Source of the DNA: Candidatus Kaiserbacteria bacterium
GTDB taxonomy: Bacteria > Patescibacteriota > Minisyncoccia > Phycocordibacterales > Phycocordibacteraceae
Assembly (NCBI GenBank): GCA_023264445.1
Contig: JAHFMN010000002.1
Coordinates: 142,720-206,719 of the forward strand
Direction of reading: 5' to 3'
Length of the DNA: 64,000 bases
Both the position numbers and the translations under genes were made by a program. Positions 1 to 64,000 of the stretch are shown one piece after another. A model generated the notes under the pieces. It was not told the origin of the DNA. It saw only the letters and a list, made by a program, of their open reading frames with translations, and did not search any database. The stretch's first letter is position 1. The number at the start of each line of letters is the position of its first letter.

Positions 1-106
1 AGCCGCTCGACTTGGCATTGAAATGGTTCTGGCCCTTTACGCGCACCATCAGCTTCCCATTGCGGGTCACGCGGATTCTTTTTGTATACGATTTGTTAGT
101 TTTCAT
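1..106 (-). CDS. rpmI: 50S ribosomal protein L35 (5' part; gene runs off window start)
   Basis: Reverse-complement of 1-106 reads ATG AAA ACT... = MKTNKSYTKRIRVTRNGKLMVRVKGQNHFNAKSSG, a K/R-rich L35-like N-terminus. It lies immediately downstream of infC on the same strand, the canonical infC-rpmI-rplT order. Confidence 0.7.
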   Translation of the reverse strand, partial: MKTNKSYTKRIRVTRNGKLMVRVKGQNHFNAKSSG

Positions 107-701
107 TTTTCGGTTTTGATTCTTTCTCGCGTTTTGCTTGGGCGACGAGGTCCCTCTCGATGACGCCGGCGAATCCTTTTGGGCTGCGCGTGACCGGCTC
201 GGCTACCTTGTAGGCATAGGGAATGCGCAGAAGGAACCTCTCGAGGCGTTCCTTGAGGAATGCTTCCTCCATACCCTTGTAGCGGCCTTTGAGGAAGAGC
301 TCGGCGCGGACCCGGTGCCCCTCGGCGAGCCACTCGGCCGCCTTCCTGGCCTTCAGTTCCATATCGTGGTCACCGGTGCCGACCTTGATCTGGACCTCCT
401 TGGTTTCAGAGATTTTAACCTTGGCTTTGGCTACCTTTTCCTTCTTGCTACGTTCGTATTCAAATTTACCATAATCCATGATCTTCGCAACGGGCGGCAC
501 CGCGGAGGGCGAAATTTCTATCAGATCCAGCCCGGCCTGCTTCGCCGCCGCGAGAGCGGCGGCAAGGGAGAGGACACCGAGGTTTTCTCCCTGCGCGCCG
601 ATGACGCGCAATTCTTGCGCGCGGATTTCGTTATTTATCTTAAGTCGGTCCGTAGCCACTGGAAGTGTTCTGAATATAGCATGAAAATAGAGGACGCGCA
701 A
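96..701 (-). CDS. infC: translation initiation factor IF-3
   Basis: ORF translation carries an IF-3 N-domain (LINNEIRAQELRVIGAQGENLGVLSLAAALAAAKQAGLDLIEISP) and C-domain (KVKISETKEVQIKVGTGDHDMELKARKAAEWL). The true start may be an internal non-ATG codon, as is typical for infC. Confidence 0.85.
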   Translation of the reverse strand: MRVLYFHAIFRTLPVATDRLKINNEIRAQELRVIGAQGENLGVLSLAAALAAAKQAGLDLIEISPSAVPPVAKIMDYGKFEYERSKKEKVAKAKVKISETKEVQIKVGTGDHDMELKARKAAEWLAEGHRVRAELFLKGRYKGMEEAFLKERLERFLLRIPYAYKVAEPVTRSPKGFAGVIERDLVAQAKREKESKPKNEN

Positions 702-1649
702 TCAATTTGAGATTTGGCTCGGAGTGGAGAGGATGATTTCAGCCTTGCCTTCATAGGAGGAGATTTTGCCGGTGAGCGTTATGGTTTGCCTCTCATAGCG
801 GGAGAGGTCGCCAAACTTTTTTACATCATCGGCGAATATGACGCCGGAGAATGCACAAGCTTTGTATTGCTTACAGAAGTCGAGGAAGACGGTACCGCTC
901 TTCGAAGTATAGGCCTCGACGAGCACTCCGCGCACGGAGGCGTAGTCGCCGATGTGCGCGGGGGCAGCCGTGTAGTCGATGGTACCGACAGAAACATTTG
1001 CGGCCGCTCCCGCGGCCGCGTTGCCTTTGTAGGCATCAAGCAGTTTCTTCAGTATGTTTTCATACGCTTGCCGCAACGCCGGGTCGGTGCCTATTTCCAA
1101 TACCTCGTCATTGATAGTCGTTGCGGATTTGGTCCAATTGTAACTGCCGGTCGCGTATGCCGATTCGGTGACAAGAGTCTTGATGTGCATGATGCCGTTG
1201 CCAGTCGCATGCTTTTCAGCGACCACGGGAATGCCGGCGGCCTGCAGCTTCGCGATTATGGGAGCGCCGTAGCTATTACTACTCTGTTCGGAATCCACGA
1301 TTCCTCTCACCTCGACACCGCGTTTTTTCGCCTCAACGAGAGCATCGGCGATGCTCGGAAGTGTAAACGTATATACCGCGAAGTAGATATAATCTTCTGC
1401 CTCATCAATGAGCGCGATGATTTCCTTGTCGTTCTGTTTCCGATCGAGACTATAGATAACGCGTATCGAGCCGGCTACTGGTGCCGAGACGGTTTGTTCT
1501 GGAACGGCCACGCTCGCAGTCTGTGTTGCCACATTTTCGTTGCCAAGCGCGTACCCCGCGCTGCCTGCCGCAAGCGAGAGTACCGCCGCAAGCGCTGCAC
1601 GAATTATCTTCTGATTCATCCCGTTAGAAATAGGACGCGGACGTGTCAT
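702..1649 (-). CDS. secreted phospholipase D-like (HKD motif) nuclease family protein
   Basis: Signal-peptide-like MNQKIIRAALAAVLSLAAGSAGYA (alternative start near 1619). HKD-type motif HIKTLV...GSYNWT is typical of PLD/Nuc-family endonucleases. Confidence 0.55.
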   Translation of the reverse strand: MTRPRPISNGMNQKIIRAALAAVLSLAAGSAGYALGNENVATQTASVAVPEQTVSAPVAGSIRVIYSLDRKQNDKEIIALIDEAEDYIYFAVYTFTLPSIADALVEAKKRGVEVRGIVDSEQSSNSYGAPIIAKLQAAGIPVVAEKHATGNGIMHIKTLVTESAYATGSYNWTKSATTINDEVLEIGTDPALRQAYENILKKLLDAYKGNAAAGAAANVSVGTIDYTAAPAHIGDYASVRGVLVEAYTSKSGTVFLDFCKQYKACAFSGVIFADDVKKFGDLSRYERQTITLTGKISSYEGKAEIILSTPSQISN

Positions 1650-1771
1650 TGGCTACCTCCGTGCCTACTTGATTAAGATTAATAAAGCCGACATCCCGAA
1701 GTTGTTTGATTTCATGTCCGCGATTTCTAATGGGATTCATGCAGGGAGTATAGCGTGATACGCTAGCTGAA

Positions 1772-2752
1772 ATGGAGCTATTTCCGAATAAAGTAGAACG
1801 TGAAAGAGATCTCCTCTGGTTTTTCAATCTGGCTCTGTTGCTTCGAGGAATCGGCGGGGCGTTCGAGGTACTCGTCGCTCTTCTGGTGCTTTTTATCCCG
1901 CCGTCGCTCGTGCTGACGATGGCCGAGTTCGTAACTGGCGGTGAGCTCTCGCAGGATCCAAGCGATCCTATCGCGAATGTCTTGGTGAGTGCCGCACATT
2001 CCTTTGCTATCCACTCGCACTACCTGCTTGCACTCTATGTCGCAGTGCACGGGACGATAAAGATTCTGCTCGTGGTGGGTATTTTCGCGGGGAAACGCAT
2101 TGCCTACCCGCTCTTTATGATCGCTATCGCATTCTTCGGCACCTATGAAGCGTATCTGGGCTTCGCGCGACAGCATACGCTCCTGCAGGTGCTTGCAGTC
2201 TTCGATGTCGTTCTCTTCTTCCTCACCATGCATGAATATCGACAGCGCTATCCGCGTCGTGTAGAAAACGAGGCAGGGAAAAAAGAAAAGGCGACATTCG
2301 CGGCCGGCTGTTTCTGGGGCGTTGAAGCATCCTTTCGTACCATGCCGGGCGTACTTGATGCGGTTTCCGGCTACGCTGGTGGGCATGTAGCGCATCCGAG
2401 CTACGAACAGGTATCAAGCGGCACGTCCGGTCATGCAGAGACTGTGGAAATGACATACGACCCGGATACGGTCTCGTACGAAACGCTCGTCAAAAATTTT
2501 TTTCAACTCCACGATCCGACGCAAATGAACCGTCAGGGACCGGACGTGGGGGAGCAGTACCGCTCGGTTATTTTCTATCATTCGCCTGAACAGAAAGAGA
2601 CGGCAGAGAGAGTGAAAAAGGAGCTCGCGCCGCAGTATCTGCCGAAGACTATCGCAACTTCAATAGAGCCGGCCAAGGAGTTCTGGAGGGCCGAAGAATA
2701 TCACCAGCGCTACGCCGAGAAGCATCCCGGCCGCGTCGTCTGTCATATTTAA
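1772..2752 (+). CDS. msrA: peptide methionine sulfoxide reductase MsrA fused to an N-terminal ~170-aa multi-TM domain
   Basis: The C-terminal half contains the MsrA active site GCFWGVE and HDPTQ...GEQYRSVIF. The N-terminal half is hydrophobic with about four predicted TM helices. Confidence 0.8.
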   Translation: MELFPNKVERERDLLWFFNLALLLRGIGGAFEVLVALLVLFIPPSLVLTMAEFVTGGELSQDPSDPIANVLVSAAHSFAIHSHYLLALYVAVHGTIKILLVVGIFAGKRIAYPLFMIAIAFFGTYEAYLGFARQHTLLQVLAVFDVVLFFLTMHEYRQRYPRRVENEAGKKEKATFAAGCFWGVEASFRTMPGVLDAVSGYAGGHVAHPSYEQVSSGTSGHAETVEMTYDPDTVSYETLVKNFFQLHDPTQMNRQGPDVGEQYRSVIFYHSPEQKETAERVKKELAPQYLPKTIATSIEPAKEFWRAEEYHQRYAEKHPGRVVCHI

Positions 2753-3114
2753 ATACTCCTCTCTTTTTCAAAATCCAGGCAGACAGAATTGATGCAGTAG
2801 CGCTTACCGCCCTTTTCCGCGGGGCCGTCATCGAAGACGTGTCCGAGATGACTCCCGCAATTCTTGCAGAAGACCTCGGTGCGCATGCCGTCCGCGTCCG
2901 TGCGGGTGCCGACATGCTCTGCGACCGCTGGGTCGGTGAATGATGGCCAACCGGTGCCCGAATCAAACTTCGTATCCGAAGTGAAAAGCATATTCCCGCA
3001 CTGCTTACAGCGGTACACGCCCGGCTCATGGTTATCGACGTACTTACCCGAGAAGGGAGGTTCCGTCCCGCCCTCGTGCATCACATGCCGCTCCTCTGGA
3101 GTCAGCTCCTTCAT
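2749..3114 (-). CDS. msrB: peptide methionine sulfoxide reductase MsrB (SelR)
   Basis: SelR domain with CxxC...CxxC zinc motif (CKQCGNMLF ... CKNCGSHLGHVF). It is convergent with msrA and overlaps it by 4 nt. Confidence 0.85.
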   Translation of the reverse strand: MKELTPEERHVMHEGGTEPPFSGKYVDNHEPGVYRCKQCGNMLFTSDTKFDSGTGWPSFTDPAVAEHVGTRTDADGMRTEVFCKNCGSHLGHVFDDGPAEKGGKRYCINSVCLDFEKERSI

Positions 3115-3153
3115 GGTTCCAGCATAGCATTGCGCGGAATCGGGAGAGCCCGT

Positions 3154-3648
3154 ATGCTAGGCAGTATGAAACGCATCGGGGTCGTCATTATCCTCCTCCT
3201 CGCTTTTTTTGGGTTGGCAGATTCTGCCTACCTCACCCAGCATGCACTCTCCGGCACACCGCTCCTCTGTGATATCCAGAATCTCACTGGATGCAATATC
3301 GTCGCTGCGAGCGAATATTCGCGCATCTTCGGCATACCGCTGGCAGAGTTCGGCGTCCTCTTCTACTGCATCATTTTCGTTCTTGCAGCACTTGAGATTA
3401 TTATTTTTGATCAGCTTCTCCGTCGCGTCCTCCAAGCTATTTCGCTCGTGGGAGTCATCGCTTCGCTCTATTTTACGCTCGTCCAAGTGTTTGTCATCGG
3501 GGCATTCTGTATCTACTGCCTCGCTTCTGCCTTGATTGCGCTCCTTATCCTTATCCTTGCGAGTTTCATTGAGCCTATCCGACGGCGCCCTCGCCCTATG
3601 CCCGAGCCGCCTCCGACACCGCCGCCTTTCTCGATACCGTCGGTCTAG
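3154..3648 (+). CDS. vitamin K epoxide reductase (VKOR) family membrane protein
   Basis: Multi-TM protein with a conserved Cys pair in the first loop (LLCDIQNLTGC) and a CIYC redox motif in a TM helix. Start chosen at ATG 3154 to avoid overlap with msrB; the Pro-rich C-tail is unusual. Confidence 0.55.
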   Translation: MLGSMKRIGVVIILLLAFFGLADSAYLTQHALSGTPLLCDIQNLTGCNIVAASEYSRIFGIPLAEFGVLFYCIIFVLAALEIIIFDQLLRRVLQAISLVGVIASLYFTLVQVFVIGAFCIYCLASALIALLILILASFIEPIRRRPRPMPEPPPTPPPFSIPSV

Positions 3649-3655
3649 CACTCCT

Positions 3656-4822
3656 ATGCAACGCACCTTTCTCACCCTCCTCGTCATACTTCTCATACCG
3701 GCGAGCGTGTATGCTGCCCGCAATCCTTCTTCTTTTTCTTTCGGGCGGGCGCTTGTCGCCGCAAGTACGTCGCCCGGAAATGCGTATCTTGCAGGCGTTT
3801 CAGTTGTCAGCACTGCTGCAGTAGGGGGAGACCTCTCGGCAGTTGGCGGCTCGGTTGTCTCTGCAGCACAAGTTGCCGGCGATGCGCTCCTTCTTGCGGG
3901 CTCGGTCAGTCTTCGCGGACCGGTTACCGGTGACGTGCGCTCCGTCGGCGGAAGCATCGCAATCGAGAGTCCAGTCACGGGTGATCTTACGGCACTAGGG
4001 TTCTCCGTGCATGATGCCGGGCACACCACCGGAAGTGTCTTTATCGTTGCGGCGGACGCGGTTCTTTCAAACGGCGCATCGGGCTCCGTCACCATCTATG
4101 GCAATAATGTCGCGCTTGCGGGCGACTTCGCAGGGAATGTGGATGTCATAGCAACTGGCCACCTGACGCTTTCGGCGAGCACTACCATTCGCGGCGCACT
4201 TTCCTATGAAGCGCCGGAGCCAGCTCTCATCCCTGCGTCCGTAGCGATACTCGGCGGCGTTCACTACACGAATGCTTCGTATCTGCCCGATGCCGGCACG
4301 TCGCGCATTCTTGCGCTCGTGAGCATCGGATTCTTCCTTTTCACGCGTATACTCGGCGCGCTCATTCTCGCCGGCCTTCTCGCCGGCCTCTTCCCAAAAA
4401 TCGCGGAGGCGATTGCCGAGCGGGCATATGCGAGCCGCCCGCGCGACGTCCTGCTTTTGATGATTCTGGGCTTCGGCATATTAGTCGCTACTCCAGTTCT
4501 CATCGTCCTGCTTGCGCTCACGCTCGTCGGCATCGGACTCGCCCTCCTGCTCCTTATCCTGTATGCGCTCCTTGTCCTGCTCGCCTTCCTCTACGCGGGT
4601 ATCTTTCTCGGGAGCATGTTTGCGCGGCGGTTTTTGAAGCGCGAGACGGTGTTCTGGCATGATGGCGTTCTCGGCATGCTCGCGCTCTCGATTATTGCGC
4701 TTCTGCCGGTCGTAGGGCTTTTCGCGGCAATTCTTCTGACGCTATTTTCGGCAGGCGCGCTCCTCCAGATGTTTTTCCGGGCCGCTTTTCCGCACGAAGA
4801 GCAGACGTCAGAAATGCTATAG
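3656..4822 (+). CDS. hypothetical membrane protein with N-terminal signal peptide, bactofilin-like GD-x-x-x-x-G beta-helical repeats and a C-terminal polytopic membrane domain
   Basis: Signal peptide MQRTFLTLLVILLIPASVYA. Repeated GDLSAVGGSVV / GDALLLAGSVSL / GDVRSVGGSIAI / GDLTALGFSV units, followed by about six hydrophobic helices. Confidence 0.4.
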   Translation: MQRTFLTLLVILLIPASVYAARNPSSFSFGRALVAASTSPGNAYLAGVSVVSTAAVGGDLSAVGGSVVSAAQVAGDALLLAGSVSLRGPVTGDVRSVGGSIAIESPVTGDLTALGFSVHDAGHTTGSVFIVAADAVLSNGASGSVTIYGNNVALAGDFAGNVDVIATGHLTLSASTTIRGALSYEAPEPALIPASVAILGGVHYTNASYLPDAGTSRILALVSIGFFLFTRILGALILAGLLAGLFPKIAEAIAERAYASRPRDVLLLMILGFGILVATPVLIVLLALTLVGIGLALLLLILYALLVLLAFLYAGIFLGSMFARRFLKRETVFWHDGVLGMLALSIIALLPVVGLFAAILLTLFSAGALLQMFFRAAFPHEEQTSEML

Positions 4823-5304
4823 TGCGCACGATGAAGATGCCGAAGACAGGTTCGAAGGCCCCCGACTTCACTCTTTCTGATCAGGACGGGAAAGAACACC
4901 TCCTTTCCGACTATGCGGGGAAGTGGGTACTCCTCTATTTCTACCCGAAGGATGACACGCCAGGCTGTACCATTGAGGCCTGCACCATTCGGGATCAGTT
5001 CAAAGATTTTAAAAAGATTGGAGCAGTAGTGCTCGGGGTCTCAGCCGACAGCGCTGCAAGCCATAAGAAATTTGCGACTAAGTTTGAGCTCCCGTTTATC
5101 CTCCTCGCTGACGTCAATAAAGAAGTGGTGGGGAAGTATGGCGTTTTTGGCGAGAAGAAATTCATGGGCCGTACCTACATGGGCATCATGCGTACGTCAT
5201 TCCTCATAGATCCGAAAGGGAAGATTGCAAAGGTGTATGAAAAAGTGAAGCCGGAACTCCACGCGACAGAAGTGATCGCAGATCTCAAAGCGTTCGGTGC
5301 ATGA
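4822..5304 (+). CDS. bcp: thiol peroxidase / peroxiredoxin Bcp
   Basis: Peroxiredoxin motif FYPKDDTPGCTIEAC with peroxidatic and resolving Cys; typical Bcp length. Confidence 0.8.
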   Translation: MRTMKMPKTGSKAPDFTLSDQDGKEHLLSDYAGKWVLLYFYPKDDTPGCTIEACTIRDQFKDFKKIGAVVLGVSADSAASHKKFATKFELPFILLADVNKEVVGKYGVFGEKKFMGRTYMGIMRTSFLIDPKGKIAKVYEKVKPELHATEVIADLKAFGA

Positions 5305-5975
5305 CTCCCACGAAACAAAAAGAGCGCAAAGCGCGCATAAAGAAGATACTCGCATACCTGAAGAAGACCTATCCTGCGCCCAAGAGTGAACTCATCGCCG
5401 AGAGTCCGATGCAGTTCGTTGCTTCGGTTATCCTTTCGGCACAGTGTACGGACAAAACAGTGAACAGGATAACGGCAGTGCTCTGGAAGAAATACAAGAC
5501 TGCAAAAGATTTTGCGCGTGCGAATCCAGCAACCTTTACCAAAGAGATTTCCTCGGTTACCTTTTTTAGAAATAAAGCGAAGGCCATCATTGCGGCGGCC
5601 AAAGCGATTGAGAAACACCACAAGGGAAAGGTCCCGCAGACTGAAAAAGAACTCACTGCTCTCCCCGGTATCGGCTATAAGACGGCACACGTCATCCTCG
5701 GCGAGCTTCATGGCGTATGGGAAGGGATTGCGACCGATACGCACGTGAAGCGCTTCGCAAAACGCTTTGACCTTACCGACAATGACGACCTCACGAAGAT
5801 TTCGAAAGACTTGGAGACGCTCATCCCGAAAAAGGACTGGAAATACGTGAATAACGGCCTTGTCCTCTACGGGCGCTACGTTTGCCCGGCCCGGCCGCAT
5901 GAGTGCAAAGCGCATCCTTTAACCAAGCTTTGGGCCCCCGCCGCGCTTCGATGGCCGAAAACGAAGCAATCATGA
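5301..5975 (+). CDS. nth: endonuclease III-like HhH-GPD DNA glycosylase with a degenerate Fe-S loop
   Basis: HhH-GPD motif LTALPGIGYKTAHVILGE ... D. The C-terminus has only CPARPHEC (two of the usual four cluster cysteines). Confidence 0.7.
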   Translation: MTPTKQKERKARIKKILAYLKKTYPAPKSELIAESPMQFVASVILSAQCTDKTVNRITAVLWKKYKTAKDFARANPATFTKEISSVTFFRNKAKAIIAAAKAIEKHHKGKVPQTEKELTALPGIGYKTAHVILGELHGVWEGIATDTHVKRFAKRFDLTDNDDLTKISKDLETLIPKKDWKYVNNGLVLYGRYVCPARPHECKAHPLTKLWAPAALRWPKTKQS

Positions 5976-6778
5976 TAAAGACCACGATACCTTCTTTCCG
6001 AAAAATTGTATGGGCGCACTTTAAGAAGTATGGGCGGCATGATCTGCCGTGGCGGAAGACACACGACCCATACAAGATTCTCGTTTCGGAAGTGATGCTG
6101 CAGCAGACGCAGGTAGAGCGGGTGATACCGTTTTATAAAAATTTCTTGAAGAGATTCCCGACAGCCAAGAAGCTTGCACAAGCTCCGCTCTCTGCAGTGC
6201 TCAAAAGCTGGCAGGGGCTCGGTTACAATCGCCGGGCGAAGATGCTGCAGGCGGCTGCAAAAGAACTCGCAGTAAAAAGGATAAAGACTGTCTCGGAATG
6301 GGAAATGCTACCGGGCGTCGGGTCCTACACGGCTCGCGCGGTCGCAGCGTTCTCTTCCAATACGAATGCCGTCTTTATAGAAACGAATATCCGCACCGTC
6401 ATCATCCATCATTTTTTTCCGAAGAAGAAAAAGGTTTCCGATGCGGCGATTGAGAAGATTCTTGCGCGCGCGCTGCCAAAAGGAAAATCACGCGCTTGGT
6501 ACAGCGCGCTCATGGACTATGGCGCCTCCCTCAAGCGTTCCGGTATCTCGCATAATGCACGGAGTAAGACGCACGCAAAGCAGTCAAAGTTTTCCGGTTC
6601 GCTCCGCGAGGCGCGCGGCGCCATCCTACGCAAACTCTCTCTCGGATCCGCGCCGCCGGACAAGCTCGCACACCTGCTCGGCGAGGCGCGCCGCGCGCAA
6701 ATGCGCACTGCGCTCCGGGCGCTCTGGACAGAAGGACTCATCAAAAAGACGGAAAGGGGATACACGCTCGCGGACTAA
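5972..6778 (+). CDS. HhH-GPD family DNA glycosylase (MutY/EndoIII-like, no Fe-S cysteines)
   Basis: Start ATG overlaps the nth stop (ATGA). Contains LPWRKTHDPYKILVSEVMLQQTQV and MLPGVGSYTARAV helix-hairpin-helix. No Cys at all; basic C-terminal extension. Confidence 0.6.
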   Translation: MIKTTIPSFRKIVWAHFKKYGRHDLPWRKTHDPYKILVSEVMLQQTQVERVIPFYKNFLKRFPTAKKLAQAPLSAVLKSWQGLGYNRRAKMLQAAAKELAVKRIKTVSEWEMLPGVGSYTARAVAAFSSNTNAVFIETNIRTVIIHHFFPKKKKVSDAAIEKILARALPKGKSRAWYSALMDYGASLKRSGISHNARSKTHAKQSKFSGSLREARGAILRKLSLGSAPPDKLAHLLGEARRAQMRTALRALWTEGLIKKTERGYTLAD

Positions 6779-6788
6779 ATACCCGGAA

Positions 6789-7943
6789 CTATCGGAAATC
6801 TTTTATCAGTAAGGTCGTGATGCTGCCGGCAATCGCGATAAAACCGCCGATAAGTACGAAGAAGAGCTGCTGACTGCCAAAGAGGAGAATGCCGCTCGCG
6901 ATGATAGGCGCGACGAGATTTGCGACAGGCCAGATACCTCGGAACACGCTTATCGAATTGACGTCTTTTTCGCTTACCCGACGGAAGAAATGTCCCTCAG
7001 TCATACTCTCAATGAGAGCAGCACCGATACGCGAAACAACGAGGACGGCGAGGATGACCAGAAGCGGCGTGCTTGGGGTGAAAAGACTTATGGAGCCAAT
7101 TGATACTCCTGCGAGTAGGAAGCCGATAAAGAGCATTTCTTTGTCGCCGACCACCTTGTCGGCCAACACCCCTGCGGGGTATTCAATAATCACGTAGGGT
7201 ATCAGCATGATAGCGAATATCCAGCCCAGATCCGTCCACGAAATGCCAATGATTTCATGAAGGTAGAGCGGGGTGTAAAACGGCGCCCACACGAAAAAGA
7301 GATAGAGTAAGAAATGCGCAAACGTGATGGCCGAAAGGTCGCGGTCACGCGCCATACACCGCGCCGTGTCTTCTATGTGTGAGAGGAGTGGCGGTTGTCC
7401 CTGAGGCAGTTTCCGTACGGCAAGCAGTGTGATGAGCGGCAGTGTGGCGATAGCCGCCGCAAGGAAAACAAAATTGTACGCGTCTTTGGATGCAAGAAGC
7501 GCCCCGGTAAGAAGGGGGGCGGCGAGTGCCGCAACGTTCCACGCAGTGAGGAATACGGTTCGTACGCGCGCCGTCGTACCTTCTTCGGCAACGGTTGCTT
7601 CCAGGAGAAGATCAAGCTCGTACGCAAGGAAAGGTCCAAGCGCGATGGCGATTGCCGCAAAGACGGATGCGGTGATTACTCCCGGTAGTGCCGCAAGCGC
7701 AAGGAGAGAGAACAGTTGAAGTATCGAGATGAAAATCGCAAGCTGTTGCGCGCCAAAACGTGCGACAATACGAGGAAGAAATGGGAAGATCACACACGAA
7801 ACGAGAGCACCCGCGGCGATAACGAGTCCAGCAGATACCTCCGACATAAAGGAGGAGAGATACGGGATGATGATGTATGAAAGTGCCGTCGAGAAAAGAG
7901 CAAAGAAGAAATTACCGACGGATAGAACGACTCGCGGACGCAT
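6789..7943 (-). CDS. MFS transporter
   Basis: About 12 predicted TM helices with the characteristic two-fold repeat architecture. Start chosen at internal Met (MRPRVV). Confidence 0.65.
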   Translation of the reverse strand: MRPRVVLSVGNFFFALFSTALSYIIIPYLSSFMSEVSAGLVIAAGALVSCVIFPFLPRIVARFGAQQLAIFISILQLFSLLALAALPGVITASVFAAIAIALGPFLAYELDLLLEATVAEEGTTARVRTVFLTAWNVAALAAPLLTGALLASKDAYNFVFLAAAIATLPLITLLAVRKLPQGQPPLLSHIEDTARCMARDRDLSAITFAHFLLYLFFVWAPFYTPLYLHEIIGISWTDLGWIFAIMLIPYVIIEYPAGVLADKVVGDKEMLFIGFLLAGVSIGSISLFTPSTPLLVILAVLVVSRIGAALIESMTEGHFFRRVSEKDVNSISVFRGIWPVANLVAPIIASGILLFGSQQLFFVLIGGFIAIAGSITTLLIKDFR

Positions 7944-7965
7944 AGTCTCTCGAGCATAGCATATG

Positions 7966-8005
7966 AAAAATGTGCGGCTCGCCAAAGGCGAGCCGCACGT
8001 TTTTC
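7966..8005 (-). terminator. rho-independent terminator downstream of rnj
   Basis: Perfect hairpin tgtgcggctcgcc-aaag-ggcgagccgcaca followed by a T-run on the minus strand. Confidence 0.6.
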
Positions 8006-8014
8006 ATGCGTCTT

Positions 8015-9940
8015 TTACATTCCTATCAACACTGGAATCACCATCGGGGCTTTGTTCGTGCGCGTGAAGAGGAATCCGGCCATGACATCAGTCAGATTAT
8101 TCTTCACATAATCGAGATCGATCGGGTTCATGCCCTGCGTCGAATCCTCAATCGTCTTCTTGATGAGGACGCGGCCTTCGTTGAGGAGATTCTGCGACTC
8201 GCGCAGGTAGACGAAGCCACGACTGATGATGTCCGGCGACTTACGCAGCTTACCAGTCTTGAGGTTGACGCTTGCGATGATGACGAACATGCCGTCTTTC
8301 GCAAGCGACTGGCGGTCGCGGATGACGACCTCCTGGATGTCGCCGATTGTGAAGCCGTCCACGACCATCGGCACCGAAGGTACTTTCTGTTTGTGTACGT
8401 CCATGCGCGAACCATCGATGATGTCGATGACCGTTCCGTTGTCGGGGATGATGATGTTTTCTTTTGGGAAGCCAGATTGCTCGACGGCCTTTGCATGACA
8501 GGTCGTCATTGAACGATAGCCGTAGGCGGGCATGAAGAACGGTGCATTCACTTGCTTGTTGATCCAGACGAGCTCGCCGGTATTGCCGTGTCCGGTCGAG
8601 TGCACATCTGAAGATCGATAGTGGATGAGGGTCACGCCGTGGCGGTAGAGATTGTCCTTCAGTTTCTGTACGGCGATTTCATTTCCCGGGATGACGGACG
8701 AGGAAAGCACGATGGTGTCGCGCTCGGAAAGTGAGATGTACTTGTGTTGCTTGGTCGCGATGCGCATCAGCGCGGCAAACTCTTCACCCTGTGCGCCGGT
8801 CGAGAGGATGACGATCTTATCCGGCGGATAATTGGGAATATCCTGCGCCGAGATAAGCGTGTCCTTCTTGATCGTAAGAAGGCCTGTCTTCTCCGCGATC
8901 TCGAGGTTGTTCCGGATGGAGCGACCTTCGGTGACGATCTTCTTTCCAAGCTTCTCTGCAGTCTCCATGATGTGAATCATGCGCTCGAACTGTGAAGCGA
9001 AGGTGCCGATGATAAGGCGGCCGGACACCGTCTTGATGATGTCTTCTAGCGTCTGGATGACGCGCTTCTCGGGAATGGAGAAGCCGTCCTTTTCGGCATT
9101 GGTCGAATCAGCGATGAAGAAGATGTTTTTATCTTTGGCTATATCGCCCCAGACCTTCTGCTCGCGTTCAGTCGGGACGCCATCATCGTGGTCGAGTTTC
9201 AAGTCGCCCGTGATGACGACGTTGCCCTGCGGCGTTTCTATGGAGACACCCATCGAAGAGGGGATGGAGTGTGTAACGGGAAAGAATTTCACGCGGGTGC
9301 TCCCGATAACGACCGACTGACCGACTTCGACGGTCACAATCTCTGATTTCGGCACGTCTGGGTACTCCTCCTGGCGCCGCTGAATCATGATCGAAGTCAG
9401 ATTCTGCGTGTAGATGGGCGGTGTGCCGAAGCGCGGCATGACAAACGGAATGCCGCCGATGTGATCGAGGTGACCGTGCGTGATGATGACACCCTTCACG
9501 CGGCTCGCATTCTTCTCAAGGTATTTCGTGTTCGGAAGGATATAGTCCACCCCTGGAGAAGTGTCTTCGGAGACGAACTGGAAGCCCGCATCGAAGACGA
9601 GAATATCGCCGGTGGCGCCTATTTCTACCGCGGTCATGTTGCGACCCACTTCTTCCACGCCCCCTAAGGGGACGATACGGACGGTAGTCGGTCCTGCTGG
9701 TTCTGGATAATAGTCAGCCGTACGTTGTACGCGCGAAGGCATTGAGGTTGGTCGGCGCAGGATGCGCTGGATGCGTCGCGAGGCGCCTCCGGGCCGCGCG
9801 GGGCCCCGAGAGGATGGAGGTCGACTGCCGCGCTCAAAACGTCGCGGTGGGCGACTAGCGTGCGGCCGTGCGGGACTTCCTCGCCGGTCGGGCATGCGGC
9901 CTGGAGCCGGTGCGGGGGCTGGTGCTGGTGTTGCATTCAT
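8015..9940 (-). CDS. rnj: ribonuclease J (metallo-beta-lactamase / beta-CASP) with Arg/Pro-rich low-complexity N-terminal extension
   Basis: HGHLDHIGG MBL motif, beta-CASP region and C-terminal domain. The first ~85 aa are PAPAPAP plus Arg-rich disordered sequence; an alternative start at internal Met is possible. Confidence 0.85.
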   Translation of the reverse strand: MNATPAPAPAPAPGRMPDRRGSPARPHASRPPRRFERGSRPPSSRGPARPGGASRRIQRILRRPTSMPSRVQRTADYYPEPAGPTTVRIVPLGGVEEVGRNMTAVEIGATGDILVFDAGFQFVSEDTSPGVDYILPNTKYLEKNASRVKGVIITHGHLDHIGGIPFVMPRFGTPPIYTQNLTSIMIQRRQEEYPDVPKSEIVTVEVGQSVVIGSTRVKFFPVTHSIPSSMGVSIETPQGNVVITGDLKLDHDDGVPTEREQKVWGDIAKDKNIFFIADSTNAEKDGFSIPEKRVIQTLEDIIKTVSGRLIIGTFASQFERMIHIMETAEKLGKKIVTEGRSIRNNLEIAEKTGLLTIKKDTLISAQDIPNYPPDKIVILSTGAQGEEFAALMRIATKQHKYISLSERDTIVLSSSVIPGNEIAVQKLKDNLYRHGVTLIHYRSSDVHSTGHGNTGELVWINKQVNAPFFMPAYGYRSMTTCHAKAVEQSGFPKENIIIPDNGTVIDIIDGSRMDVHKQKVPSVPMVVDGFTIGDIQEVVIRDRQSLAKDGMFVIIASVNLKTGKLRKSPDIISRGFVYLRESQNLLNEGRVLIKKTIEDSTQGMNPIDLDYVKNNLTDVMAGFLFTRTNKAPMVIPVLIGM

Positions 9941-10007
9941 ACGATGTGATTAGCTATTCGGGCTTTTAAAAATAATGATGTAAACCCGTACGAAAATAGT
10001 GCGAACC

Positions 10008-11747
10008 TTATTTTGCAAAAAACGGCCAGACGGCATCAGTCTCTCGATACCATGATGCGACTGTCGCGAAGCGATCTGCCGGGGTGATGATTTGCGGCAG
10101 GACGACACCGCGAAGATCTTTCGGCACCGAGTAGGTGAAGTCCGGTGCGTAGATGAATGCGGCCGGATAATCTGCGGCAATGATGTTCTCAATGCTCTGC
10201 AAATCCTTTATCCGCATTCCCTGGTCAGCAGTGCTGCGTGCATCCTCAAGGAGTGCGTCAACCGTTTTGTTCGCATACAGCGCGATGTTCAAGCCCGGAT
10301 CATTACGCTCTTGAGAATCCCAGAAGGCGTAGAGGTCTTGATCGCGACCGATGACCATGCCGTAGAGGAGCGCTTCATACTTGCGCGGTCGAATGACGTT
10401 TTGAGAGAGATCTCCCGGTTCGTATAGCTCAATATCAACCGGGATGCCGAGCCGCTCCCAATCCTCCTTTACTGCGCTCGCGACATTTTTCAATTCGGGC
10501 ACGTTTGAGGTGCGTATTGTGATGCGGTCGAGGGTCTGTTTCGCGCTCGCGTTTTTCCACACTCGATCGGAACCGTCATACGACCAGCCGTTTGACTGGA
10601 GTACAGCGGCCGCCGCGGCCGCCGGATTCTCCGATTGAGGAATCGGAACTTGCTTCACACTCTTGCCGGGTGGCACGGGCCCCATGATCGCTGTCGCGTA
10701 GCCGCCAAGCACGGAGCTCACGATGTCTTGCCGGTCGAGCGCGAGCGAGAGTGCTTTGCGTACCTCAGCGCGTACAAAGACCTGCTTTTCGCTCGGGTTC
10801 CAGAATACGCCGAAGACTCGCGCATACGGAGCGGTCAGTACGCCTTTCATCGCTATGCCGTAGGCGCTCTCGACTGCACCGCTTTTGACCGCAGCGGCGA
10901 GGTCTTCGGCGCGCGAGTAGAAGTCAAAGCGGATGCGGTCAAGATACGGTCGACCGAGTGCAAAATCGGGATTCTCGACAAGTGAGACATTCCGGATGAG
11001 TCCGGAAGCATCTCGCGAGACAGAAGCGACCTTAAACGGTCCCGCGCCGACCGGATTCGTCTCGAGCGTTGAAAAAGGGAATTCTTCGTTTGAGATCCGC
11101 TCCCAAAGCCGAGAAGGCAGTATGCCCAAGGTCGTGAGTCCAAGGAACGGTGCGTACGGCTTGGCGAGGACGAAGCGTACCGTGCGCGTATCTTGCGCAG
11201 ACACACTTACGCCGGACCAGTTTGCATACTCGGGGCTCTTGAGCGCAGCGTCTTGTGCTTTCCGCACCGTGAAGACGACATCGTTTGCAGTGACGGGCGT
11301 ACCGTCGGTAAACTTCGCGTTTTTCCGCAGCGTGAACGTGTAGGTTTTTCCGTCGGGAGACATCGTGTAGCTCTCGGCGAGCACGGGCGTAAGCGAGCCG
11401 GAACCGGAGAGCCCCATCAGCCCGGCGTAGACGAGCGTCGAGAGATCACGGTCGGCGTCGCTGATGGCAAGGAGCGGATTTATGAACTGCGGGCTACCGA
11501 TCTCGCCCTCGACAAGACTTCCGCCATAGGCGGGCACCTCCTCGAGTACTGCGCGCTGGAGCGCGTAGAGACCGAGAAGCGACGTGATGCCGAGGATAAC
11601 GGCGAACAGATGGAAGAGGAACCGATCACCGGGCGAGAAGGAGCGGATTCGCTCCCGCACCCGCTCGAACGCTTCTACACTCCGTACGCGCGCGAGCTTC
11701 TCTCGCCATAGCTCATAACGCTCGCGAGGGGCGTCATCGGGATTCAT
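10008..11747 (-). CDS. ABC transporter substrate-binding protein, family 5 (peptide/nickel-type), solitary
   Basis: Length and motifs of the OppA/DppA-type SBP_bac_5 family, with an N-terminal TM anchor. No cognate permease or ATPase genes are adjacent. Confidence 0.7.
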   Translation of the reverse strand: MNPDDAPRERYELWREKLARVRSVEAFERVRERIRSFSPGDRFLFHLFAVILGITSLLGLYALQRAVLEEVPAYGGSLVEGEIGSPQFINPLLAISDADRDLSTLVYAGLMGLSGSGSLTPVLAESYTMSPDGKTYTFTLRKNAKFTDGTPVTANDVVFTVRKAQDAALKSPEYANWSGVSVSAQDTRTVRFVLAKPYAPFLGLTTLGILPSRLWERISNEEFPFSTLETNPVGAGPFKVASVSRDASGLIRNVSLVENPDFALGRPYLDRIRFDFYSRAEDLAAAVKSGAVESAYGIAMKGVLTAPYARVFGVFWNPSEKQVFVRAEVRKALSLALDRQDIVSSVLGGYATAIMGPVPPGKSVKQVPIPQSENPAAAAAAVLQSNGWSYDGSDRVWKNASAKQTLDRITIRTSNVPELKNVASAVKEDWERLGIPVDIELYEPGDLSQNVIRPRKYEALLYGMVIGRDQDLYAFWDSQERNDPGLNIALYANKTVDALLEDARSTADQGMRIKDLQSIENIIAADYPAAFIYAPDFTYSVPKDLRGVVLPQIITPADRFATVASWYRETDAVWPFFAK

Positions 11748-12013
11748 GATCCTGCCAAGAGGAAGTTCGCTATTGCCGCGAGTACGAGCAGAACCGCAAT
11801 CAGGATAGTCGCGTTGAATAGGAACTTTTCAGCGCCTCTGCGCTTGTAGAACGTTGACGCGAAGTTGTCGCCTCCGAAGGCTCCACCGAGGGTCGCACCG
11901 CGCTGCTGAAGCACGATACCGACGATGAGGAGTATTGCGAGGACGATTTCCGCGTACGGCAGTGCCGATACGAGTGCCTCCATCTGTAATGTCAACGATA
12001 CCACGGACGCCAT
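11744..12013 (-). CDS. secG: preprotein translocase subunit SecG
   Basis: 89-aa two-TM protein with the Gly-rich loop LQQRGATLGGAFGG typical of SecG. Confidence 0.65.
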   Translation of the reverse strand: MASVVSLTLQMEALVSALPYAEIVLAILLIVGIVLQQRGATLGGAFGGDNFASTFYKRRGAEKFLFNATILIAVLLVLAAIANFLLAGS

Positions 12014-12038
12014 TATTCACGCAAGCGCCCCGGGGTAC

Positions 12039-12072
12039 AAAAAAGCCCCGCGAATATCGCGGGACTTTGAAT
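12039..12072 (-). terminator. rho-independent terminator
   Basis: Hairpin gccccgcga-ata-tcgcggg(a)c followed by a T-run on the minus strand, downstream of the 12087..12659 gene. Confidence 0.5.
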
Positions 12073-12086
12073 CGTCCGTCCCTTAC

Positions 12087-12659
12087 CTACAGGATGAGCA
12101 AACCTTTTTCTTTTGCACGTTCGACGGCCGTCTCGATGAAGCCCTTGGGCTTCTTGTGTCTGTCTAGCCAAGCACGTAGTTGTACTTCCGACGCGTACCA
12201 TCGAAGCCGGCGATTTGCTGCGAACCAGATGTAGACTCTCCCCAAGAGTCCAAGCAAACCTCCTGCCGAAAAGACTAGAGTAACGTGCAACACCCGGGAA
12301 GGTAGAAAGGGAAGAAGAGTTCCCACCGCAAGGATGCTTACGCATATGGCAACCGAATTCAACCACTCTTTTACTAGCTGTTGCGGCGCGTGCTCATCCC
12401 AAACAAGTTCAAATTCTGGCAAGATCTTCTCCTCAAGAAGGGCGTTTATTTCCTTGCTCACACCGTAGCCACTGAAATACAGATCCCTTGCTATCCCGCC
12501 GCAGAATATCCACGTGGCAATGAAAAGGAACATCAGCGCCTCCATTGTCCCCACCTCGAACGGCTCGAACACGATGAGAAGAACCCCGATCGTGATAATT
12601 CCGACACAGGCCGCTCGTAGATGCAGAACATATTTCCGAATCGCTTCGTCGTAAGACAT
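12087..12659 (-). CDS. hypothetical membrane protein
   Basis: 190-aa ORF with about four hydrophobic helices and good coding periodicity; no recognisable motif. Confidence 0.45.
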   Translation of the reverse strand: MSYDEAIRKYVLHLRAACVGIITIGVLLIVFEPFEVGTMEALMFLFIATWIFCGGIARDLYFSGYGVSKEINALLEEKILPEFELVWDEHAPQQLVKEWLNSVAICVSILAVGTLLPFLPSRVLHVTLVFSAGGLLGLLGRVYIWFAANRRLRWYASEVQLRAWLDRHKKPKGFIETAVERAKEKGLLIL

Positions 12660-12756
12660 GTGCCCTCCTGATAGGCAAGTTGTTGGAAGAAAAGGGCATG
12701 CACCCAGTCTGGGTTTTAGTTTGCATTATTATATGCATAAGTCAATAGTCGTTGGC

Positions 12757-12785
12757 TTGCGTAGAGACATCGTTTTCTCTATACT
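12757..12785 (+). promoter_or_regulatory. sigma70-like promoter for groES-groEL (TTGCGT-17 nt-TATACT)
   Basis: -35 TTGCGT at 12757-12762 and -10 TATACT at 12780-12785 with a 17-nt spacer, about 47 nt upstream of the groES ATG. No CIRCE inverted repeat seen. Confidence 0.35.
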
Positions 12786-12832
12786 CCTCTCACGTGTGCA
12801 AGGGCGCGATTATTCATTTTATATAGAGTGTC

Positions 12833-13150
12833 ATGGCACAAAAGACAAAGAAGCTTTCGTTAAAGCCGCTTGGCGACCGCGTATTGGTGAAGCCCTCTGA
12901 AAAGGAAGGGGAGAAGAAGCTTGCTTCCGGCATCATCATCCCCGAGACGGTTGATAAGGAGAAACTCATGGCCGGCACGGTCGTCGCGGTGGGCCCGGGC
13001 AAGCGAAGCGAGACTGGCGAGCGAGTCCCGATGGAGGTCAAGGTGGGCGATGCAGTCATGTTTAAGAAGCCATGGGATGAGCCGTTTACGCTTAACGGCG
13101 AGAAGTATTTCGTGCTTTCCGAATCCGATATCAGCCTCATTCAACAGTAA
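12833..13150 (+). CDS. groES: co-chaperonin GroES
   Basis: Classic GroES sequence (LKPLGDRVLVK ... GIIIPETVDKEK ... AGTVVAVGPG). Confidence 0.95.
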   Translation: MAQKTKKLSLKPLGDRVLVKPSEKEGEKKLASGIIIPETVDKEKLMAGTVVAVGPGKRSETGERVPMEVKVGDAVMFKKPWDEPFTLNGEKYFVLSESDISLIQQ

Positions 13151-14791
<1,641 letters not shown>

Positions 14792-14797
14792 ATAACG

Positions 14798-14836
14798 AAA
14801 ACACGCACGACGCCCGAGGGCGTCGTGCGTGTTTTC
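14798..14836. terminator. bidirectional rho-independent terminator between convergent groEL and phosphatase genes
   Basis: aaaacacgcacgacgccc-gagg-gcgtcgtgcgtgtttt; A-run and T-run on either side. Confidence 0.65.
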
Positions 14837-14837
14837 G

Positions 14838-15542
14838 TTACGGTTGTTCGTTGTACGTCACGATTTCCCAGCCGAAAGACGGCGAGAGGATTTTCCACGG
14901 ATGAAATTCGCAGATGGTGATGCCGCCGTTGTCGGAGGAGTTGAAAAACGAGAGCTTCACGTAATCCTTCGCGTGGAGCCGCTCGCGGTAGAGCATGTAG
15001 GCAAGCAGCATTTTCAAGAATGCATGGTGCGTGATGACGCACGTGCGTGCCTTCCCGCGCCACGCGAGATACGAGAGGCAGGCGCGGGCGCGCTTCTTCA
15101 GGTCATTGAAGTTTTCTTCGTCGGAGTGCCGATACTCATCGTCGTGATATGCGAGGTCCATCGCGTCAATAATGCGTATTACCTCGGGGTCGTCTGTTTT
15201 CTTCCCTATGATGTCGCTCGGATTGCGCCGTTCGGCGAGAAGCGGGGAATACGCGATAGAGGTGTGGAGCTTTTCATTGATAATGAGTGCCGTTTCTTTT
15301 GCGCGCTCGTAGGGGCTCGAGATGATCGCCTGCATGCGAAGCGGCGCCAAGAGCGTACCGACAGCCGCCACTTGCCGTTTCCCTAATTCGCTCAAGCTAC
15401 CCTCCGCACCTTGCTTAATATGCTCCGCATTCAGGAGCGTCTGGCCGTGCCGCACGAAGTAGAAGCGCCGCGGCCGCATAACGAATATAAGGAGAGCAGC
15501 AATAGGTACAACGATGAGCACGAATGCCGAGGAGAGCTGCAT
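14838..15542 (-). CDS. histidine phosphatase family protein (phosphoglycerate mutase-like) with N-terminal TM anchor
   Basis: RHG catalytic motif in FVRHGQT and a downstream His. N-terminal hydrophobic segment. Confidence 0.6.
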   Translation of the reverse strand: MQLSSAFVLIVVPIAALLIFVMRPRRFYFVRHGQTLLNAEHIKQGAEGSLSELGKRQVAAVGTLLAPLRMQAIISSPYERAKETALIINEKLHTSIAYSPLLAERRNPSDIIGKKTDDPEVIRIIDAMDLAYHDDEYRHSDEENFNDLKKRARACLSYLAWRGKARTCVITHHAFLKMLLAYMLYRERLHAKDYVKLSFFNSSDNGGITICEFHPWKILSPSFGWEIVTYNEQP

Positions 15543-15579
15543 GATGATTTAGTATAGCTGATGTGCTAGACTCGCGGGG

Positions 15580-17061
15580 ATGAAAAAGTTTTTCACCCAC
15601 TATCTGCATCTGGTACGGGAAGCTCCGTTCAAATACGGTGCGCCCGTGCTGGTCGTAGTGCTCATACTCGGCTACGTATTCTTCGGCCGAGGCGGTTCTG
15701 CAGGTGCGACGTTCGTCGTCTCCTCGGGCGATTTTAGGGAGCAGGTGAGCGTCTCTGGTACGGTCATCGCCGCAAACGACGTGGATCTCGGCTTTGCCGC
15801 AAATGGCCGCATCGCCGGCACCTATGCGAGGGTGGGGCAGTATGTCGGCGCCGGTACGCTGCTTGCCCAGGTGGAGAACGGCGACCTTCTCGCCGCGCTT
15901 GCAGAGAAGCGCGCTGCGCTCGCCTCGCTGCAGGCGGGCACGCGGCCGGAGCAGCTCGCAATCAAGCAGGCAGCCGTCGCAAGCGATAAGGCGAAGCTCG
16001 TAGACGCCATCACCGCTGCTTACACCACCTGCGATGACGCAGTCCATAACAAGCTAGATACCTTTTTCACTAATCCGCGTACCGATCCGAAACTCACCTT
16101 TACTACATCAAATTCGTCACTAAAGACCACCGTTGAGGCCGATCGGTTTGCGATGGAGCCAGTGCTGAAAAGTTGGGCGCTCCTTGTCGCAAGACTCTCA
16201 GATGAGAGTGCGAGCGATGATGCGGTGCAGTCCCAGAAATATCTCTCGCAGGTGATGACGCTGCTCGCCGACAGCAACTCCGCTATCAATCAGGGCGTCC
16301 CGGACCCAACCGTCACGGCTTCGGTGCTTTCCTCATACGGGACGACGCTCGCAACCGCACGAACCAACGTAAACGATACCGCCGCCGCGCTCACAAGCGC
16401 GATGTCGGCGCTCACGGACGCCGAGAAGTCGCTTGATCTTGATCTTGCCGGCTCAACCTCTCTCGATCTCGCTGCCGCGCAGGCGGAAGTAGAAAATGCG
16501 CGCGCTGCGCTTGCAAAGACCTACGTCGTCGCGCCGTTTGCCGGCATCGTGACGCGCATGGACGCAAAAGTCGGCGAAATCGTCTCGCCATCGGAATCGC
16601 TTATCTCGATGCAGAGTGCCGGCGTCTTTGAGATTGAAACCTTCGTCCCCGAGGTCGCCATCGCGCGCATTGCTCCCGGAAACCCTGCGACGACGACGCT
16701 CGATGCGTATGGCTCCGCGGTCGCATTCCCTGCAAAGGTCGTCGCGGTAGATCCGGCAGAAACGGTGAAAGACGGCGTGCCTACGTATAAGACGACGCTT
16801 GCCTTTCTCGCTGCCGATCCGCGCATTCGAAGCGGCATGACAGCGAACGTCGTGATGGAAACCGGCATGCTCCATGACGCCATCGTCATTCCCGCGGGTG
16901 CCGTTGGTAGTAAGAGCGGCGAGTCGTACGTCTCCATCCTCGAGAAGGGCACGCCAGTCAATCGAACCGTCTCCACCGGCCCGTCTCCCGCGCTCGGGCA
17001 GGCACACATACTCTCGGGACTTTTTGAGGGTGATGTCATCTTGCTCTCTCCTGCGCCGTAA
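15580..17061 (+). CDS. HlyD/MacA-type periplasmic adaptor (membrane fusion protein) of ABC exporter
   Basis: N-terminal TM segment, long coiled-coil-like Ala-rich region and C-terminal beta-barrel-like domain. First gene of a three-gene exporter operon. Confidence 0.65.
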   Translation: MKKFFTHYLHLVREAPFKYGAPVLVVVLILGYVFFGRGGSAGATFVVSSGDFREQVSVSGTVIAANDVDLGFAANGRIAGTYARVGQYVGAGTLLAQVENGDLLAALAEKRAALASLQAGTRPEQLAIKQAAVASDKAKLVDAITAAYTTCDDAVHNKLDTFFTNPRTDPKLTFTTSNSSLKTTVEADRFAMEPVLKSWALLVARLSDESASDDAVQSQKYLSQVMTLLADSNSAINQGVPDPTVTASVLSSYGTTLATARTNVNDTAAALTSAMSALTDAEKSLDLDLAGSTSLDLAAAQAEVENARAALAKTYVVAPFAGIVTRMDAKVGEIVSPSESLISMQSAGVFEIETFVPEVAIARIAPGNPATTTLDAYGSAVAFPAKVVAVDPAETVKDGVPTYKTTLAFLAADPRIRSGMTANVVMETGMLHDAIVIPAGAVGSKSGESYVSILEKGTPVNRTVSTGPSPALGQAHILSGLFEGDVILLSPAP

Positions 17062-18314
17062 TGTTCTCGCTTCTTAATATTCGCGTCGGTTTCTATCTCG
17101 CTCTGCGGCAGTTGCGCCGCGCGAGCCTCTGGACCACGGGACTCATCGTCTTCGTGATGCTTCTCACGTTCTTGAATCTTGTAGTGGTGACCGGCATCCT
17201 CGTCGGGCTCATTGAGGGTATCAACGAGAGCTATCGCACACAGTACACGGGCGACGTCATCATTTCCGCACTCTCCACGAAGGACTACATTGAAGACACT
17301 CCGAGCGTCCTCGCATTCGTAAAGACGCTCCCGCAAGTATCCATGCTGACCGAGCGCTATCAGGCCGGCGGTACCGCGGAGGCCAATTACTGGAATCGTA
17401 CGTCAAACGAGAAGCCGAACGCGACCGGCGTCCAAGTCATTGGCATCAATCCGGTAGAGGAAGACGCCTTTACTAAACTCGGGAGCCACATCATAGAAGG
17501 GTCATATCTCGCCGAAGGCGACTACGACCAGATATTAGTCGGCAAATATCTCCTCGCGAAGTATGCATTCGGCGAACAGCCGGGACTCACGCCGCTACGA
17601 GACGTCAGCCCCGGCAGTAAGATACGACTCACGATCAATGGCGCGGTGCGAGAAGTGATTGTCAAAGGTGTGGTCGGAAGCAAGATTGATCTACTTGCAG
17701 CAAGCGTGTTTCTGCCCGCCGCCGAGCTGCGGACGATCATGGGCAGGAGCGACCAGAACGTGAAGCAGATAGGTATCCGGCTCACTCCCGGAAGCGATCC
17801 AATCGCTTTTAAGAATCTTCTGCTTGCAAGCGGCATTGGTGAGAAGGCAAAAGTGCAGACATTTGAGGATTCCATTCCAAACGGCGTTGCCGATATTAAA
17901 AACACCTTCGCCATGCTCGGGAACGGCTTCAGTTCCATCGGTCTCGTCGTCGCGGCCATTACGATCTTCATCGTCATCTTCATCAATGCCATCACGCGCC
18001 GGAAATTCATCGGCATTCTGAAAGGAATCGGTATTTCGGGCAGAGCCATCGAAATTTCCTATATCTTCCAGTCGCTCTTCTACGCCATCATCGGGTCGGC
18101 CATCGGCCTCGTCGTGCTCTACGGCGTTCTCGTGCCCGCCGTTGCAGCGCATCCAATTGATTTCCCATTCAGCGACGGCATCCTCGTCGCGCCCCTATTT
18201 GGCACGTCAGTGCGCATCCTCCTACTCGTGCTCACGACCGTCATCGCAGGGTATCTCCCTGCGCGGATGATCGTGCGCCGGAACACCCTGGATTCTATCC
18301 TCGGTCGCAATTAG
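17061..18314 (+). CDS. ABC transporter permease, FtsX/MacB-like
   Basis: N-terminal TM, large periplasmic domain, and three C-terminal TM helices. Start overlaps the upstream stop. Confidence 0.7.
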   Translation: MFSLLNIRVGFYLALRQLRRASLWTTGLIVFVMLLTFLNLVVVTGILVGLIEGINESYRTQYTGDVIISALSTKDYIEDTPSVLAFVKTLPQVSMLTERYQAGGTAEANYWNRTSNEKPNATGVQVIGINPVEEDAFTKLGSHIIEGSYLAEGDYDQILVGKYLLAKYAFGEQPGLTPLRDVSPGSKIRLTINGAVREVIVKGVVGSKIDLLAASVFLPAAELRTIMGRSDQNVKQIGIRLTPGSDPIAFKNLLLASGIGEKAKVQTFEDSIPNGVADIKNTFAMLGNGFSSIGLVVAAITIFIVIFINAITRRKFIGILKGIGISGRAIEISYIFQSLFYAIIGSAIGLVVLYGVLVPAVAAHPIDFPFSDGILVAPLFGTSVRILLLVLTTVIAGYLPARMIVRRNTLDSILGRN

Positions 18315-18316
18315 CC

Positions 18317-18991
18317 ATGATTGAAGTAAAAAATCTCGTAAAGAGTTTCAAGGACGGCGAGCGCGAGACGCGGGTACTGAAGGGTATTAATTTCTCGGCG
18401 AAAGCCGGCGAGTTCATCGCCATCATGGGCCGCTCGGGAGCGGGGAAGAGCACACTCCTCTACCAGATGTCGCTCCTTGATGAGCCGACTTCGGGCGAGA
18501 TACTGATTAACGGCAAAGAGGCGCACCTGATGAGCGAGCACGAGAAGATGCTCTTCCGCCTTTCCGAGTTCGGGTACGTGTTCCAGGACTATGCGCTTCT
18601 GCCGGAGCTGACCGCGCTTGAAAACGTCGCTCTGCCGCTCATTATGCAGGGCGCTTCGCGCCCTGCCGCCGAGGAGAAGGCGACCGCCGCGCTCACGCGC
18701 GTTGGACTCGCTTCGCGACTTGGGAACCTTCCGAGCCAGCTCTCGGGCGGCGAGCAGCAGAGAGTCTCCATTTCCCGTGCCATCGCGCACGAGCCGGACG
18801 TCCTCTTTGCGGACGAGCCGACGGCAAACCTCGACCTGGAGTCTTCTGCGACGGTTATGGATATCTTCAAGGAGCTCCATGCAGCCGGGCAGACCATCAT
18901 TATGGTCACGCACGAGGAAGAATTCGCGCGATTTGCGGAGCGCGTCGTGAAGCTCGACGACGGAAATATCATTTCCGACCAACCCCGGTAG
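18317..18991 (+). CDS. ABC transporter ATP-binding protein (MacB/LolD-type)
   Basis: Walker A GRSGAGKST, signature LSGGEQQRVSISRA, Walker B LFADEPT. Confidence 0.85.
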   Translation: MIEVKNLVKSFKDGERETRVLKGINFSAKAGEFIAIMGRSGAGKSTLLYQMSLLDEPTSGEILINGKEAHLMSEHEKMLFRLSEFGYVFQDYALLPELTALENVALPLIMQGASRPAAEEKATAALTRVGLASRLGNLPSQLSGGEQQRVSISRAIAHEPDVLFADEPTANLDLESSATVMDIFKELHAAGQTIIMVTHEEEFARFAERVVKLDDGNIISDQPR

Positions 18992-19091
18992 GGAAGAAGT
19001 TTTACACAGGGGGGTCTCCGACCATCTTTAAATGCGCCATAATGGTGGGAGCGGACCACCACCCCCGCTTTAATCATCCTTATCCACCTGC

Positions 19092-19319
19092 ATGAAATTA
19101 CATGCTATAGAGTTCATCCTCGTGATTATCGGCGGCCTCAACTGGGGTCTCATCGGCCTCGGCGGCTTCATGAATTTCGACGGGAACGTCGTCCATATGC
19201 TCCTCGGCTCATGGCCGTCAGTCGAATTGGTCGTCTATATCTTGGTCGGTCTCTCTGCGGTCGGCCTCGGTGTCGGTCACAAGAAGGACTGCCGCGCCTG
19301 CAACCCTTCAGGGATGTAA
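19092..19319 (+). CDS. DUF378-like small membrane protein
   Basis: 75-aa two-TM protein with the GGLNWGLIGLGGF motif typical of DUF378. Confidence 0.5.
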   Translation: MKLHAIEFILVIIGGLNWGLIGLGGFMNFDGNVVHMLLGSWPSVELVVYILVGLSAVGLGVGHKKDCRACNPSGM

Positions 19320-19426
19320 GCCCGCGAAAGCCGGGCTTCCTCCCTATGCTTGCCTCGGACGAATCAAGTCAGAACTTGTTCGTCGCTCGGCTCGCTTGGT
19401 AGTAATTCCGCTTCGCTTCCGAATTG

Positions 19427-19458
19427 GAACCGCCGGCTTTCGCCGGCGGTTCTTTTTC
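19427..19458 (+). terminator. rho-independent terminator
   Basis: gaaccgccggc-tttc-gccggcggttc followed by TTTTTC. Confidence 0.6.
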
Positions 19459-19742
19459 TACATCTCGAGAAGGTAGACAGGGAGGAGGGCGGCAAGTCCG
19501 GTGAGGAGTTGGAGTCCGAGCACCTGAAGCGCTTGTTTTGGGGCTCGCGGGAGCCAGGTAAGGGCAAAAAAGGCGATTATCGGCACCTGCCCGCCCATGA
19601 GTATCTGAAAGAGATGGGCGGCCACCCCTTCATCTTCCTCATGCACGACGCCGAAGAGCGCGAGAAAGGTGAGCAATACCCCGAGCGCAGTGAGCGACAT
19701 CGCCATCGGAATCCACGCGCTCGGTCGCTTGAGCAAGTTCAT
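19458..19742 (-). CDS. hypothetical small membrane protein
   Basis: 94-aa ORF with two or three hydrophobic helices; function unknown. Confidence 0.35.
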   Translation of the reverse strand: MNLLKRPSAWIPMAMSLTALGVLLTFLALFGVVHEEDEGVAAHLFQILMGGQVPIIAFFALTWLPRAPKQALQVLGLQLLTGLAALLPVYLLEM

Positions 19743-19773
19743 ATGTTTCTATAATCGTGTACGAACTGCGCCG

Positions 19774-19885
19774 GTTTCAATCTGCGGTGTAATCATATCC
19801 TTTGCGCGAACCTTTTTCGAGCGGAACTGACTGCGCACGCTCCGCGTGCGTCCGCCCTTTCTGAACTGGAAGTTTCAATCTGCGG
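19774..19885 (+). repeat. two copies of a 14-nt direct repeat GTTTCAATCTGCGG about 98 nt apart at the GC-rich/AT-rich junction left of the RM island
   Basis: Exact 14-mers at 19774-19787 and 19872-19885, each preceded by gaactg-type context. Confidence 0.5.
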
Positions 19886-20080
19886 AGACGATTGCCAGAA
19901 CTTTGAACCGATAGGACGGCTCAACTACAGCAATGTTGATAGGATTATACGAAAATTGAGGAAAATGCATAAGGAGCATCCTGAGTGGTTTGAGACTCCG
20001 AAACCAAAATCTGATAAGGGTAAAAATGAAATTGATTATCCTATCTAAATCATTATTTAGTATCGGGATTCTCTGGATAC

Positions 20081-21214
20081 TTATGAAGTAATCCCTACCT
20101 CTGTAGTAAGAGTAATATTCAATCCGACTAATTTTTCGAGTTGATTTACAAAGTCGCTTTTAAGAAAATAGATATCCTCGTATCTCTTCGCTAATTGTTT
20201 TTGTTCTTCAATGTCCGGAACTATTACTCCCTTTTTTTCTACCATCGGGAACTCAATCTCAATGTCTTTTATGCGTGCCTTTCCAGCTTTTCTCGAGAAT
20301 CCGAATCCATTCTCCACTGCTTTTTCCTCTAGCACATACTTAACAAATTCGTAATCAATTAGTCCCTCCCATCGTTTCTGGAGGATCAGAGGTATTACTT
20401 TTTCTGACAGAGAAAATCGACCCGTTCTAAAGAATGCTTTGCCTACCGATCCATCGATGTTCCATGTCAGGATATCGTTGAAATATTTTATATCGGGCAG
20501 ATTGTCTTGGAGGTGACCATATCCCGGGAAATCTTCGTCTTTAGAGGCACTGAAGACGGGTATATCTCCTTTATGCTGATCTACAAATTGTTTCGTGAAT
20601 GAGCTCATATTTGTTTGTTCTTCGAGATCAAATATTTCCTCTATCGTGAGTGTCGTGCTTCTAGTTTCAACTGGAATGTCTAAAGTGGTTTCATTTAATG
20701 CGACGATCTCGCTCGTCAGATAGTTTTCAAGAGTTTCAATGACTTTATATTTCTTAATTAATTCCTTCTGCGCCACAATATCGTAGTTGTCATTCTCGTC
20801 TACAGGAATGGATATCTGTGCTTTTTTAACCATGGCAATGGGCACTTTTGTAAACTCATTTTTCCCTCGATCACCCTTTCTTCCTTTAGCCATAGAGCGG
20901 AGAATTGGCTGGAGAGCGTATCGCAAGTATTCGATATCTACCGACACGCCTTTTTTAAGCATTAATATTCCTCGATCTCCATTGATGGAAAACTTTCCAG
21001 TGATCATCTTTAGGAACCCACCGAATCCGTTAGTTGCCCATGTTAGAAATTCACCATCATAGTCATAGTGATTGATATGCGTAAGCGGCATTGAATTTGC
21101 GGCTGAGTAAACGGGGTACTCTCCCTTTATCTTTTCTCCATATTCCTTGGTATATACGGAGTTTCCTCTGATGGGATCAACGACATCTGTTAGTTTTAAC
21201 TTTTTAAGTTTCAT
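20081..21214 (-). CDS. restriction-modification specificity subunit (HsdS-like; BcgIB-like) with two target-recognition domains
   Basis: 377 aa with a duplicated TRD architecture and the conserved central/distal helices of S subunits. Overlaps the upstream A-subunit gene by 4 nt. Confidence 0.75.
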   Translation of the reverse strand: MKLKKLKLTDVVDPIRGNSVYTKEYGEKIKGEYPVYSAANSMPLTHINHYDYDGEFLTWATNGFGGFLKMITGKFSINGDRGILMLKKGVSVDIEYLRYALQPILRSMAKGRKGDRGKNEFTKVPIAMVKKAQISIPVDENDNYDIVAQKELIKKYKVIETLENYLTSEIVALNETTLDIPVETRSTTLTIEEIFDLEEQTNMSSFTKQFVDQHKGDIPVFSASKDEDFPGYGHLQDNLPDIKYFNDILTWNIDGSVGKAFFRTGRFSLSEKVIPLILQKRWEGLIDYEFVKYVLEEKAVENGFGFSRKAGKARIKDIEIEFPMVEKKGVIVPDIEEQKQLAKRYEDIYFLKSDFVNQLEKLVGLNITLTTEVGITS

Positions 21215-23361
21215 TGATTTGTCTGGAGACCTTTAACTATCTCGTCGATCTTCGATTTGGTCTCTTGAATACGATCTAGGAATTGAGGCACTGTTAGGAC
21301 CTGTTTCTCATCTTCGATTCCTAATTCGACTTTCTCCTCCTCAGACCATAGACGGTCAACCGTCCAACTCTCAAGATCTACTGGGTCAAATATGTCTATG
21401 GGTTGAATCTTGCATCGGGGTGAGGCAGATATAAAGCTTTTTTTCGCGCCCTTGAATTGATTGAATAAACTGACCATCTCAGTCAGGTCATTTTTTTCAA
21501 TCGGGAATCTGTTTACGTCCAGTGTCTCTCCGATATTGGAAGCAAGATATGTAAATACTGGATCGGTTTGTTTGTGTTCTTTGCGCTCAGTTTCTGTCTT
21601 TCCAGATTTCTTAGTGATAGCGAGGATGTATGTCTTCTTAGGCGTGGTGTAGAAGGAGTTTATTGGTAGAGAGATTATGCCGTCTATCACGCATTCATTC
21701 TTTATAAATTCTCTTAGTCGTGCGTCGTTGATTCTGTGTAGAATTCCGTCCGGAATGATGACGAAAGCTTTTCGATTCGGCTTTAGGGTCCTTATGACCC
21801 ACTCCATGAAAAGTCCCTCTACGCCTATGCCGTTTACCTTGTAGAAAGCACTTAGATTGGAATCGCTCTTTATTGCTTCTTTGTAGTTACTACTACCGCT
21901 TGTGACGTAGGGAGGGTTGGTGAGGATCAGATCATACTTATCGCTCTCCGTTTTTGAGAGAGTCCCAAGTACAGTATTGCTTAGAAGCTTGAAAGTTGAG
22001 TTGAAAACGCGAGAGAATTCATGCGAAAGTGTCGGATTCTTAATAAGTAGTTCCGACAGGAAGATAAGCATGTTCGCCTTCGCTAGAATGATGGTGAGCT
22101 GTTCTTCTTTCTCAAAACCCTTGTCGAAGCCAGTGAGATTGAATCGCGGAAGGAGCTTTTCTCCTTTTACTTGGAAGTATCCATTCACCCCATCCTCTGT
22201 GAGCTTTATTGGCTCCAGTAAGAACCCTCCAACGCCGCAAGCCGGATCGCATATTTCCGCTCCCTCTTCAAGTTTTTCTATATCTGATATCTCAATGATT
22301 GCATCAATGATATTGCGAGGAGTGAAGTACTGACCCCAGTTCTTCTTACTGATACTCTTCTTCATAAAATCCTCGAAGACCTTGGACTTGAAGTTTGGAT
22401 CGATATTTTTAAGTTCTCCGAATTCGTTGAATTTCTTTAGAATCTTGTGGAAAACCTTTCCGTGCTCCGGAACGCTCGGATTAAGCACTGTACCGTTGAT
22501 GATCGTGGTCCCATCCTCCTTACTTGCAGGGAACATTGTCTTAAGCCAAGGTCTGACATTCTGATCATAATTCTTAAAAGCTTTGGCAGAGTCGAGACCA
22601 TAAATGTCACGGAAATTTACTTTATTACCCCTGTCATCTTCTTTTAGAATATCGAGATCGCTTAGATACTTAAAAATAAATATCTCCACGAAGGTGTATA
22701 AACATCGCTCTGGTGTCGCCCCACTGACAGACCACACATCTTGCCAGATTTGTTTCGCGAGAGTGCTTGGATCCACTAAGGTGCCCGGGATAATTTTTGA
22801 GTTTGTTGACGACATGAACTTTCGAACGGTCTCTAGATATTGCAAACTTGTTCTTGTCTTTGGATTTAGTTTTGTTGCATCATCCTCATCTATCTTTTGG
22901 TCAATAAGAAATTCCTTTATGAATGGGTTGTTGCCCTCATCTTTTATAATTGAATAGCTTCTTTTTTGACCCTTCGAATCAACGTAATCATTTGCACTAT
23001 CTGGTTGATTAGGGTTGATCCATACGTATGAAGTTTCATCTGTCGCAACACCCACTTCAGCACCTACCATTTGGCACACATCGTTGCATTGCTGTGCTGT
23101 TTTTATTTTGTCCTTTTCTGTTTTAAATTTTCCATCGTCTTTATATTCGACAACAAGAGCTACCCTAATATTTTTCCTGTTACGTCGGTCAACAAGTAGA
23201 CAGTCAGGTTTTCTTCCACCGCTCTCTTCATACTCTTTGTCAGGAATAATTTTAAATTTCTTTAGTTGATTAAGTGTAGTCGCGCCGATATTGTAATACT
23301 CAAAACCGCCCATCTTTAGACCGGCTTCTGTAAGACCACGTTGTTTCAGTTCTTCGCTCAT
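21211..23361 (-). CDS. Type IIB (BcgI-like) restriction enzyme A subunit: N-terminal PD-(D/E)xK endonuclease fused to gamma-class N6-adenine DNA methyltransferase
   Basis: N-terminal PD...EYK nuclease motif (KPDCLLVD ... VALVVEYK). Methyltransferase motif I ICDPACGVGGFLLE and motif IV LILTNPPY. No helicase/ATPase domain. Start may instead be 23427. Confidence 0.7.
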   Translation of the reverse strand: MSEELKQRGLTEAGLKMGGFEYYNIGATTLNQLKKFKIIPDKEYEESGGRKPDCLLVDRRNRKNIRVALVVEYKDDGKFKTEKDKIKTAQQCNDVCQMVGAEVGVATDETSYVWINPNQPDSANDYVDSKGQKRSYSIIKDEGNNPFIKEFLIDQKIDEDDATKLNPKTRTSLQYLETVRKFMSSTNSKIIPGTLVDPSTLAKQIWQDVWSVSGATPERCLYTFVEIFIFKYLSDLDILKEDDRGNKVNFRDIYGLDSAKAFKNYDQNVRPWLKTMFPASKEDGTTIINGTVLNPSVPEHGKVFHKILKKFNEFGELKNIDPNFKSKVFEDFMKKSISKKNWGQYFTPRNIIDAIIEISDIEKLEEGAEICDPACGVGGFLLEPIKLTEDGVNGYFQVKGEKLLPRFNLTGFDKGFEKEEQLTIILAKANMLIFLSELLIKNPTLSHEFSRVFNSTFKLLSNTVLGTLSKTESDKYDLILTNPPYVTSGSSNYKEAIKSDSNLSAFYKVNGIGVEGLFMEWVIRTLKPNRKAFVIIPDGILHRINDARLREFIKNECVIDGIISLPINSFYTTPKKTYILAITKKSGKTETERKEHKQTDPVFTYLASNIGETLDVNRFPIEKNDLTEMVSLFNQFKGAKKSFISASPRCKIQPIDIFDPVDLESWTVDRLWSEEEKVELGIEDEKQVLTVPQFLDRIQETKSKIDEIVKGLQTNQ

Positions 23362-23474
23362 CACACTAATCTTAGCAATTCCACAGAAAATGAAAAGGGG
23401 TCTCCCGCGTAAGAAAGTATTTCTCAAAACTAGTCAAATTCTGCTTGTTTTACAACAGTTCGAACTTGGACATC

Positions 23475-23566
23475 TGGCGGAGGGGGAGGGATTCGAACCC
23501 TCGATACGGTTTTACCCGTATAGCGAGTTAGCAACCCGCCGCACTAGGCCTCTATGCGACCCCTCC
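23475..23566 (-). tRNA. tRNA-Ser (GCU)
   Basis: Reverse complement folds as a 92-nt class II tRNA: acceptor GGAGGGG/CCCCTCC, anticodon loop TTGCTAA, long variable arm, T-loop GGTTCGAATCC, encoded CCA. Confidence 0.85.
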
Positions 23567-23588
23567 GTATTTCGCCACAGTATCAAAT

Positions 23589-24197
23589 TTAGTGAGCTAA
23601 AGCTAACGAAATGACGTGCGTGGCGCCCGCTTCTTGAAACGTGATGATGGCGGCTTGGAGGGTGGCGCCGGTGGTGATGACGTCGTCCAAGACTATATAA
23701 GTGTATGCGGGGTCGGCGCGGCGCGTTGCCCTGAACGCGCCGCGCATGTTTTCTATGCGCTCGCGGCGGGGAAGGGAGACTTGCGAAGCAGTGTCGCGGG
23801 TGCGGATGAGGAGGGTCGTCTTGAGCGGAATACTAAGCTCCTTTGCGGCACGCTTCGCGACTTCTTCCACCTGGTTGAAGCCGCGCTCCTTGCGCCGCGC
23901 CGCGCTTAGAGGCACCGGTACGATGACGGGCTTGCGGGAAGTCTCGTCCGCCTCCCGCAGGTATTCGGCAAGCGCGGCGGCGAGGAGCGCGAAAGCGCGC
24001 TCGCTCCCGCGATATTTCGCTTCGTGGATAGCCGCGCGCACGCGCGCATCGCGGAAAGGGAGGAGCGCAACCGTCTCTGGGTTCGTTTCGCCCACAAGCC
24101 GCGGCGAGAGGAGTGCAAGAAAATCATCATCCGAGACGCCGCGAAGGGCGAGCTCATCCGAACGTGGCGGAAACAAGAAATCCAGAAAGCGCAGCAT
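23589..24197 (-). CDS. comFC: ComF family protein (ComFC-like phosphoribosyltransferase)
   Basis: C-terminal PRTase motif YIVLDDVITTGATL; size and context (divergent from the pil operon) fit ComFC. Confidence 0.65.
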   Translation of the reverse strand: MLRFLDFLFPPRSDELALRGVSDDDFLALLSPRLVGETNPETVALLPFRDARVRAAIHEAKYRGSERAFALLAAALAEYLREADETSRKPVIVPVPLSAARRKERGFNQVEEVAKRAAKELSIPLKTTLLIRTRDTASQVSLPRRERIENMRGAFRATRRADPAYTYIVLDDVITTGATLQAAIITFQEAGATHVISLALAH

Positions 24198-24211
24198 GAT
24201 ATCATTCTCGC

Positions 24212-25309
24212 ATGGCGTTTTTCTCTAATCTCTTTGCCAAGAAGGAGACAAGTGTCGTCGGAATCGATATCGGTTCTTCATCTCTAAAAGTCGTTCAGTT
24301 GCGTAAAGAGCGCGGCCAAGCCGTCCTCGAGACATACGGAGAGCTCTCACTCGGTCCCTACGGTGGAGGAGAAATCGGCCAAGCCACCAATCTCTCGCCC
24401 GAGCAGATCACAGAGACGCTGAAAGACCTCCTGCGCGAAGCGAAGGTGACGACGAAAAGCTGCGGTGTCTCCATTCCATATTCGCGTTCGCTTCTCACGC
24501 TCGTCAGTCTGCCATATCGCGCCGACCCGAAGGAGCAGAAAACCGTCATCGAGCTTGAAGCGCGCAAATACATCCCCGTGCCCATCAGCGAAGTCCAACT
24601 CGACTGGTTCGTCGTGCCGGAGGGGAATCCCGCTCAATCAATGGGGAACAACAGCACCGAACCTCTCGCACAGGGTCCGAAGATAAAGGTCCTTCTGGTG
24701 GCCGTCCACAACGACGAGCTCACCCAGCTCCAGAATATCGTCGCCGGAGCGGGACTTTCCGCGAGTTTCTACGAGATAGAGATTTTCAGCACCATTCGTG
24801 CTGCCGTCCTTGAGCCGGTGAAGCCCGTCATGGTGCTCGACATCGGTGCGGCAACCACGAAGGTCTACGTCGTGGAGCATGGCGTGGTCGCGCTTTCTCA
24901 TGCGGTAAGTGTCGGAAGCCAAGACATCACACGCGCTATATCAGTCTCCGGCAATGTGTCGCTCACGCAAGCCGAAGCATTGAAGAAAGAAGAGGGGATT
25001 AGCGGTGCTCGTGCGCTCGGCTCTCCCGAGCTCGTCTTCTCGCGCATTTTCTCCGAAGCGCGTCGTGTCCTCGTGCAGTACGAGACGATGCATCATAAGT
25101 CCATTGCTTCCATAGTGTGTACGGGCGGCGGTGCGACGACGAAGGAGCTCGGCGAGTATGCGAAGGGCGTGTTTGCAATCGATGTACAGATAGCTGACCC
25201 GTTTGCGAAAACCGAAGCGCCGGCGTTCATGCGCCCCGTGCTTGAAGAGATCGGTCCAGAGTTTGCAGTCGCTGTCGGCATCGCGCTGCGCAAGCTTGAA
25301 GAGGTGTAA
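24212..25309 (+). CDS. pilM: type IV pilus assembly protein PilM (actin-like ATPase)
   Basis: N-terminal VGIDIGSSSLKVVQL actin-fold phosphate-1 motif and overall PilM/FtsA-like length. Confidence 0.8.
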   Translation: MAFFSNLFAKKETSVVGIDIGSSSLKVVQLRKERGQAVLETYGELSLGPYGGGEIGQATNLSPEQITETLKDLLREAKVTTKSCGVSIPYSRSLLTLVSLPYRADPKEQKTVIELEARKYIPVPISEVQLDWFVVPEGNPAQSMGNNSTEPLAQGPKIKVLLVAVHNDELTQLQNIVAGAGLSASFYEIEIFSTIRAAVLEPVKPVMVLDIGAATTKVYVVEHGVVALSHAVSVGSQDITRAISVSGNVSLTQAEALKKEEGISGARALGSPELVFSRIFSEARRVLVQYETMHHKSIASIVCTGGGATTKELGEYAKGVFAIDVQIADPFAKTEAPAFMRPVLEEIGPEFAVAVGIALRKLEEV

Positions 25310-25310
25310 C

Positions 25311-25340
25311 CCTTACCACTTTATAAAGTGGTAAGGGTTT
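25311..25340 (+). terminator. hairpin (attenuator/terminator) between pilM and pilN
   Basis: cccttaccacttt-ataa-agtggtaaggg perfect 12-bp stem followed by ttttg. Confidence 0.45.
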
Positions 25341-25398
25341 TGCACAGTTGCCATACGGGTTGCTTGTGTAAATAACGTATACTGAAAGAGAACGTACC

Positions 25399-26058
25399 AT
25401 GCCTCCCACGATACCTACTTCGTTCATTCCTCAATCAGCGTCCGCATCGGCGCGCCATTTCCGTAGCGATTTTACCGGCGCCTTCGGCTTCTTCGCGTAT
25501 GCCGTGCTCGGCGTCGTCTTCTTGCTCGCCATCCTCGTGTTCTTCTACGGCGGTGTCCTCTCGGCTTCTAAAACGTCCAAGGATATGGCACTCGCGAATG
25601 CTCAGGCGAGCATCGACCCCGCGACGGTAGAAAACTTCGTGAAGTTGCGCAACCGCCTCACCTCCGGCGAGTCTCTGCTCGAAAAGCATGTCGCATTCTC
25701 TCCATTCTTCGCTCTGCTTGAGAGACTGCTTCCAGAGAGCGTACGCTTCACACTGCTGAATCTCTCGGTGAGCAATACTGGTACGACGAAGGTCGAGGCG
25801 GCCGGCATCGCGAAGAGCTTCAACGCGCTCGCCGTCGCCTCAAATGCGTTTGCGGCCGACGGCCGTATCAAGGACGCTATCTTTTCAAACATCAGCGTGA
25901 CGAAGAACGGTTTCGTCTCGTTCGCCCTCTCGGCGACGCTTGATCCAAAACTCATCTCCTTCACTTCTCCCTCCGCAGGATCGTTTGCACCTGAACCGAC
26001 TATGACCGAGCCCGCACCGGCAGAGTCGTCAGCCACGACTGCACCCCCTACGCTATGA
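25399..26058 (+). CDS. PilN-like type IV pilus assembly protein
   Basis: Single N-terminal TM, coiled region, position after pilM; low sequence complexity at the C-terminus. Confidence 0.5.
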   Translation: MPPTIPTSFIPQSASASARHFRSDFTGAFGFFAYAVLGVVFLLAILVFFYGGVLSASKTSKDMALANAQASIDPATVENFVKLRNRLTSGESLLEKHVAFSPFFALLERLLPESVRFTLLNLSVSNTGTTKVEAAGIAKSFNALAVASNAFAADGRIKDAIFSNISVTKNGFVSFALSATLDPKLISFTSPSAGSFAPEPTMTEPAPAESSATTAPPTL

Positions 26059-26600
26059 ACTCCCGCGTCCTTCCACTCGTCGCTCTAATCGTCGCCGGAG
26101 GCATGTTCTTCTTCTATGTGAATCCGGTCTGGAGTGGCCCAATCGCTGCGACGAAGGCTGCAATCGCACACGACGACCTAGCGCTTGCTGCCGCAAAGCA
26201 ATATGCGGCCCAGCAGAACGCGCTTGCTTCGGAGCGTGATGCGATCGATCCAAATGACCTCGCGCGCCTCACGACCTTCCTGCCTGACTCGGTGGATAAC
26301 GTCGGGCTCATCCTTGACTTGAATGGGCTTGCAGCGCGCTCGGGCCTCCTCTTGCAAAATATCGATGTAACGGCCAACAACACGGTTGTACCAGGCGCGC
26401 AGTCAACCGTCGCAACGAATCCAGTGGGCTCGGTCGACCTCTCGATATCCGCGGCTGGTCCGTATTCGGCCCTCCAGACATTTCTCGCCGGAGTAGAGCG
26501 AAGCGCGCGCCTGCTCGATCTGCGCAGCGTCATCGTGAAGGGTTCCGATACGGGCGTGTACGTCTACCAGATGACGCTGCGCCTGTACTGGCTCCGCTAG
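26055..26600 (+). CDS. PilO-like type IV pilus assembly protein
   Basis: N-terminal TM, coiled-coil and C-terminal ferredoxin-like region; 4-nt overlap with pilN. Confidence 0.5.
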   Translation: MNSRVLPLVALIVAGGMFFFYVNPVWSGPIAATKAAIAHDDLALAAAKQYAAQQNALASERDAIDPNDLARLTTFLPDSVDNVGLILDLNGLAARSGLLLQNIDVTANNTVVPGAQSTVATNPVGSVDLSISAAGPYSALQTFLAGVERSARLLDLRSVIVKGSDTGVYVYQMTLRLYWLR

Positions 26601-26613
26601 CACTATATTTATT

Positions 26614-26898
26614 ATGAAAAACTCAAACGTCGTCCTCCTCATCCTCGCAACGCTCATTGTCGCTGCGGGCGTGTATTGGTATTTCTTCACCGGGACGGGC
26701 AATGATGCGCCACTTACCCCGACGACAGCCGAAAACGCCGCGCAGTCCCAGTTCCAGGTGCTCGTGAGCGAGCTACAGCCGATCACGTTTAATACCGGTA
26801 TATTTTCCAACCCGCAATTCCTGTCGCTCGTCGACCTCACCACGCCAGTTGCCCCTGAAATGAGCGGCCGCTTGGACCCCTTCGGCTCGGTCCATTAG
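26614..26898 (+). CDS. small membrane-anchored protein (possible PilP-like)
   Basis: 94 aa, N-terminal TM helix, position between pilO and pilB. Confidence 0.3.
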   Translation: MKNSNVVLLILATLIVAAGVYWYFFTGTGNDAPLTPTTAENAAQSQFQVLVSELQPITFNTGIFSNPQFLSLVDLTTPVAPEMSGRLDPFGSVH

Positions 26899-26917
26899 CA
26901 CGAGCGGAAAATGAGTA

Positions 26918-28708
26918 ATGAACTTCCTCGCCTCCCTCGTCGATAAAGGACTCCTCTCCGCTGCTGATCAACGGGCTATACAAAACGAAGTTGCGCAGCA
27001 GCGTCCGCTTGCGGACGCGCTTTCCGAGCGCGGTCTCTCGCTTCCGGACGCTCTTGCGGAAGTTGGTGCTGCGTACGGCCTTCCTACGCGCATCCTCGGC
27101 GAGCCTCCAGCCGACGAAGAGGTATTCAGCTATATTCCGCTTGAGTCTGCTCGCCACTACAATTTCGTGCCGCTCGACGTCAATGAAGGCGCACTCGAAG
27201 TCGGCGTCACCGACCCCGACAATATCGAAGCACTTGATGCGCTGCAATTCATCTCGAGTAAGATCGGCATGCCATACAAGGTCTTCCTCATCACCAAGGA
27301 GGATTTCGACCGAGTCATTGATGCATATCAAAATATTTCAGGCGAGATAGGGAAGGCTCTTTCTGAATATGAGACGACGGCAGAACCCGCCGAGAAGGCA
27401 AAGGCCGCGCCGGACACCCCGGTGCTTCCAGAAGAGGCACCAGCGCTCGGCGAAGAAGCACCGCTCACACTCACCGACGCACGCGAGAATCTCAAAGCAG
27501 ACGCGCCAGTGACTAAGATCGTTTCTACGATATTGCGCTATGCCATCGATGGCCGCTCTTCCGACATCCACGTCGAGCCCACGCACGCAAAGACGCGTGT
27601 CCGCTTCCGTCTCGACGGCGACCTGCACACCTCACTTGAACTGCCGGCAAAGGTGCATGAGGCGGTCGTCGCGCGCATCAAAATCCTCGCTAAGCTTCGG
27701 CTCGACGAGAAGCGCAAACCGCAAGACGGCCGCTTCTCGGCCGTCGTCGAGAAGCGTCATATCGATTTCCGCGTCTCCACCTTCCCGACAGAGTATGGGG
27801 AGAAGGTCGTGATGCGTATCCTCGACCGCTCCGACACGACTGCGACGCTCGAGACAGTCGGATTCTCGGCCGAGCAGCTTGTGGAAGTCCGGAAGATGCT
27901 CCAAGTCCCGTACGGCATCATCCTGATTGCCGGACCGACTGGCTCCGGTAAGTCCACAACGCTCTTCGCCATGCTTTCCGAGACCGACCGCGAGACGGCG
28001 AACGTCGTCTCGCTTGAAGATCCGGTTGAGTACGAGATTCCCGGCGTCGCGCAGAGCCAGGTGCGACCGGAGATCGGCTACACGTTTGCCAACGGCCTGC
28101 GCTCCATCTTGCGCCAGGACCCGGACATCATCATGGTCGGCGAAATCCGCGATAAGGAGACCGCCGGGCTCGCGGTGCAAGCGGCGCTCACTGGCCACCT
28201 CGTCTTCTCCACCATTCACACCAACACCGCCGTCGGCGCTATCCCACGCCTCATCAATATGGGCGTGGACCCGTTCCTCATCGCACCGACCCTGATTTCC
28301 GTCATCGGTCAGCGACTCGTGCGTAAGCTCTGTCCGGGCGGCGGGAAGCCATTTCCCGTCAAAGACAGCGTGAAGCTTTTCCTCGACCGACAATTCGCCG
28401 ATCTGCCGGAGCAATATAGGAAGGAATTGCCGCCTTTCAAGGAGTTCTATCACGCAGCGGCCACGGCTGAGTGCCCGAACGGCACGCGCGGCCGCACTGG
28501 CGTCTTCGAGATATTGCGCATGGATAAGACGCTTGAGCAGGTCGTGCTCAAGCAGCCGGTGGAGGAGCATATTTTTGCCGCCGCGCGCGCAAACGGCATG
28601 CTTACTATGCGCGAGGACGCTATTAAAAAGGCGCTTGCCGGCGAGATACCGTTTGAAGACGTGAATACGCTCGGCGGGGAACTTTTCCCCGAGGAAGAAA
28701 CCGCTTGA
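26918..28708 (+). CDS. pilB: type IV pilus assembly ATPase PilB (GspE family)
   Basis: Walker A GPTGSGKST, Asp box, His box, tetracysteine-like region CPGGG ... CPNGTRGRTGVFE. Confidence 0.9.
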   Translation: MNFLASLVDKGLLSAADQRAIQNEVAQQRPLADALSERGLSLPDALAEVGAAYGLPTRILGEPPADEEVFSYIPLESARHYNFVPLDVNEGALEVGVTDPDNIEALDALQFISSKIGMPYKVFLITKEDFDRVIDAYQNISGEIGKALSEYETTAEPAEKAKAAPDTPVLPEEAPALGEEAPLTLTDARENLKADAPVTKIVSTILRYAIDGRSSDIHVEPTHAKTRVRFRLDGDLHTSLELPAKVHEAVVARIKILAKLRLDEKRKPQDGRFSAVVEKRHIDFRVSTFPTEYGEKVVMRILDRSDTTATLETVGFSAEQLVEVRKMLQVPYGIILIAGPTGSGKSTTLFAMLSETDRETANVVSLEDPVEYEIPGVAQSQVRPEIGYTFANGLRSILRQDPDIIMVGEIRDKETAGLAVQAALTGHLVFSTIHTNTAVGAIPRLINMGVDPFLIAPTLISVIGQRLVRKLCPGGGKPFPVKDSVKLFLDRQFADLPEQYRKELPPFKEFYHAAATAECPNGTRGRTGVFEILRMDKTLEQVVLKQPVEEHIFAAARANGMLTMREDAIKKALAGEIPFEDVNTLGGELFPEEETA

Positions 28709-28736
28709 CCTCGGCACGTTGTATACTGAATCCACA

Positions 28737-29135
28737 ATGGCGTACCGAGTTTTTCTAGTTGATGACGATCGATTCCTTCTCGACCTATACGCCGTCAAGT
28801 TTAAGAACGCTGGACACGAAGTGAGCGTGTTCGGTAATGGCGAAGAGCTTCTTACTGGGCTGCGCAAGGCTGATACAGTCGCGCCGGACGCGATTCTGCT
28901 TGATCTCATCATGCCGGGTGTGGGAGGCTTCGAAGCGCTTGAGGCGATACGCAAGGAGCATCTGGCCAAAGGTACAAAAATAATCGTGCTCTCAAATCAG
29001 GGTCAAGATGCCGATATTGAGAAGGCAAAGTCGCTCTCTGCTGATGGCTACATCATCAAAGCGTCCGCAATCCCTTCGGAGGTACTTGCAGAAACTCTGA
29101 AAACAATCGAAGCGGGCGCGGCGAAATCAAGCTGA
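28737..29135 (+). CDS. response regulator receiver (CheY-like, PilH-like single REC domain)
   Basis: DDD acidic pocket (FLVDDD), phospho-acceptor D in ILLDLIMP, and conserved K in the YIIKA region. Confidence 0.75.
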   Translation: MAYRVFLVDDDRFLLDLYAVKFKNAGHEVSVFGNGEELLTGLRKADTVAPDAILLDLIMPGVGGFEALEAIRKEHLAKGTKIIVLSNQGQDADIEKAKSLSADGYIIKASAIPSEVLAETLKTIEAGAAKSS

Positions 29136-29136
29136 T

Positions 29137-30198
29137 ATGGCCGTCGACCAACATCTGCAGGGGCTTCTCGACCTCGTCGTTTCTCAAGGCGCGTCTGATC
29201 TCCACATCTTCGCCGGCGGCCCGCCGATGCTGCGCGTGTCGGGAGCGCTGATTCCCGTCGCCAAATATGATGCGCTCACCAACGAGCAGACGGAAGCGAT
29301 GTTGAAGAGTATGGTCCCGTCGGAGCGTTGGCAATCGTTCGAGCAGAACCAGACCATCGATCTCTCCTATGCGCACAAGGAGGATGCGCGCTTCCGCGTC
29401 AACGGCTACCGCGTGCAGGGTTCGGTCGCGCTCGCGCTGCGTCTTGTGCCACACGCCATCCGCACCTTCAGCGAGCTTAATCTCCCCTCCATACTCGAAG
29501 TGTTCACCCAGCGCGAGCAAGGATTCTTCCTCGTTGTCGGGCCGGTGGGGCAGGGCAAGTCGACGACACTCGCGACGATGATAGACCGCATCAATGATTC
29601 GCGAGCAAACCACATCCTCACCATCGAAGACCCGGTGGAATACCTATTTACTCCGAAAAAATCGCTCGTCCATCAGCGCGAAATATATATCGACGCTCCT
29701 GATTTCCATTCTGCGCTTCAAAGTGCGTTTCGCGAAGACGTCGACGTGATCATGGTGGGGGAGATGCGAGATTACGAGACTATTTCTTCGGCAGTAACCG
29801 CCGCCGAGACCGGCCATCTCGTCTTCTCCACGCTCCATACCAACAACGCCGCCCAGACCATCGACCGCATCATTGATATGTTCCCCGCCGAACAGCAGGC
29901 CCAAGTACGCGTGCAGCTCGCGGGAAGCCTTGCGGGCATCTTCTCCCAACGACTCATCCCGAGGGTCTCGGGCGGGCTCATTCCGGCGTACGAACTGCTC
30001 ATCAATAACAACGCTGTGAGCACACTTATTCGCGATGCACGCACCCACGAGATCGGCTCCATAATCCAGACCTCCTCGGAGGAGGGCATGATCGACATGG
30101 ATCGCGCGCTTGCCGAGCTCGTGCACAAAGGCGAGGTGACCGTCGAGCATGCATACGAGCATGCGATGGACGCGAAGACATTTGAACGCTATCTCTAA
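29137..30198 (+). CDS. pilT: twitching motility / pilus retraction ATPase PilT
   Basis: Walker A GPVGQGKST, AIRNLIRE-like motif in VSTLIRDARTHEIGSIIQT. Confidence 0.9.
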   Translation: MAVDQHLQGLLDLVVSQGASDLHIFAGGPPMLRVSGALIPVAKYDALTNEQTEAMLKSMVPSERWQSFEQNQTIDLSYAHKEDARFRVNGYRVQGSVALALRLVPHAIRTFSELNLPSILEVFTQREQGFFLVVGPVGQGKSTTLATMIDRINDSRANHILTIEDPVEYLFTPKKSLVHQREIYIDAPDFHSALQSAFREDVDVIMVGEMRDYETISSAVTAAETGHLVFSTLHTNNAAQTIDRIIDMFPAEQQAQVRVQLAGSLAGIFSQRLIPRVSGGLIPAYELLINNNAVSTLIRDARTHEIGSIIQTSSEEGMIDMDRALAELVHKGEVTVEHAYEHAMDAKTFERYL

Positions 30199-30202
30199 CA
30201 CC

Positions 30203-31408
30203 ATGCTTTTCACCTACCGCGCAATTGACCAAGACGGGCACGAACGAGAGGGGAGCATTGAAGCCACCTCGAAAGATGTTGCCGTGTCCGCACTCCAGCG
30301 GCGCAACCTCATTATCTCAGCCATTAATTCTGCCGAGAAGCACTCGATGCTTGATTTCTCGATCCCCTTTTTCAGTCGTATTTCAAACAAAGACGTCGTC
30401 ATCCTCTCGCGCCAGGTGGCGACTCTCTTTGAGGCACAGGTGCCGCCGCTGCGCGTCTTCCGGCTTCTTGCAGCAGAAGTGGAGAACAAGAATCTCGCGA
30501 AAGTGCTCTCAGCGGTCGGCGACGATATCCAGGGTGGCAGTCCCATCAGCAAAGCGCTCGCTCACCACCCGACCGTCTTCTCCATGTTCTACGTGAATAT
30601 GGTGCGCGCGGGCGAAGAATCGGGGAAATTGTCAGAAACATTCCTGTATCTCGCCGATTATCTGGACCGCGTCTACGACATCGTCAGCAAGGCCGAGAAC
30701 GCGCTCATCTACCCGATTTTCGTTATCGTCGTCTTCTTTGCCGTGATGGGGCTTATGCTCACCCTTGTCATTCCGAAGATAAGCGCCGTCCTTATTGATT
30801 CCGGCCAGGCGGTACCGATCTATACCTCTGTTGTCATCGGTCTTTCCAATTTCGTCGTCCATTACGGCATCTTCATACTTATCGGGCTTTTTGCTCTCGG
30901 TATCTATGTGTGGCAGCTCGGGAAGACCGAACGCGGGAAGTACGTGATGGACAGTTTGAAGCTCTCGGTGCCGTACGTAGGCGACCTCTACGAAAAGCTG
31001 TACCTCGCCCGCATTTCCGACAACTTCTCCACGATGCTGCTCTCCGGCATATCGGTCGTCGAAGCTATTGAAATCACTGGCTCGGTTGTGGGGAATTCCG
31101 TCTTCGCATCGGTGCTCAGCGAGGTCGGTGCAGATGTGAAGGGCGGCGCCTCCATTTCAGACTCTCTCAGCAAACATCCGGAGATACCGGGCATCATGGT
31201 CGCGATGACAAAGGTCGGAGAAGAGAGCGGCGAGCTCGGCAAGATTCTCACCACGCTCGCTAAATTCTATAGTCGCGAGGTGACGAATGCCGTGGATACC
31301 CTCGTCGGCCTCATCGAGCCGATTATGATAGTCCTCCTCGGTCTTGGCGTCGGTACCTTACTTGCTGCTGTTCTTCTTCCAATTTATAACCTCGCAGGGT
31401 CCATCTAG
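30203..31408 (+). CDS. pilC: type IV pilus platform protein PilC (GspF family)
   Basis: Two GspF repeats, three TM helices, about 400 aa. Confidence 0.85.
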   Translation: MLFTYRAIDQDGHEREGSIEATSKDVAVSALQRRNLIISAINSAEKHSMLDFSIPFFSRISNKDVVILSRQVATLFEAQVPPLRVFRLLAAEVENKNLAKVLSAVGDDIQGGSPISKALAHHPTVFSMFYVNMVRAGEESGKLSETFLYLADYLDRVYDIVSKAENALIYPIFVIVVFFAVMGLMLTLVIPKISAVLIDSGQAVPIYTSVVIGLSNFVVHYGIFILIGLFALGIYVWQLGKTERGKYVMDSLKLSVPYVGDLYEKLYLARISDNFSTMLLSGISVVEAIEITGSVVGNSVFASVLSEVGADVKGGASISDSLSKHPEIPGIMVAMTKVGEESGELGKILTTLAKFYSREVTNAVDTLVGLIEPIMIVLLGLGVGTLLAAVLLPIYNLAGSI

Positions 31409-31492
31409 CCCTCCTTTCCCGATATCCACACCCCTGTTCCCTTGGCAGGGCGCATGCCGTACAATTGGCTCATTAACCGCACAATAATTATT

Positions 31493-31936
31493 ATGCAAAA
31501 AAATCGTTCCCAGGGCTTCACGCTTATCGAATTACTCGTCGTTATCGCCATCATCGGCGTCCTTTCTGCGGTCGTCCTCGCATCTTTGAACACGGCACGT
31601 TCTAAGGGCAATGATGCAGCCATCCAGTCCGACCTCTCGACCATCCAAACACAGGCGGAAATCTACTACGGCGCTGCAGGCGGCAATTCCTACGGCACCG
31701 CCGGAACGGCCTGCAACAATGCGGTCTTCAGCGACTCAACGATTACCAAAGCGATTACTGGCGCAGAGGCTGCAAACGGCACTGGCACGGTGGTATGCAA
31801 CAACACGACTTCCGCATACGCCATCTCCTCACAACTCTCGTCTGACGCGGCGAAATACTGGTGCGTCGACTCGACTGGCTTCGCAGGACAAAGAGTTACG
31901 GCGCTTGGCACCGATACGGTTTGCCCGGCAAGCTAA
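31493..31936 (+). CDS. type IV major pilin (prepilin)
   Basis: Leader MQKNRSQG followed by the N-methylation consensus FTLIELLVVIAIIGVL (Glu+5). C-terminal Cys pair forming the D-region. Confidence 0.8.
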   Translation: MQKNRSQGFTLIELLVVIAIIGVLSAVVLASLNTARSKGNDAAIQSDLSTIQTQAEIYYGAAGGNSYGTAGTACNNAVFSDSTITKAITGAEAANGTGTVVCNNTTSAYAISSQLSSDAAKYWCVDSTGFAGQRVTALGTDTVCPAS

Positions 31937-32040
31937 TCTCCTGAAGCATTTTCTCCGACACGGTCCCGCGGAAGCGGGACCGTGTTACGTTATATCCTGA
32001 ATGGAGACCCCGTTCTAGTACGGGGTATACTGAATCCTCA

Positions 32041-32808
32041 ATGGAAGTACTGCTCATCGGAGCGTTTTTTGCACTCGGCACCGTCCTTGCAAGTTTTGTC
32101 GGTGTGCTTACCGTCAGGCTCCACACCGGCCAGAGTTTTCTTACTGGCCGGTCTCGCTGTGATGCATGTAATGCTCAGCTTTCATCCGGCACCCTCGTGC
32201 CGATTATTTCCTATCTTGTGCAGGAAGGACGGGCCCGCTGCTGTGGCGCTCGCCTCTCGTTCTACGCACCGCTTGTGGAGGGAATCCTCGGCGTGATTTT
32301 CGCCATGAGCTATGCGCGGATAGGCCTCACGCTTGCATTACCGTGTATGCTGCTTGCACTTACGCTCCTGCTTGCACTCGTACTCTACGACCTCGCCCAC
32401 CAGATATTGCCGCCGCTCCTTCTTGCAGCCTTCGTTGCAGTAAGCGCAGGAGCCGGCTTCCTTCTCTCTTCCTCGCTTGCTGCGTTTTATACGAGCTGCA
32501 TCATGGCACTCATTCTCTCCTCCAGTCTCGCGCTCATACATTTCTTTTCAAACGGTCGCGCTATGGGATTTTCGGATGCACCGCTTACGCTCGGTCTCTC
32601 GCTTCTGGTCGGTTCGCCGTTTGCGCTCGCAGGATTCCTTTTTTCATTCTGGATCGGCGGTGCCATTGGGATAGTACTGTTGTTTACGAGGCCAGTCGGC
32701 TCTAGAATGGGGATTGAGGTGCCGTTCGCTCCCTTTCTGGCTGCGGGCTTTCTCCTCGCGTACTTTACCCAATGGAACCCCCTCGCTTTCGTCGTGGCTT
32801 CACTCTAG
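32041..32808 (+). CDS. pilD: prepilin peptidase PilD (A24 family)
   Basis: N-terminal Zn tetracysteine motif CDAC...CCGARL and eight TM helices. Confidence 0.65.
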   Translation: MEVLLIGAFFALGTVLASFVGVLTVRLHTGQSFLTGRSRCDACNAQLSSGTLVPIISYLVQEGRARCCGARLSFYAPLVEGILGVIFAMSYARIGLTLALPCMLLALTLLLALVLYDLAHQILPPLLLAAFVAVSAGAGFLLSSSLAAFYTSCIMALILSSSLALIHFFSNGRAMGFSDAPLTLGLSLLVGSPFALAGFLFSFWIGGAIGIVLLFTRPVGSRMGIEVPFAPFLAAGFLLAYFTQWNPLAFVVASL

Positions 32809-33437
32809 TCGAGCTTATGATGGTGCTCGGCATCATCTCTATCATTTCGATCGTCGTCATCATAAATCAGAACTCGTTTAACAAAACGATTATTCTTGCA
32901 AATACTGCGTACGATGTCGCGCTCTCACTCCGTTCTGCCCAGACGTACGGCCTCACGAGTCGCGTTGCCGGTACTTCAGTGAATACGGGATACGGCCTTA
33001 ATTTTCAGAAAGCGCGCCAGAATTCGTTTACTTTTTTTGCCGATACGTATCCTGCTCCTTCGACGCTCTCTGTGTGTCACTTTACAAACGACCCGTCGGG
33101 ACCGGACGCGCGTCCGGGGAACTGCACCTATGAATCGGCCCAGGGCGAAAAAGTAGTCGACTACGCGCTTGGGAATGGCATCACCATCAGCGATTTCTGT
33201 GCAAATCCCGGTGGTAGCTGGTCGTGCGCATACGCAAACGGCGGAGGGCTATCATCGCTCGATATCGTGTTTGCTCGTCCGAACCCGGACCCATTCATAA
33301 GTGTGAACGGAACCTATTCAGACGTATCCCCAGCAACGGGAGCTTGCATCGCGGTCACCTCTCCGCAAGGGGGTGCGCACTTTGTCTCGATTGCGGCGTC
33401 AGGGCAGATAAGTGCGAATGCCACCTCTTGTCCATGA
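32772..33437 (+). CDS. minor pilin / pseudopilin
   Basis: Prepilin leader MEPPRFRRG|FTLVELMMVLGII with Glu+5. Confidence 0.6.
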   Translation: MEPPRFRRGFTLVELMMVLGIISIISIVVIINQNSFNKTIILANTAYDVALSLRSAQTYGLTSRVAGTSVNTGYGLNFQKARQNSFTFFADTYPAPSTLSVCHFTNDPSGPDARPGNCTYESAQGEKVVDYALGNGITISDFCANPGGSWSCAYANGGGLSSLDIVFARPNPDPFISVNGTYSDVSPATGACIAVTSPQGGAHFVSIAASGQISANATSCP

Positions 33438-33934
33438 ACAGGAACCGCGGGTACACCCTGGTCGAACTCATCGTAGCCGTCGGGCTCTTCGCGTTCATCA
33501 TGGTCCTTGCTTCCGGCGCATACCTTATGATGATCGACCTGAACCGGCGGACGCAAGGCACGACGACCGGCATCAATAACCTTTCTTTCGCACTTGAGAC
33601 CATGACGCGAACTATCCGCACCGGCACGAATTATTCCTGCAACAACAGTGGGGACTGCACGAACGGTGGCTCGCTTTTCTCTGTTACGGATCCAAATAAT
33701 ACTACGATGAGCTACACGGCCGTTAACGGCGTCATCACGCAAAATGGCGTCGCGCTTACAGACCCTACGGTGCAGGTGTCTTCTCTCGTTTTCTACGCTT
33801 CCGGCACGACGGCGGGAGATGGCGCCCAGCCCCACGTCCTCATCGTCGTGAATGGCACAGTGACGTATGCGGCAGGGAAGACTGAGACCTTCGCGATTGA
33901 GACTGGAGCGACAATGCGCGGCAGTGACCTATGA
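33434..33934 (+). CDS. minor pilin / pseudopilin
   Basis: Leader MNRNRG|YTLVELIVAVGLFAF; overlaps the previous gene stop (ATGA). Confidence 0.6.
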   Translation: MNRNRGYTLVELIVAVGLFAFIMVLASGAYLMMIDLNRRTQGTTTGINNLSFALETMTRTIRTGTNYSCNNSGDCTNGGSLFSVTDPNNTTMSYTAVNGVITQNGVALTDPTVQVSSLVFYASGTTAGDGAQPHVLIVVNGTVTYAAGKTETFAIETGATMRGSDL

Positions 33935-34526
33935 ATATGAGATCCTTCACTACCAAGCGCAGTACCGGATTTACTCTTGTTGAGACACTTGTCGCAGTTG
34001 CCATCATAACGCTAGCGGTCTCAGGACCTCTGTTTATGGCGAGCCGTGCTGTCGTCGCTACACAGATCGCACGCGATCAACTCACCGCCTCCTATCTCGC
34101 GCAGGAAGGTATTGAATACGTACGTGCCATGCGCGATGCAGAATTTCTTGCCGCCTTTCAGGCAGGCGCCGCAGGAATATCGACCACTGCATGGAACAAT
34201 TTCCTTAGCAATCCGGTAAGCAGCGATTCCGCGACGATTTCCGGCTGCAAGGCATCAACGTGCACCCTTGATCCTTCGCCGGACGTGCAGATGGGGACAG
34301 GCGTTGGTTTGTCGCTTCAGCCCTGCACCACTACTTGTACGCCGCTCTACTTGGTAAACGGCTTCTACACGCAGCAGAGCGATGTGAATGGAGCGGTAGC
34401 GACGCCGTTTACACGCACGGTCCAAGCATTTGATGCGGCTGCAAACGATGAGCGCATCGTCTCAAAAGTAACGTGGAATTTCCACGGTACGCCGTACACG
34501 GTGACGGTCACCGACCACCTTTCACC

Positions 34527-34536
<10 letters not shown>
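33931..34536 (+). CDS. minor pilin / pseudopilin
   Basis: Leader ...RSTG|FTLVETLVAVAIITLAV with Glu+5. Confidence 0.6.
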
Positions 34537-38299
<3,763 letters not shown>

Positions 38300-38303
38300 T
38301 ACA

Positions 38304-38603
38304 GTGCGCATAATGGCAACGATAGAGGAGGTGAAGAAGCTCGCCGCGCTTGCGCGCATCAAGATAGCGGATGAGGAGCTTGAAGCGTTTACACGTGAAT
38401 TCGACGCTATTCTCGCCTATGTGGGGCAGCTCGAGAAGTTTGATCTGCCGGCAGGAAATGCGGAGATGCCTCCATTGCGCAATGTGATGCGCGAGGATGG
38501 CGAGCCGCAAACCCCGCGCTCGTTTACGGAAAAGATTGCCGCGCAATTTCCTGCACGCGAAGGAGATGCACTCTCCGTGAAGCAGATCATCTCGCATGAC
38601 TAA
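38304..38603 (+). CDS. gatC: Asp-tRNA(Asn)/Glu-tRNA(Gln) amidotransferase subunit C
   Basis: 99 aa with the typical GatC pattern, immediately upstream of and overlapping gatA. Confidence 0.8.
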   Translation: MRIMATIEEVKKLAALARIKIADEELEAFTREFDAILAYVGQLEKFDLPAGNAEMPPLRNVMREDGEPQTPRSFTEKIAAQFPAREGDALSVKQIISHD

Positions 38604-40020
38604 GCGACCGAACGAACTCACGATAGAGGAAGTGGCCCGCGCCCTGCGGGCGCGGGAATTCTCCGTGCGCGAACTCTGGGATGCTTGCGCGGAAGCCGCG
38701 CAGGAGAAGAATCCTGAATTGAATGCCTATCTCGAGCTATTCGAAGCGGATGACGCCGCGATAGCTGCTGCGCAAAAGCGCATTGACGAGAACGACTCGT
38801 CGCTTTTGTGCGGGATTCCGCTCGCGATCAAGGACAACATTCTCATAGAAGGGAAGATCGCAAGCGCAGCATCGCAGATGCTTTCGAATTACCGCGCGAC
38901 CTATGATGCGACGGTCATACAGAAGTTGAAAGCTGCAGGAGCGCTCTTCCTTGGCCGTACCAACATGGATGAGTTCGCGCTCGGCGGCTCCACCGAAAAT
39001 TCTGCCTTCGGGCCCACAAGGAATCCTCACGATACCTCGCGAGTCTCTGGCGGTACTTCCGGCGGCTCCGCTGCTGCCGTTGCCGCGCATCTGTGCATCG
39101 CCGCGCTTGGGACTGATACGGGAGGGTCTGTGCGCAACCCAGCAAGCTTCTGCGGCGTCGTCGGGCTGAAGCCGACCTACGGCGGGGTTTCGCGCTCGGG
39201 CATCATTGCGGCCGCTTCGTCGTTTGATCAGGTCGGGCCGCTTGCGAAGACATCAGAAGATGCGCGTATATTGTATGACGCCATACACGGCCATGACCCG
39301 ATGGATGCGACAAGCATTCCGGACGGATTGTATGCGCCGCGCGCAGTGGGTGAGAAGCTGCGCATCGGCGTCCTAAAAACGCTCGTTTCGAAAGAAGGCG
39401 TGGATGAGGATGTGCGGGCGCTTTTCTCTGCGACGCTTGAAAAACTTACTACTCTCGGTCACACACTCGTTGATATCGAGATTCCCGAGGTGGATCCGGC
39501 CCTTGCTGCCTATTACATCATCAACTTTGCCGAGGTCTCGACCAATCTTGCTCGTTTCGATGGTATCCGCTATGGGCGCGCGGTACGCGGCGATACCTTG
39601 CTCGATGACTACGTCCGCTCGCGCTCGGAAGGATTCGGTCCCGAGACGCGCCGCCGCATCCTGCTTGGCACCTACGTGCTTTCTTCCGGCTATATTGATG
39701 CGTATTATCGCAAGGCAGATACCGCTCGCGGCGTGCTTCGTCAGGCGTTTGAGAAAGCATTTGATACGTGCGATGTTATCGCCACCCCGACGATGCCAAC
39801 ACCAGCATTCAAGATGGGGGAGAAGAGCGACCCGCTTGCTATGTATCTGGAAGACATATTCACCGTGACGGCTAATCTCACTGGCATGCCGGCGATATCG
39901 GTCTCGATGGGAAGTGTCGAGAGGGAAGGGAGCAAACTTCCGGTGGGCATGCATTTCACCGCTCCGCACCAAGCGGAAAACGTACTCTGTGCTCTCGGTG
40001 CCGCAGTGGAGAAGGCCTGA
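38596..40020 (+). CDS. gatA: Asp-tRNA(Asn)/Glu-tRNA(Gln) amidotransferase subunit A (amidase)
   Basis: Amidase signature GGSSGGSAAAVAA and Ser-cisSer-Lys triad context. Confidence 0.9.
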   Translation: MTKRPNELTIEEVARALRAREFSVRELWDACAEAAQEKNPELNAYLELFEADDAAIAAAQKRIDENDSSLLCGIPLAIKDNILIEGKIASAASQMLSNYRATYDATVIQKLKAAGALFLGRTNMDEFALGGSTENSAFGPTRNPHDTSRVSGGTSGGSAAAVAAHLCIAALGTDTGGSVRNPASFCGVVGLKPTYGGVSRSGIIAAASSFDQVGPLAKTSEDARILYDAIHGHDPMDATSIPDGLYAPRAVGEKLRIGVLKTLVSKEGVDEDVRALFSATLEKLTTLGHTLVDIEIPEVDPALAAYYIINFAEVSTNLARFDGIRYGRAVRGDTLLDDYVRSRSEGFGPETRRRILLGTYVLSSGYIDAYYRKADTARGVLRQAFEKAFDTCDVIATPTMPTPAFKMGEKSDPLAMYLEDIFTVTANLTGMPAISVSMGSVEREGSKLPVGMHFTAPHQAENVLCALGAAVEKA

Positions 40021-40093
40021 AGGCCGGACGCACACCGCGTATACCCCGTAGTAGAGCACCTGTGTGCTTCACTACAGGGTATACTGAACGTAT

Positions 40094-40684
40094 ATGCTGC
40101 AGCCGGGCAATCAGGCCAACGTCGAGTACTTCTTTCGCCTCCTCTACAATTGTTTCCATGGCGCGTGCTATGGCGGCACGTCGATCGGACTCCAGGAGTT
40201 CTCCGCGTGGCTCGCACATCTGTGGCTCTGGATTATCATCGTCGGGTACGCGCTTTCGGTCGCAGCGCTCTTCGGTGTCGTGTATACCACTGTGCGCCTC
40301 TTTGAGTTACGCAAGCGAGAAGAGGAGTTCTATAGCACTCTACTGATCACGCCGGAAGCTGCTGGCGGTATGCATCCGCGCTGGGAGCACATTCAGTCGC
40401 TTGTCGAGGGCTCGACTCAAAGTCAATGGCGCGAAGCGATTATCGAGGCCGATATCATGCTCGATGAAGTGCTTGGCAAGCGCGGGTACGCGGGCGATGG
40501 CGTCGGCGAGAAGCTCAAGAGCGCAGAGGAAGCAGAATTTGCCACGCTTCAAAACGCTTGGGATGCGCATAAAGTCCGCAATCAGATAGCACATCAAGGT
40601 TCTTCATTTGATCTTTCTGAAACGGTGGCGCGCCGCACCATCCAGCACTACGAGGCCGTCTTCCGTGAATTTAAAGTGATTTAG
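40094..40684 (+). CDS. membrane-anchored protein with C-terminal HEPN-like (R-x4-H) motif
   Basis: One or two N-terminal TM helices. C-terminal KVRNQIAHQG matches the HEPN Rx4-6H RNase motif. Assignment by motif only. Confidence 0.35.
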   Translation: MLQPGNQANVEYFFRLLYNCFHGACYGGTSIGLQEFSAWLAHLWLWIIIVGYALSVAALFGVVYTTVRLFELRKREEEFYSTLLITPEAAGGMHPRWEHIQSLVEGSTQSQWREAIIEADIMLDEVLGKRGYAGDGVGEKLKSAEEAEFATLQNAWDAHKVRNQIAHQGSSFDLSETVARRTIQHYEAVFREFKVI

Positions 40685-41045
40685 GTTTCGGTTCCTTTGA
40701 GAAAGTTCTTTTGCGATGACAATTGGCACAAACGAGCTCGCATTTCTGTATTTCCTGTTCTATAGCTTCGATACTTAGAACAGTGTGGGACCAACTCCCG
40801 ATATTAAATTTTTTGACCCCTTGACCGTCAACATGATCGAAATCCAGTACATAAGGAAATTCCCTTCCTAAAAAACCGCAATCAACACATGAGCGTGCTC
40901 TTTTGTATTGTTCAATAAATTCAGTCACCCGGTTCTTATTTCTGCGCACGTATGAGATGTGCCGCTCTTTATTTTTCGGATACCAGACTTCCTTCATATA
41001 CTTTGCGTGGTACTCTTTTCTTCGCACGGGATCTTTATGGGCCAT
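40671..41045 (-). CDS. HNH endonuclease
   Basis: HNH motif: CVDCG ... DFDHVDG ... CANCH (zinc-binding Cys plus catalytic His-Asn-His). AT-rich; overlaps the 3' end of the upstream gene convergently. Confidence 0.7.
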   Translation of the reverse strand: MAHKDPVRRKEYHAKYMKEVWYPKNKERHISYVRRNKNRVTEFIEQYKRARSCVDCGFLGREFPYVLDFDHVDGQGVKKFNIGSWSHTVLSIEAIEQEIQKCELVCANCHRKRTFSKEPKPKSL

Positions 41046-41185
41046 ACTCGAAGTTTAGCATCACTACCGAAATGGTAGGTTATGAATCCACAGACATTAG
41101 CAAGAGCTCCTACTCCCTAATCCTGTTGTATTCCAATTCTGTGAGTGGTACTCTGAGGAGGACGCTTCATCGGAAGCGTGATATA

Positions 41186-41507
41186 GCGGGGTAGAGGAGA
41201 GGTACCTCGGGAGGCTCATGTGGAAACGTGACCCTATCCGGTAACGGATAGCGGAAAAACTCTCTAAATTGCTGGAATACCGTTAGAGCTTCTCGTGCTA
41301 CAGCGTGATCCGAAAGGATGAGCGCGAACGCCTGAAAAACAAGAAGATTCGGCAATCAGCAGCCAAGTCTTCCGCCTTCGGCGGAAGAAAGGTTCAGAGA
41401 CTATAATGGGAGAATCCTTATGGGATTATGGTATAGTCCATTCCTGTTGGAAACAGCAGGTGTAAAAGAACCTCCAGACGCCGGTTCGATTCCGGCCCCC
41501 GCAACAC
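41186..41507 (+). ncRNA. ssrA: candidate tmRNA (ssrA)
   Basis: About 322 nt. 3' end GACGCCGGTTCGATTCCGGCCCCCGCA resembles the tmRNA tRNA-like domain (T-arm GGTTCGATTCC). The 5' GCGGGG pairs with the 3' CCCCGC to form an acceptor stem. CCA not encoded. Followed by a terminator. Tag reading frame not confidently identified. Confidence 0.45.
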
Positions 41508-41579
41508 GGTTGTGACGCCAGGAACCAGTACCGTCCCCCATTGGGACCAGTACAGTACCGACAGGCATCACGTACGCGA

Positions 41580-41612
41580 AAGCCGCTCGAAAGAGCGGCT
41601 TTCGCGTTACTT
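41580..41612 (+). terminator. rho-independent terminator after the tmRNA candidate
   Basis: aagccgctc-gaaa-gagcggctt followed by tcgcgtt. Confidence 0.5.
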
Positions 41613-41623
41613 GGAAAAGAGCG

Positions 41624-41980
41624 TTGAAATTTGGTAGTATAAAGACAATGGATGAATCTAATGAGGTCAAATTCAATCAAGAGCAGAAGCCTCCAAGAAA
41701 GAGCAATTCCTTCCTCTATTTAGCAATTATTTTGTTTGCGGCCGAGGCTGTTCTTGGTGTACTAGGTTTTGGTGGAGGCCCTCTTTTGATGTTTGGAGCT
41801 CTTATCGCCTTTACACTTTGGGCAACCAAACCTAAATCAAAAACACGTCGAGTTATAGTTTCGATTCTCACACTTCTGGTAGTTGTACTATTTATCAGTA
41901 TTTTCTCATCATTGCCAGTGGCACGTGAAAATGCGGAGGCAACGCAAGCAGCGAATTCGGCCCAACTTCCCGTTCAATAA
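41624..41980 (+). CDS. hypothetical small membrane protein (island cargo)
   Basis: 118-aa ORF with two TM helices, AT-rich. Confidence 0.35.
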   Translation: MKFGSIKTMDESNEVKFNQEQKPPRKSNSFLYLAIILFAAEAVLGVLGFGGGPLLMFGALIAFTLWATKPKSKTRRVIVSILTLLVVVLFISIFSSLPVARENAEATQAANSAQLPVQ

Positions 41981-41989
41981 AAATTTTCC

Positions 41990-42202
41990 GTGACAAATAA
42001 TTACTTAGAGATGATGCAGAAATTATGTCAGTGCAAGCATACCCGGATGATGCATTTCCATGGGTTCGCGCTCATTCCTGACGGGCAGGATCCATCGGCT
42101 ACCAAAAAGGATGCCGAGTGCCGTGCAGACAACTGCAATTGCCAGATTTACGATGCTATTGAGAAGGATGAGGATGGTACTGTATTGACCGACCTCGCCT
42201 AA
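41990..42202 (+). CDS. hypothetical small Cys/His-rich protein (island cargo)
   Basis: 70 aa with CQCKH ... C ... DNCNC, a possible zinc ribbon, followed by a hairpin terminator. Confidence 0.3.
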   Translation: MTNNYLEMMQKLCQCKHTRMMHFHGFALIPDGQDPSATKKDAECRADNCNCQIYDAIEKDEDGTVLTDLA

Positions 42203-42237
42203 GTAAAAGCCGGCCAAAAGGACGGCTTTTACGTGGG

Positions 42238-43020
42238 CTATCGCTGTGGTTTTTTGAACATGCCATGCTTGACCAAAATACTGAAGGCGTTATCGACCAC
42301 ATCTTTTTCTCGATTGTCACTCACGTAGCCATAAATTTCTCCATAGAAGCTAAGAAGTTCATCAATGAGTGCCAGAACGTGCGTGGTGTGTGCTGCATAT
42401 AACCTTGCGCCGTTTATTTTCTGGTATTGAGGAACAGTGGAAGCGAAATCTCCCCATGAAGTGTTGTATCCAATGAGAGTATCCAAAATTCTGTGGTCGG
42501 ATAGGTGTGCTAGGCCATTCAACTCACCATAATGGCGACTGCCTTTCCATGGCGCATACCTTGCATTGGGGGTAATACCATCTTTTCGTTTTCCTTGCCT
42601 AATCTCGGATAGTGCACTTATGGCTTCGAATTCCTGTCGAATCAGAGCACCAGCTTGTACATACTGGCCTTTTAATATGGACTGTTCACACAGTGATAAT
42701 CCTTGTATTAGCGCAGCTGTAATTACGAATCTCCTACTGGTCGATTCATTACTAGTCGGTATTTTTTGACCAGAGTGTTCTTCAAGGATGGAACCAATAA
42801 CGCCAAGGAGCAGGGTATGAGCCGCATGCAATTCCTGCATATCTGCGAGGCTCTCTCGCAGATTGAATGATTGTGCTTGTTCCTGGTGCTTGGTGTAGTT
42901 TTTCCCAATAGCTATGTATGCAGCATCTATAAAATAATGCGGGCCGTCAAAAGGTCTTTCCCTATGCTGATGAAGGGCATACCAACGGTACTTTATTTCC
43001 TCAAGTAGTCGTCCGAACAT
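42238..43020 (-). CDS. hypothetical protein (island cargo; no recognisable motif)
   Basis: 260-aa ORF with good coding signal and no motif I recognise. Confidence 0.45.
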   Translation of the reverse strand: MFGRLLEEIKYRWYALHQHRERPFDGPHYFIDAAYIAIGKNYTKHQEQAQSFNLRESLADMQELHAAHTLLLGVIGSILEEHSGQKIPTSNESTSRRFVITAALIQGLSLCEQSILKGQYVQAGALIRQEFEAISALSEIRQGKRKDGITPNARYAPWKGSRHYGELNGLAHLSDHRILDTLIGYNTSWGDFASTVPQYQKINGARLYAAHTTHVLALIDELLSFYGEIYGYVSDNREKDVVDNAFSILVKHGMFKKPQR

Positions 43021-43202
43021 ACAGGTAGTTTACCGCCAATTGCCGGTACTGTACCGCCGCCCTAGTTGGCCGATTGGAAGCGAGCGAAAAGCATTCAAAT
43101 CATTGGAAAGCTACCCATACCGGCTCCCGTCACTAAAGAGGGAAGGAGAGGTGCGAAAGAACCTTTGGATTGCTTGTAGTGGCGGGTACAGTACCGTCTC
43201 GG

Positions 43203-43240
43203 GCAACAAGAAATGAAAACACTCGGCCTCGCGCCGAGTG
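43203..43240. terminator. hairpin terminator-like element
   Basis: aaaacactcggc-ctcgc-gccgagtgtttt perfect stem flanked by A/T runs. Confidence 0.45.
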
Positions 43241-43399
43241 TTTTCATTTCTCTGCGTGGAGAGACGGAATCGAACCGGGAAGGGGTCGGGGAACGGGAGT
43301 TCCCCGTGGAGGAAGGCAGCGAGCGGAGCGAGCGCTGGAAAACCGTGGGTTTCCAGAGAGTGAGATAGCGAAGCGTCCGGCCCCCGCAACAAGTACGAA

Positions 43400-43437
43400 A
43401 AACACCGGCTTTGTGCCGGTGTTTTTCATTACGGTAT
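43400..43437 (-). terminator. rho-independent terminator downstream of the 2-hydroxyacid dehydrogenase gene
   Basis: aaaaacaccggc-tttg-tgccggtgttttt; symmetric A/T runs. Confidence 0.55.
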
Positions 43438-44436
43438 GGTGACGATATTCGACGGTACCCCTTTCTCAAATGAAAGGATGTTTTCGGTCGTCGTGTCGAG
43501 TATTCGCTGTATCGCCTCCATCGTGTTAAATGCAGCGTGCGGCGTCACGATGACGCGCGGGTGGTCGATGAGATAATGGTCGGCGACCACAGTCCGCACC
43601 TTCTCGTCCTCTGGCTTTGTGGAAAGAAACACTGCTTCATCGGCAAGGCCGTTCTCTTCTTCTAGTACATCGAGGCCTGCACCCGCGACAATACCAGACT
43701 TGAGCGCCTCGACGAGCGCTGCAGTCTCGACGACGGCGCCGCGTGCGGTATTGATGAGATAGGAACCTTTCTTGAACGAGCTGATATTTTTCGCGTTGAT
43801 GAGATGGTGCGTGTGCTCGTTGTACGGGACGTGAATGGTCACGATGTCGGACGTGGCGAGAAGCTCTTCAAGGGAGAGATAGGGGAAATCGAGCGTGTGG
43901 GCAAGCTCCGCATTAGGGAATGCGTCAAAACCGACGACCTTCATATTGAATCCTTTCGCCATGCGGATGACGTGCGCACCGATGTGGCCAGTACCGACAA
44001 CCCCGATGGTTTTCCCAGCGAGATCAAAACCACGCAGTCCGGCAGGAGAGAATATCCCATCCTCGCGCACGCGCTCGTCTGCATCAATGATCCGTCTTGA
44101 GAGCGCGAGCAGGAGCGCGAAGGTGAATTCGGCGACGGTGTTTTCGCCATAGAAGGGAACGGTTGCAACCGAGATGCCGCGCGCCTTCGCCGCCGCGAGG
44201 TCGATGTGGTCGTACCCGGTGGAGCGGGTCGCGATGAGTTTCAATTTCGGGAAGCGCGCGAGCTCCGGCTCGCCGATAGGGGAGTCTATAAAAATGCATA
44301 GCCCTTCCGCATCTGGGTCTGCAAGATCCGGGAAGGCCCCAAGCGTCCCTTCATGAAAAACAATCTCCGCACCAGTGAGTTTCGTGCGGATGTACCCCTC
44401 CTCCCATGCCTCGCTCCCAAAGTAATGAATCTTCAT
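43429..44436 (-). CDS. D-isomer-specific 2-hydroxyacid dehydrogenase (D-lactate/glycerate dehydrogenase-like)
   Basis: NAD-binding GVVGTGHIGAHV, catalytic R/E/H triad context (TARG ... HAAF). Confidence 0.85.
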   Translation of the reverse strand: MKIHYFGSEAWEEGYIRTKLTGAEIVFHEGTLGAFPDLADPDAEGLCIFIDSPIGEPELARFPKLKLIATRSTGYDHIDLAAAKARGISVATVPFYGENTVAEFTFALLLALSRRIIDADERVREDGIFSPAGLRGFDLAGKTIGVVGTGHIGAHVIRMAKGFNMKVVGFDAFPNAELAHTLDFPYLSLEELLATSDIVTIHVPYNEHTHHLINAKNISSFKKGSYLINTARGAVVETAALVEALKSGIVAGAGLDVLEEENGLADEAVFLSTKPEDEKVRTVVADHYLIDHPRVIVTPHAAFNTMEAIQRILDTTTENILSFEKGVPSNIVTIP

Positions 44437-44530
44437 GTCGTACCAGTATACCGTACACCCATTCGTGTCTGGGATGCTACAGAACGGGGGACTTGCTTTT
44501 TTATTATATATGTGATATAGTGCACCCGGC

Positions 44531-44554
44531 GGTATTCGGGAGTTTCCGAATACC
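44531..44554 (+). promoter_or_regulatory. 9-bp inverted repeat GGTATTCGG-N6-CCGAATACC upstream of the 44586 gene (candidate operator)
   Basis: Perfect palindrome arms about 30 nt upstream of the ATG, just upstream of the RBS GGAGG. Confidence 0.3.
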
Positions 44555-44585
44555 TTTGGACTTTTAACGCTACAGGAGGTGCCAG

Positions 44586-45119
44586 ATGGCGCTCAAATCA
44601 GCGAATCAACCGATCCGCTGGAAAGAGCGAGTCGGCATCATGGCCGTCGGCCACGGTTTCAAGCAGGGAGAGGAGTTTTTCTTCGACTACATGCTTTACC
44701 CGGCCGTCATAGCCTGGCTGGGTGCGATAGTCGGCGGCCTTGCCCTCACCGTACTCTCGGCCTCCGTCTGCTATCTCTACATTCTCTTTTACGACTGGTC
44801 CAAAAAGGACTGGCTCGGTCTCGAGCTTCTGAAGGAGATGCGGGATGGAGGCGAGCATCACGGCCATATCGCACGCTTCATCCAGCGCATAGCTCGTAAG
44901 AGCGATTGGCTGGCATTCCTTGTCTTTTCTTGCTACACGGATCCGTTCATGACGACCGTGTACATGCGAAAGGGCGTTGGAGCGTACGATGGACTCTCCC
45001 GGAGAGATTGGAAAATCTTCTGGGCAAGCGTGCTTGTCGCAAACCTTTGGTGGACGACGATGATGGCGCTTGCAGTCGAGGCCGTTCGCTCAATTCTTGC
45101 TTGGCTTGGCTTCACTTAA
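44586..45119 (+). CDS. hypothetical membrane protein
   Basis: 177 aa, three or four TM helices, preceded by a good SD (ACAGGAGGT). Confidence 0.45.
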   Translation: MALKSANQPIRWKERVGIMAVGHGFKQGEEFFFDYMLYPAVIAWLGAIVGGLALTVLSASVCYLYILFYDWSKKDWLGLELLKEMRDGGEHHGHIARFIQRIARKSDWLAFLVFSCYTDPFMTTVYMRKGVGAYDGLSRRDWKIFWASVLVANLWWTTMMALAVEAVRSILAWLGFT

Positions 45120-45189
45120 TCGGCGGCGGTGTTAACGCACTGCCGCCGGTTTTCTTTTCCTCTGTTTTTGCTACGATATCTTTGTACTT

Positions 45190-45531
45190 ATGAAATCGGG
45201 GAATTGGCTTTTATGGGCCCTGCTCTTATCAGTTATAACTGTCTGCGGCGCAAGCGCATACAAGTATTTTGTTACTGAAAACTATTCTTTTTTTGTTGAA
45301 GCGGCTTGCGATTCTATAAGGCAAGAGTGTTACCAGAGAGACTGTTCCAACCCGGACGATTGTCCGCCAAACGGCCTTTCTGTGTACAAAGTATTCGAGC
45401 TTCCGGCCTCTGAATTCAAGAATTGTTCCGATAACTCATGCGTCAATATTTGCCCTTCCAGGGAGCAGCAGTGCATTGAAATCCCCTGTAATTCCCAAAG
45501 CGATATATCCTGCATAGGACCACAATCATGA
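45190..45531 (+). CDS. secreted Cys-rich small protein (10 Cys), function unknown
   Basis: Signal peptide MKSGNWLLWALLLSVITVCGASA, then ten cysteines in about 85 aa. Confidence 0.45.
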   Translation: MKSGNWLLWALLLSVITVCGASAYKYFVTENYSFFVEAACDSIRQECYQRDCSNPDDCPPNGLSVYKVFELPASEFKNCSDNSCVNICPSREQQCIEIPCNSQSDISCIGPQS

Positions 45532-46346
45532 CCCATCCTCTCTCACACATCTCATTCTCATCCACAGGGGTCATACGATTCGATACGTTTGATGACCTCT
45601 ATACCGAACCACAACTCGCTCTTGCGGAGCTCCGTAAGCGGCGGAAAGACGCACAGCTCACCGATCTAGTCCATAGAGGATTGAATGGTTTTGCAAAGGA
45701 ATTTTTAAAAAGACATAGTCGTCCGCGCGCAGTGCTCTTTCGCCAGCTCGCTACCCCGACTCACGAAACTATCCGTTTCTTACGGTTGGCAAAGAATTTA
45801 GGACTCGACCCGCTTATACTGGAATACCTTGGAGATAAATTCGTCAGCACAGGCAATCGATATAAGCGTTCTCTCGGCAAAATGCCGATTTATCAGTATA
45901 CAGGTGCCGATGGGAGAGATATGTTTCGCTACAAGTCCGTATGCGACTTCAATCGATTTACGGGAAAGGCAATTTCTAGCGTAGAGTGCCATAGCGGAGA
46001 ATCGCTCGTGGCGCTTCATCACCGTCTACTGCAGTCTGTCACTAAACTTGACCCAAGGAAATATTGTATAGATGGGACGAAGTGGTTCCGAGGCGTCGGC
46101 AAAAAAGCAGAAAATTATTATGAAAATTTCCTTCGCCTATTTATACGAGACGCTGTTTTATTTGAGAGCTTCGTCCCCTTCAAAGCGGAGGGTTCGTTCA
46201 CTAATAGCATCATAGTCCCATCCTTCAAAGCTGTCTTTTCGCAGTATGGTCTCCGGCCACTTATCGTTCGTTTACTGCCTGACGTCGACGAGACACGTTT
46301 ATTTTGGGATTCTTTTCCAAAGAAAGTAGAGCAATATACACCCTAA
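45528..46346 (+). CDS. hypothetical protein
   Basis: 272-aa ORF overlapping the upstream stop by 4 nt; lower GC than the genome average. Confidence 0.45.
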   Translation: MTHPLSHISFSSTGVIRFDTFDDLYTEPQLALAELRKRRKDAQLTDLVHRGLNGFAKEFLKRHSRPRAVLFRQLATPTHETIRFLRLAKNLGLDPLILEYLGDKFVSTGNRYKRSLGKMPIYQYTGADGRDMFRYKSVCDFNRFTGKAISSVECHSGESLVALHHRLLQSVTKLDPRKYCIDGTKWFRGVGKKAENYYENFLRLFIRDAVLFESFVPFKAEGSFTNSIIVPSFKAVFSQYGLRPLIVRLLPDVDETRLFWDSFPKKVEQYTP

Positions 46347-46349
46347 GCT

Positions 46350-47966
46350 ATGGACATCAACACTTGTCTTGCTACTACAGACAGCGTCCGAAATCTTGCG
46401 ATGTATTCGCATCTCGTTCCGGCGCTCGCCACTCTTGTTCTTGGAACGTTTGCATTCACCAAAACGCAAGACCGTCTCAAGGGCTTCGCTTTCTTCACGT
46501 TCGTCCTCATATTTGCAGCATGGCTTGTCGGTGATTTCATCGTTTGGGTATCCAATAGCTATCAATTGGTCGCCACGTTCTGGGCCCCTCTGGATTATTT
46601 TGAAATAGCATTCTTCCTCTCCCTTCTTTTCTTCGTGTTCATAACCTTTTTCCCCAATAAACCCCGCTGGGGAATGTGTCTCCTCATACTCGCGGCTGTT
46701 GTAGTCCCTTTCGCTCTTACGGTAATGGGAAATTCTCTTCTTGAATTCAATCAGCCCCAATGTGAAATGCTGGAAAATGCATTTCTTACCCAATACAAAC
46801 TCATATGCCAGGGAGTCATCCTCGCCCTCATCCTCGTTATGTCCGTGTGGTCTTTCTTACGGGCGAAAGTTACTGAAGAGCGAATCCGAGCAGTACTGGT
46901 CGGAGTGTCCATCGTCCTCTTTATGGGAATCTTTGCTGGTAGCGAATATCTCTCATCAGTTACGTACGTATATGAAATCAATCTGTATGCGCTCTTCACC
47001 CTCCCGATTTTTGTCCTTATTCTGACCATTGCCATTACCAGCTATGGTACGTTCCGCCTTGGAGATACGGCCGTGAAGGCTCTATTTTATGTATTTCTCA
47101 CGCTTGCAGGTTCACAATTCTTTTCGGTAACGAATCTTACGGATTTCCTGATTTCGGCGATGAGTTTTGGGACCATTCTCATCATGGGCATCATGTTGTT
47201 TATCAGTAATGAACGGGAAATAAAGATACGTCATGAAGTAGAGCGCCTGGCCCATGAGCTCGAGCAGACGAATACGCGGCAGGAGACACTCATTCATTTC
47301 ATTGGGCATGAGGTCAAAGGGTTCCTAACCAAAGATGAAGGGGCGTTTGCCGCGCTTGTCGATGGCGACTTTGGGAAGCTCGAAGACGGTATGAAGCCGT
47401 TCGTGGAATCCGCGCTCGCGCAATCGCGTGACGGTGTGCGTTCGGTGACAGATATTCTGACGGCCGCCAATCAGAAGAAGGGAACGATAAGCTATGCAAA
47501 GGAATCCTTCGACCTGAAACAACTTGCGATGGATGCTATCGAGAAAGCGAAGTCGATGGCGGGGGAGAAGGGTCTCACGCTCTCCTTCTCGGCGGACGAG
47601 GCCGGAGCTCCGTATACCATCAGCGGAGACAAAGCAAAAATCAGCGATAATGTCTTACGAAATATCATTGAGAATTCCATACATTACACACCTTCGGGCT
47701 CCATCGCTGTCTCGCTCAAGAAAGAGAACGGCAAAATCGTATTTGCCGTGAAGGACACTGGTGTCGGTATCACAGAAGAAGATAAGAAATTGCTCTTTAC
47801 CGAGGGTGGTCATGGCAAAGAATCACAGAAGATAAACGTGCATTCCACGGGATACGGTCTCTATATCGCAAAGAACATCGTCGAAGCGCACGGGGGCACT
47901 ATCCGTGCCGAATCAGAAGGGGCAGGCAAGGGCTCGACGTTTGTTGTTGAACTACCGGCGCAATAA
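46350..47966 (+). CDS. sensor histidine kinase with N-terminal 7-8 TM sensor domain
   Basis: Many N-terminal TM helices, HisKA H-box (FIGHEVKGFL) and HATPase_c N/G1/G2 boxes (NSIHYT ... DTGVGI ... GYGLYIAKNIVEAHGG). Confidence 0.8.
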   Translation: MDINTCLATTDSVRNLAMYSHLVPALATLVLGTFAFTKTQDRLKGFAFFTFVLIFAAWLVGDFIVWVSNSYQLVATFWAPLDYFEIAFFLSLLFFVFITFFPNKPRWGMCLLILAAVVVPFALTVMGNSLLEFNQPQCEMLENAFLTQYKLICQGVILALILVMSVWSFLRAKVTEERIRAVLVGVSIVLFMGIFAGSEYLSSVTYVYEINLYALFTLPIFVLILTIAITSYGTFRLGDTAVKALFYVFLTLAGSQFFSVTNLTDFLISAMSFGTILIMGIMLFISNEREIKIRHEVERLAHELEQTNTRQETLIHFIGHEVKGFLTKDEGAFAALVDGDFGKLEDGMKPFVESALAQSRDGVRSVTDILTAANQKKGTISYAKESFDLKQLAMDAIEKAKSMAGEKGLTLSFSADEAGAPYTISGDKAKISDNVLRNIIENSIHYTPSGSIAVSLKKENGKIVFAVKDTGVGITEEDKKLLFTEGGHGKESQKINVHSTGYGLYIAKNIVEAHGGTIRAESEGAGKGSTFVVELPAQ

Positions 47967-47970
47967 AAAC

Positions 47971-48047
47971 TGCGCGAGGGACGGGACTTGAACCCGCAAC
48001 CTCCGCCGTGACAGGGCGGCGCTCTAACCAGTTGAGCTACCCCCGCA
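47971..48047 (-). tRNA. tRNA-Asp (GUC)
   Basis: Reverse complement GCGGGGGTAGCTCAACTGGTTAGAGCGCCGCCCTGTCACGGCGGAGGTTGCGGGTTCAAGTCCCGTCCCTCGCG. Anticodon loop CTGTCAC; CCA not encoded. Confidence 0.85.
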
Positions 48048-48171
48048 AGCGAGGACGAGAACAGAAGTGTACTTCCGTTCTCTCCGAGCGCGGCGGGGGC
48101 AAGCTTTGCTTACCACCGCCGTATCCTTGCGGATAAATGCATCCTATCAAAATCTCTCAAAAAAGTCGTGT

Positions 48172-48244
48172 GCCGGCGGGTGGAGTCGCGCCACCGTCTA
48201 GGGTTTATGAGTCCCTCGTTCTAACTCTTGAACTACACCGGCAA
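48172..48244 (-). tRNA. tRNA-Met/Ile2 (CAU), elongator type
   Basis: Reverse complement GCCGGTGTAGTTCAAGAGTTAGAACGAGGGACTCATAAACCCT... Acceptor GCCGGTG/CGCCGGC with G1-C72; anticodon loop CTCATAA. Confidence 0.7.
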
Positions 48245-48292
48245 TTTATTCGCCTCACTAAAGACAGTATCAAAACCTTTTCAATCAGACAA

Positions 48293-48646
48293 TCACGTTC
48301 TACCGTACCGATCTTCGAGGCGCGTAATATCGCCTTCGTCGAAATCACCGAAGGCGATTTCGAGAAAGGAGAGCCCTTCGAGGCCGCCTTCTACGCGATG
48401 TTCTGAATGGCGTGGAGAAAAGAAGCTATCGCCACTTTGAGCTGCATTGTCCTTCCCTCCGATGCGGATGGTGCCGGAGCCCTTGATGACGCGCCAGAAC
48501 TCATCGCGGTGTTCATGCGTCTGTAAGCTGATTGCTTCGCCGGCATTGACGGTCACGATTTTCACCGTCGTTTTTTCATTCAAGGTGAAGCGCTCAAAGT
48601 TTCCCCATGGGCGCTCCTCCTTCTCATAATGCGCGAGACCTTCCAT
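48293..48646 (-). CDS. cupin domain protein (mannose-6-phosphate isomerase type II C-terminal-like)
   Basis: PWGNFERF ... H.H...E.W cupin metal-binding motifs. Start chosen at internal Met MEGLAHY. Confidence 0.6.
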   Translation of the reverse strand: MEGLAHYEKEERPWGNFERFTLNEKTTVKIVTVNAGEAISLQTHEHRDEFWRVIKGSGTIRIGGKDNAAQSGDSFFSPRHSEHRVEGGLEGLSFLEIAFGDFDEGDITRLEDRYGRT

Positions 48647-48701
48647 GCAGCAAGTATACAACGGCTTCCGCCTCTGATGGGGAGGTGTATACTCTGGGCA
48701 T

Positions 48702-49034
48702 ATGTCATTAGAAGCACCACGTGCGAACAATCCCGAGAACCGTGTAGAAAATAGCGGAGAGGAGGCGCTACGGCTTGCCGTTACGGATTTCCTCAAAACT
48801 TTGGATACAAAGCTCTCAGTAACGAAAGTATTTACCGTGGAAGCGGACCAGAGGGATTACAACGAGGCAGAACCAGCGAGAATTATCGTCCACATCGACC
48901 ATGCGGAACATCCGACTCAGGGAGTTGTGGTACGGTTCCAAAACATGCAGCAACTGGAAAAGGAGGTGAAGGGATGGTACAACTCTCTTGTAAAACCTAC
49001 AGAGGAGCCGGAAGAATATAGAAAAGCAGCATAG
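48702..49034 (+). CDS. hypothetical protein
   Basis: 110-aa acidic ORF with good codon periodicity. Confidence 0.4.
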   Translation: MSLEAPRANNPENRVENSGEEALRLAVTDFLKTLDTKLSVTKVFTVEADQRDYNEAEPARIIVHIDHAEHPTQGVVVRFQNMQQLEKEVKGWYNSLVKPTEEPEEYRKAA

Positions 49035-49040
49035 CGTTTT

Positions 49041-49116
49041 GCCGAGATAGCTCAGTTGGTAGAGCAGCGCCATGGTAAGGCGCAGGTCGTCGGTTCAATC
49101 CCGACTCTCGGCTCCA
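49041..49116 (+). tRNA. tRNA-Thr (GGU)
   Basis: GCCGAGATAGCTCAGTTGGTAGAGCAGCGCCATGGTAAGGCGCAGGTCGTCGGTTCAATCCCGACTCTCGGCTCCA; anticodon loop ATGGTAA; CCA encoded. Confidence 0.9.
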
Positions 49117-49125
49117 TAAAATGAA

Positions 49126-49170
49126 AGCCCTTCCGTCTCCACCCGAGGGTGAGAACAGAAGGGCTTGTAG
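49126..49170 (-). terminator. terminator hairpin (conserved element, copy A)
   Basis: aagcccttc...gaagggctt stem with inner ACCCGAGGGT hairpin. On the minus strand it is followed by a T-run. Confidence 0.5.
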
Positions 49171-49181
49171 CACCGCCGGCG

Positions 49182-49302
49182 TTAGGCGGCTTCCATGACG
49201 CCGAGCGGCTGGGTCCTCTCGGGGGAGAAGTCCAGATCATTTCCGCTCTTCGGGCGACTGCCGAAATCCACTTCGATCCCGCGGTCCACGTGCTGTAGCA
49301 TG
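49182..49302 (-). CDS. small ORF (39 aa), paralogous to the 64-aa ORF downstream
   Basis: GGAG RBS 6 nt upstream of ATG. Encodes MLQHVDRGIEVDFGSRPKSGNDLDFSPERTQPLGVMEAA. Shares the (I/V)(E/D)(F/Y)G ... (D/E)LDF(S/T) pattern with the 49430..49624 product. Not in the ORF track because shorter than 60 aa. Confidence 0.3.
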
Positions 49303-49429
49303 TTAATCTCCTGAAGTGGCAGGATTGCCTGGGTGTACTATAGACTAATAGAACATATTTGTCAATAGAGACTCCAAGATCAAAACAAGAACCCTCCCAC
49401 TTGATTCACCCAAAGGTGAGCGGAAGGGT

Positions 49430-49624
49430 CTATGAGGGCGAGGCCTTTTTTCGGTCGACTTTTTGACTGGTGAAGTCAAGTTCGTCGCCGTAGTCGATTT
49501 CGAAACCATTGGCCTCGAGCGATCTTTTCAGCTCCTGGGCAACTTTATCCGTGTCTGTATCGAGTTTCTTGGCGATACTAGTTGCGCGAGACATAACCGT
49601 AGACCACGGAACCTTATTGGTCAT
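49430..49624 (-). CDS. small hypothetical protein (64 aa)
   Basis: Start at internal ATG with a GAGG RBS. Product: MTNKVPWSTVMSRATSIAKKLDTDTDKVAQELKRSLEANGFEIDYGDELDFTSQKVDRKKASPS. Followed by a terminator hairpin similar to copy A. Confidence 0.4.
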   Translation of the reverse strand: MTNKVPWSTVMSRATSIAKKLDTDTDKVAQELKRSLEANGFEIDYGDELDFTSQKVDRKKASPS

Positions 49625-49701
49625 AACGAATTCCTCTCGAACATTAAAGAGCAATCCTCATTCTAGTTTAGAACGACTTTTTATGCTAGAAATGGAATAT
49701 T

Positions 49702-49777
49702 GCCGCCTTAGCTCAGTTGGTAGAGCGACTGCATCGTAAGCAGTAGGTCCCCAGTTCAAGCCTGGGAGGCGGCTCCA
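49702..49777 (+). tRNA. tRNA-Thr (CGU)
   Basis: GCCGCCTTAGCTCAGTTGGTAGAGCGACTGCATCGTAAGCAGTAGGTCCCCAGTTCAAGCCTGGGAGGCGGCTCCA; anticodon loop ATCGTAA. Confidence 0.9.
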
Positions 49778-49800
49778 GATATTTTGCTATACTCGCCCGT

Positions 49801-50679
49801 ATGGATGAGGTGAAGGAAAAACGTTTACAAGAACTGGAAGCGCTGATGGCATCGCCGGATTTTTGGTCGGATAAGCATGCGGCCCAGGAGCTCGTGCGCG
49901 AATACCAGATGCTGAAAGAGGGAGGAGAAGGGGACCCGCACGATGCCGGCAATGCGACCCTTGCCATCCTCGCGGGCGCAGGTGGAGACGATGCTGAGGA
50001 CTTCGCGCGCATGCTTCGCCGCATGTACGAAGGGTATGCGGCGAAAAAGGGCTGGCGCGTGCGCGAACTCCACACGAATGAAAATGATCAGGGCGGATAT
50101 CGGAACGTCATGCTCGAAATAAATGGAGTGGGAGCATACGGCCGCTTGAAGCACGAGGCTGGCGTGCACCGGCTCGTGCGCCAGTCACCCTTTAATGCAA
50201 ATGCGAAGCGCCAGACGAGCTTCGCGCTCGTTGAAGTATTACCGACACTGGTCGCAAGCGACAAAGTGGAACTCAATCCAGATGACCTTGAAGTACAATT
50301 CGCTCGTTCTGGCGGTGCGGGCGGGCAGAACGTGAACAAACGCGAGACAGCGGTACGTATCATCCACAAGCCAACCAACCTTTCCGTTCACGTCTCAAGC
50401 GAGCGTAGCCAGCTAGCTAATAAGGAGAAGGCTCATGAGCTCTTGAAAGCAAAGATTTTTGCAAAAGAAGAAGCCGAGCGCGAGGCGACAGCAAAAGGCC
50501 GCTCCATCGCCGCGACGACTGCGAATGAATGGGGCAGCCAGATACGCTCCTACGTCCTTCACCCCTATAAGATGGTGAAAGACCATCGTACCGAGCATGA
50601 ATCTTCAAACCCGGAAAAGGTCCTGGAAGGCGAACTTGATCCATTTATAGACGCAGCGGAGGCGGGTGGGGTACAATAA
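49801..50679 (+). CDS. prfB: peptide chain release factor 2, N-terminally short form without the programmed +1 frameshift site
   Basis: SPF tripeptide (QSPFNAN) and GGQ motif ([11 protein letters not shown]). Starts about 35 aa into the canonical RF2 alignment; only 23 nt separate it from the upstream tRNA. Confidence 0.85.
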
Positions 50680-50688
50680 GGAACGACA

Positions 50689-51366
50689 ATGATTTATTTC
50701 GATAAGGTGACGAAGCAGTACGGAGATACGATTGCACTCGAAGGAGTCACTCTCTCTGTCGCCCCCAAAGAATTCGTCTCCATCGTCGGCCACTCGGGCG
50801 CAGGGAAGACAACGCTTCTGAAACTTCTCCTCGCTGAAGAACGTCCCACCGACGGCTCTGTGTTTTTTGAATCAATAGACGTGAACGACCTGCCGAGCTC
50901 GGCATTGCACCACTACCGGCGCAAGATCGGTATGGTATTCCAAGATTTTCGTCTTATCCCGAACAAAACTGCGTATGAAAACATCGCGTTTGCGATGGAG
51001 GCCGCAGGCCGCAATGACGACGAGATCGCAAGCGACGTCCCCTACATCCTCGAATTGGTAAATCTTGCCGAAAAAGCAAGCCATTTTCCCGACCAACTCT
51101 CCGGCGGCGAGAAGCAACGCATCGCCATCGGCCGAGCCATCATCAATCAGCCGGACCTCATCGTTGCCGACGAGCCAACCGGCAACCTCGACCCCATCAA
51201 TACCTACGAAATCGTTGAAATCCTCAAAAAGATAAACGAGCTCGGGACCACCATTGTCATCACCACCCACAATAAGGGCGTTGTCGATGCTATAGGCAAG
51301 CGGGTGGTGACGATTGATCGAGGTCGCGTCGTCCGCGACGATGCGAGTGGAAAATATATCCTATGA
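50689..51366 (+). CDS. ftsE: cell division ATP-binding protein FtsE
   Basis: Walker A GHSGAGKTT, signature LSGGEKQRIAIGRA, Walker B LIVADEPT; followed by ftsX. Confidence 0.85.
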   Translation: MIYFDKVTKQYGDTIALEGVTLSVAPKEFVSIVGHSGAGKTTLLKLLLAEERPTDGSVFFESIDVNDLPSSALHHYRRKIGMVFQDFRLIPNKTAYENIAFAMEAAGRNDDEIASDVPYILELVNLAEKASHFPDQLSGGEKQRIAIGRAIINQPDLIVADEPTGNLDPINTYEIVEILKKINELGTTIVITTHNKGVVDAIGKRVVTIDRGRVVRDDASGKYIL

Positions 51367-51393
51367 GAGGGCAGCTGATATACTGACCAACGT

Positions 51394-52320
51394 ATGGACT
51401 GGATGATTATCAAGCGGGTGTGCATGAGCGGCGGGAAGAATTTCACCCGCGGCGGTGCGGTCTCGGCGGCGACCGTACTTATCATGACCGTCACGCTTGC
51501 CATCATCGGTTTCCTCATCTTTCTTTCCGCGCTCCTTTCATACACACTTACGACCGTGAGCAACAAGGTTGATATTTCCGTCTATTTCGTGACTGGGACA
51601 AGCGAGGCCGACATATTTTCCGTGAAGGACCAGCTCCAGAAATTGCCGCAGGTTGCAAGCGTGAGCTATACGTCTGCTGATGAGGCACTCATCGCTTTCA
51701 AAGAGCGTCACGCAAATGACCAGCTCACCCTCCAAGCTCTGAACGAGCTCGGCGGAAATCCGCTTGATGCGTCGCTTGCGATACGGGCGAAAGACCCTTC
51801 CCAATACGAGAGCGTCGTGCGCTTCCTTGAGGCGTCCCCAGCCCTTTCTACGGCGGGTACTTCTATCGTTGACCGTATTAATTATGCGCAGAATAAAGAA
51901 GTCATCGACCGTCTCTCCCTTGCGATACAGGCGACGCGCGAAATCGGCTTCGCCATCGTCATTCTTTTCGCGATAGCGTCTATCCTCATTGCGTTTGCCA
52001 CCGTCCGCCTCGCTATCTATACCGCAAAAGACGAAATAGCCGTGATGCGGCTTGTGGGAGCAAGCAATGCCTACATCCAGGGACCCTTCATCGTAACGGG
52101 TGTTATCACCGGAGTTACCGCTGCAGCGCTTGTTCTTCTCCTGTTATGGCCGGCGACGTGGTATGCGGGAGTGAAAACCTCCGGGTGGTTTGGCGGCTTC
52201 AACGTGGCAAGCTATTACGGAAGCCACTTCGCCTTCATCTTCCTCGTCCTCATGTGCTCGGGCCTCCTGCTTGGAGCGATCGCGTCTGTCTTCGCTATTA
52301 GAAGATATCTGAAGATATAG
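51394..52320 (+). CDS. ftsX: cell division permease FtsX
   Basis: N-terminal TM, periplasmic loop, three C-terminal TM helices; directly downstream of ftsE. Confidence 0.8.
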   Translation: MDWMIIKRVCMSGGKNFTRGGAVSAATVLIMTVTLAIIGFLIFLSALLSYTLTTVSNKVDISVYFVTGTSEADIFSVKDQLQKLPQVASVSYTSADEALIAFKERHANDQLTLQALNELGGNPLDASLAIRAKDPSQYESVVRFLEASPALSTAGTSIVDRINYAQNKEVIDRLSLAIQATREIGFAIVILFAIASILIAFATVRLAIYTAKDEIAVMRLVGASNAYIQGPFIVTGVITGVTAAALVLLLLWPATWYAGVKTSGWFGGFNVASYYGSHFAFIFLVLMCSGLLLGAIASVFAIRRYLKI

Positions 52321-52327
52321 TCCGGGT

Positions 52328-53989
52328 ATGGCGAAAGAAGGTCACAAATACATATTCGTCCTCGGCGGAGTGATGAGCGGTGTCGGGAAGGGCGTGGTCA
52401 CCAGCTCCATCGGCCTCCTGCTTCAGCAGAAGGGGTATCCGGTCAATCTCGTGAAGGTTGATCCGTACCTGAACGTGGATGCAGGAACGATGAATCCGAC
52501 CGAGCATGGGGAAGTGTTCGTGCTTCGGAGCGGACTTGAAACGGACCAGGATATGGGCAATTACGAGCGGTTCCTCGGGCGCGATCTCACGAACGACGAC
52601 TATATGACAAGTGGCATGGTGTACCAATCGGTCATTGCCCGTGAAAGGGCGCTCGGCTACGGCGGGAAATGCGTAGAGGCCGTCCCGCATGTGCGGGATG
52701 AAATATTGCGCCGCATTGAATCCGCCGCCGCTTACAACGGCAGCCGCATCTCGGTTATAGAGATCGGCGGCACTATCGGCGACTTCCAGAATGCGCTTTT
52801 CATAGATGCAGCGCGCGTGCTGAAGATGCAGCATCCTGAGGACGTACTCTTCGTCATGGTGTCGTACCTGCCGACTCCCGGAACCCTGGGCGAGATGAAG
52901 ACAAAGCCGACGCAGACGGCAGTTCGCGACCTCAATTCCTACGGCGTGCAGCCGGATTTCATCGTCGCGCGCTCCAAAGAAGCGGTCGATGAGAAGCGAA
53001 AGGAAAAGCTTGCGATTTCCTGCAACGTGCCGAAAGATCACGTCATCTCCGCGCCAGACATCGGCAGCATCTATGAGGCGCCCTTGAACTTCGAGAAGGA
53101 CAAGCTCGGCGATTCGCTCCTCGATTCGCTTCGTTTACCGGAGAAACGACGCGCGTCGCTTGCAGCGTGGAAGAAATTCGCACTCGCCGCGGTCAATACG
53201 AAAGCGCCGGAAATCAATATCGCCGTCGTTGGAAAATATTTCGATACGGGCAGTTTCGTGCTTGCCGACGCCTATCTCTCGGTCATTGAAGCAATCAAAT
53301 TCTCCGCGGCGAAGCTCCATCGCCAGGCGAAGATAACCTGGGTGAATTCGAAAGACTTGGAGAAAGCCGGACCAAAGGTCGTCACGCAGATGCTCGGGAA
53401 GTTCCATGGCATCATCGTCCCGGGCGGTTTCGGCGAGACAGGCATCGAGGGCAAGATTAAGGCGATACGGTTCGCGCGCGAGCGGAACATACCGTATTTC
53501 GGTCTCTGCTATGGCATGCAGCTCATGGTGGTGGAATACGCGCGCAACGTACTCGGGCTCAAGGATGCAAATACAACCGAAATCAAAAAGAGCGCTGCCG
53601 ATCCGGTAGTCGACGTCATGTTGGAACAGAAGAAGCATCTCGCAGACAATAAATATGGCGGTACGATGCGTCTCGGCGTGTATCCGGCATACCTCAAGAA
53701 GGGCACGATGGCGCGTGCCGCATACAAGAAGGAACTAGTGGAAGAGCGTCATCGCCACCGGTATGAAATCAATCCGGCGTATGTGAAGCAGCTTGAAGAG
53801 GCCGGCCTTGTCTTCTCGGGGACCTCTCCCGATGGCGTCTTGATGGAGATAGCGGAGCTTCCGCGAAGCGAGCATCCCTTCATGCTCGGAACACAGTTCC
53901 ATCCCGAGTTGCAGGCGCGGCCGCTTACGCCGCATCCTTTGTTTACCGAGTTCATCCGTGCCGCGATCAAACGCAAGAGACGGAAATGA
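52328..53989 (+). CDS. pyrG: CTP synthase
   Basis: N-terminal synthetase domain (YIFVLGGVMSGVGKG) and C-terminal glutamine amidotransferase with the GLCYGMQ catalytic Cys. Confidence 0.95.
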   Translation: MAKEGHKYIFVLGGVMSGVGKGVVTSSIGLLLQQKGYPVNLVKVDPYLNVDAGTMNPTEHGEVFVLRSGLETDQDMGNYERFLGRDLTNDDYMTSGMVYQSVIARERALGYGGKCVEAVPHVRDEILRRIESAAAYNGSRISVIEIGGTIGDFQNALFIDAARVLKMQHPEDVLFVMVSYLPTPGTLGEMKTKPTQTAVRDLNSYGVQPDFIVARSKEAVDEKRKEKLAISCNVPKDHVISAPDIGSIYEAPLNFEKDKLGDSLLDSLRLPEKRRASLAAWKKFALAAVNTKAPEINIAVVGKYFDTGSFVLADAYLSVIEAIKFSAAKLHRQAKITWVNSKDLEKAGPKVVTQMLGKFHGIIVPGGFGETGIEGKIKAIRFARERNIPYFGLCYGMQLMVVEYARNVLGLKDANTTEIKKSAADPVVDVMLEQKKHLADNKYGGTMRLGVYPAYLKKGTMARAAYKKELVEERHRHRYEINPAYVKQLEEAGLVFSGTSPDGVLMEIAELPRSEHPFMLGTQFHPELQARPLTPHPLFTEFIRAAIKRKRRK

Positions 53990-53996
53990 AAAGAAG

Positions 53997-54743
53997 TTAA
54001 GAAATCGCTCGAACAGCTTCGGTCAGGAGATCGACTTCCCTAAAAAATTGTGGGGAGCGTGTGTCGCGCGGGCGGGGTAGCGGTATGGAAAGCGTCTCCT
54101 GCACTCGCCCGGGGTGAGTGTTCATGATGATGACTTTATCGGAGAGTTCAATGGAGTCGGGGATGAGATGATTCACCATGAGCACCGTCATGCCGTAGCT
54201 CCGCCAGATCTTCAACAGGTCGGCTTTGAGCGATTCGGCAGTAATCGTGTCTAAATTAGAGAACGGTTCGTCCATGACAAGGAGGTCGGGGGAAATGGCG
54301 AGTGCGCGGGCGAGCCCGACCCTCTGGCGCTGACCGCCGGAGAGCTCCGAGGGATAGGAGTGAGCAAGATGTCCAAGCCCGACCTCTTTCAATTTCTCGT
54401 GCGCGATCTGTTCGCGGTTGTCCTTTGGCATCCCGCTCATGCGCAAGCCGAACGCAGCGTTGTCGAGCGCCGAGAGCCACGGGAAAAGCGCATAATTCTG
54501 AAATACCATCCCTGGTCGGAAGAAATTGCGCACGATGGTGCCGCTCGTGTGCGGCATGAGGCCAAGGATGACACGCATGAGGGTGGACTTACCGGCGCCG
54601 GAAGGTCCGATGATAGAGACGAATGAACCTTTCTGAACAGAGAAGGAAATATCCTTCAGAGCGGTCACGCCTTTATGATCTTCATCGGGGAAGCGTGCCG
54701 ATACACGCGAGAGGACAAGTTCCATACCATTTGAGTCGGTCAT
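53997..54743 (-). CDS. ABC transporter ATP-binding protein (NitT/TauT nitrate/sulfonate/bicarbonate family)
   Basis: Walker A GPSGAGKST, signature LSGGQRQRVGLARA, Walker B LLVMDEPFS. Confidence 0.8.
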   Translation of the reverse strand: MTDSNGMELVLSRVSARFPDEDHKGVTALKDISFSVQKGSFVSIIGPSGAGKSTLMRVILGLMPHTSGTIVRNFFRPGMVFQNYALFPWLSALDNAAFGLRMSGMPKDNREQIAHEKLKEVGLGHLAHSYPSELSGGQRQRVGLARALAISPDLLVMDEPFSNLDTITAESLKADLLKIWRSYGMTVLMVNHLIPDSIELSDKVIIMNTHPGRVQETLSIPLPRPRDTRSPQFFREVDLLTEAVRAIS

Positions 54744-54744
54744 A

Positions 54745-55500
54745 TCATTCAGAGTAACGCTTGCTGCTCTCGGCCAGAAGCGGCGCCCACACGAGACGAT
54801 TTAGTATGAATACGATGAGCAAGATGGCGAAAGTACCAGCGATCGAGGCTTGATTGACGCCCGAGACGCTCGCTTCTCGGATGAAATCGCCGAAGCCGGC
54901 GACGTTCGTAATGATTTCAGCGCCAATGATAGCTTCCCAGCCGATGGCGATGCCGACGATGGAACCGGTAAGCATCGCGGGGAAGGAGAGTGGGGCGAGG
55001 TAGAAGGGAATTCGCCGGAGCCCGCGCGCTCCAAAGATAGTAGCCGCATCAGAGAGATCCTTATGTGCGTTCCTGATGGCCGTGAGCACTGCAAAGAGGA
55101 TGGGCCAGATGATGGAGCTTGCAGCAAAGAAGATAATCATCTGGCTCGTGTAGCCGAAGAAGAAAATAAAGAGCGGTATCATCGCGAAAGATGGAAGGTT
55201 CTGGAGTATGTCGAAGAAAGGGAAGAGCATGTCGGTGAACGGGCTCCAGCCGACCAAAAGAGCAATACCGATGCCAAGTACAAGTGCAATCCCATACGCA
55301 AAGACGAGGCGATAGGTGGTGCGAAGGACGGCATCAACTAGAGAGGGCCACGCGACCGTCCCAAAATAGCCGAGCGCGATACAGAGGAGGGCGACGGCGA
55401 GGATGCACGTCATGAGAAGCCATGCTCGCCGGTGGCGCGTCAGGTGGGTGCGGTGCCACGCGCGGGTCTGCACGTGCGCGACGCTGTGTATCATGCTCAT
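54745..55500 (-). CDS. ABC transporter permease (NitT/TauT family, BPD_transp_1)
   Basis: Six TM helices; EAA-like loop region (AATIFGARGLRRIPFYLAP). Confidence 0.75.
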   Translation of the reverse strand: MSMIHSVAHVQTRAWHRTHLTRHRRAWLLMTCILAVALLCIALGYFGTVAWPSLVDAVLRTTYRLVFAYGIALVLGIGIALLVGWSPFTDMLFPFFDILQNLPSFAMIPLFIFFFGYTSQMIIFFAASSIIWPILFAVLTAIRNAHKDLSDAATIFGARGLRRIPFYLAPLSFPAMLTGSIVGIAIGWEAIIGAEIITNVAGFGDFIREASVSGVNQASIAGTFAILLIVFILNRLVWAPLLAESSKRYSE

Positions 55501-55634
55501 ATTCTAGCGCGTCTTTTGGTTTCTCCGGGGATATGCCCACTCTTTCGTACCCGACTTGCTTTTATTTTTTGTGTATAATTGGGGTAGAAGGGGGTGTGAG
55601 GGTATTGATTATAAAAAGAACGTTATTGTCATTT

Positions 55635-56393
55635 ATGCGTACATTAAGAACTATAGGAGTTGTGAGCAGTGCCGCTGCACTTCTTCTTACAGCGAACATT
55701 GCGTTTGCGGAAGATCGGCCGACGACCAAGGGTAGGCAGGATGCGAATGTTGAACTCAGGATGAAATCGGCTTCAACGACAGAGAATGAGACGAACAAGG
55801 AGAATGCAAAAGAGCGTGTGAAAGCGGCACGCGAGGAAGTGAAGGCTCGCATGGAGGTGGAGCATGAGAAAGTCACCAAGCGACTCACCGACATTCAGGA
55901 CAAAGTGAAACGGGAGATGGCGGAAAAGATCGCAACCCAGTTTGGGCGTCTCAACGACACATGGACCGATCACTTTATAGATCTGCTTGATCGCTATGAC
56001 GCGGTCATACAGAAGATTCAAGCTAGAGCTGACATCGCTGCCAGTGCCGGGAAGGATGTCACAAGCGTCACGGCAGCTATACAGTCGGCTAAGACTGCAA
56101 TCGCAACCGCACGAGCGGCCGTAATCGCTCAGGCAGCCAAGACGTATGCAGTGGCCTCCTCGACCATCCCTACAACCGCGACCAGCACACCAAGCGGTCA
56201 GGAAAAGATTATGCAGAACTTGCGCAAGTCGTTCCAGGACCTCCATACGACGCTCTTCAAGGACCTCACCACGCTTCGTGATGGGGTGATGAAAGACGCG
56301 CGTCAGGCAGTCCAGAACGCGCTCCAGGCTCTCGGGAAAGTCCCCGAAGTCGACGAGGATCACGCGACTACGACCCCAGCATCAAATCAGTAA
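55635..56393 (+). CDS. secreted coiled-coil protein, function unknown
   Basis: Signal peptide MRTLRTIGVVSSAAALLLTANIAFA, then charged heptad-like segments (EEVKARMEVEHEKVTKRLTDIQDKVKREM). Confidence 0.45.
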   Translation: MRTLRTIGVVSSAAALLLTANIAFAEDRPTTKGRQDANVELRMKSASTTENETNKENAKERVKAAREEVKARMEVEHEKVTKRLTDIQDKVKREMAEKIATQFGRLNDTWTDHFIDLLDRYDAVIQKIQARADIAASAGKDVTSVTAAIQSAKTAIATARAAVIAQAAKTYAVASSTIPTTATSTPSGQEKIMQNLRKSFQDLHTTLFKDLTTLRDGVMKDARQAVQNALQALGKVPEVDEDHATTTPASNQ

Positions 56394-56411
56394 TCTCTCA
56401 CTTATCTCACT

Positions 56412-56651
56412 ATGGACTATCAAACAACTGAATCCTCAAACACGATGTGGTACATCATCGGCGCCGTCATCATTATTGCGATTGGGCTCTGGTACTTCTA
56501 CGCTCCGCAGTCGATGACCACCAGCACCGAATCAACAGCAAACGACACCACCACAGCGGCTATCTCAGCAGATCTCGAACAGATTCCGGACGATTCAGCG
56601 GCGTTCAATCAGGCCGCAGCTGCTTCAGCTCAGGACGTTTCGGGTTTCTAA
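56412..56651 (+). CDS. small membrane protein
   Basis: 79 aa, single TM helix (WYIIGAVIIIAIGLWYFY). Confidence 0.35.
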   Translation: MDYQTTESSNTMWYIIGAVIIIAIGLWYFYAPQSMTTSTESTANDTTTAAISADLEQIPDDSAAFNQAAAASAQDVSGF

Positions 56652-56677
56652 GAAAAGCATCAAGTAGAAAACCGTCC

Positions 56678-56712
56678 CGTCAAAGCGGGGCGGTTTTCTA
56701 TTGTGCGAACGG
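56678..56712 (+). terminator. rho-independent terminator
   Basis: aaaccgtcccg-tcaaag-cggggcggttt followed by tctattg. Confidence 0.5.
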
Positions 56713-56749
56713 TTGAACAAACCCGACTTTTAACGTATCGTCTCTCTAT

Positions 56750-56880
56750 TGCCAGATCGTCTAATGGTAAGCCCTGTGGGCTTTCTGCTACGCTCGCTCG
56801 GAAAGAGTAAATAGGAAATTCACTCTTTACCTCGCTTCGCTAGCAGTAGGACAATTTCCTCCCAAGAGGCCTGGCAATGA
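56750..56880 (+). pseudogene. tRNA-Gln 5'-half duplication / pseudo-tRNA
   Basis: First 20 nt TGCCAGATCGTCTAATGGTA are identical to the 5' end of the tRNA-Gln 148 nt downstream. It ends with TAGGAC...CCTGGCA resembling the acceptor 3' strand, but lacks anticodon and T arms. Confidence 0.4.
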
Positions 56881-56897
56881 GGTACAGTGATACACAT

Positions 56898-56968
56898 TGC
56901 CAGATCGTCTAATGGTAGGACCTCAGACTCTGAATCTGAGTATCTTGGTTCGAATCCAAGTCTGGCAG
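56898..56968 (+). tRNA. tRNA-Gln (CUG)
   Basis: TGCCAGATCGTCTAATGGTAGGACCTCAGACTCTGAATCTGAGTATCTTGGTTCGAATCCAAGTCTGGCAG. Anticodon loop CTCTGAA; T-loop TTCGAAT; CCA not encoded. Confidence 0.85.
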
Positions 56969-57077
56969 CTCTTCGTCGCTTCGCTCCTCAGAGCCTCCGG
57001 CCCGTCCTCGGGTCGAGGGCTCTGATGTATATGTGCGACGAAGACACCGAGCGAGCGGAGCGACGAGGTACCTCACA

Positions 57078-57395
57078 ATGACGAGAGATGTATTATTCGA
57101 ATATATGCATTTCGTTTACATCCTTGAATGTGCCGACAAATCTTTGTATGTCGGGTGCACGAACAATCTGGAGAAACGTCTCAAACAGCACAACGATTCA
57201 AAACGGGGTGCACACTACACAAAAATCCGCCGACCGGTAATCCTCAAATATTTAGAAACTTTTTCAACACTTAAAGAAGCCAGGCAACGAGAATCCGAAA
57301 TCAAGCGCTGGCGCCGCGAAAAGAAACTGAATCTGATAAAATCCGGCCAGCACTTCTTCAACTCCACAAAGTCGAAGGTTCATCAGTACCTTTGA
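57078..57395 (+). CDS. GIY-YIG nuclease superfamily protein (YhbQ/UPF0213-like)
   Basis: GIY-YIG motif FVYILECADKSLYVGCTNNLEKRLKQH ... conserved R and E downstream. Confidence 0.7.
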   Translation: MTRDVLFEYMHFVYILECADKSLYVGCTNNLEKRLKQHNDSKRGAHYTKIRRPVILKYLETFSTLKEARQRESEIKRWRREKKLNLIKSGQHFFNSTKSKVHQYL

Positions 57396-57415
57396 CCAAG
57401 GTATACTGCACTCAT

Positions 57416-58462
57416 ATGATACAAAGCCAGAAACTCCGGCCGTATTTCCTCATAGTAACTCTTGCCGTCGCTGCCGCGCTCGCTGTCGCAGTTTTCTGGC
57501 CGTTCTTGAAGCCGCTTGCGCTCGCTATGGTATTCGCCGTCGTGCTTCAGGGGCTCTATAGGAGGATTTCAAACCTAATAGGCGGCTGGCCGAGCATCGC
57601 CGCGCTCCTCACAGTCGTCGTGAGCGTCTTCCTCATACTGCTCCCACTTTCTCTCATCGGCACGCTAGTGGGGAGTCAGGCGCACAGTCTCTATGTTTCG
57701 CTTGAAGAGGGGGGTGGACAGAGCGCCGTCGCGCAATTGTTTCTCCAAGCCGATGAAATGTTCGGCGGAGTCGTACCGGGACTTGGAGAATTCTCTCGCG
57801 ATATTTCCGCGAATGTCGACACATACGCCAAAGAAGCCCTGCAGTGGATCGCCGGACATGCAGGGCAACTTTTTTCGAGCCTCTCGCGGCTCCTCCTCTC
57901 TTTCCTCATCTTCTTCATCGCGCTCTATTATCTCCTGCGCGACGGCAAGCGCGTGCGGCAGATTCTCATCGAGCTTTCTCCTTTGAGCGATAAGGAAGAT
58001 GAAGGGGTATTCGATCGGCTCGAGCTTGCGGTCAATTCCATCATCAAGGGAAATCTCACGATTGCGCTCCTGCAAGGAATCCTCACGACCATCGGCTTCA
58101 CGCTCTTCGGCGTGCCAAACGCGATTCTCTGGGGGACGGTTGCCGCCGTCGCAGCGCTCATCCCTGGCATCGGAACGGCACTCGTTATCACTCCGGCCGT
58201 CTTGTTCCTCTTTTTCACTGGAACGTCAGTACAAGCATTCGGGCTCCTCGTGTGGGGTATGCTTGCCGTCGGACTCGTCGACAATTTGCTCGGTCCCAAG
58301 CTCGTCGGAAGGGGAATGAAACTGCACCCGCTCCTCGTCCTCCTTTCGGTCCTCGGCGGACTCATGTACTTCGGCCCGATCGGCATTTTCCTCGGCCCCT
58401 TGACCGTAAGTCTCCTCTTCGCTCTCCTCTCTATCTACGCTGATGTCTCGCGGAGCGCGTAA
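57416..58462 (+). CDS. AI-2E family transporter (PerM/UPF0118)
   Basis: Eight TM helices and typical length; conserved LPL region and ILWGTVAAVAALIPGIG. Confidence 0.7.
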   Translation: MIQSQKLRPYFLIVTLAVAAALAVAVFWPFLKPLALAMVFAVVLQGLYRRISNLIGGWPSIAALLTVVVSVFLILLPLSLIGTLVGSQAHSLYVSLEEGGGQSAVAQLFLQADEMFGGVVPGLGEFSRDISANVDTYAKEALQWIAGHAGQLFSSLSRLLLSFLIFFIALYYLLRDGKRVRQILIELSPLSDKEDEGVFDRLELAVNSIIKGNLTIALLQGILTTIGFTLFGVPNAILWGTVAAVAALIPGIGTALVITPAVLFLFFTGTSVQAFGLLVWGMLAVGLVDNLLGPKLVGRGMKLHPLLVLLSVLGGLMYFGPIGIFLGPLTVSLLFALLSIYADVSRSA

Positions 58463-58482
58463 GACATAAAGAGTTTCCTGCT

Positions 58483-59163
58483 ATGGACAGAGAACAACCG
58501 CTAGCGGACATGCCAGAAGAAAAGTTGGCGCTCGTCGAGCGCCGACACGAGTACGGCGATGTTTACACCTACCTCTTCAAGCCTGCGCACCCCATACCGT
58601 ATGAAGCGGGGCAGTACGGCCACGTGCGCTTGTATGACATGCCGGCAGAGGTAAAGCCGGTGCACGAGCTCTCATTTGCCTCCGCGCCGCATGAGGAGCT
58701 CATATGGTTTGGCATCGACAGCCGCTCGAAGAGTCCCTACCAGCAGAAATTGCTTTCGCTTGTACCGGGCGATGAAATAGGATTATTTAAGGTGAAGCGG
58801 CACATGCTCTGGCCGCCGCAAGGGAGCGATGTCGTTATGATTGCGGGAGGTGTCGGCATCACGCCGATGCGTTCATTTCTCGTAGATGCCGCTCATAAAA
58901 AGCTTCCACTCACGACGACCGTGATGCACATCGGTCGTGGACCATTTTTATATGGTGATGAATTATCAAAACTCGCGACGAAATATCAGACGGTAGGGAG
59001 GGAAGATTTGTCAGAGACTCTTGCCGCCGTTGTGCAAGAACACCCCGATGCGGTGTACTACGTCGCTGGCTCGCCGAGCTTGGTAGAGACACTCGCCGAT
59101 ACGCTCGCGCACGCTGGTATCACACGCATCGAAAGCGATGCCTTCAAAGGTCTTTTGGATTAA
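58483..59163 (+). CDS. FAD-binding oxidoreductase (ferredoxin-NADP reductase-like / siderophore-interacting fold)
   Basis: FAD-binding R-x-Y-S-like element (HELSFAS) and NAD-binding MIAGGVGITPM. Confidence 0.5.
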   Translation: MDREQPLADMPEEKLALVERRHEYGDVYTYLFKPAHPIPYEAGQYGHVRLYDMPAEVKPVHELSFASAPHEELIWFGIDSRSKSPYQQKLLSLVPGDEIGLFKVKRHMLWPPQGSDVVMIAGGVGITPMRSFLVDAAHKKLPLTTTVMHIGRGPFLYGDELSKLATKYQTVGREDLSETLAAVVQEHPDAVYYVAGSPSLVETLADTLAHAGITRIESDAFKGLLD

Positions 59164-59172
59164 AAAGGAAGG

Positions 59173-59218
59173 TTCTTTGTACGAATTTTAACCTATAGGT
59201 CGAAATTCGTACAAAGAA
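59173..59218. repeat. perfect 16-bp inverted repeat TTCTTTGTACGAATTT-N14-AAATTCGTACAAAGAA
   Basis: Exact reverse-complement arms separated by 14 nt, in the 88-nt gap between convergent genes. Confidence 0.6.
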
Positions 59219-59230
59219 TACAAATAAGAG

Positions 59231-59253
59231 AGTCCCGCGCGGTGCGCGGGACT
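59231..59253. terminator. bidirectional terminator hairpin
   Basis: agtcccgcgc-ggt-gcgcgggact perfect 10-bp GC stem. Confidence 0.55.
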
Positions 59254-59626
59254 AGTGCTTCTTGAGGTGAATTTCCTTTCCCTCCCATTCTTCAATCTTT
59301 TTCTTCTGTACGCGGAGGTTGAGCTGGGCCGGTTTACGGCATGCCCCTCTGACGGAGGCGAGCGAGCTCGGCAATTCCCACGCTGCAGAAATGAGCAGAG
59401 TGGCGTACACGTATCCCGACTCCTCCTTCACGAGACGGATGGTGCTTTGTGGGTCCAGACGGCACTGAAGAGGATACTCTCCAGCGTCATTTCTAAACTC
59501 CGCCCACACCTCCTTCTTCCATGCTTCTTTCTGCGTTACTTCGTATTCGTTCGTTTCCGAGAACGAAAACGCAAAGCTCGGACCCACTACTATCAGAAGT
59601 CCGAGGAACAGCAGTGTCATGCGCAT
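59252..59626 (-). CDS. secreted hypothetical protein
   Basis: Signal peptide MRMTLLFLGLLIVVGPSFA; 124 aa. Confidence 0.4.
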   Translation of the reverse strand: MRMTLLFLGLLIVVGPSFAFSFSETNEYEVTQKEAWKKEVWAEFRNDAGEYPLQCRLDPQSTIRLVKEESGYVYATLLISAAWELPSSLASVRGACRKPAQLNLRVQKKKIEEWEGKEIHLKKH

Positions 59627-59820
59627 AGCAGGCTCCCAAGAACGAAATACCCGAAATGACTATAACACATATATTTATAATATGCAATACCTTCTTGCCA
59701 TGTCTTGACAGAATTCACCCCGATGCGTAGTATCGCCGGATCGACCCACCTGGGTCGATTTCCTTGTCTCGTTCGTTCTTAGAGCGAGCGGGACTCAACA
59801 TTCAAAGAGAGAGGTCTTTC

Positions 59821-60111
59821 ATGAAGAACAAGCAAGGGAAATACACCCGTCTGGTCCCCGTGATGATCAAGGGCAAGCTGCTCTTGGTCGATGCCAACAG
59901 CATCCACAAGAGCGATCGCACGATACATCACGGCACCACGGCTGCGGGAACCCCGGTGAACAGCGCGCAGAGCTGCGGCATCGGCGACTCGACTATCGTC
60001 TGGCCGGCCGACGGCGCGCCGCCCGTCTCGTTCAAGAACGACGACTTGCAGGTCTTCGCCAGGCAGACGCTGGAGGCCTCGGGCTTCCAGATCAAGGCGC
60101 CGCAGACCTAG
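59821..60111 (+). CDS. hypothetical protein
   Basis: 96-aa ORF from internal ATG (MKNKQGKYTRL); GC-rich body; followed by a strong terminator. Confidence 0.35.
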   Translation: MKNKQGKYTRLVPVMIKGKLLLVDANSIHKSDRTIHHGTTAAGTPVNSAQSCGIGDSTIVWPADGAPPVSFKNDDLQVFARQTLEASGFQIKAPQT

Positions 60112-60154
60112 TCAGGCGCCGGCGCGACCCGCACGAACGGATAGCAATATCCGA

Positions 60155-60200
60155 GTCGCAACAGCAGGCAGTTTCTCCTCCGGGAGGAACTGCCTGCCTT
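60155..60200. terminator. bidirectional rho-independent terminator
   Basis: gcaggcagtttctcc-tccg-ggaggaactgcctgcc followed by TTCTTTTATTT. Confidence 0.6.
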
Positions 60201-60203
60201 CTT

Positions 60204-60929
60204 TTATTTCATCCCAATCTCCGCAAGGAACGTTTTCAATTCTTCGCCTTCGATGGTGCGCCACGTCCCAGGTGCAAGCTTTCCGAGCTGTATGTTCAAT
60301 ATGCGCACGCGCTCAAGCCCAACGACCGTATTATGGAGCGCCTCAACCATCCGGCGTATCTGGTGCTTTTTACCTTCGGTGAGCGTGATAGAAAAACTTC
60401 TCTCGCCAGTCACGCGTACCGTACAGGGCTTTGTCAGGTAGCCGCCAATATCAACACCCGCTTCCATCGCTTTCTTGAAGCTCGCGCGCAGGGGCTCTTG
60501 GGTCTGTACTCGATATTCCTTTTCATGCCCGTAACGTGGGTTCAAAAGCCGATCGGTGACCCTTCCGTCGTCCGTGAGGATGATGAGGCCGCTCGAGCTC
60601 TTGTCGAGGCGGCCTATAGGGAAGATGTCCTGCATCGGGACGCTCTTTTTAATATCTTTTTCACCCAACTGCGGTGAGTGGGTAATGACGCCAACCGGCT
60701 TGTGATAAGCATAGTAGAGGAATTTTTTTGAAGAAACCGCACCGCGCATCTCGACTCGATCGCCCAGATGCACCTTATCGCCAAGTACGGCAACACGGCC
60801 GTTGATAAGAACCTTTCCGTTAGCAATGAGTTCATCTGCACCGCGCCGCGTTGCGACGCCTTTATGGGCGAGATATGTATTGATGCGTATCGGATAGGTG
60901 TCGGCCGTCTCTGCGGCGGATCGTGGCAT
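60204..60929 (-). CDS. pseudouridine synthase (RsuA/RluB family) with N-terminal S4 domain
   Basis: S4 RNA-binding region (RINTYLAHKGVATRRGADELIANGKVLING) and catalytic Asp motif GRLDKSSSGLIILT. Confidence 0.85.
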   Translation of the reverse strand: MPRSAAETADTYPIRINTYLAHKGVATRRGADELIANGKVLINGRVAVLGDKVHLGDRVEMRGAVSSKKFLYYAYHKPVGVITHSPQLGEKDIKKSVPMQDIFPIGRLDKSSSGLIILTDDGRVTDRLLNPRYGHEKEYRVQTQEPLRASFKKAMEAGVDIGGYLTKPCTVRVTGERSFSITLTEGKKHQIRRMVEALHNTVVGLERVRILNIQLGKLAPGTWRTIEGEELKTFLAEIGMK

Positions 60930-60960
60930 AGCGGCACTATAGCGTATTTCCCTTGGTTGT

Positions 60961-62823
60961 ATGTTTGATACAATGGAGAGGATGGTTCAGCGGGGATTCA
61001 TACACATTTTCTTAGTTCTCATAGCTGTTGTGCTGATTGGCGCGGGCGTTTACATGGTTTTTCACACACGCTTAACAATCACACCCAATCTCCCGCCAGA
61101 ATCCTCATCAACTTCAGAAACGTCGAGCCAGGCAAACAATTCCACCTCCGTTCTTGCGGGTAATCCAGTTTCCGATTCAACATCAGTCCCAGTCTCGTCT
61201 CCACCTTCCTCGTCCACCGGGGTTCCTGTCTCAAATGGCTCATCACCCCTTGGCTCAAATGTAAATTATATTGCCGACTGGGTGTCGGAGATCATGCTCA
61301 AAGATGTCGGTAGGCGGATTCGCGACTTCACGTGTACTCCATCGCCATGTACGGTAGACGCAAACGGCTGGCCAATCATATCCTCCGGTCAAACGGCGGC
61401 AACAAGTATCTTTACCAATCTTGCAGGAAAATATCCGACAGGTACGTACCATGTGTTCTATGACGGCGTCGGCTCGCTTAATTATAGTGGAGGAACGCGG
61501 GATGCTGGAGCATCAAACGCCGGGCATGATGTGGTTACGGTGACGAACAATACGAGTGGATTCGGTTATTCCATCACCTCAAGCAATCCTTCCCCGAATC
61601 ACATCAGGAATATCCGGGTCATTATTCCCGGCGGCGACTGTGGTGATGTGTTTGTGCCGGCAGACACGGCATCGGATTGTACTAACTCGGCACGTTTTCG
61701 CCCCAATTATCAAACGTATGTTGAACAGCCGTTTTATAGTCGATTTTTGAAACTATACCGTCCCTACAAAGCCATCCGCTACCTCAATGTGTTGCTACCT
61801 GACCAGGGTTCGCAGGGAGGAGCGATACTTACCACACCCCGCCCATGGTCAGCGCGAGTGAAAATGACCGATGCCATCTGGCTGCGGCGAGGCGTACCGG
61901 TTGAGTTGCTAGTAAAACTGGCAAACACACTGCACGCCGATCCGTGGTTTACCATCCCGCATCTTGCCAATGACCTTATCAGTGATAATCCCTCAGATCC
62001 GTACGTTCGGCAGTTCGCAACGTATGTTCGCGACAATCTGAATACCGATCTGAAGGCCTATGTTGAGTATTCCAATGAAGTGTGGAACGGAATGTTTGAG
62101 TCAAGCCGCCATGCCACTCAGAAAGGGCAGGACTTAGGACTTTCTACGGCGGATAATAAGAATCTCGGCTCCCTCCGCTATCAATCACAGCAATCGGTCA
62201 AGCTATTCAAAATATGGAACGATGTATACGGCGGCCGTTCGAAGCGGATAGTGCGAGTGATAGCAGCGCAAGGTACTGTCGGAATGTCGGAAGGCGAACC
62301 GTATGCCGCAAAAAATCTACTTGATTGGCAGGAAGCATATAAAGCAGCAGATGCACTCGCAGTCCCTGAATATTTCAATGCATTGCCGCAAGATCAGGCG
62401 ACCGTTGCCGCCTATACGCTCGATCAACTTTTTGCATACATAAAAGAGACTCTCATCCCAAGAAATATTCTTGTAACTAAGGATAATGCTGCTGCGGCAA
62501 AGAAACGCGGACTTGAGCTCATTGCGTATGAAGGAGGACAGCACTTAGTCGAACTAGGGGATTTCCAGAAAAACACAAACTTAAATTCGCTCTATAATGC
62601 TGCGAATCGCGACCAACGCATGGGCGAGGCATATGCGCAACTTCTGAATGGATGGAGGGAGAACGGCGGACACCTTTTCGTGCATTTCCTCAATGTGAGT
62701 CAGCAGGCGTCTGGTGCATTCGGGCGTTTCGGCGCGCTTGAATCCATGCTGCAAGATCCGGCAGTATCTCCCAAATACCAAGCACTTATGACATTTATTG
62801 CGGATAATCCAAAGTGGTGGTGA
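60961..62823 (+). CDS. membrane-anchored extracellular protein, putative clan GH-A (TIM-barrel) glycoside hydrolase
   Basis: N-terminal TM anchor, Ser/Thr/Pro-rich linker. Candidate acid/base YSNEVWNG and nucleophile LIAYEGGQH motifs in GH-A-like spacing. Motif-level inference only. Confidence 0.35.
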   Translation: MFDTMERMVQRGFIHIFLVLIAVVLIGAGVYMVFHTRLTITPNLPPESSSTSETSSQANNSTSVLAGNPVSDSTSVPVSSPPSSSTGVPVSNGSSPLGSNVNYIADWVSEIMLKDVGRRIRDFTCTPSPCTVDANGWPIISSGQTAATSIFTNLAGKYPTGTYHVFYDGVGSLNYSGGTRDAGASNAGHDVVTVTNNTSGFGYSITSSNPSPNHIRNIRVIIPGGDCGDVFVPADTASDCTNSARFRPNYQTYVEQPFYSRFLKLYRPYKAIRYLNVLLPDQGSQGGAILTTPRPWSARVKMTDAIWLRRGVPVELLVKLANTLHADPWFTIPHLANDLISDNPSDPYVRQFATYVRDNLNTDLKAYVEYSNEVWNGMFESSRHATQKGQDLGLSTADNKNLGSLRYQSQQSVKLFKIWNDVYGGRSKRIVRVIAAQGTVGMSEGEPYAAKNLLDWQEAYKAADALAVPEYFNALPQDQATVAAYTLDQLFAYIKETLIPRNILVTKDNAAAAKKRGLELIAYEGGQHLVELGDFQKNTNLNSLYNAANRDQRMGEAYAQLLNGWRENGGHLFVHFLNVSQQASGAFGRFGALESMLQDPAVSPKYQALMTFIADNPKWW

Positions 62824-62850
62824 TGCACCGCCTGTGCATCAATAGGCGCG

Positions 62851-63249
62851 CTACGGTCGTTCTTCAAGAATCTTGAGTATCTTCTCAAGCTTTTCGTCTT
62901 CGATGCGTGCGAGGCGGCGTTGGAGATCCTCGATTTCTTCCTTGGCCTGGACGTTCGTTTCGTAGTCCGCTTCCGCCTGTGCACGATCGCGTTCGGCCTG
63001 ACGATTCTGACTCATCATGACAAAGGTGGTGAGGAATATCGCTTCAAGCGAGACGATCATCGTAAGAAAACTGTACGGGAAGGCTTCAATATCTAATGCA
63101 ATCCAGCCGACGAACCAGACGATGTGGATAATGGCAAAGGACCATGAGCCGACAAAGCTAGCGACCATATCTGCGAATCGGTCGCCGAACGTACGTTCTA
63201 TCCGATGTTTCTGATGCCAGTTCATTTCCATATGAGGTAATAATAACAC
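62851..63249 (-). CDS. DUF1003-like membrane protein
   Basis: Two TM helices followed by a coiled-coil tail (EEIEDLQRRLARIEDEKLEKILKILEE). Confidence 0.45.
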   Translation of the reverse strand: MLLLPHMEMNWHQKHRIERTFGDRFADMVASFVGSWSFAIIHIVWFVGWIALDIEAFPYSFLTMIVSLEAIFLTTFVMMSQNRQAERDRAQAEADYETNVQAKEEIEDLQRRLARIEDEKLEKILKILEERP

Positions 63250-63290
63250 TTGCTGGCAGGGGTGCAGGATGAGCTATACTCAACCCCATA

Positions 63291-64000
63291 TGGAACAAAA
63301 ATCGGTTGCAGAGGCAGTAAATCTCTCGGGGAAGGTCGCCATCATTACCGGCGGCGCGATGGGTATCGGCTTTGCGATAGCGAGCAGACTTGGAGAGGCA
63401 GGAGCGAAAGTGCTTGTTGCCGACAAGAATGCGGCCGCCGCTGAAGCGGCGGCGGAAAAGATAGGAGGTGCGATTGCATGCACCGTGGACGTCTCCGATC
63501 AGGCGCAAGTGGAAGTGATGATTGCAAAGGCCGTGGGCGAGCTCGGCGCGGTAGACATCCTCGTGAACAACGCAGGCATCTATCCCACGAAACCTGTGAT
63601 GGACTCAACGAAAGAAGATTTCGAGAACATCATCCATACTAACCTCATGGGCGCATTTTTTGCGGCGAAGGCGGCGGCGAATCAGATGATTGCGCAGGGC
63701 AGAGGCGGCAAGATTATTAACATCACGTCCATCGATGCGCTCCACCCCTCTTCCGTCGGCCTTGCTTTCTATGATGCAAGCAAACATGGCCTTTGGGGCT
63801 TCACTAAGAATCTCGCTCTCGAGCTTGCGCCACATAAAATCTGGGTGAATGCGATTGCTCCGGGTGGCGTACTCACGCCAGGTACCGGTCTTGGTGGGAC
63901 TGCGAACCCAGACCTCACGAAGATTATGGATGCCTTCATGGCAAAGATACCTATGCATCGCATGGCGGACGCCGATGAGATAGGGAAGGTTGCGCTCTTC
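63291..64000 (+). CDS. SDR family oxidoreductase (3-oxoacyl-ACP reductase-like), 3' end beyond window
   Basis: TGGAMGIG Rossmann motif, NNAG, and catalytic Y-x3-K (YDASKHG). No stop before the window end, so it is absent from the ORF track. Confidence 0.8.

What the first reader, a model, noticed from the sequence alone, without database searches (positions are those of the whole stretch)
19890..23474. BcgI-like Type IIB restriction-modification island next to tRNA-Ser
The AT-rich insertion holds a 716-738-aa protein with an N-terminal PD-(D/E)xK nuclease motif and a gamma-class NPPY N6A-methyltransferase. It has no helicase domain, so it is not a Type I HsdR/HsdM. It is translationally coupled to an HsdS-like two-TRD specificity subunit. 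That combination is the BcgIA/BcgIB architecture, which cuts on both sides of a bipartite site. The island ends exactly at the tRNA-Ser 3' end and has no integrase.
Basis: partly seen in the sequence, partly recalled or inferred. Interest (0 to 1): 0.55.

Follow-up and report, generated by a model that had tools for sequence, protein, structure and literature searches.

The report
BcgI-style restriction-modification cassette beside tRNA-Ser
A small bacterium of the Paceibacterota group has acquired a two-gene defence cassette, one protein that both cuts and methylates DNA plus a separate sequence-reading subunit, built like the known BcgI class of restriction enzymes; it is a sound annotation rather than a new kind of system.

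Summary
Two minus-strand genes overlap by 4 nt (ATGA). One encodes a 716-aa protein with an N-terminal PD..ExK nuclease domain, a helical connector, a gamma-class NPPY adenine methyltransferase and a C-terminal tail helix. The other encodes a 377-aa HsdS-like subunit with two target-recognition domains. They fill a 3.6-kb stretch of 40% GC (GC3 0.39-0.44) in a host of about 57% GC (GC3 0.66-0.76). The stretch begins exactly at the 3' end of tRNA-Ser(GCT). It holds no helicase, integrase or second methylase.

The architecture is that of the "RM + S, Type I-like" group of Type IIB enzymes (BcgI, BaeI, SdeOSI, HpyUM032XIII). The protein family is compact and spread across bacteria and archaea. 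It occurs in all three known Type IIB chain layouts: RM+S, RM fused to one recognition domain, and single-chain RMS.

Cutting on both sides of a bipartite site is inferred, not shown. Homology to BcgI itself could not be tested. Verdict: a new member of a known kind, ordinary, and under-annotated in databases as "N-6 DNA methylase".

In passing: the island's far border cuts into a conserved, roughly 390-nt structured non-coding element. This element recurs next to tRNA-Ser genes in related metagenomes and matches no Rfam family.

The parts
21211..23361 (-). RM gene: 716-aa fused restriction endonuclease and N6-adenine methyltransferase (an alternative TTG start at 23427 would give 738 aa)
   Evidence: all homologues start MSEEL at the ATG
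22792..23361 (-). N-terminal PD-(D/E)xK nuclease domain (aa 1-190). P52-D53 is at 23203-23208 and E72-Y73-K74 at 23140-23148
22327..22767 (-). Helical connector, equivalent to the HsdM N-terminal helical domain (aa about 199-345)
   Evidence: secondary structure of the model; Foldseek alignments to HsdM, BpuSI and BsaXI
21439..22383 (-). Gamma-class N6-adenine methyltransferase domain (aa 327-641). Motif I DPACGVGGF is at 372-380. NPPY is at 482-485, nt 21907-21918
   Evidence: Pfam N6_Mtase E 4.5e-30; PDB HsdM hits; motifs verified
21217..21291 (-). C-terminal tail helix (aa 691-715), the expected docking helix for the S subunit's conserved coiled coil
   Evidence: helix H691-715 in the model; the 'CTT' feature of RM+S Type IIB proteins in PMC11997821 Table S2. 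Its docking role is inferred
20081..21214 (-). S gene: 377-aa HsdS-like specificity subunit, TRD1 (about 1-150), CR1, TRD2 (about 196-335), CR2
   Evidence: Pfam Methylase_S in 2 stretches; PADLOC Specificity_I; the two halves are 27% identical, E 4e-14, and the recognition domains reassort independently among homologues
21211..21214 (-). ATGA overlap of the RM stop and the S start (translational coupling plausible)
   Evidence: the same 4-nt overlap occurs in L009, L011, L015, L016 and on a Rhizobium plasmid
19886..23474 (.). Low-GC island (40.4% GC) that holds only the two genes
   Evidence: Homology to syntenic relatives L089, L090 and L092 stops at 23475-23477
23475..23566 (-). tRNA-Ser(GCT), on the same strand as comF, RM and S. 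The island starts at its 3' end
19784..19848 (+). Remnant (positions 4-68 of about 394) of a conserved structured non-coding element, pointing into the island. A second copy is cut after its first 4 nt (GCGG, 19882-19885) exactly where the low-GC DNA starts
19774..19885 (+). Two exact copies of GTTTCAATCTGCGG (19774-19787 and 19872-19885). Each is the junction that precedes a copy of the element
   Evidence: (0.04 expected by chance)

Best explanation
This is a self-contained Type IIB-style restriction-modification system of the BcgI design. Two RM polypeptides are expected to dock through their C-terminal tail helices onto the coiled-coil regions of one S subunit, giving (RM)2S. The two different recognition domains of S would read the two halves of an asymmetric bipartite site. 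Each methyltransferase domain would flip and N6-methylate one adenine per half-site, using AdoMet, which protects host DNA. On unmethylated DNA the N-terminal PD-ExK domains, with Mg2+, would cut at fixed short distances outside the site, most likely on both sides and probably only when two sites are bridged. No ATP-driven translocation is involved.

Shown here: gene structure, domains, catalytic motifs and their invariance, fold similarity, absence of a helicase or partner genes, and foreign base composition. Inferred: stoichiometry, bipartite recognition, double-sided cleavage, and activity in this host.

The cassette was acquired horizontally into the variable stretch just downstream of tRNA-Ser(GCT). 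It may be transcribed by read-through from comF and tRNA-Ser, since all four genes share a strand and no promoter-like site was found upstream of RM.

For: The S subunit has two recognition domains that reassort independently, and its gene overlaps RM by ATGA. The closest homologues (77-81% identity) occur as the same bare two-gene cassette in unrelated neighbourhoods without a helicase, as does a Rhizobium plasmid copy. No large ORF in the 64-kb window is HsdR-like. The family shows all three published Type IIB layouts among 80 loci: 10 RM+S, 13 RM plus one recognition domain, 54 RMS.

The literature definitions match. PMC4081073 describes an N-terminal PD-D/EXK domain, a distal gamma NPPY methylase, no companion methylase, and S with two opposed domains. 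PMC11997821 describes RM+S members as M.EcoKI-like with a C-terminal tail, 626-680 aa. Foreign origin is supported by GC3 of 0.39-0.44 against 0.66-0.76. The syntenic relative L089 lacks the cassette, with homology breaking at the tRNA 3' end.
Confidence: 0.8

Rival explanations
1. An orphan Type I-like M2S methyltransferase. The N-terminal domain would be a degenerate or non-catalytic relic, so the pair only methylates DNA (epigenetic or anti-restriction role) and does not restrict.
For: Databases name it only 'N-6 DNA methylase' or 'type I M protein'. The best sequence and fold hits are HsdM. Pfam has no significant nuclease hit (VRR_NUC E 0.012, below cut-off).
Against: P52 is nearly invariant, and D53, D58, E72 and K74 are invariant over 25 homologues from many phyla. 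The domain folds confidently and matches restriction nuclease domains first. The domain is kept at the N-terminus in every full-length family member.
Confidence: 0.08
2. A Type IIG-like enzyme with a detached specificity subunit that cuts on one side only of its site, so it would not be Type IIB in the strict sense.
For: The nuclease domain is most similar to that of BpuSI, a one-sided Type IIG cutter. Sidedness cannot be read from sequence.
Against: An HsdS-type subunit with two recognition domains binds two catalytic subunits in a pseudo-symmetric way, which places a nuclease on each side. BcgI, CspCI and BsaXI, the RM+S enzymes described in the papers read here, cut on both sides (PMC4081073, PMC11997821).
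Confidence: 0.08
3. The M and S parts of a classical Type I system (or a Type ISP, MADS or BREX module) whose helicase-nuclease partner is encoded elsewhere.
For: PADLOC MTase_I and mad2 models hit at E 1e-42 to 1e-25. NCBIfam MAD2 and hsdM give partial hits.
Against: The NCBIfam scores are far below the cut-offs: MAD2 89 against 720, hsdM 52 against 243, PglX 21 against 500. There is no helicase or HsdR in the island, in the 64-kb window or beside four independent homologous cassettes. The protein carries its own nuclease.
Confidence: 0.03

Closest known systems
BcgI (Type IIB; A2B = (RM)2S)
   Same: A two-gene system. The RM protein has an N-terminal PD..EXK nuclease (Glu53 in BcgI; E72 here), a gamma-class NPPY adenine methylase, an M.EcoKI-like fold and a C-terminal tail. 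There is a separate HsdS-like subunit with two recognition domains, no helicase and no companion methylase (PMC3592470, PMC4081073, PMC11997821).
   Different: RM is 716 aa here against 637 aa in BcgI, and S is 377 aa here (BcgI's S length was not checked). Sequence homology to BcgI was not tested, and the nuclease-domain profile did not reach proteins of BcgI-like length. The recognition site, cleavage geometry and two-site requirement are unknown here.
BsaXI (Type IIB, cryo-EM structures 8W0P and 8W2P)
   Same: An (RM)2S design. The full-length model aligns to BsaXI RM over about 690 columns at E 3e-11. Both have a canonical PD-(D/E)xK site in the N-terminal domain.
   Different: BsaXI RM is 916 aa, with 'knob' and 'paddle' motifs and a methylase fold unlike M.EcoKI. 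This protein has neither addition and ends in a single tail helix.
Type I methyltransferase cores M2S (EcoKI, StySJI, EcoR124I, PacII)
   Same: They are the closest sequence and fold relatives of the methylase and connector. The S-subunit organisation is the same, and the M-S genes overlap.
   Different: There is no HsdR motor-nuclease subunit. A nuclease domain is fused to the N-terminus of the methylase instead.
BpuSI, MmeI and DrdV (Type IIG/IIL single-chain RM enzymes)
   Different: Those enzymes carry their own fused recognition domain, which is not HsdS-like, and they cut on one side.
AloI, TstI and HaeIV forms of Type IIB
   Same: Within this same sequence family, 54 of 80 loci are single-chain RMS (1037-1100 aa) and 13 are RM plus one recognition domain (861-924 aa). 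These mirror the AloI-type and HaeIV-type layouts.
   Different: The window's system is the split RM+S form. The family's RMS proteins are about 200 aa shorter than AloI and TstI (1251-1262 aa).

Membership tests
Type IIB restriction-modification enzymes | Restriction and modification in one polypeptide, with an N-terminal PD-(D/E)xK nuclease domain | tested here: met
   P52-D53 and E72-x-K74 are invariant or nearly so in homologues. The fold matches restriction nuclease domains.
Type IIB restriction-modification enzymes | Gamma-class (NPPY/F/W) N6-adenine methyltransferase distal to the nuclease | tested here: met
   Motif I at 372-380 precedes NPPY at 482-485. Pfam N6_Mtase E 4.5e-30.
Type IIB restriction-modification enzymes | No ATP-dependent translocase | tested here: met
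   No helicase or ATPase family in RM or S. None in the island, the window's large ORFs or four homologous cassettes.
Type IIB restriction-modification enzymes | Works without an accompanying separate methyltransferase | tested here: met
   The island holds only RM and S. The same holds in L094, L096, L098 and L100.
Type IIB restriction-modification enzymes | Bipartite recognition through two recognition domains (S subunit or S domain) | tested here: inconclusive
   S has two HsdS-type domains that reassort independently. The recognition sequence itself was not determined.
Type IIB restriction-modification enzymes | [quoted passage not shown] | not testable with these tools
   This needs biochemistry. 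It is inferred only from the (RM)2S design.
BcgI sequence family (REBASE) | Detectable sequence homology to BcgIA and BcgIB | not testable with these tools
   No BcgI or REBASE sequences were available. An indirect route through H. pylori BcgI-like genes failed. The nuclease-domain profile found no proteins of 626-637 aa among the 150 listed hits.
RM+S 'Type I-like' structural group of Type IIB (PMC11997821) | R, helical connector and M.EcoKI-like methylase domains ending in a lone C-terminal helix, with a separate S subunit | tested here: met
   The model's secondary structure ends in helix 691-715. The best methylase fold matches are HsdM, including EcoKI. The S gene is adjacent.
Type I restriction-modification | Separate HsdR subunit with SF2 helicase motor and nuclease | tested here: not met
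   No such gene in the island or the 64-kb window, nor beside homologous cassettes. The rest of the genome was not seen.
Type ISP (LlaGI-like) | Helicase-like motor in the same polypeptide | tested here: not met
   The 716 aa are fully accounted for by nuclease, connector, methylase and tail.
MADS (MAD2) and BREX (PglX) methyltransferases | Score above the curated NCBIfam cut-off | tested here: not met
   MAD2 89 bits against a cut-off of 720. PglX 20.8 against 500.
tRNA-targeted integrative genomic island | Inserted at the 3' end of a tRNA gene | tested here: met
   Low-GC DNA starts at 23474, next to the tRNA 3' end at 23475. Synteny with L089, L090 and L092 breaks there.
tRNA-targeted integrative genomic island | Integrase gene and a direct repeat of the tRNA 3' end at the far border | tested here: not met
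   There is no integrase ORF. The tRNA 3' 20-mer has no second match even with 3 mismatches, and no exact repeat of 10 nt or more lies within 6 kb downstream.

The most novel reading that the evidence does not exclude
The RM cassette may not be a random insertion. It may occupy a recurrent cargo slot bounded by tRNA-Ser on one side and by a conserved, roughly 390-nt structured non-coding element on the other. That element matches no Rfam family, carries an invariant 30-mer, and is linked to tRNA-Ser genes across Paceibacterota-like metagenomes. If the element is the recombination or target site of an integrase-free or trans-acting gene-exchange mechanism in these reduced genomes, the island would be an example of a new kind of hotspot. 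Separately, this 716-aa RM clade could be an uncharacterised Type IIB lineage with new specificities.
Probability: 0.15. Interest if true: 0.55.

Novelty: new member of a known kind. Interest (0 to 1): 0.22.

Why it matters
The practical gain is annotation. Thousands of homologues are filed as "N-6 DNA methylase" or "type I M protein", although they carry a conserved nuclease domain and are probably complete restriction enzymes. The family contains RM+S, RM plus one recognition domain, and RMS forms at 46-82% identity. That makes it a natural series for studying how Type IIB chain topology evolves, and a possible source of new double-cutting enzymes of the kind used in 2b-RAD-type methods. For Paceibacterota biology, it shows a recently acquired defence cassette immediately beside the comF and type IV pilus DNA-uptake genes, in a variable stretch downstream of tRNA-Ser. 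None of this changes current understanding of restriction-modification.

Tried and rejected
1. Link to the H. pylori BcgI-like system Hpy99XXII. Locus L061, labelled Helicobacter cetorum, looked like an orthologue (682-aa RM). Its closest relatives are RMS proteins of Sulfurovum and Arcobacter, no H. pylori protein appeared, and its RM/S split is a frameshift at an A9 tract. The link was dropped.

2. Profile searches of PDB sequences with the whole protein and with the N-terminal domain. They gave only HsdM hits and nothing for the nuclease domain. BsaXI and BpuSI were reached only by structure.

3. The AFDB50 fold library, which might have returned BcgI, was unavailable.

4. A tRNA-derived att repeat at the left border. 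None was found. The short resemblance ATCTGCGGAG / ATCTGGCGGAG was judged too weak.

5. Logan contig breaks at 23504 and 19795 as evidence for an island-free strain. They are equally explained by tRNA sequence shared among co-occurring relatives, so they were not used.

6. The open frame 19758-20047 (…KMHKEHPEWFETPKPKSDKGKNEIDYPI*) as a gene remnant. It has no start giving 60 aa or more, and no Pfam or locus homologue.

7. Plasmid or phage carriage. Only three long plasmid matches were found (99%, 94% and 68% of the query) and no phage copy with the nuclease domain.

8. For the conserved border element, the following were tested and not supported: tmRNA, RNase P, any known Rfam family, a conserved small ORF, and mobility genes between inverted copies.
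Full report
**Observation**

The window carries two co-directional minus-strand ORFs. The RM gene is 21211..23361. It gives 716 aa from the ATG; an upstream in-frame TTG at 23427 would give 738 aa. The S gene is 20081..21214, 377 aa. All 25 aligned homologues begin MSEEL, and an identical 716-aa gene call exists in public data (P0001), so the ATG is the start. The RM stop and the S start overlap as ATGA.

ARAGORN places tRNA-Ser(GCT) at 23475..23566 on the same strand, so the tRNA's 3' end faces the RM gene 113 nt away. GC drops from 0.55-0.62 to 0.37-0.45 over about 19886-23474. Third-position GC is 0.44 for RM and 0.39 for S, against 0.66-0.76 in six flanking genes. No other ORF of credible size lies in the low-GC stretch.

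**What the proteins are**

Pfam finds N6_Mtase (E 4.5e-30) and Eco57I (2.7e-9) in RM, and Methylase_S in two stretches (4.9e-17) in S. NCBIfam and PADLOC add only generic methylase and specificity-subunit models, with MAD2, hsdM and PglX far below their cut-offs. No helicase or ATPase family appears.

In an alignment of 25 homologues (59-82% identity), D53, D58, E72 and K74 are invariant and P52 nearly so. The same holds for motif I (D372, G376-G379) and N482-P483-P484. Translation confirms PD, EYK, DPACGVGGF and NPPY at those positions. Motif I before motif IV is the gamma-class order.

An AlphaFold2 model (pLDDT 77.6) shows four parts: an alpha/beta N-terminal domain, a helical region (about 199-345), the Rossmann-type methylase, and a long terminal helix at 691-715. 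Foldseek against the PDB ranks Type I HsdM proteins first over the methylase part. It also gives near-full-length alignments to the Type IIG enzyme BpuSI (712 columns, E 7e-12), the Type IIB enzyme BsaXI (691 columns, 3e-11) and DrdV.

The two halves of the S protein are 27% identical (E 4e-14). Among homologues, TRD1 and TRD2 vary independently. For example, L011 and L012 share TRD2 at 67-71% identity but TRD1 at only 25-26%. This is the classical HsdS pattern.

**Family and context**

More than 4,000 database proteins match. The closest (60-82% identity) come from Phycisphaerae, Saccharibacteria, Bathyarchaeota, Aenigmarchaeota, Nitrosopumilus and others, and are named only "N-6 DNA methylase" or "type I M protein".

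A scan of one genome per GTDB species found 336 stretches encoding a relative. Among the 80 best loci, 10 have RM (681-716 aa) with an S gene alongside (one of them, L082, detected only by BLAST, as an overlapping ORF), four of them with the same 4-nt overlap. Another 13 have RM fused to one recognition domain (861-924 aa), and 54 are single-chain RMS (1037-1100 aa). These are exactly the three primary forms described for Type IIB enzymes: BcgI, HaeIV and AloI (PMC4081073).

The nuclease-domain profile finds only 249 clusters among 1.84 billion representatives. Full-length hits cluster near 680-730, 860-910 and 1035-1100 aa, and among these (and most of the shorter listed fragments) the domain sits at the N-terminus.

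The three closest homologues examined (77-81% identity) sit in unrelated neighbourhoods as bare two-gene cassettes, and DNA similarity is confined to the two genes. A Rhizobium plasmid carries the same overlapping pair, annotated "N-6 DNA methylase" and "restriction endonuclease subunit S". No HsdR-like gene is present in any of these contexts or among the window's ORFs of 450 aa or more.

**Host and island**

ComF homologues identify the host as a Paceibacterota/Kaiserbacteria-like member of the Patescibacteria. Relative L089 is syntenic on both sides, from pilM, comF and tRNA-Ser to the DUF378 gene, ABC transporter, FtsX, His_Phos_1 and GroEL. It lacks the cassette. Nucleotide homology ends at the tRNA's 3' end (window 23477) and resumes at window 19405.

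Other relatives carry different content after the same tRNA. L090 and L091 have a low-GC stretch with an XRE regulator and two unknown genes. L089 has a 15-nt copy of the tRNA 3' end 171 nt downstream. The flank of this tRNA is therefore a variable region.

In the window there is no integrase and no tRNA-derived repeat at the far border. How the cassette arrived is unknown. comF, tRNA-Ser, RM and S share a strand, and no promoter-like site lies between the tRNA and RM. Read-through transcription is a reasonable guess and nothing more.

**Mechanism**

The best-supported model is the published Type IIB RM+S scheme (PMC4081073, PMC3592470, PMC11997821). It has four elements:
- an (RM)2S trimer;
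- S reading an asymmetric bipartite site;
- each methylase modifying one adenine per half-site;
- the N-terminal nucleases cutting at fixed distances outside the site on unmethylated DNA, without ATP, probably after bridging two sites.

The sequence shows the parts and their conservation. Stoichiometry, site, sidedness and activity are inferred. I put 0.8 on [quoted passage not shown], and somewhat less on strict double-sided cutting.

**Comparison and membership**

The system meets every sequence-testable feature of Type IIB enzymes and of the "RM + S, Type I-like, C-terminal tail" group. That group includes BcgI 637 aa, BaeI 626, SdeOSI 630, HpyUM032XIII 679 and Hso63250II 680. It fails the defining features of Type I, Type ISP, MADS and BREX.

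Membership of the BcgI sequence family could not be tested. An attempted bridge through H. pylori's BcgI-like genes failed. The methylase's best matches are Type I HsdM. This is expected for the group and does not refute the reading.

**Seen in passing: a conserved element at the left border**

I searched public metagenome contigs for a host-side 30-mer near the left border (window 19795-19824), hoping to find an empty site. It gave 53 exact hits instead. The 30-mer belongs to a conserved non-coding element of 386-474 nt. Copies fall into subfamilies, have no consistent ORF, match no Rfam family, and are not called as tmRNA.

Seven complete copies fold into a shared multi-helix structure. It has 98 predicted pairs, 19 of them with compensatory changes, and length variation sits at hairpin tips. 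The copies come from only two subfamilies, so independent support is thin.

Of 27 tRNA genes in these loci, 17 are tRNA-Ser. Copies often lie just after, or convergent with, a tRNA-Ser, with 0.25-3.6 kb of variable and apparently non-mobile genes in between.

The window keeps only positions 4-68 of the element (19784-19848). The next copy is cut after its first four bases, exactly where the low-GC DNA begins. The reverse complement of the 30-mer reads as a sigma-70-like promoter (TCGAAA-N17-TATGAT) pointing toward the 94-aa membrane ORF at 19742..19458. I could not decide what the element is.

**Verdict**

This is a correct and well-read finding of an ordinary kind: a new member of the Type IIB-style RM+S systems, horizontally acquired next to tRNA-Ser in a Paceibacterota genome. 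The interest is low for the system itself. The border element deserves separate study.

Noticed in passing
window 19784-19848 (+), and loci L101-L153: A remnant of a conserved 386-474-nt non-coding element with an invariant 30-mer (ATATCCTTTGCGCGAACCTTTTTCGAGCGG). The 30-mer has 53 exact hits in metagenome contigs. The element has no Rfam match, no ORF and no tmRNA call. Its predicted multi-helix structure has 19 of 98 pairs with compensatory changes. It is strongly associated with tRNA-Ser genes (17 of 27 nearby tRNAs).
   Followed up: partly
window 19774-19787 and 19872-19885: An exact 14-nt direct repeat, GTTTCAATCTGCGG (0.04 expected by chance). Each copy is the junction preceding a copy of the element above. 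The second copy ends exactly where the low-GC island starts, and the same junction sequence precedes a fuller copy in L133.
   Followed up: partly
window 19792-19820 (-): The reverse complement of the invariant 30-mer is a sigma-70-like promoter (TCGAAA-N17-TATGAT; TATAAT in other subfamilies). It points toward the 94-aa ORF 19742..19458, a small membrane protein with a weak Phage_holin_3_2 hit (E 0.002, below cut-off).
   Followed up: partly
L089 7892-7906: In the island-free syntenic relative, a 15-nt exact copy of the tRNA-Ser 3' end (TCCCTCCCCCTCCGC) lies 171 nt downstream of the tRNA. This looks like an att-type scar of a past integration.
   Followed up: partly
L090 7651-10516 and L091: Another relative has a LAGLIDADG-type ORF between comF and tRNA-Ser. 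After the tRNA comes a low-GC stretch (XRE HTH, 250-aa and 99-aa unknowns) that ends against the 3' part of the conserved element.
   Followed up: partly
L147 8427-9900 and L152: The conserved element is interrupted at about position 95 by an ORF resembling the C-terminal part of a large serine recombinase (judged by eye; not run against Pfam). This suggests that the element can be an insertion target.
   Followed up: no
window 23589-31000: Directly beside the island lie comF and a type IV pilus / DNA-uptake cluster: PilM-like, three small membrane proteins, PilB-type and PilT-type ATPases, a response regulator, PilC, a pilin and a prepilin peptidase. A restriction system thus sits next to the competence genes. 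No functional link was tested.
   Followed up: no
window 19758-20047 (+): An open frame without a usable start spans the host-GC/low-GC boundary and ends …KMHKEHPEWFETPKPKSDKGKNEIDYPI*. It has no homologue in Pfam or in the fetched loci and may be a remnant of donor DNA.
   Followed up: partly
L061 10030-10050: In this relative (a cave metagenome bin labelled Helicobacter cetorum), the RM and S parts of an RMS-type gene are separated by a frameshift at an A9 tract. This could be phase variation or a sequencing error.
   Followed up: no
window 23478-23531 (+): The Rfam hit 'Plastid-psbl-rps4' (51.7 bits, below its gathering score of 68) lies antisense to tRNA-Ser, and the same hit appears in L117. 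It is almost certainly an artefact of that model containing tRNA-Ser antisense sequence.
   Followed up: no
window 23485-23504 and 19795; loci L003, L004, L007, L008: Independent Logan assemblies of two samples break inside the last 30 nt of tRNA-Ser, and one breaks at 19795, the first base of the invariant 30-mer. This is consistent with both sequences being repeats shared among co-occurring genomes.
   Followed up: partly
window 60961-62823 (+): A 620-aa ORF with no Pfam family at E 1e-5 or better.
   Followed up: no

Follow-up and report, generated by a model that had tools for sequence, protein, structure and literature searches.

A Probable Recombinase-Less Cassette of a Large Serine Recombinase Family at the 3′ End of an Intron-Split Initiator-Like tRNA Gene in a Parcubacteria Bacterium

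In the SCC/SCCmec and pseudo-SCC systems, integration takes place at the 3′ end of the rlmH/orfX gene, and the enzymes involved are the large serine recombinases CcrAB or CcrC. The integration mediated by large serine recombinases (LSRs) needs no long duplication, and these enzymes normally do not recombine attL and attR without a directionality factor. The CPR/Patescibacteria have tiny genomes, and little is known of their mobile elements or of how they exchange genes.

The locus described here lies in a window of 64,000 nucleotides (the whole stretch of DNA analyzed) from a Parcubacteria/Paceibacterota (CPR) bacterium, in which a short cassette follows a tRNA gene (Table 1). The system to which it appears to belong shares with SCC the large serine recombinase family, insertion at one conserved site of the chromosome, namely the 3′ end of a housekeeping gene that is left intact, a highly variable cargo, and a composite tandem organization, in which many cassettes lack a recombinase but keep their ends. 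It differs from SCC in its target, which is the end of a tRNA gene rather than a protein gene, in its CPR host, in its long end modules (100–170 nt) of unrelated sequence, and in its LSR, which is encoded by one gene and not by a ccrA/ccrB pair. As tandem arrays with recombinase-less, end-retaining cassettes are found at one site, the cassette of the window may, by analogy, be comparable to a pseudo-SCC element.

Islander-type tDNA islands also resemble this locus, through insertion in the 3′ part of a tRNA gene that is preserved, a repeat of the tRNA end downstream, and a cargo of lower GC content. Here, however, the ORFs of the window include no tyrosine integrase, the junctions have only 6 nt in common, and the downstream copy of the tRNA end appears to be a pre-existing structured element rather than a displaced fragment. 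Integron arrays and CALINs are similar in their small cassettes, mostly without a recombinase, which are parted by conserved sites, some of them structured, whereas the present cassettes have no IntI and no attC consensus, and have a long left module and an association with a serine recombinase. Nothing was found in the literature on LSR/tRNA cassette arrays in the CPR, in a search of incomplete coverage, so that this is absence of evidence only.

Table 1. Features of the locus, in coordinates of the window, with the evidence for each feature or its description.
Feature	Position	Strand	Evidence or description
HNH endonuclease gene, free-standing, 124 aa	40671–41045	-	PHROGs HNH endonuclease E = 2.8e-23; Pfam HNH weak
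tRNA(CAU) gene, initiator-like	41185–41505	+	Rfam Intron_gpI; ARAGORN intron mode and in-silico splicing
tRNA(CAU) 5′ exon	41185–41219	+	Spliced-tRNA model
Group I intron, 249 nt, after the anticodon	41220–41468	+	Rfam, ARAGORN
tRNA(CAU) 3′ exon	41469–41505	+	Spliced-tRNA model
Left 16-mer copy	41491–41506	+	3′ strands of the T-stem and acceptor stem, with the discriminator and CA of the tRNA
Left end module (Lmod, P′-arm-like)	41507–41609	+	Recurrence in related contigs
Lmod invariant 27-mer, CGGTTGTGACGCCAGGAACCAGTACCG	41507–41533	+	Module alignment
Lmod palindrome-like sequence, AGTACAGTACC	41549–41559	+	One mismatch to GGTACWGTACC
Lmod hairpin	41574–41607	+	
ORF118, small membrane protein, 2–3 hydrophobic segments	41624–41980	+	Homologues in other cassettes
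ORF70, small Cys/His protein	41990–42202	+	Homologues in cassettes of L151, L156, L175
ORF260, all-helical, small unannotated family	42238–43020	-	Weakly HEPN-like fold
Right end module (class-B Rmod, P-arm-like)	43040–43208	+	13 distinct homologous copies
Rmod palindrome, GGTACTGTACC	43045–43055	+	Conserved
Rmod palindrome, GGTACAGTACC	43185–43195	+	Conserved
Rmod terminal sequence, GGGCAACA	43201–43208	+	Abuts tRNA-trailer-type terminator
Native tRNA terminator with a 19-bp stem, B′ side of the original attachment site	43209–43251	+	Inverted repeat I1
tRNA-end-matched structured element, reduced copy	43252–43391	+	I9, D9; host-like GC 0.58
Element left arm	43253–43278	+	Inverted T-loop/T-stem copy, 14 exact nt at 43265–43278
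Element right arm (right 16-mer)	43376–43391	+	Direct copy of the tRNA end
Bidirectional terminator, common to the dehydrogenase gene (43429–44436, minus strand)	43397–43427	.	Inverted repeat I11

The tRNA gene and its neighborhood

The gene beside the cassette is an intron-containing tRNA(CAU) with initiator-like features, and not ssrA. The target had previously been taken for the 3′ end of a tmRNA, a claim that is not borne out: ARAGORN found no tmRNA, and the Rfam match to the tmRNA spans only 18 nt of the T-arm, reaching 14.8 bits where the gathering threshold is 47. In its place, Rfam recognizes a complete Intron_gpI at 41208–41460 (73.1 bits, E = 1.5e-17, threshold 50, model positions 1–253), and the intron mode of ARAGORN returns a tRNA-Met(cat), with i(36,249), which is recovered as the same tRNA, of 72 nt, when spliced in silico. 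In the sequence, U is the last base of the 5′ exon and G that of the intron. Orthologues with no intron occupy the same syntenic position, after gatA and p196, in about 60 loci, and an intron-less tRNA(cat) of 72–74 nt stands directly after p196 in about 45 loci. An intron is present at the same tRNA site in L007, L018, and L019. The complete intron model, the cloverleaf formed on splicing, and the intron-less alleles of the relatives together identify a tRNA split by a group I intron.

Bacterial initiator tRNAs are defined by a 1:72 mismatch, A11:U24, and an anticodon stem with three G:C pairs at its base. The tRNA of the window has an A1xA72 mismatch and A11:U24, but only two G:C pairs in succession in its anticodon stem (GGAGG/CCUCC), compared with three in the L009 orthologue; the L011 orthologue has C1xA72.

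Group I introns are present in about 40% of the genomes of the Patescibacteria, in a study that screened ORFs only inside introns of more than 500 bp (PMC13011429). Compared with the tRNA introns described from bacteria (tRNA-fMet/Leu of cyanobacteria; Patescibacteria, PMC13011429), the intron of the window is typical in its location, within the anticodon loop of a tRNA(CAU), and in being missing from the orthologous tRNAs of most relatives, but differs in its placement after anticodon position 36. In contrast with the ORFs screened in PMC13011429, the HNH gene of the window is not contained in the intron, but precedes the intron-containing tRNA closely on its upstream side and is encoded on the other strand. 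Its homologues adjoin an intron-containing tRNA in L018, L019, and L153, and the gene is probably linked to the mobility of the intron, and probably stands outside the cassette, rather than being part of it.

The synteny of gatA, p196, and the tRNA is kept among the relatives, and in the closest of these (L007 and L008), a terminator is found directly 3′ of the tRNA. The ancestral order of the locus would have been gatA, p196, tRNA(CAU), terminator, a structured element matched to the tRNA end, a terminator, and the dehydrogenase. A simple scan of the locus for promoters and terminators gave a result at the level of the shuffled sequences, and was uninformative.

Boundaries, end modules, and cargo of the cassette

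The exact 16-mer TCCGGCCCCCGCAACA occurs twice, and no more, in the window (41491–41506 and 43376–43391), and two copies were found in 0 of 100 shuffles. The earlier note had reported this direct repeat, which is indeed exact, at 41492 and 43366, coordinates that are replaced here by 41491 and 43376, and had read the pair as the att duplication bounding an island. The left boundary, at 41506/41507, is correct, but the right end of the insertion is at 43208/43209, and the right 16-mer belongs to an element that is found in cassette-free relatives. The inserted DNA is formed by the 1,702 bp of 41507–43208, between the GCAACA end of the tRNA and the tRNA’s own terminator. Its GC content is 0.46, compared with 0.56–0.58 in the flanks, so the lower-GC block described previously is real, although the last ~180 nt up to the right repeat (43209–43391) have a host-like GC of 0.58, and the low-GC zone also reaches upstream, over the HNH gene (0.41).

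The right boundary is placed at 43208 because of this step in GC content and the spacing between the tRNA and the structured element, which is canonically 39–45 nt, and returns to 42–44 nt when 41507–43208 is deleted. The terminator at 43209–43251 resembles both the trailer 3′ of the right 16-mer (D2) and the trailers of cassette-free tRNAs, and the contigs of other samples end at the edges of the cassette. The right 16-mer sits 170 nt beyond the boundary, within DNA of host GC, and is the 3′ arm of a separate native structured element, rather than an att duplicate.

The attL junction reads ...CCCCCGCAACA / CGGTTG, the attR junction (43208/43209) reads ...CTCGGGCAACA / AGAAATG, and the attP-like junction of L016 and others reads ...CACGGGCAACA / CGGTTG, with the slash marking the point of joining. 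The sole sequence common to the three is GCAACA (41501–41506, the last 6 nt of the left 16-mer), around which the dyad symmetry is modest. As in LSR-type junctions, attL and attR are hybrids with a short core and no long duplication. No circular form, attP form, or empty site of the same species was observed. The earlier proposal is supported in so far as foreign DNA has entered, in a site-specific way, at the 3′ end of a gene of the tRNA type.

Two end modules, recognized by nhmmer as separate conserved ends, border the cassette. There are 120 copies of the left module (Lmod) in 87 loci, every one directly after ...CAACA, and 43 of the junctions before it follow a real tRNA, while 71 follow right-end modules. 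The Lmod of the window is 93.5% identical, over 108 nt, to the copy of L016, a value far above the identity of the host genes (68% for the amino acids of gatA and 73% for the nucleotides of the 3′ end of p196). The 13 copies of the class-B right module (Rmod) have a mean column identity of 82%, and keep both palindromes, with a variable central base; nine of them are followed by an Lmod and the other four by a terminator of the tRNA-trailer type (attR). No conserved RNA structure or covariation was found in this class (RNAalifold, -9.5 kcal/mol, with a covariation term of -0.15), the Rfam search of the two modules returned no known ncRNA, and the 24-mer signature of the left end, used to search for a phage origin, had no copy in the IMG/VR viral collection. 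Partial or chimeric modules also exist, such as positions 14–102 of the Lmod fused to other modules. A model that placed the cassette in the loop of a hairpin conserved after the tRNA was dropped when nhmmer revealed separate ends, and the interpretation of the right end (43021–43260) as a decayed 3′ end of the intron plus the 3′ half of the tRNA was rejected, given a local alignment score of 27, which is not above the shuffles (21.7 ± 3.4, maximum 34).

The palindrome GGTACWGTACC is found at 41549 (with one mismatch), 43045, and 43185, and three or more copies were found in 0 of 100 shuffles. All three palindromes reported previously are present, with the third at 43185 instead of 43176. They are conserved parts of the end modules and probably bind a protein, and the earlier suggestion of binding sites is plausible. 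The term “decayed”, applied to the island in the earlier note, is only partly apt, as both end modules are intact, and 83–94% identical to the copies of distant hosts.

The three ORFs of the interval, which had been listed from the sequence, are taken to be real genes because each has homologues elsewhere, and homologues of all three, found by protein search alone, lie inside cassettes bounded by Lmod and Rmod. The membrane protein described as having two transmembrane segments has two or three hydrophobic ones; it starts at 41648 in public gene calls (110 aa), has homologues of 70–75% identity inside other cassettes of L175–L177, and has no significant family match in Pfam, PADLOC, or PHROGs. 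The Cys/His-rich character of ORF70 is confirmed by a motif that is invariant among its homologues (C-x-C-x-H-x-R-x2-H ... C-x4-C-x-C, alignment A2), and the protein presumably binds zinc. It is represented by 19 clusters among 1.8 billion proteins, and has no Pfam family; the N-terminal extensions of its relatives also have no Pfam domain. Its AF2 model was not used because of its unreliable pLDDT of 55. The family of ORF260, said to have no recognizable domain, is indeed unannotated, but its fold is weakly HEPN-like, where HEPN is defined by the four-helix fold together with an R-x4-6-H motif. Its assignment to DUF5677 was rejected (hhalign probability, 0.2%), and the search of the PDB by sequence returned only spurious cytochrome matches. 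None of the three proteins had a significant match to the anti-phage defense models of PADLOC. This result and the weak HEPN likeness of ORF260 speak neither for nor against the earlier idea of a defense or addiction module.

The cassette family and its rival explanations

The end modules occur at more than 110 junctions, all precise to the base, in about 90 contigs of related Parcubacteria from groundwater and sediment metagenomes. The complete cassettes (n = 31) measure 0.16–7.2 kb (median ~1.75 kb), most of them without an LSR, and form tandem arrays in L016, L103, L117, L138, L169, and others. Their cargo includes methylase, Fic, Ham1, RsgA, and NYN, and the same cargo families turn up in different cassettes and hosts. 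The LSR of the family has Resolvase, Recombinase, and Zn_ribbon domains, is 79–95% identical between contigs, and is located 0.35–5 kb from the Lmod in 10 loci, and in partial form in three more. It is encoded by full-length members of the family (such as L151, L096, L092, L119, and L122), while the LSR-bearing elements of L138 and L147 finish in the class-B right module, and the LSR of L147 is truncated at its N-terminus. No single contig carried an Lmod, an intact LSR, and a right module, the two ends being on different contigs. In the window, tblastn found no LSR, and Pfam returned no integrase match among the ORFs, so that the lack of an integrase noticed previously in the interval extends to the whole window. 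The copy of the window thus has just the end modules in common with the LSR-encoding members.

The data demonstrate which tRNA this is and where the insertion begins and ends, as well as the recurrence of highly conserved modules, their arrangement in tandem arrays with a diverse cargo, and their physical association with one LSR family. The cassette is probably a recombinase-less derivative of a family of LSR elements that use this tRNA end. The 1,702-bp cassette would have entered by site-specific recombination between the terminal GCAACA of the tRNA and the terminator, with the LSR acting on the cassette ends and the crossover falling within GCAACA, while the GTAC palindromes and the 27-mer would be LSR half-sites or accessory binding sites. 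The candidate attP would span GGGTACAGTACCGACACGGGCAACA / CGGTTGTGACGCCAGGAACCAGTACCG, and the candidate attP and attB would each be about 50 bp in length. The copy in the window would be mobile solely with an LSR supplied in trans, and may still be mobilizable in this way because of the intactness of both end modules and their similarity to the copies of distant hosts. Typical LSR half-sites are shorter than the modules found here (100 and 170 nt), and the tandem Rmod/Lmod junctions are unlike the prediction of simple attP x attB chemistry.

It is very improbable that the insertion is a tyrosine-integrase island in the tRNA, with a duplicated 16-bp block, an island running from 41507 to 43375, a right 16-mer that represents the displaced end, and an integrase that was lost. 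The exact 16-mer does run from the T-loop to the 3′ end, as in the T-loop class of tDNA islands (a class reportedly defined by Williams in 2002, Islander), and, together with the 43397–43427 terminator, is homologous to the tRNA 3′ end and trailer of L007 (5643–5695) and L058 (12241–12298), with 83–85% identity in blastn. This reading is contradicted by the host GC of 43209–43391, by the right module, which stops at 43208 against the terminator, as in three other loci, and by the canonical spacing, which is restored solely by the deletion of 41507–43208. The right 16-mer is also an arm of an element of cassette-free relatives, with arms matched to the upstream tRNA, the recombinase that recurs with the modules is of the serine type, and the ORFs of the window contain no Pfam integrase.

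An integron-like system, in which the structured 3′ elements would correspond to attC, as folded single-stranded DNA, and the tRNA end to attI, with a recombinase encoded elsewhere that inserts and shuffles cassettes lacking promoters, and with the LSR as one more cargo gene, is unlikely. It would account for the tandem cassettes of 1–3 genes parted by conserved junction elements of 100–270 nt, the T-arm-like hairpins of several right-end classes, the R1-type element, which keeps its structure strongly while its sequence varies, and the lack of a recombinase in most cassettes, including that of the window. No IntI-like gene was seen beside any array, however, and the genes upstream in the window are HNH, p196, and gatA. 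The class-B right module has no conserved structure or covariation, the 27-mer and the 100-nt left module have no integron counterpart, and, on inspection, the cassette ends do not fit the R″/R′ (RYYYAAC/GTTRRRY) consensus. Moreover, the recurrence of the same LSR family beside the Lmod in at least 13 loci, with 79–95% identity, is hard to explain if the LSR is random cargo. The passive accumulation of genes in a recombination-prone interval between the tRNA and the dehydrogenase, through homologous or illegitimate recombination, duplications, and inversions at tRNA-flanking repeats and with no mobile element, has a low probability. In its favor, the order and orientation of the tRNA genes near p196 often differ between relatives, L006 has a variant suggestive of recombination between a tRNA-Phe-linked and a tRNA-Met-linked copy of the structured element, and partial or chimeric modules exist. 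Passive accumulation is at odds with modules that are near-identical between hosts with ~68% identical proteins, with more than 110 junctions that are exact to the base, with the sharing of cargo families by different cassettes and hosts, and with the association of a dedicated recombinase family with the modules.

The structured element and the significance of the locus

The element that ends in the right 16-mer is present downstream of this and other tRNAs in cassette-free relatives. The 3′ arm directly repeats the last ~11–27 nt of the adjacent tRNA, and the 5′ arm carries their reverse complement, a design that points to a mimic of the acceptor/T-stem minihelix around a conserved core. In the related full-size family, the arms match the adjacent tRNA, the folding z-scores are -6 to -7.6, 89% of the cells are paired, and 35 of the 39 pairs are compensatory. 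The copy of the window folds weakly (z = -0.4), and is not detected by the R1 model; its membership of the family is based on the architecture of its arms, its position, and its homology, in nhmmer, with the copies of L065 and L079. There is no Rfam family for the element, which is apparently undescribed; its structure has strong covariation, and its arms are copies of the upstream tRNA’s 3′ end. Nothing was found in the literature on elements matched to tRNA ends, which, given the incomplete coverage of the search, is absence of evidence only. The host tRNAs are the initiator-type Met, the elongator Met, and Asp, and apparently also Phe. It is tentatively suggested that the Parcubacteria have an undescribed class of structured elements of 100–190 nt just past the tRNA terminators, with arms matched to the tRNA.

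These elements recall tRNA-like structures, minihelix mimics, and MITE-like elements with TIRs, given their coaxial helix, similar to an acceptor stem plus T-stem, and their length of 100–190 nt with inverted terminal arms. They differ from the MITE-like and tRNA-mimic elements in that the arms change with the adjacent tRNA (Met-i, Met-e, Asp, and Phe), whereas the core is conserved and the location is always just after the tRNA terminator. One possibility is that the element works as a tRNA-mimic RNA, in processing, as a decoy, or in relation to charging; if functional, it would be a new kind of tRNA mimic, linked to the ends of tRNA genes. It may also, or instead, serve the LSR cassettes as a secondary landing pad (pseudo-attB) that renews itself, which would explain how the arrays grow although LSR integration destroys attB.

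For annotation, the locus provides the lessons that an intron-split tRNA can pass for a fragment of a tmRNA, and that finding the tRNA end repeated does not, by itself, amount to an att duplication. As tools for genome integration, LSRs whose target is a short, conserved tRNA end also have a practical interest. In the biology of the Parcubacteria, the locus reveals a widespread cassette system that loads accessory genes, such as restriction-modification, Fic, transporters, nucleotide-housekeeping enzymes, and many unknowns, beside the initiator-type tRNA, apparently through the action of an LSR.

An intron-split tRNA gene beside the insertion

The best-supported reading of the lower-GC interval is that of a recombinase-less member of a family of large serine recombinase (LSR) cassettes, which targets the 3' end of an initiator-type tRNA gene in Parcubacteria. 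The earlier note had seen here a decayed island inserted at ssrA; the insertion beside a tRNA-type gene survives, while the tmRNA assignment, the 16-nt repeats as bounds and the classic att duplication do not.

The raw observation holds, except for which gene carries the left repeat. The 16-mer TCCGGCCCCCGCAACA has exactly two copies in the window (earlier placed 1 and 10 nt away), a number reached in 0 of 100 shuffles, and no additional copy was found across the 64 kb with up to two mismatches allowed. The GC content is 0.41–0.48 over approximately 40600–43150, against 0.55–0.60 in the surroundings, and the three ORFs are present as described. The three near-palindromes (GGTACWGTACC, the first with one mismatch) are equally real, given that at least three copies were found in 0 of 100 shuffles.

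ARAGORN recovered no tmRNA in the window, and the Rfam tmRNA match is restricted to 18 nt of the T-arm (14.8 bits, against a threshold of 47), compared with 73.1 bits (E=1.5e-17) for a full-length group I intron, so the ssrA identity was dropped. When introns are allowed, or the sequence is spliced in silico, the gene is a 72-nt tRNA(CAU), with a 249-nt intron immediately 3' of the anticodon, U closing the 5' exon and G closing the intron. Its initiator-like traits are an A1xA72 mismatch and A11:U24, and the orthologue in the related locus L011 has the canonical C1xA72. Group I introns have recently been described in the tRNA genes of Patescibacteria (PMC13011429), and the intron is thus of an already known kind. 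Immediately upstream, on the other strand, is a free-standing HNH endonuclease gene, which points away from the tRNA and overlaps the end of p196, the gene between gatA and the tRNA. L018, L019 and L153 have a homologue of it together with the intron-containing allele, and L007 has the intron without the HNH gene; the gene may encode an intron-associated homing endonuclease located outside the intron.

In intron mode, ARAGORN misplaces the intron boundary in several orthologues of this tRNA(CAU) that contain an intron (L014, L016, L023, L053, L078, L021, L045, L065, L072), and consequently calls them tRNA-Ser(tga), tRNA-Leu(caa) or tRNA-Glu(ttc), which represents an annotation pitfall in CPR genomes.

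The window lies within a metagenome contig of 212 kb (ENA ERZ27279942). The 80 closest species-level genomes, anchored on gatA, are all Parcubacteria/Paceibacterota (best gatA match, 74% protein identity). The order gatA-p196-tRNA(CAU) is kept in approximately 60 of them; the tRNA has no intron in most of these genomes, and those of L007, L018 and L019 are interrupted at the same position as in the window. ORF118, ORF70 and ORF260 have no homologue at any of the 80 loci, and in L007 and L008, the nearest relatives to share the downstream dehydrogenase, a terminator lies directly 3' of the tRNA. The interval is therefore not conserved core sequence.

A second lower-GC stretch (0.44–0.48), which has the dehydrogenase on one side and an inverted tRNA-Met/tRNA-Asp pair on the other, encodes a Cys-rich protein of 113 aa and one of 272 aa, both without a Pfam match, and a 538-aa HATPase_c protein. 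As this tRNA pair directly follows the first tRNA(CAU) in the relatives, the whole interval up to the pair may also be accessory. Elsewhere in the window, self-similar segments of approximately 245–400 nt (77–82% identity, at offsets that are multiples of about 120–250 nt) lie inside a 583-aa protein-coding gene upstream of the DNA ligase and next to pilin-like (N_methyl) genes, and indicate that this gene contains a tandem repeat.

Features in the window and in related loci (L numbers)
Feature	Position	Strand	Remark
Self-similar segments	35647-36271		
HNH endonuclease gene	40671-41045	-	PHROGs E=2.8e-23
tRNA(CAU)	41185-41505		
Group I intron	41208-41460		
16-mer, left copy	41491-41506		
Cassette	41507-43208		
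Left end module (Lmod)	41507-41609		the approximately 100 nt that follow the tRNA; recurs after the same tRNA in L009, L016, L031, L078
Near-palindromes	41549, 43045, 43185		
ORF70	41990-42202		
Right end module (Rmod), class B	43040-43208		
Terminator	43209-43251		tRNA-trailer type
Structured element	43252-43391		140 nt; holds the right 16-mer
Inverted T-loop and T-stem copy	43265-43278		14 exact nt
16-mer, right copy	43376-43391		
Terminator after the 16-mer	43397-43427		
Second lower-GC stretch	45100-47200		
tRNA-Met/tRNA-Asp pair	47972-48242		inverted
Tandem array	L016:13686-16800		
Element family, other copies	L027:12232-12399; L011:5087-5244; L065:4315-4479		100-190 nt; also L054, L058, L053 and others

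End modules and cassette boundaries

The Lmod sequences of the window and of L016 are 93.5% identical, far above the host values (68% for the gatA proteins, 73% for the adjacent p196 DNA), which points to mobility or very strong constraint. Additional copies lie further downstream in several loci, and the overall count is 120 Lmod copies in 87 loci. A scan of the JGI metagenomes for a 24-nt left-end signature yielded 84 contigs, in which every copy is preceded by ...C[CG][CG][CG]CAACA, with a true tRNA 3' half on the left at 43 junctions, and one of several recurring right-end classes at 71. The class-B Rmod of the window is homologous (nhmmer) to two segments of L016, each immediately 3' of a cargo ORF and with Lmod directly next, and L016 is a series of tandem cassettes (tRNA, Lmod-ORF437-Rmod, Lmod-ORF327-Rmod, Lmod). 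The 31 complete cassettes span 0.16–7.2 kb, with a median of approximately 1.75 kb and usually one to three ORFs, and that of the window is typical of them.

The 16-mer pair taken by the earlier note as the bounds of the island, and as a classic att duplication, would place the right edge too far downstream. Lmod comes next in nine of the 13 distinct class-B Rmods, and a terminator resembling a native tRNA trailer in the other four (the window, AGAAATGAAAACAC..., and L175, L132 and L158), which sets the junctions of the window at 41506/41507 (attL) and 43208/43209 (attR). Three independent observations back this right edge: the GC content steps from 0.46 in the cassette to 0.58 over 43209–43428, the terminator that follows is of the tRNA-trailer type, and the deletion of the cassette leaves 42–44 nt between the tRNA and the structured element, which begins 39–45 nt past the initiator-type tRNA in the relatives. 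The only sequence common to the attL, attR and attP-like junctions (Rmod-GCAACA-Lmod) is GCAACA, and the right 16-mer is part of the structured element.

Tandem arrays of two or three cassettes with unrelated cargo, separated by contiguous attP-like junctions, are found in L016, and also in L103, L117, L138 and L169. Such arrays fall outside the predictions of simple attP x attB serine-integrase chemistry.

Cargo genes and the associated recombinase

Protein searches alone placed homologues of ORF118, ORF70 and ORF260 inside other cassettes bounded by Lmod and Rmod (L175–L178, L151, L156), with ORF118 and ORF70 adjacent again in L175. Given that the partners differ between cassettes, the three are separate cargo genes and do not form a fixed module. 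The cargo elsewhere includes DNA methylase, Fic, Ham1, RsgA and NYN domain proteins, and many proteins without a family match; a defence or toxin role is possible for ORF260. ORF70 is a rare small Cys/His domain without a Pfam model, which, in the 110–160-aa members of its relatives (P0038–P0055), follows, as a fusion, an N-terminal CxxC...C..C zinc-ribbon-like segment.

In the alignment of the 13 class-B modules (mean column identity 82%), the arms of both Rmod palindromes are conserved, and the central base is A, T, G or C; RNAalifold found no meaningful RNA structure or covariation in these modules (-9.5 kcal/mol, covariation term -0.15). The distal palindrome is in register with the T-loop region of the tRNA, GGTTCGATTCC, 14–24 nt from the junction, and inspection of the other side reveals the inverted GTACC of an invariant 27-mer at approximately 22–26 nt. 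In a serine-integrase site of about 50 bp, the outer motifs are expected to be spaced in just this way, which makes the earlier proposal of recombinase binding sites reasonable for the palindromes as candidates.

The contig L151 encodes a 462-aa LSR 3.4 kb from Lmod, with Resolvase (4.7e-21), Recombinase (3.6e-14) and Zn_ribbon_recom (7.4e-9) domains. By tblastn, LSRs of this type (79–95% identity) occur in L096, L092, L130, L149, L119, L147, L103, L122 and L138, and incomplete copies in L133, L123 and L088. The gene invariably has the opposite orientation to Lmod, at a distance of 0.35–5 kb; no copy was found in the window. L014 has an LSR of 64% identity 1.5 kb downstream of its tRNA(CAU), and four other genomes have more distant LSRs in the vicinity of this tRNA cluster. 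A conserved sequence of approximately 70 nt (TGCATTGTGGTTACTTGCTAAT..CCCTACCACAATGGATGACGCAACCCGCGC..GAGTCCAGACC) precedes the LSR gene in L096, L092, L119, L138 and L151, and beyond it lie Dam-like methyltransferase or MerR-type HTH genes, as read from sequence only, the latter being a possible excisionase (RDF).

Full LSR elements exceed 10 kb. L138 has an LSR, 9 kb, then a class-B Rmod next to Lmod, a 1.3-kb cassette, and Rmod next to Lmod; L147 has Lmod, an ORF, an N-terminally truncated LSR and an Rmod-type end within 2.6 kb. These layouts suggest, by association, that in full-length elements the LSR is enclosed by this pair of end modules, and that the small cassettes would be derivatives that lack it. 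Neither an excised form, nor both end modules with an intact LSR on one contig, was seen among the contigs examined.

A structured element matched to tRNA ends

The element that holds the right 16-mer belongs to a family whose two arms both repeat the 3' end of the adjacent tRNA (Met-i, Met-e or Asp), as its reverse complement in the 5' arm and in direct orientation in the 3' arm. Larger relatives lie 39–45 nt downstream of the orthologous tRNA, past the terminator (L027, L011, L065, L158 and others), also in genomes without any cassette. Their first bases, TGTTGCGGGGG, are the reverse complement of their last, CCCCCGCAACA. Copies after elongator tRNA-Met and tRNA-Asp have arms that match that tRNA, and an exact match of 11–19 nt to the neighbouring tRNA was found in 11 of 14 cases, with unrelated tRNAs mostly at 7 nt or less. 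The larger elements fold into a closing helix resembling the acceptor stem and T-stem, a 9-bp hairpin, and two or three inner hairpins (z = -6 to -7.6).

Four sequences gave 39 consensus pairs, 11 of which have compensatory changes, and a covariance model run over the 80 genome loci recovered 17 copies. In this alignment, itself fitted to the model, 89% of cells are paired (62% in shuffles, 37–50% with partners slid) and 35 of the 39 pairs have double changes, values reached in 0 of 500 shuffles.

The window copy, with the inverted T-loop and T-stem copy on its left and the direct 16-mer on its right, is reduced (hairpin 1 lost, z = -0.4) and was not detected by the covariance model; it is assigned to the family by its architecture and position, and by its nhmmer similarity to the copies in L065 and L079. 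In L027, L111 and L099, Lmod directly follows the 3' arm of the element, which can therefore be the left partner of a cassette; this site is empty in the window, where the 16-mer is followed by a terminator.

A near-identical strain, L006 (Logan SRR14366791; one mismatch in 1.5 kb, 99.9% over the dehydrogenase gene), departs from the window precisely where the left arm of the element ends (43277–43283). Its left neighbour is tRNA-Phe(GAA), and after this tRNA comes GCTTGGGGCC, which is the reverse complement of its 3' end and continues into the core of the element known from the window. The arrangement obeys the same arm rule and suggests recombination between two element copies. In contigs from other samples, further breaks fall at 41505 and at 43258–43311.

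The tRNA-end-matched element is a novel by-product of the analysis, with strong covariation support, no Rfam family, and no published description found in the literature search. The LSR cassette family would work much like SCC and pseudo-SCC elements.
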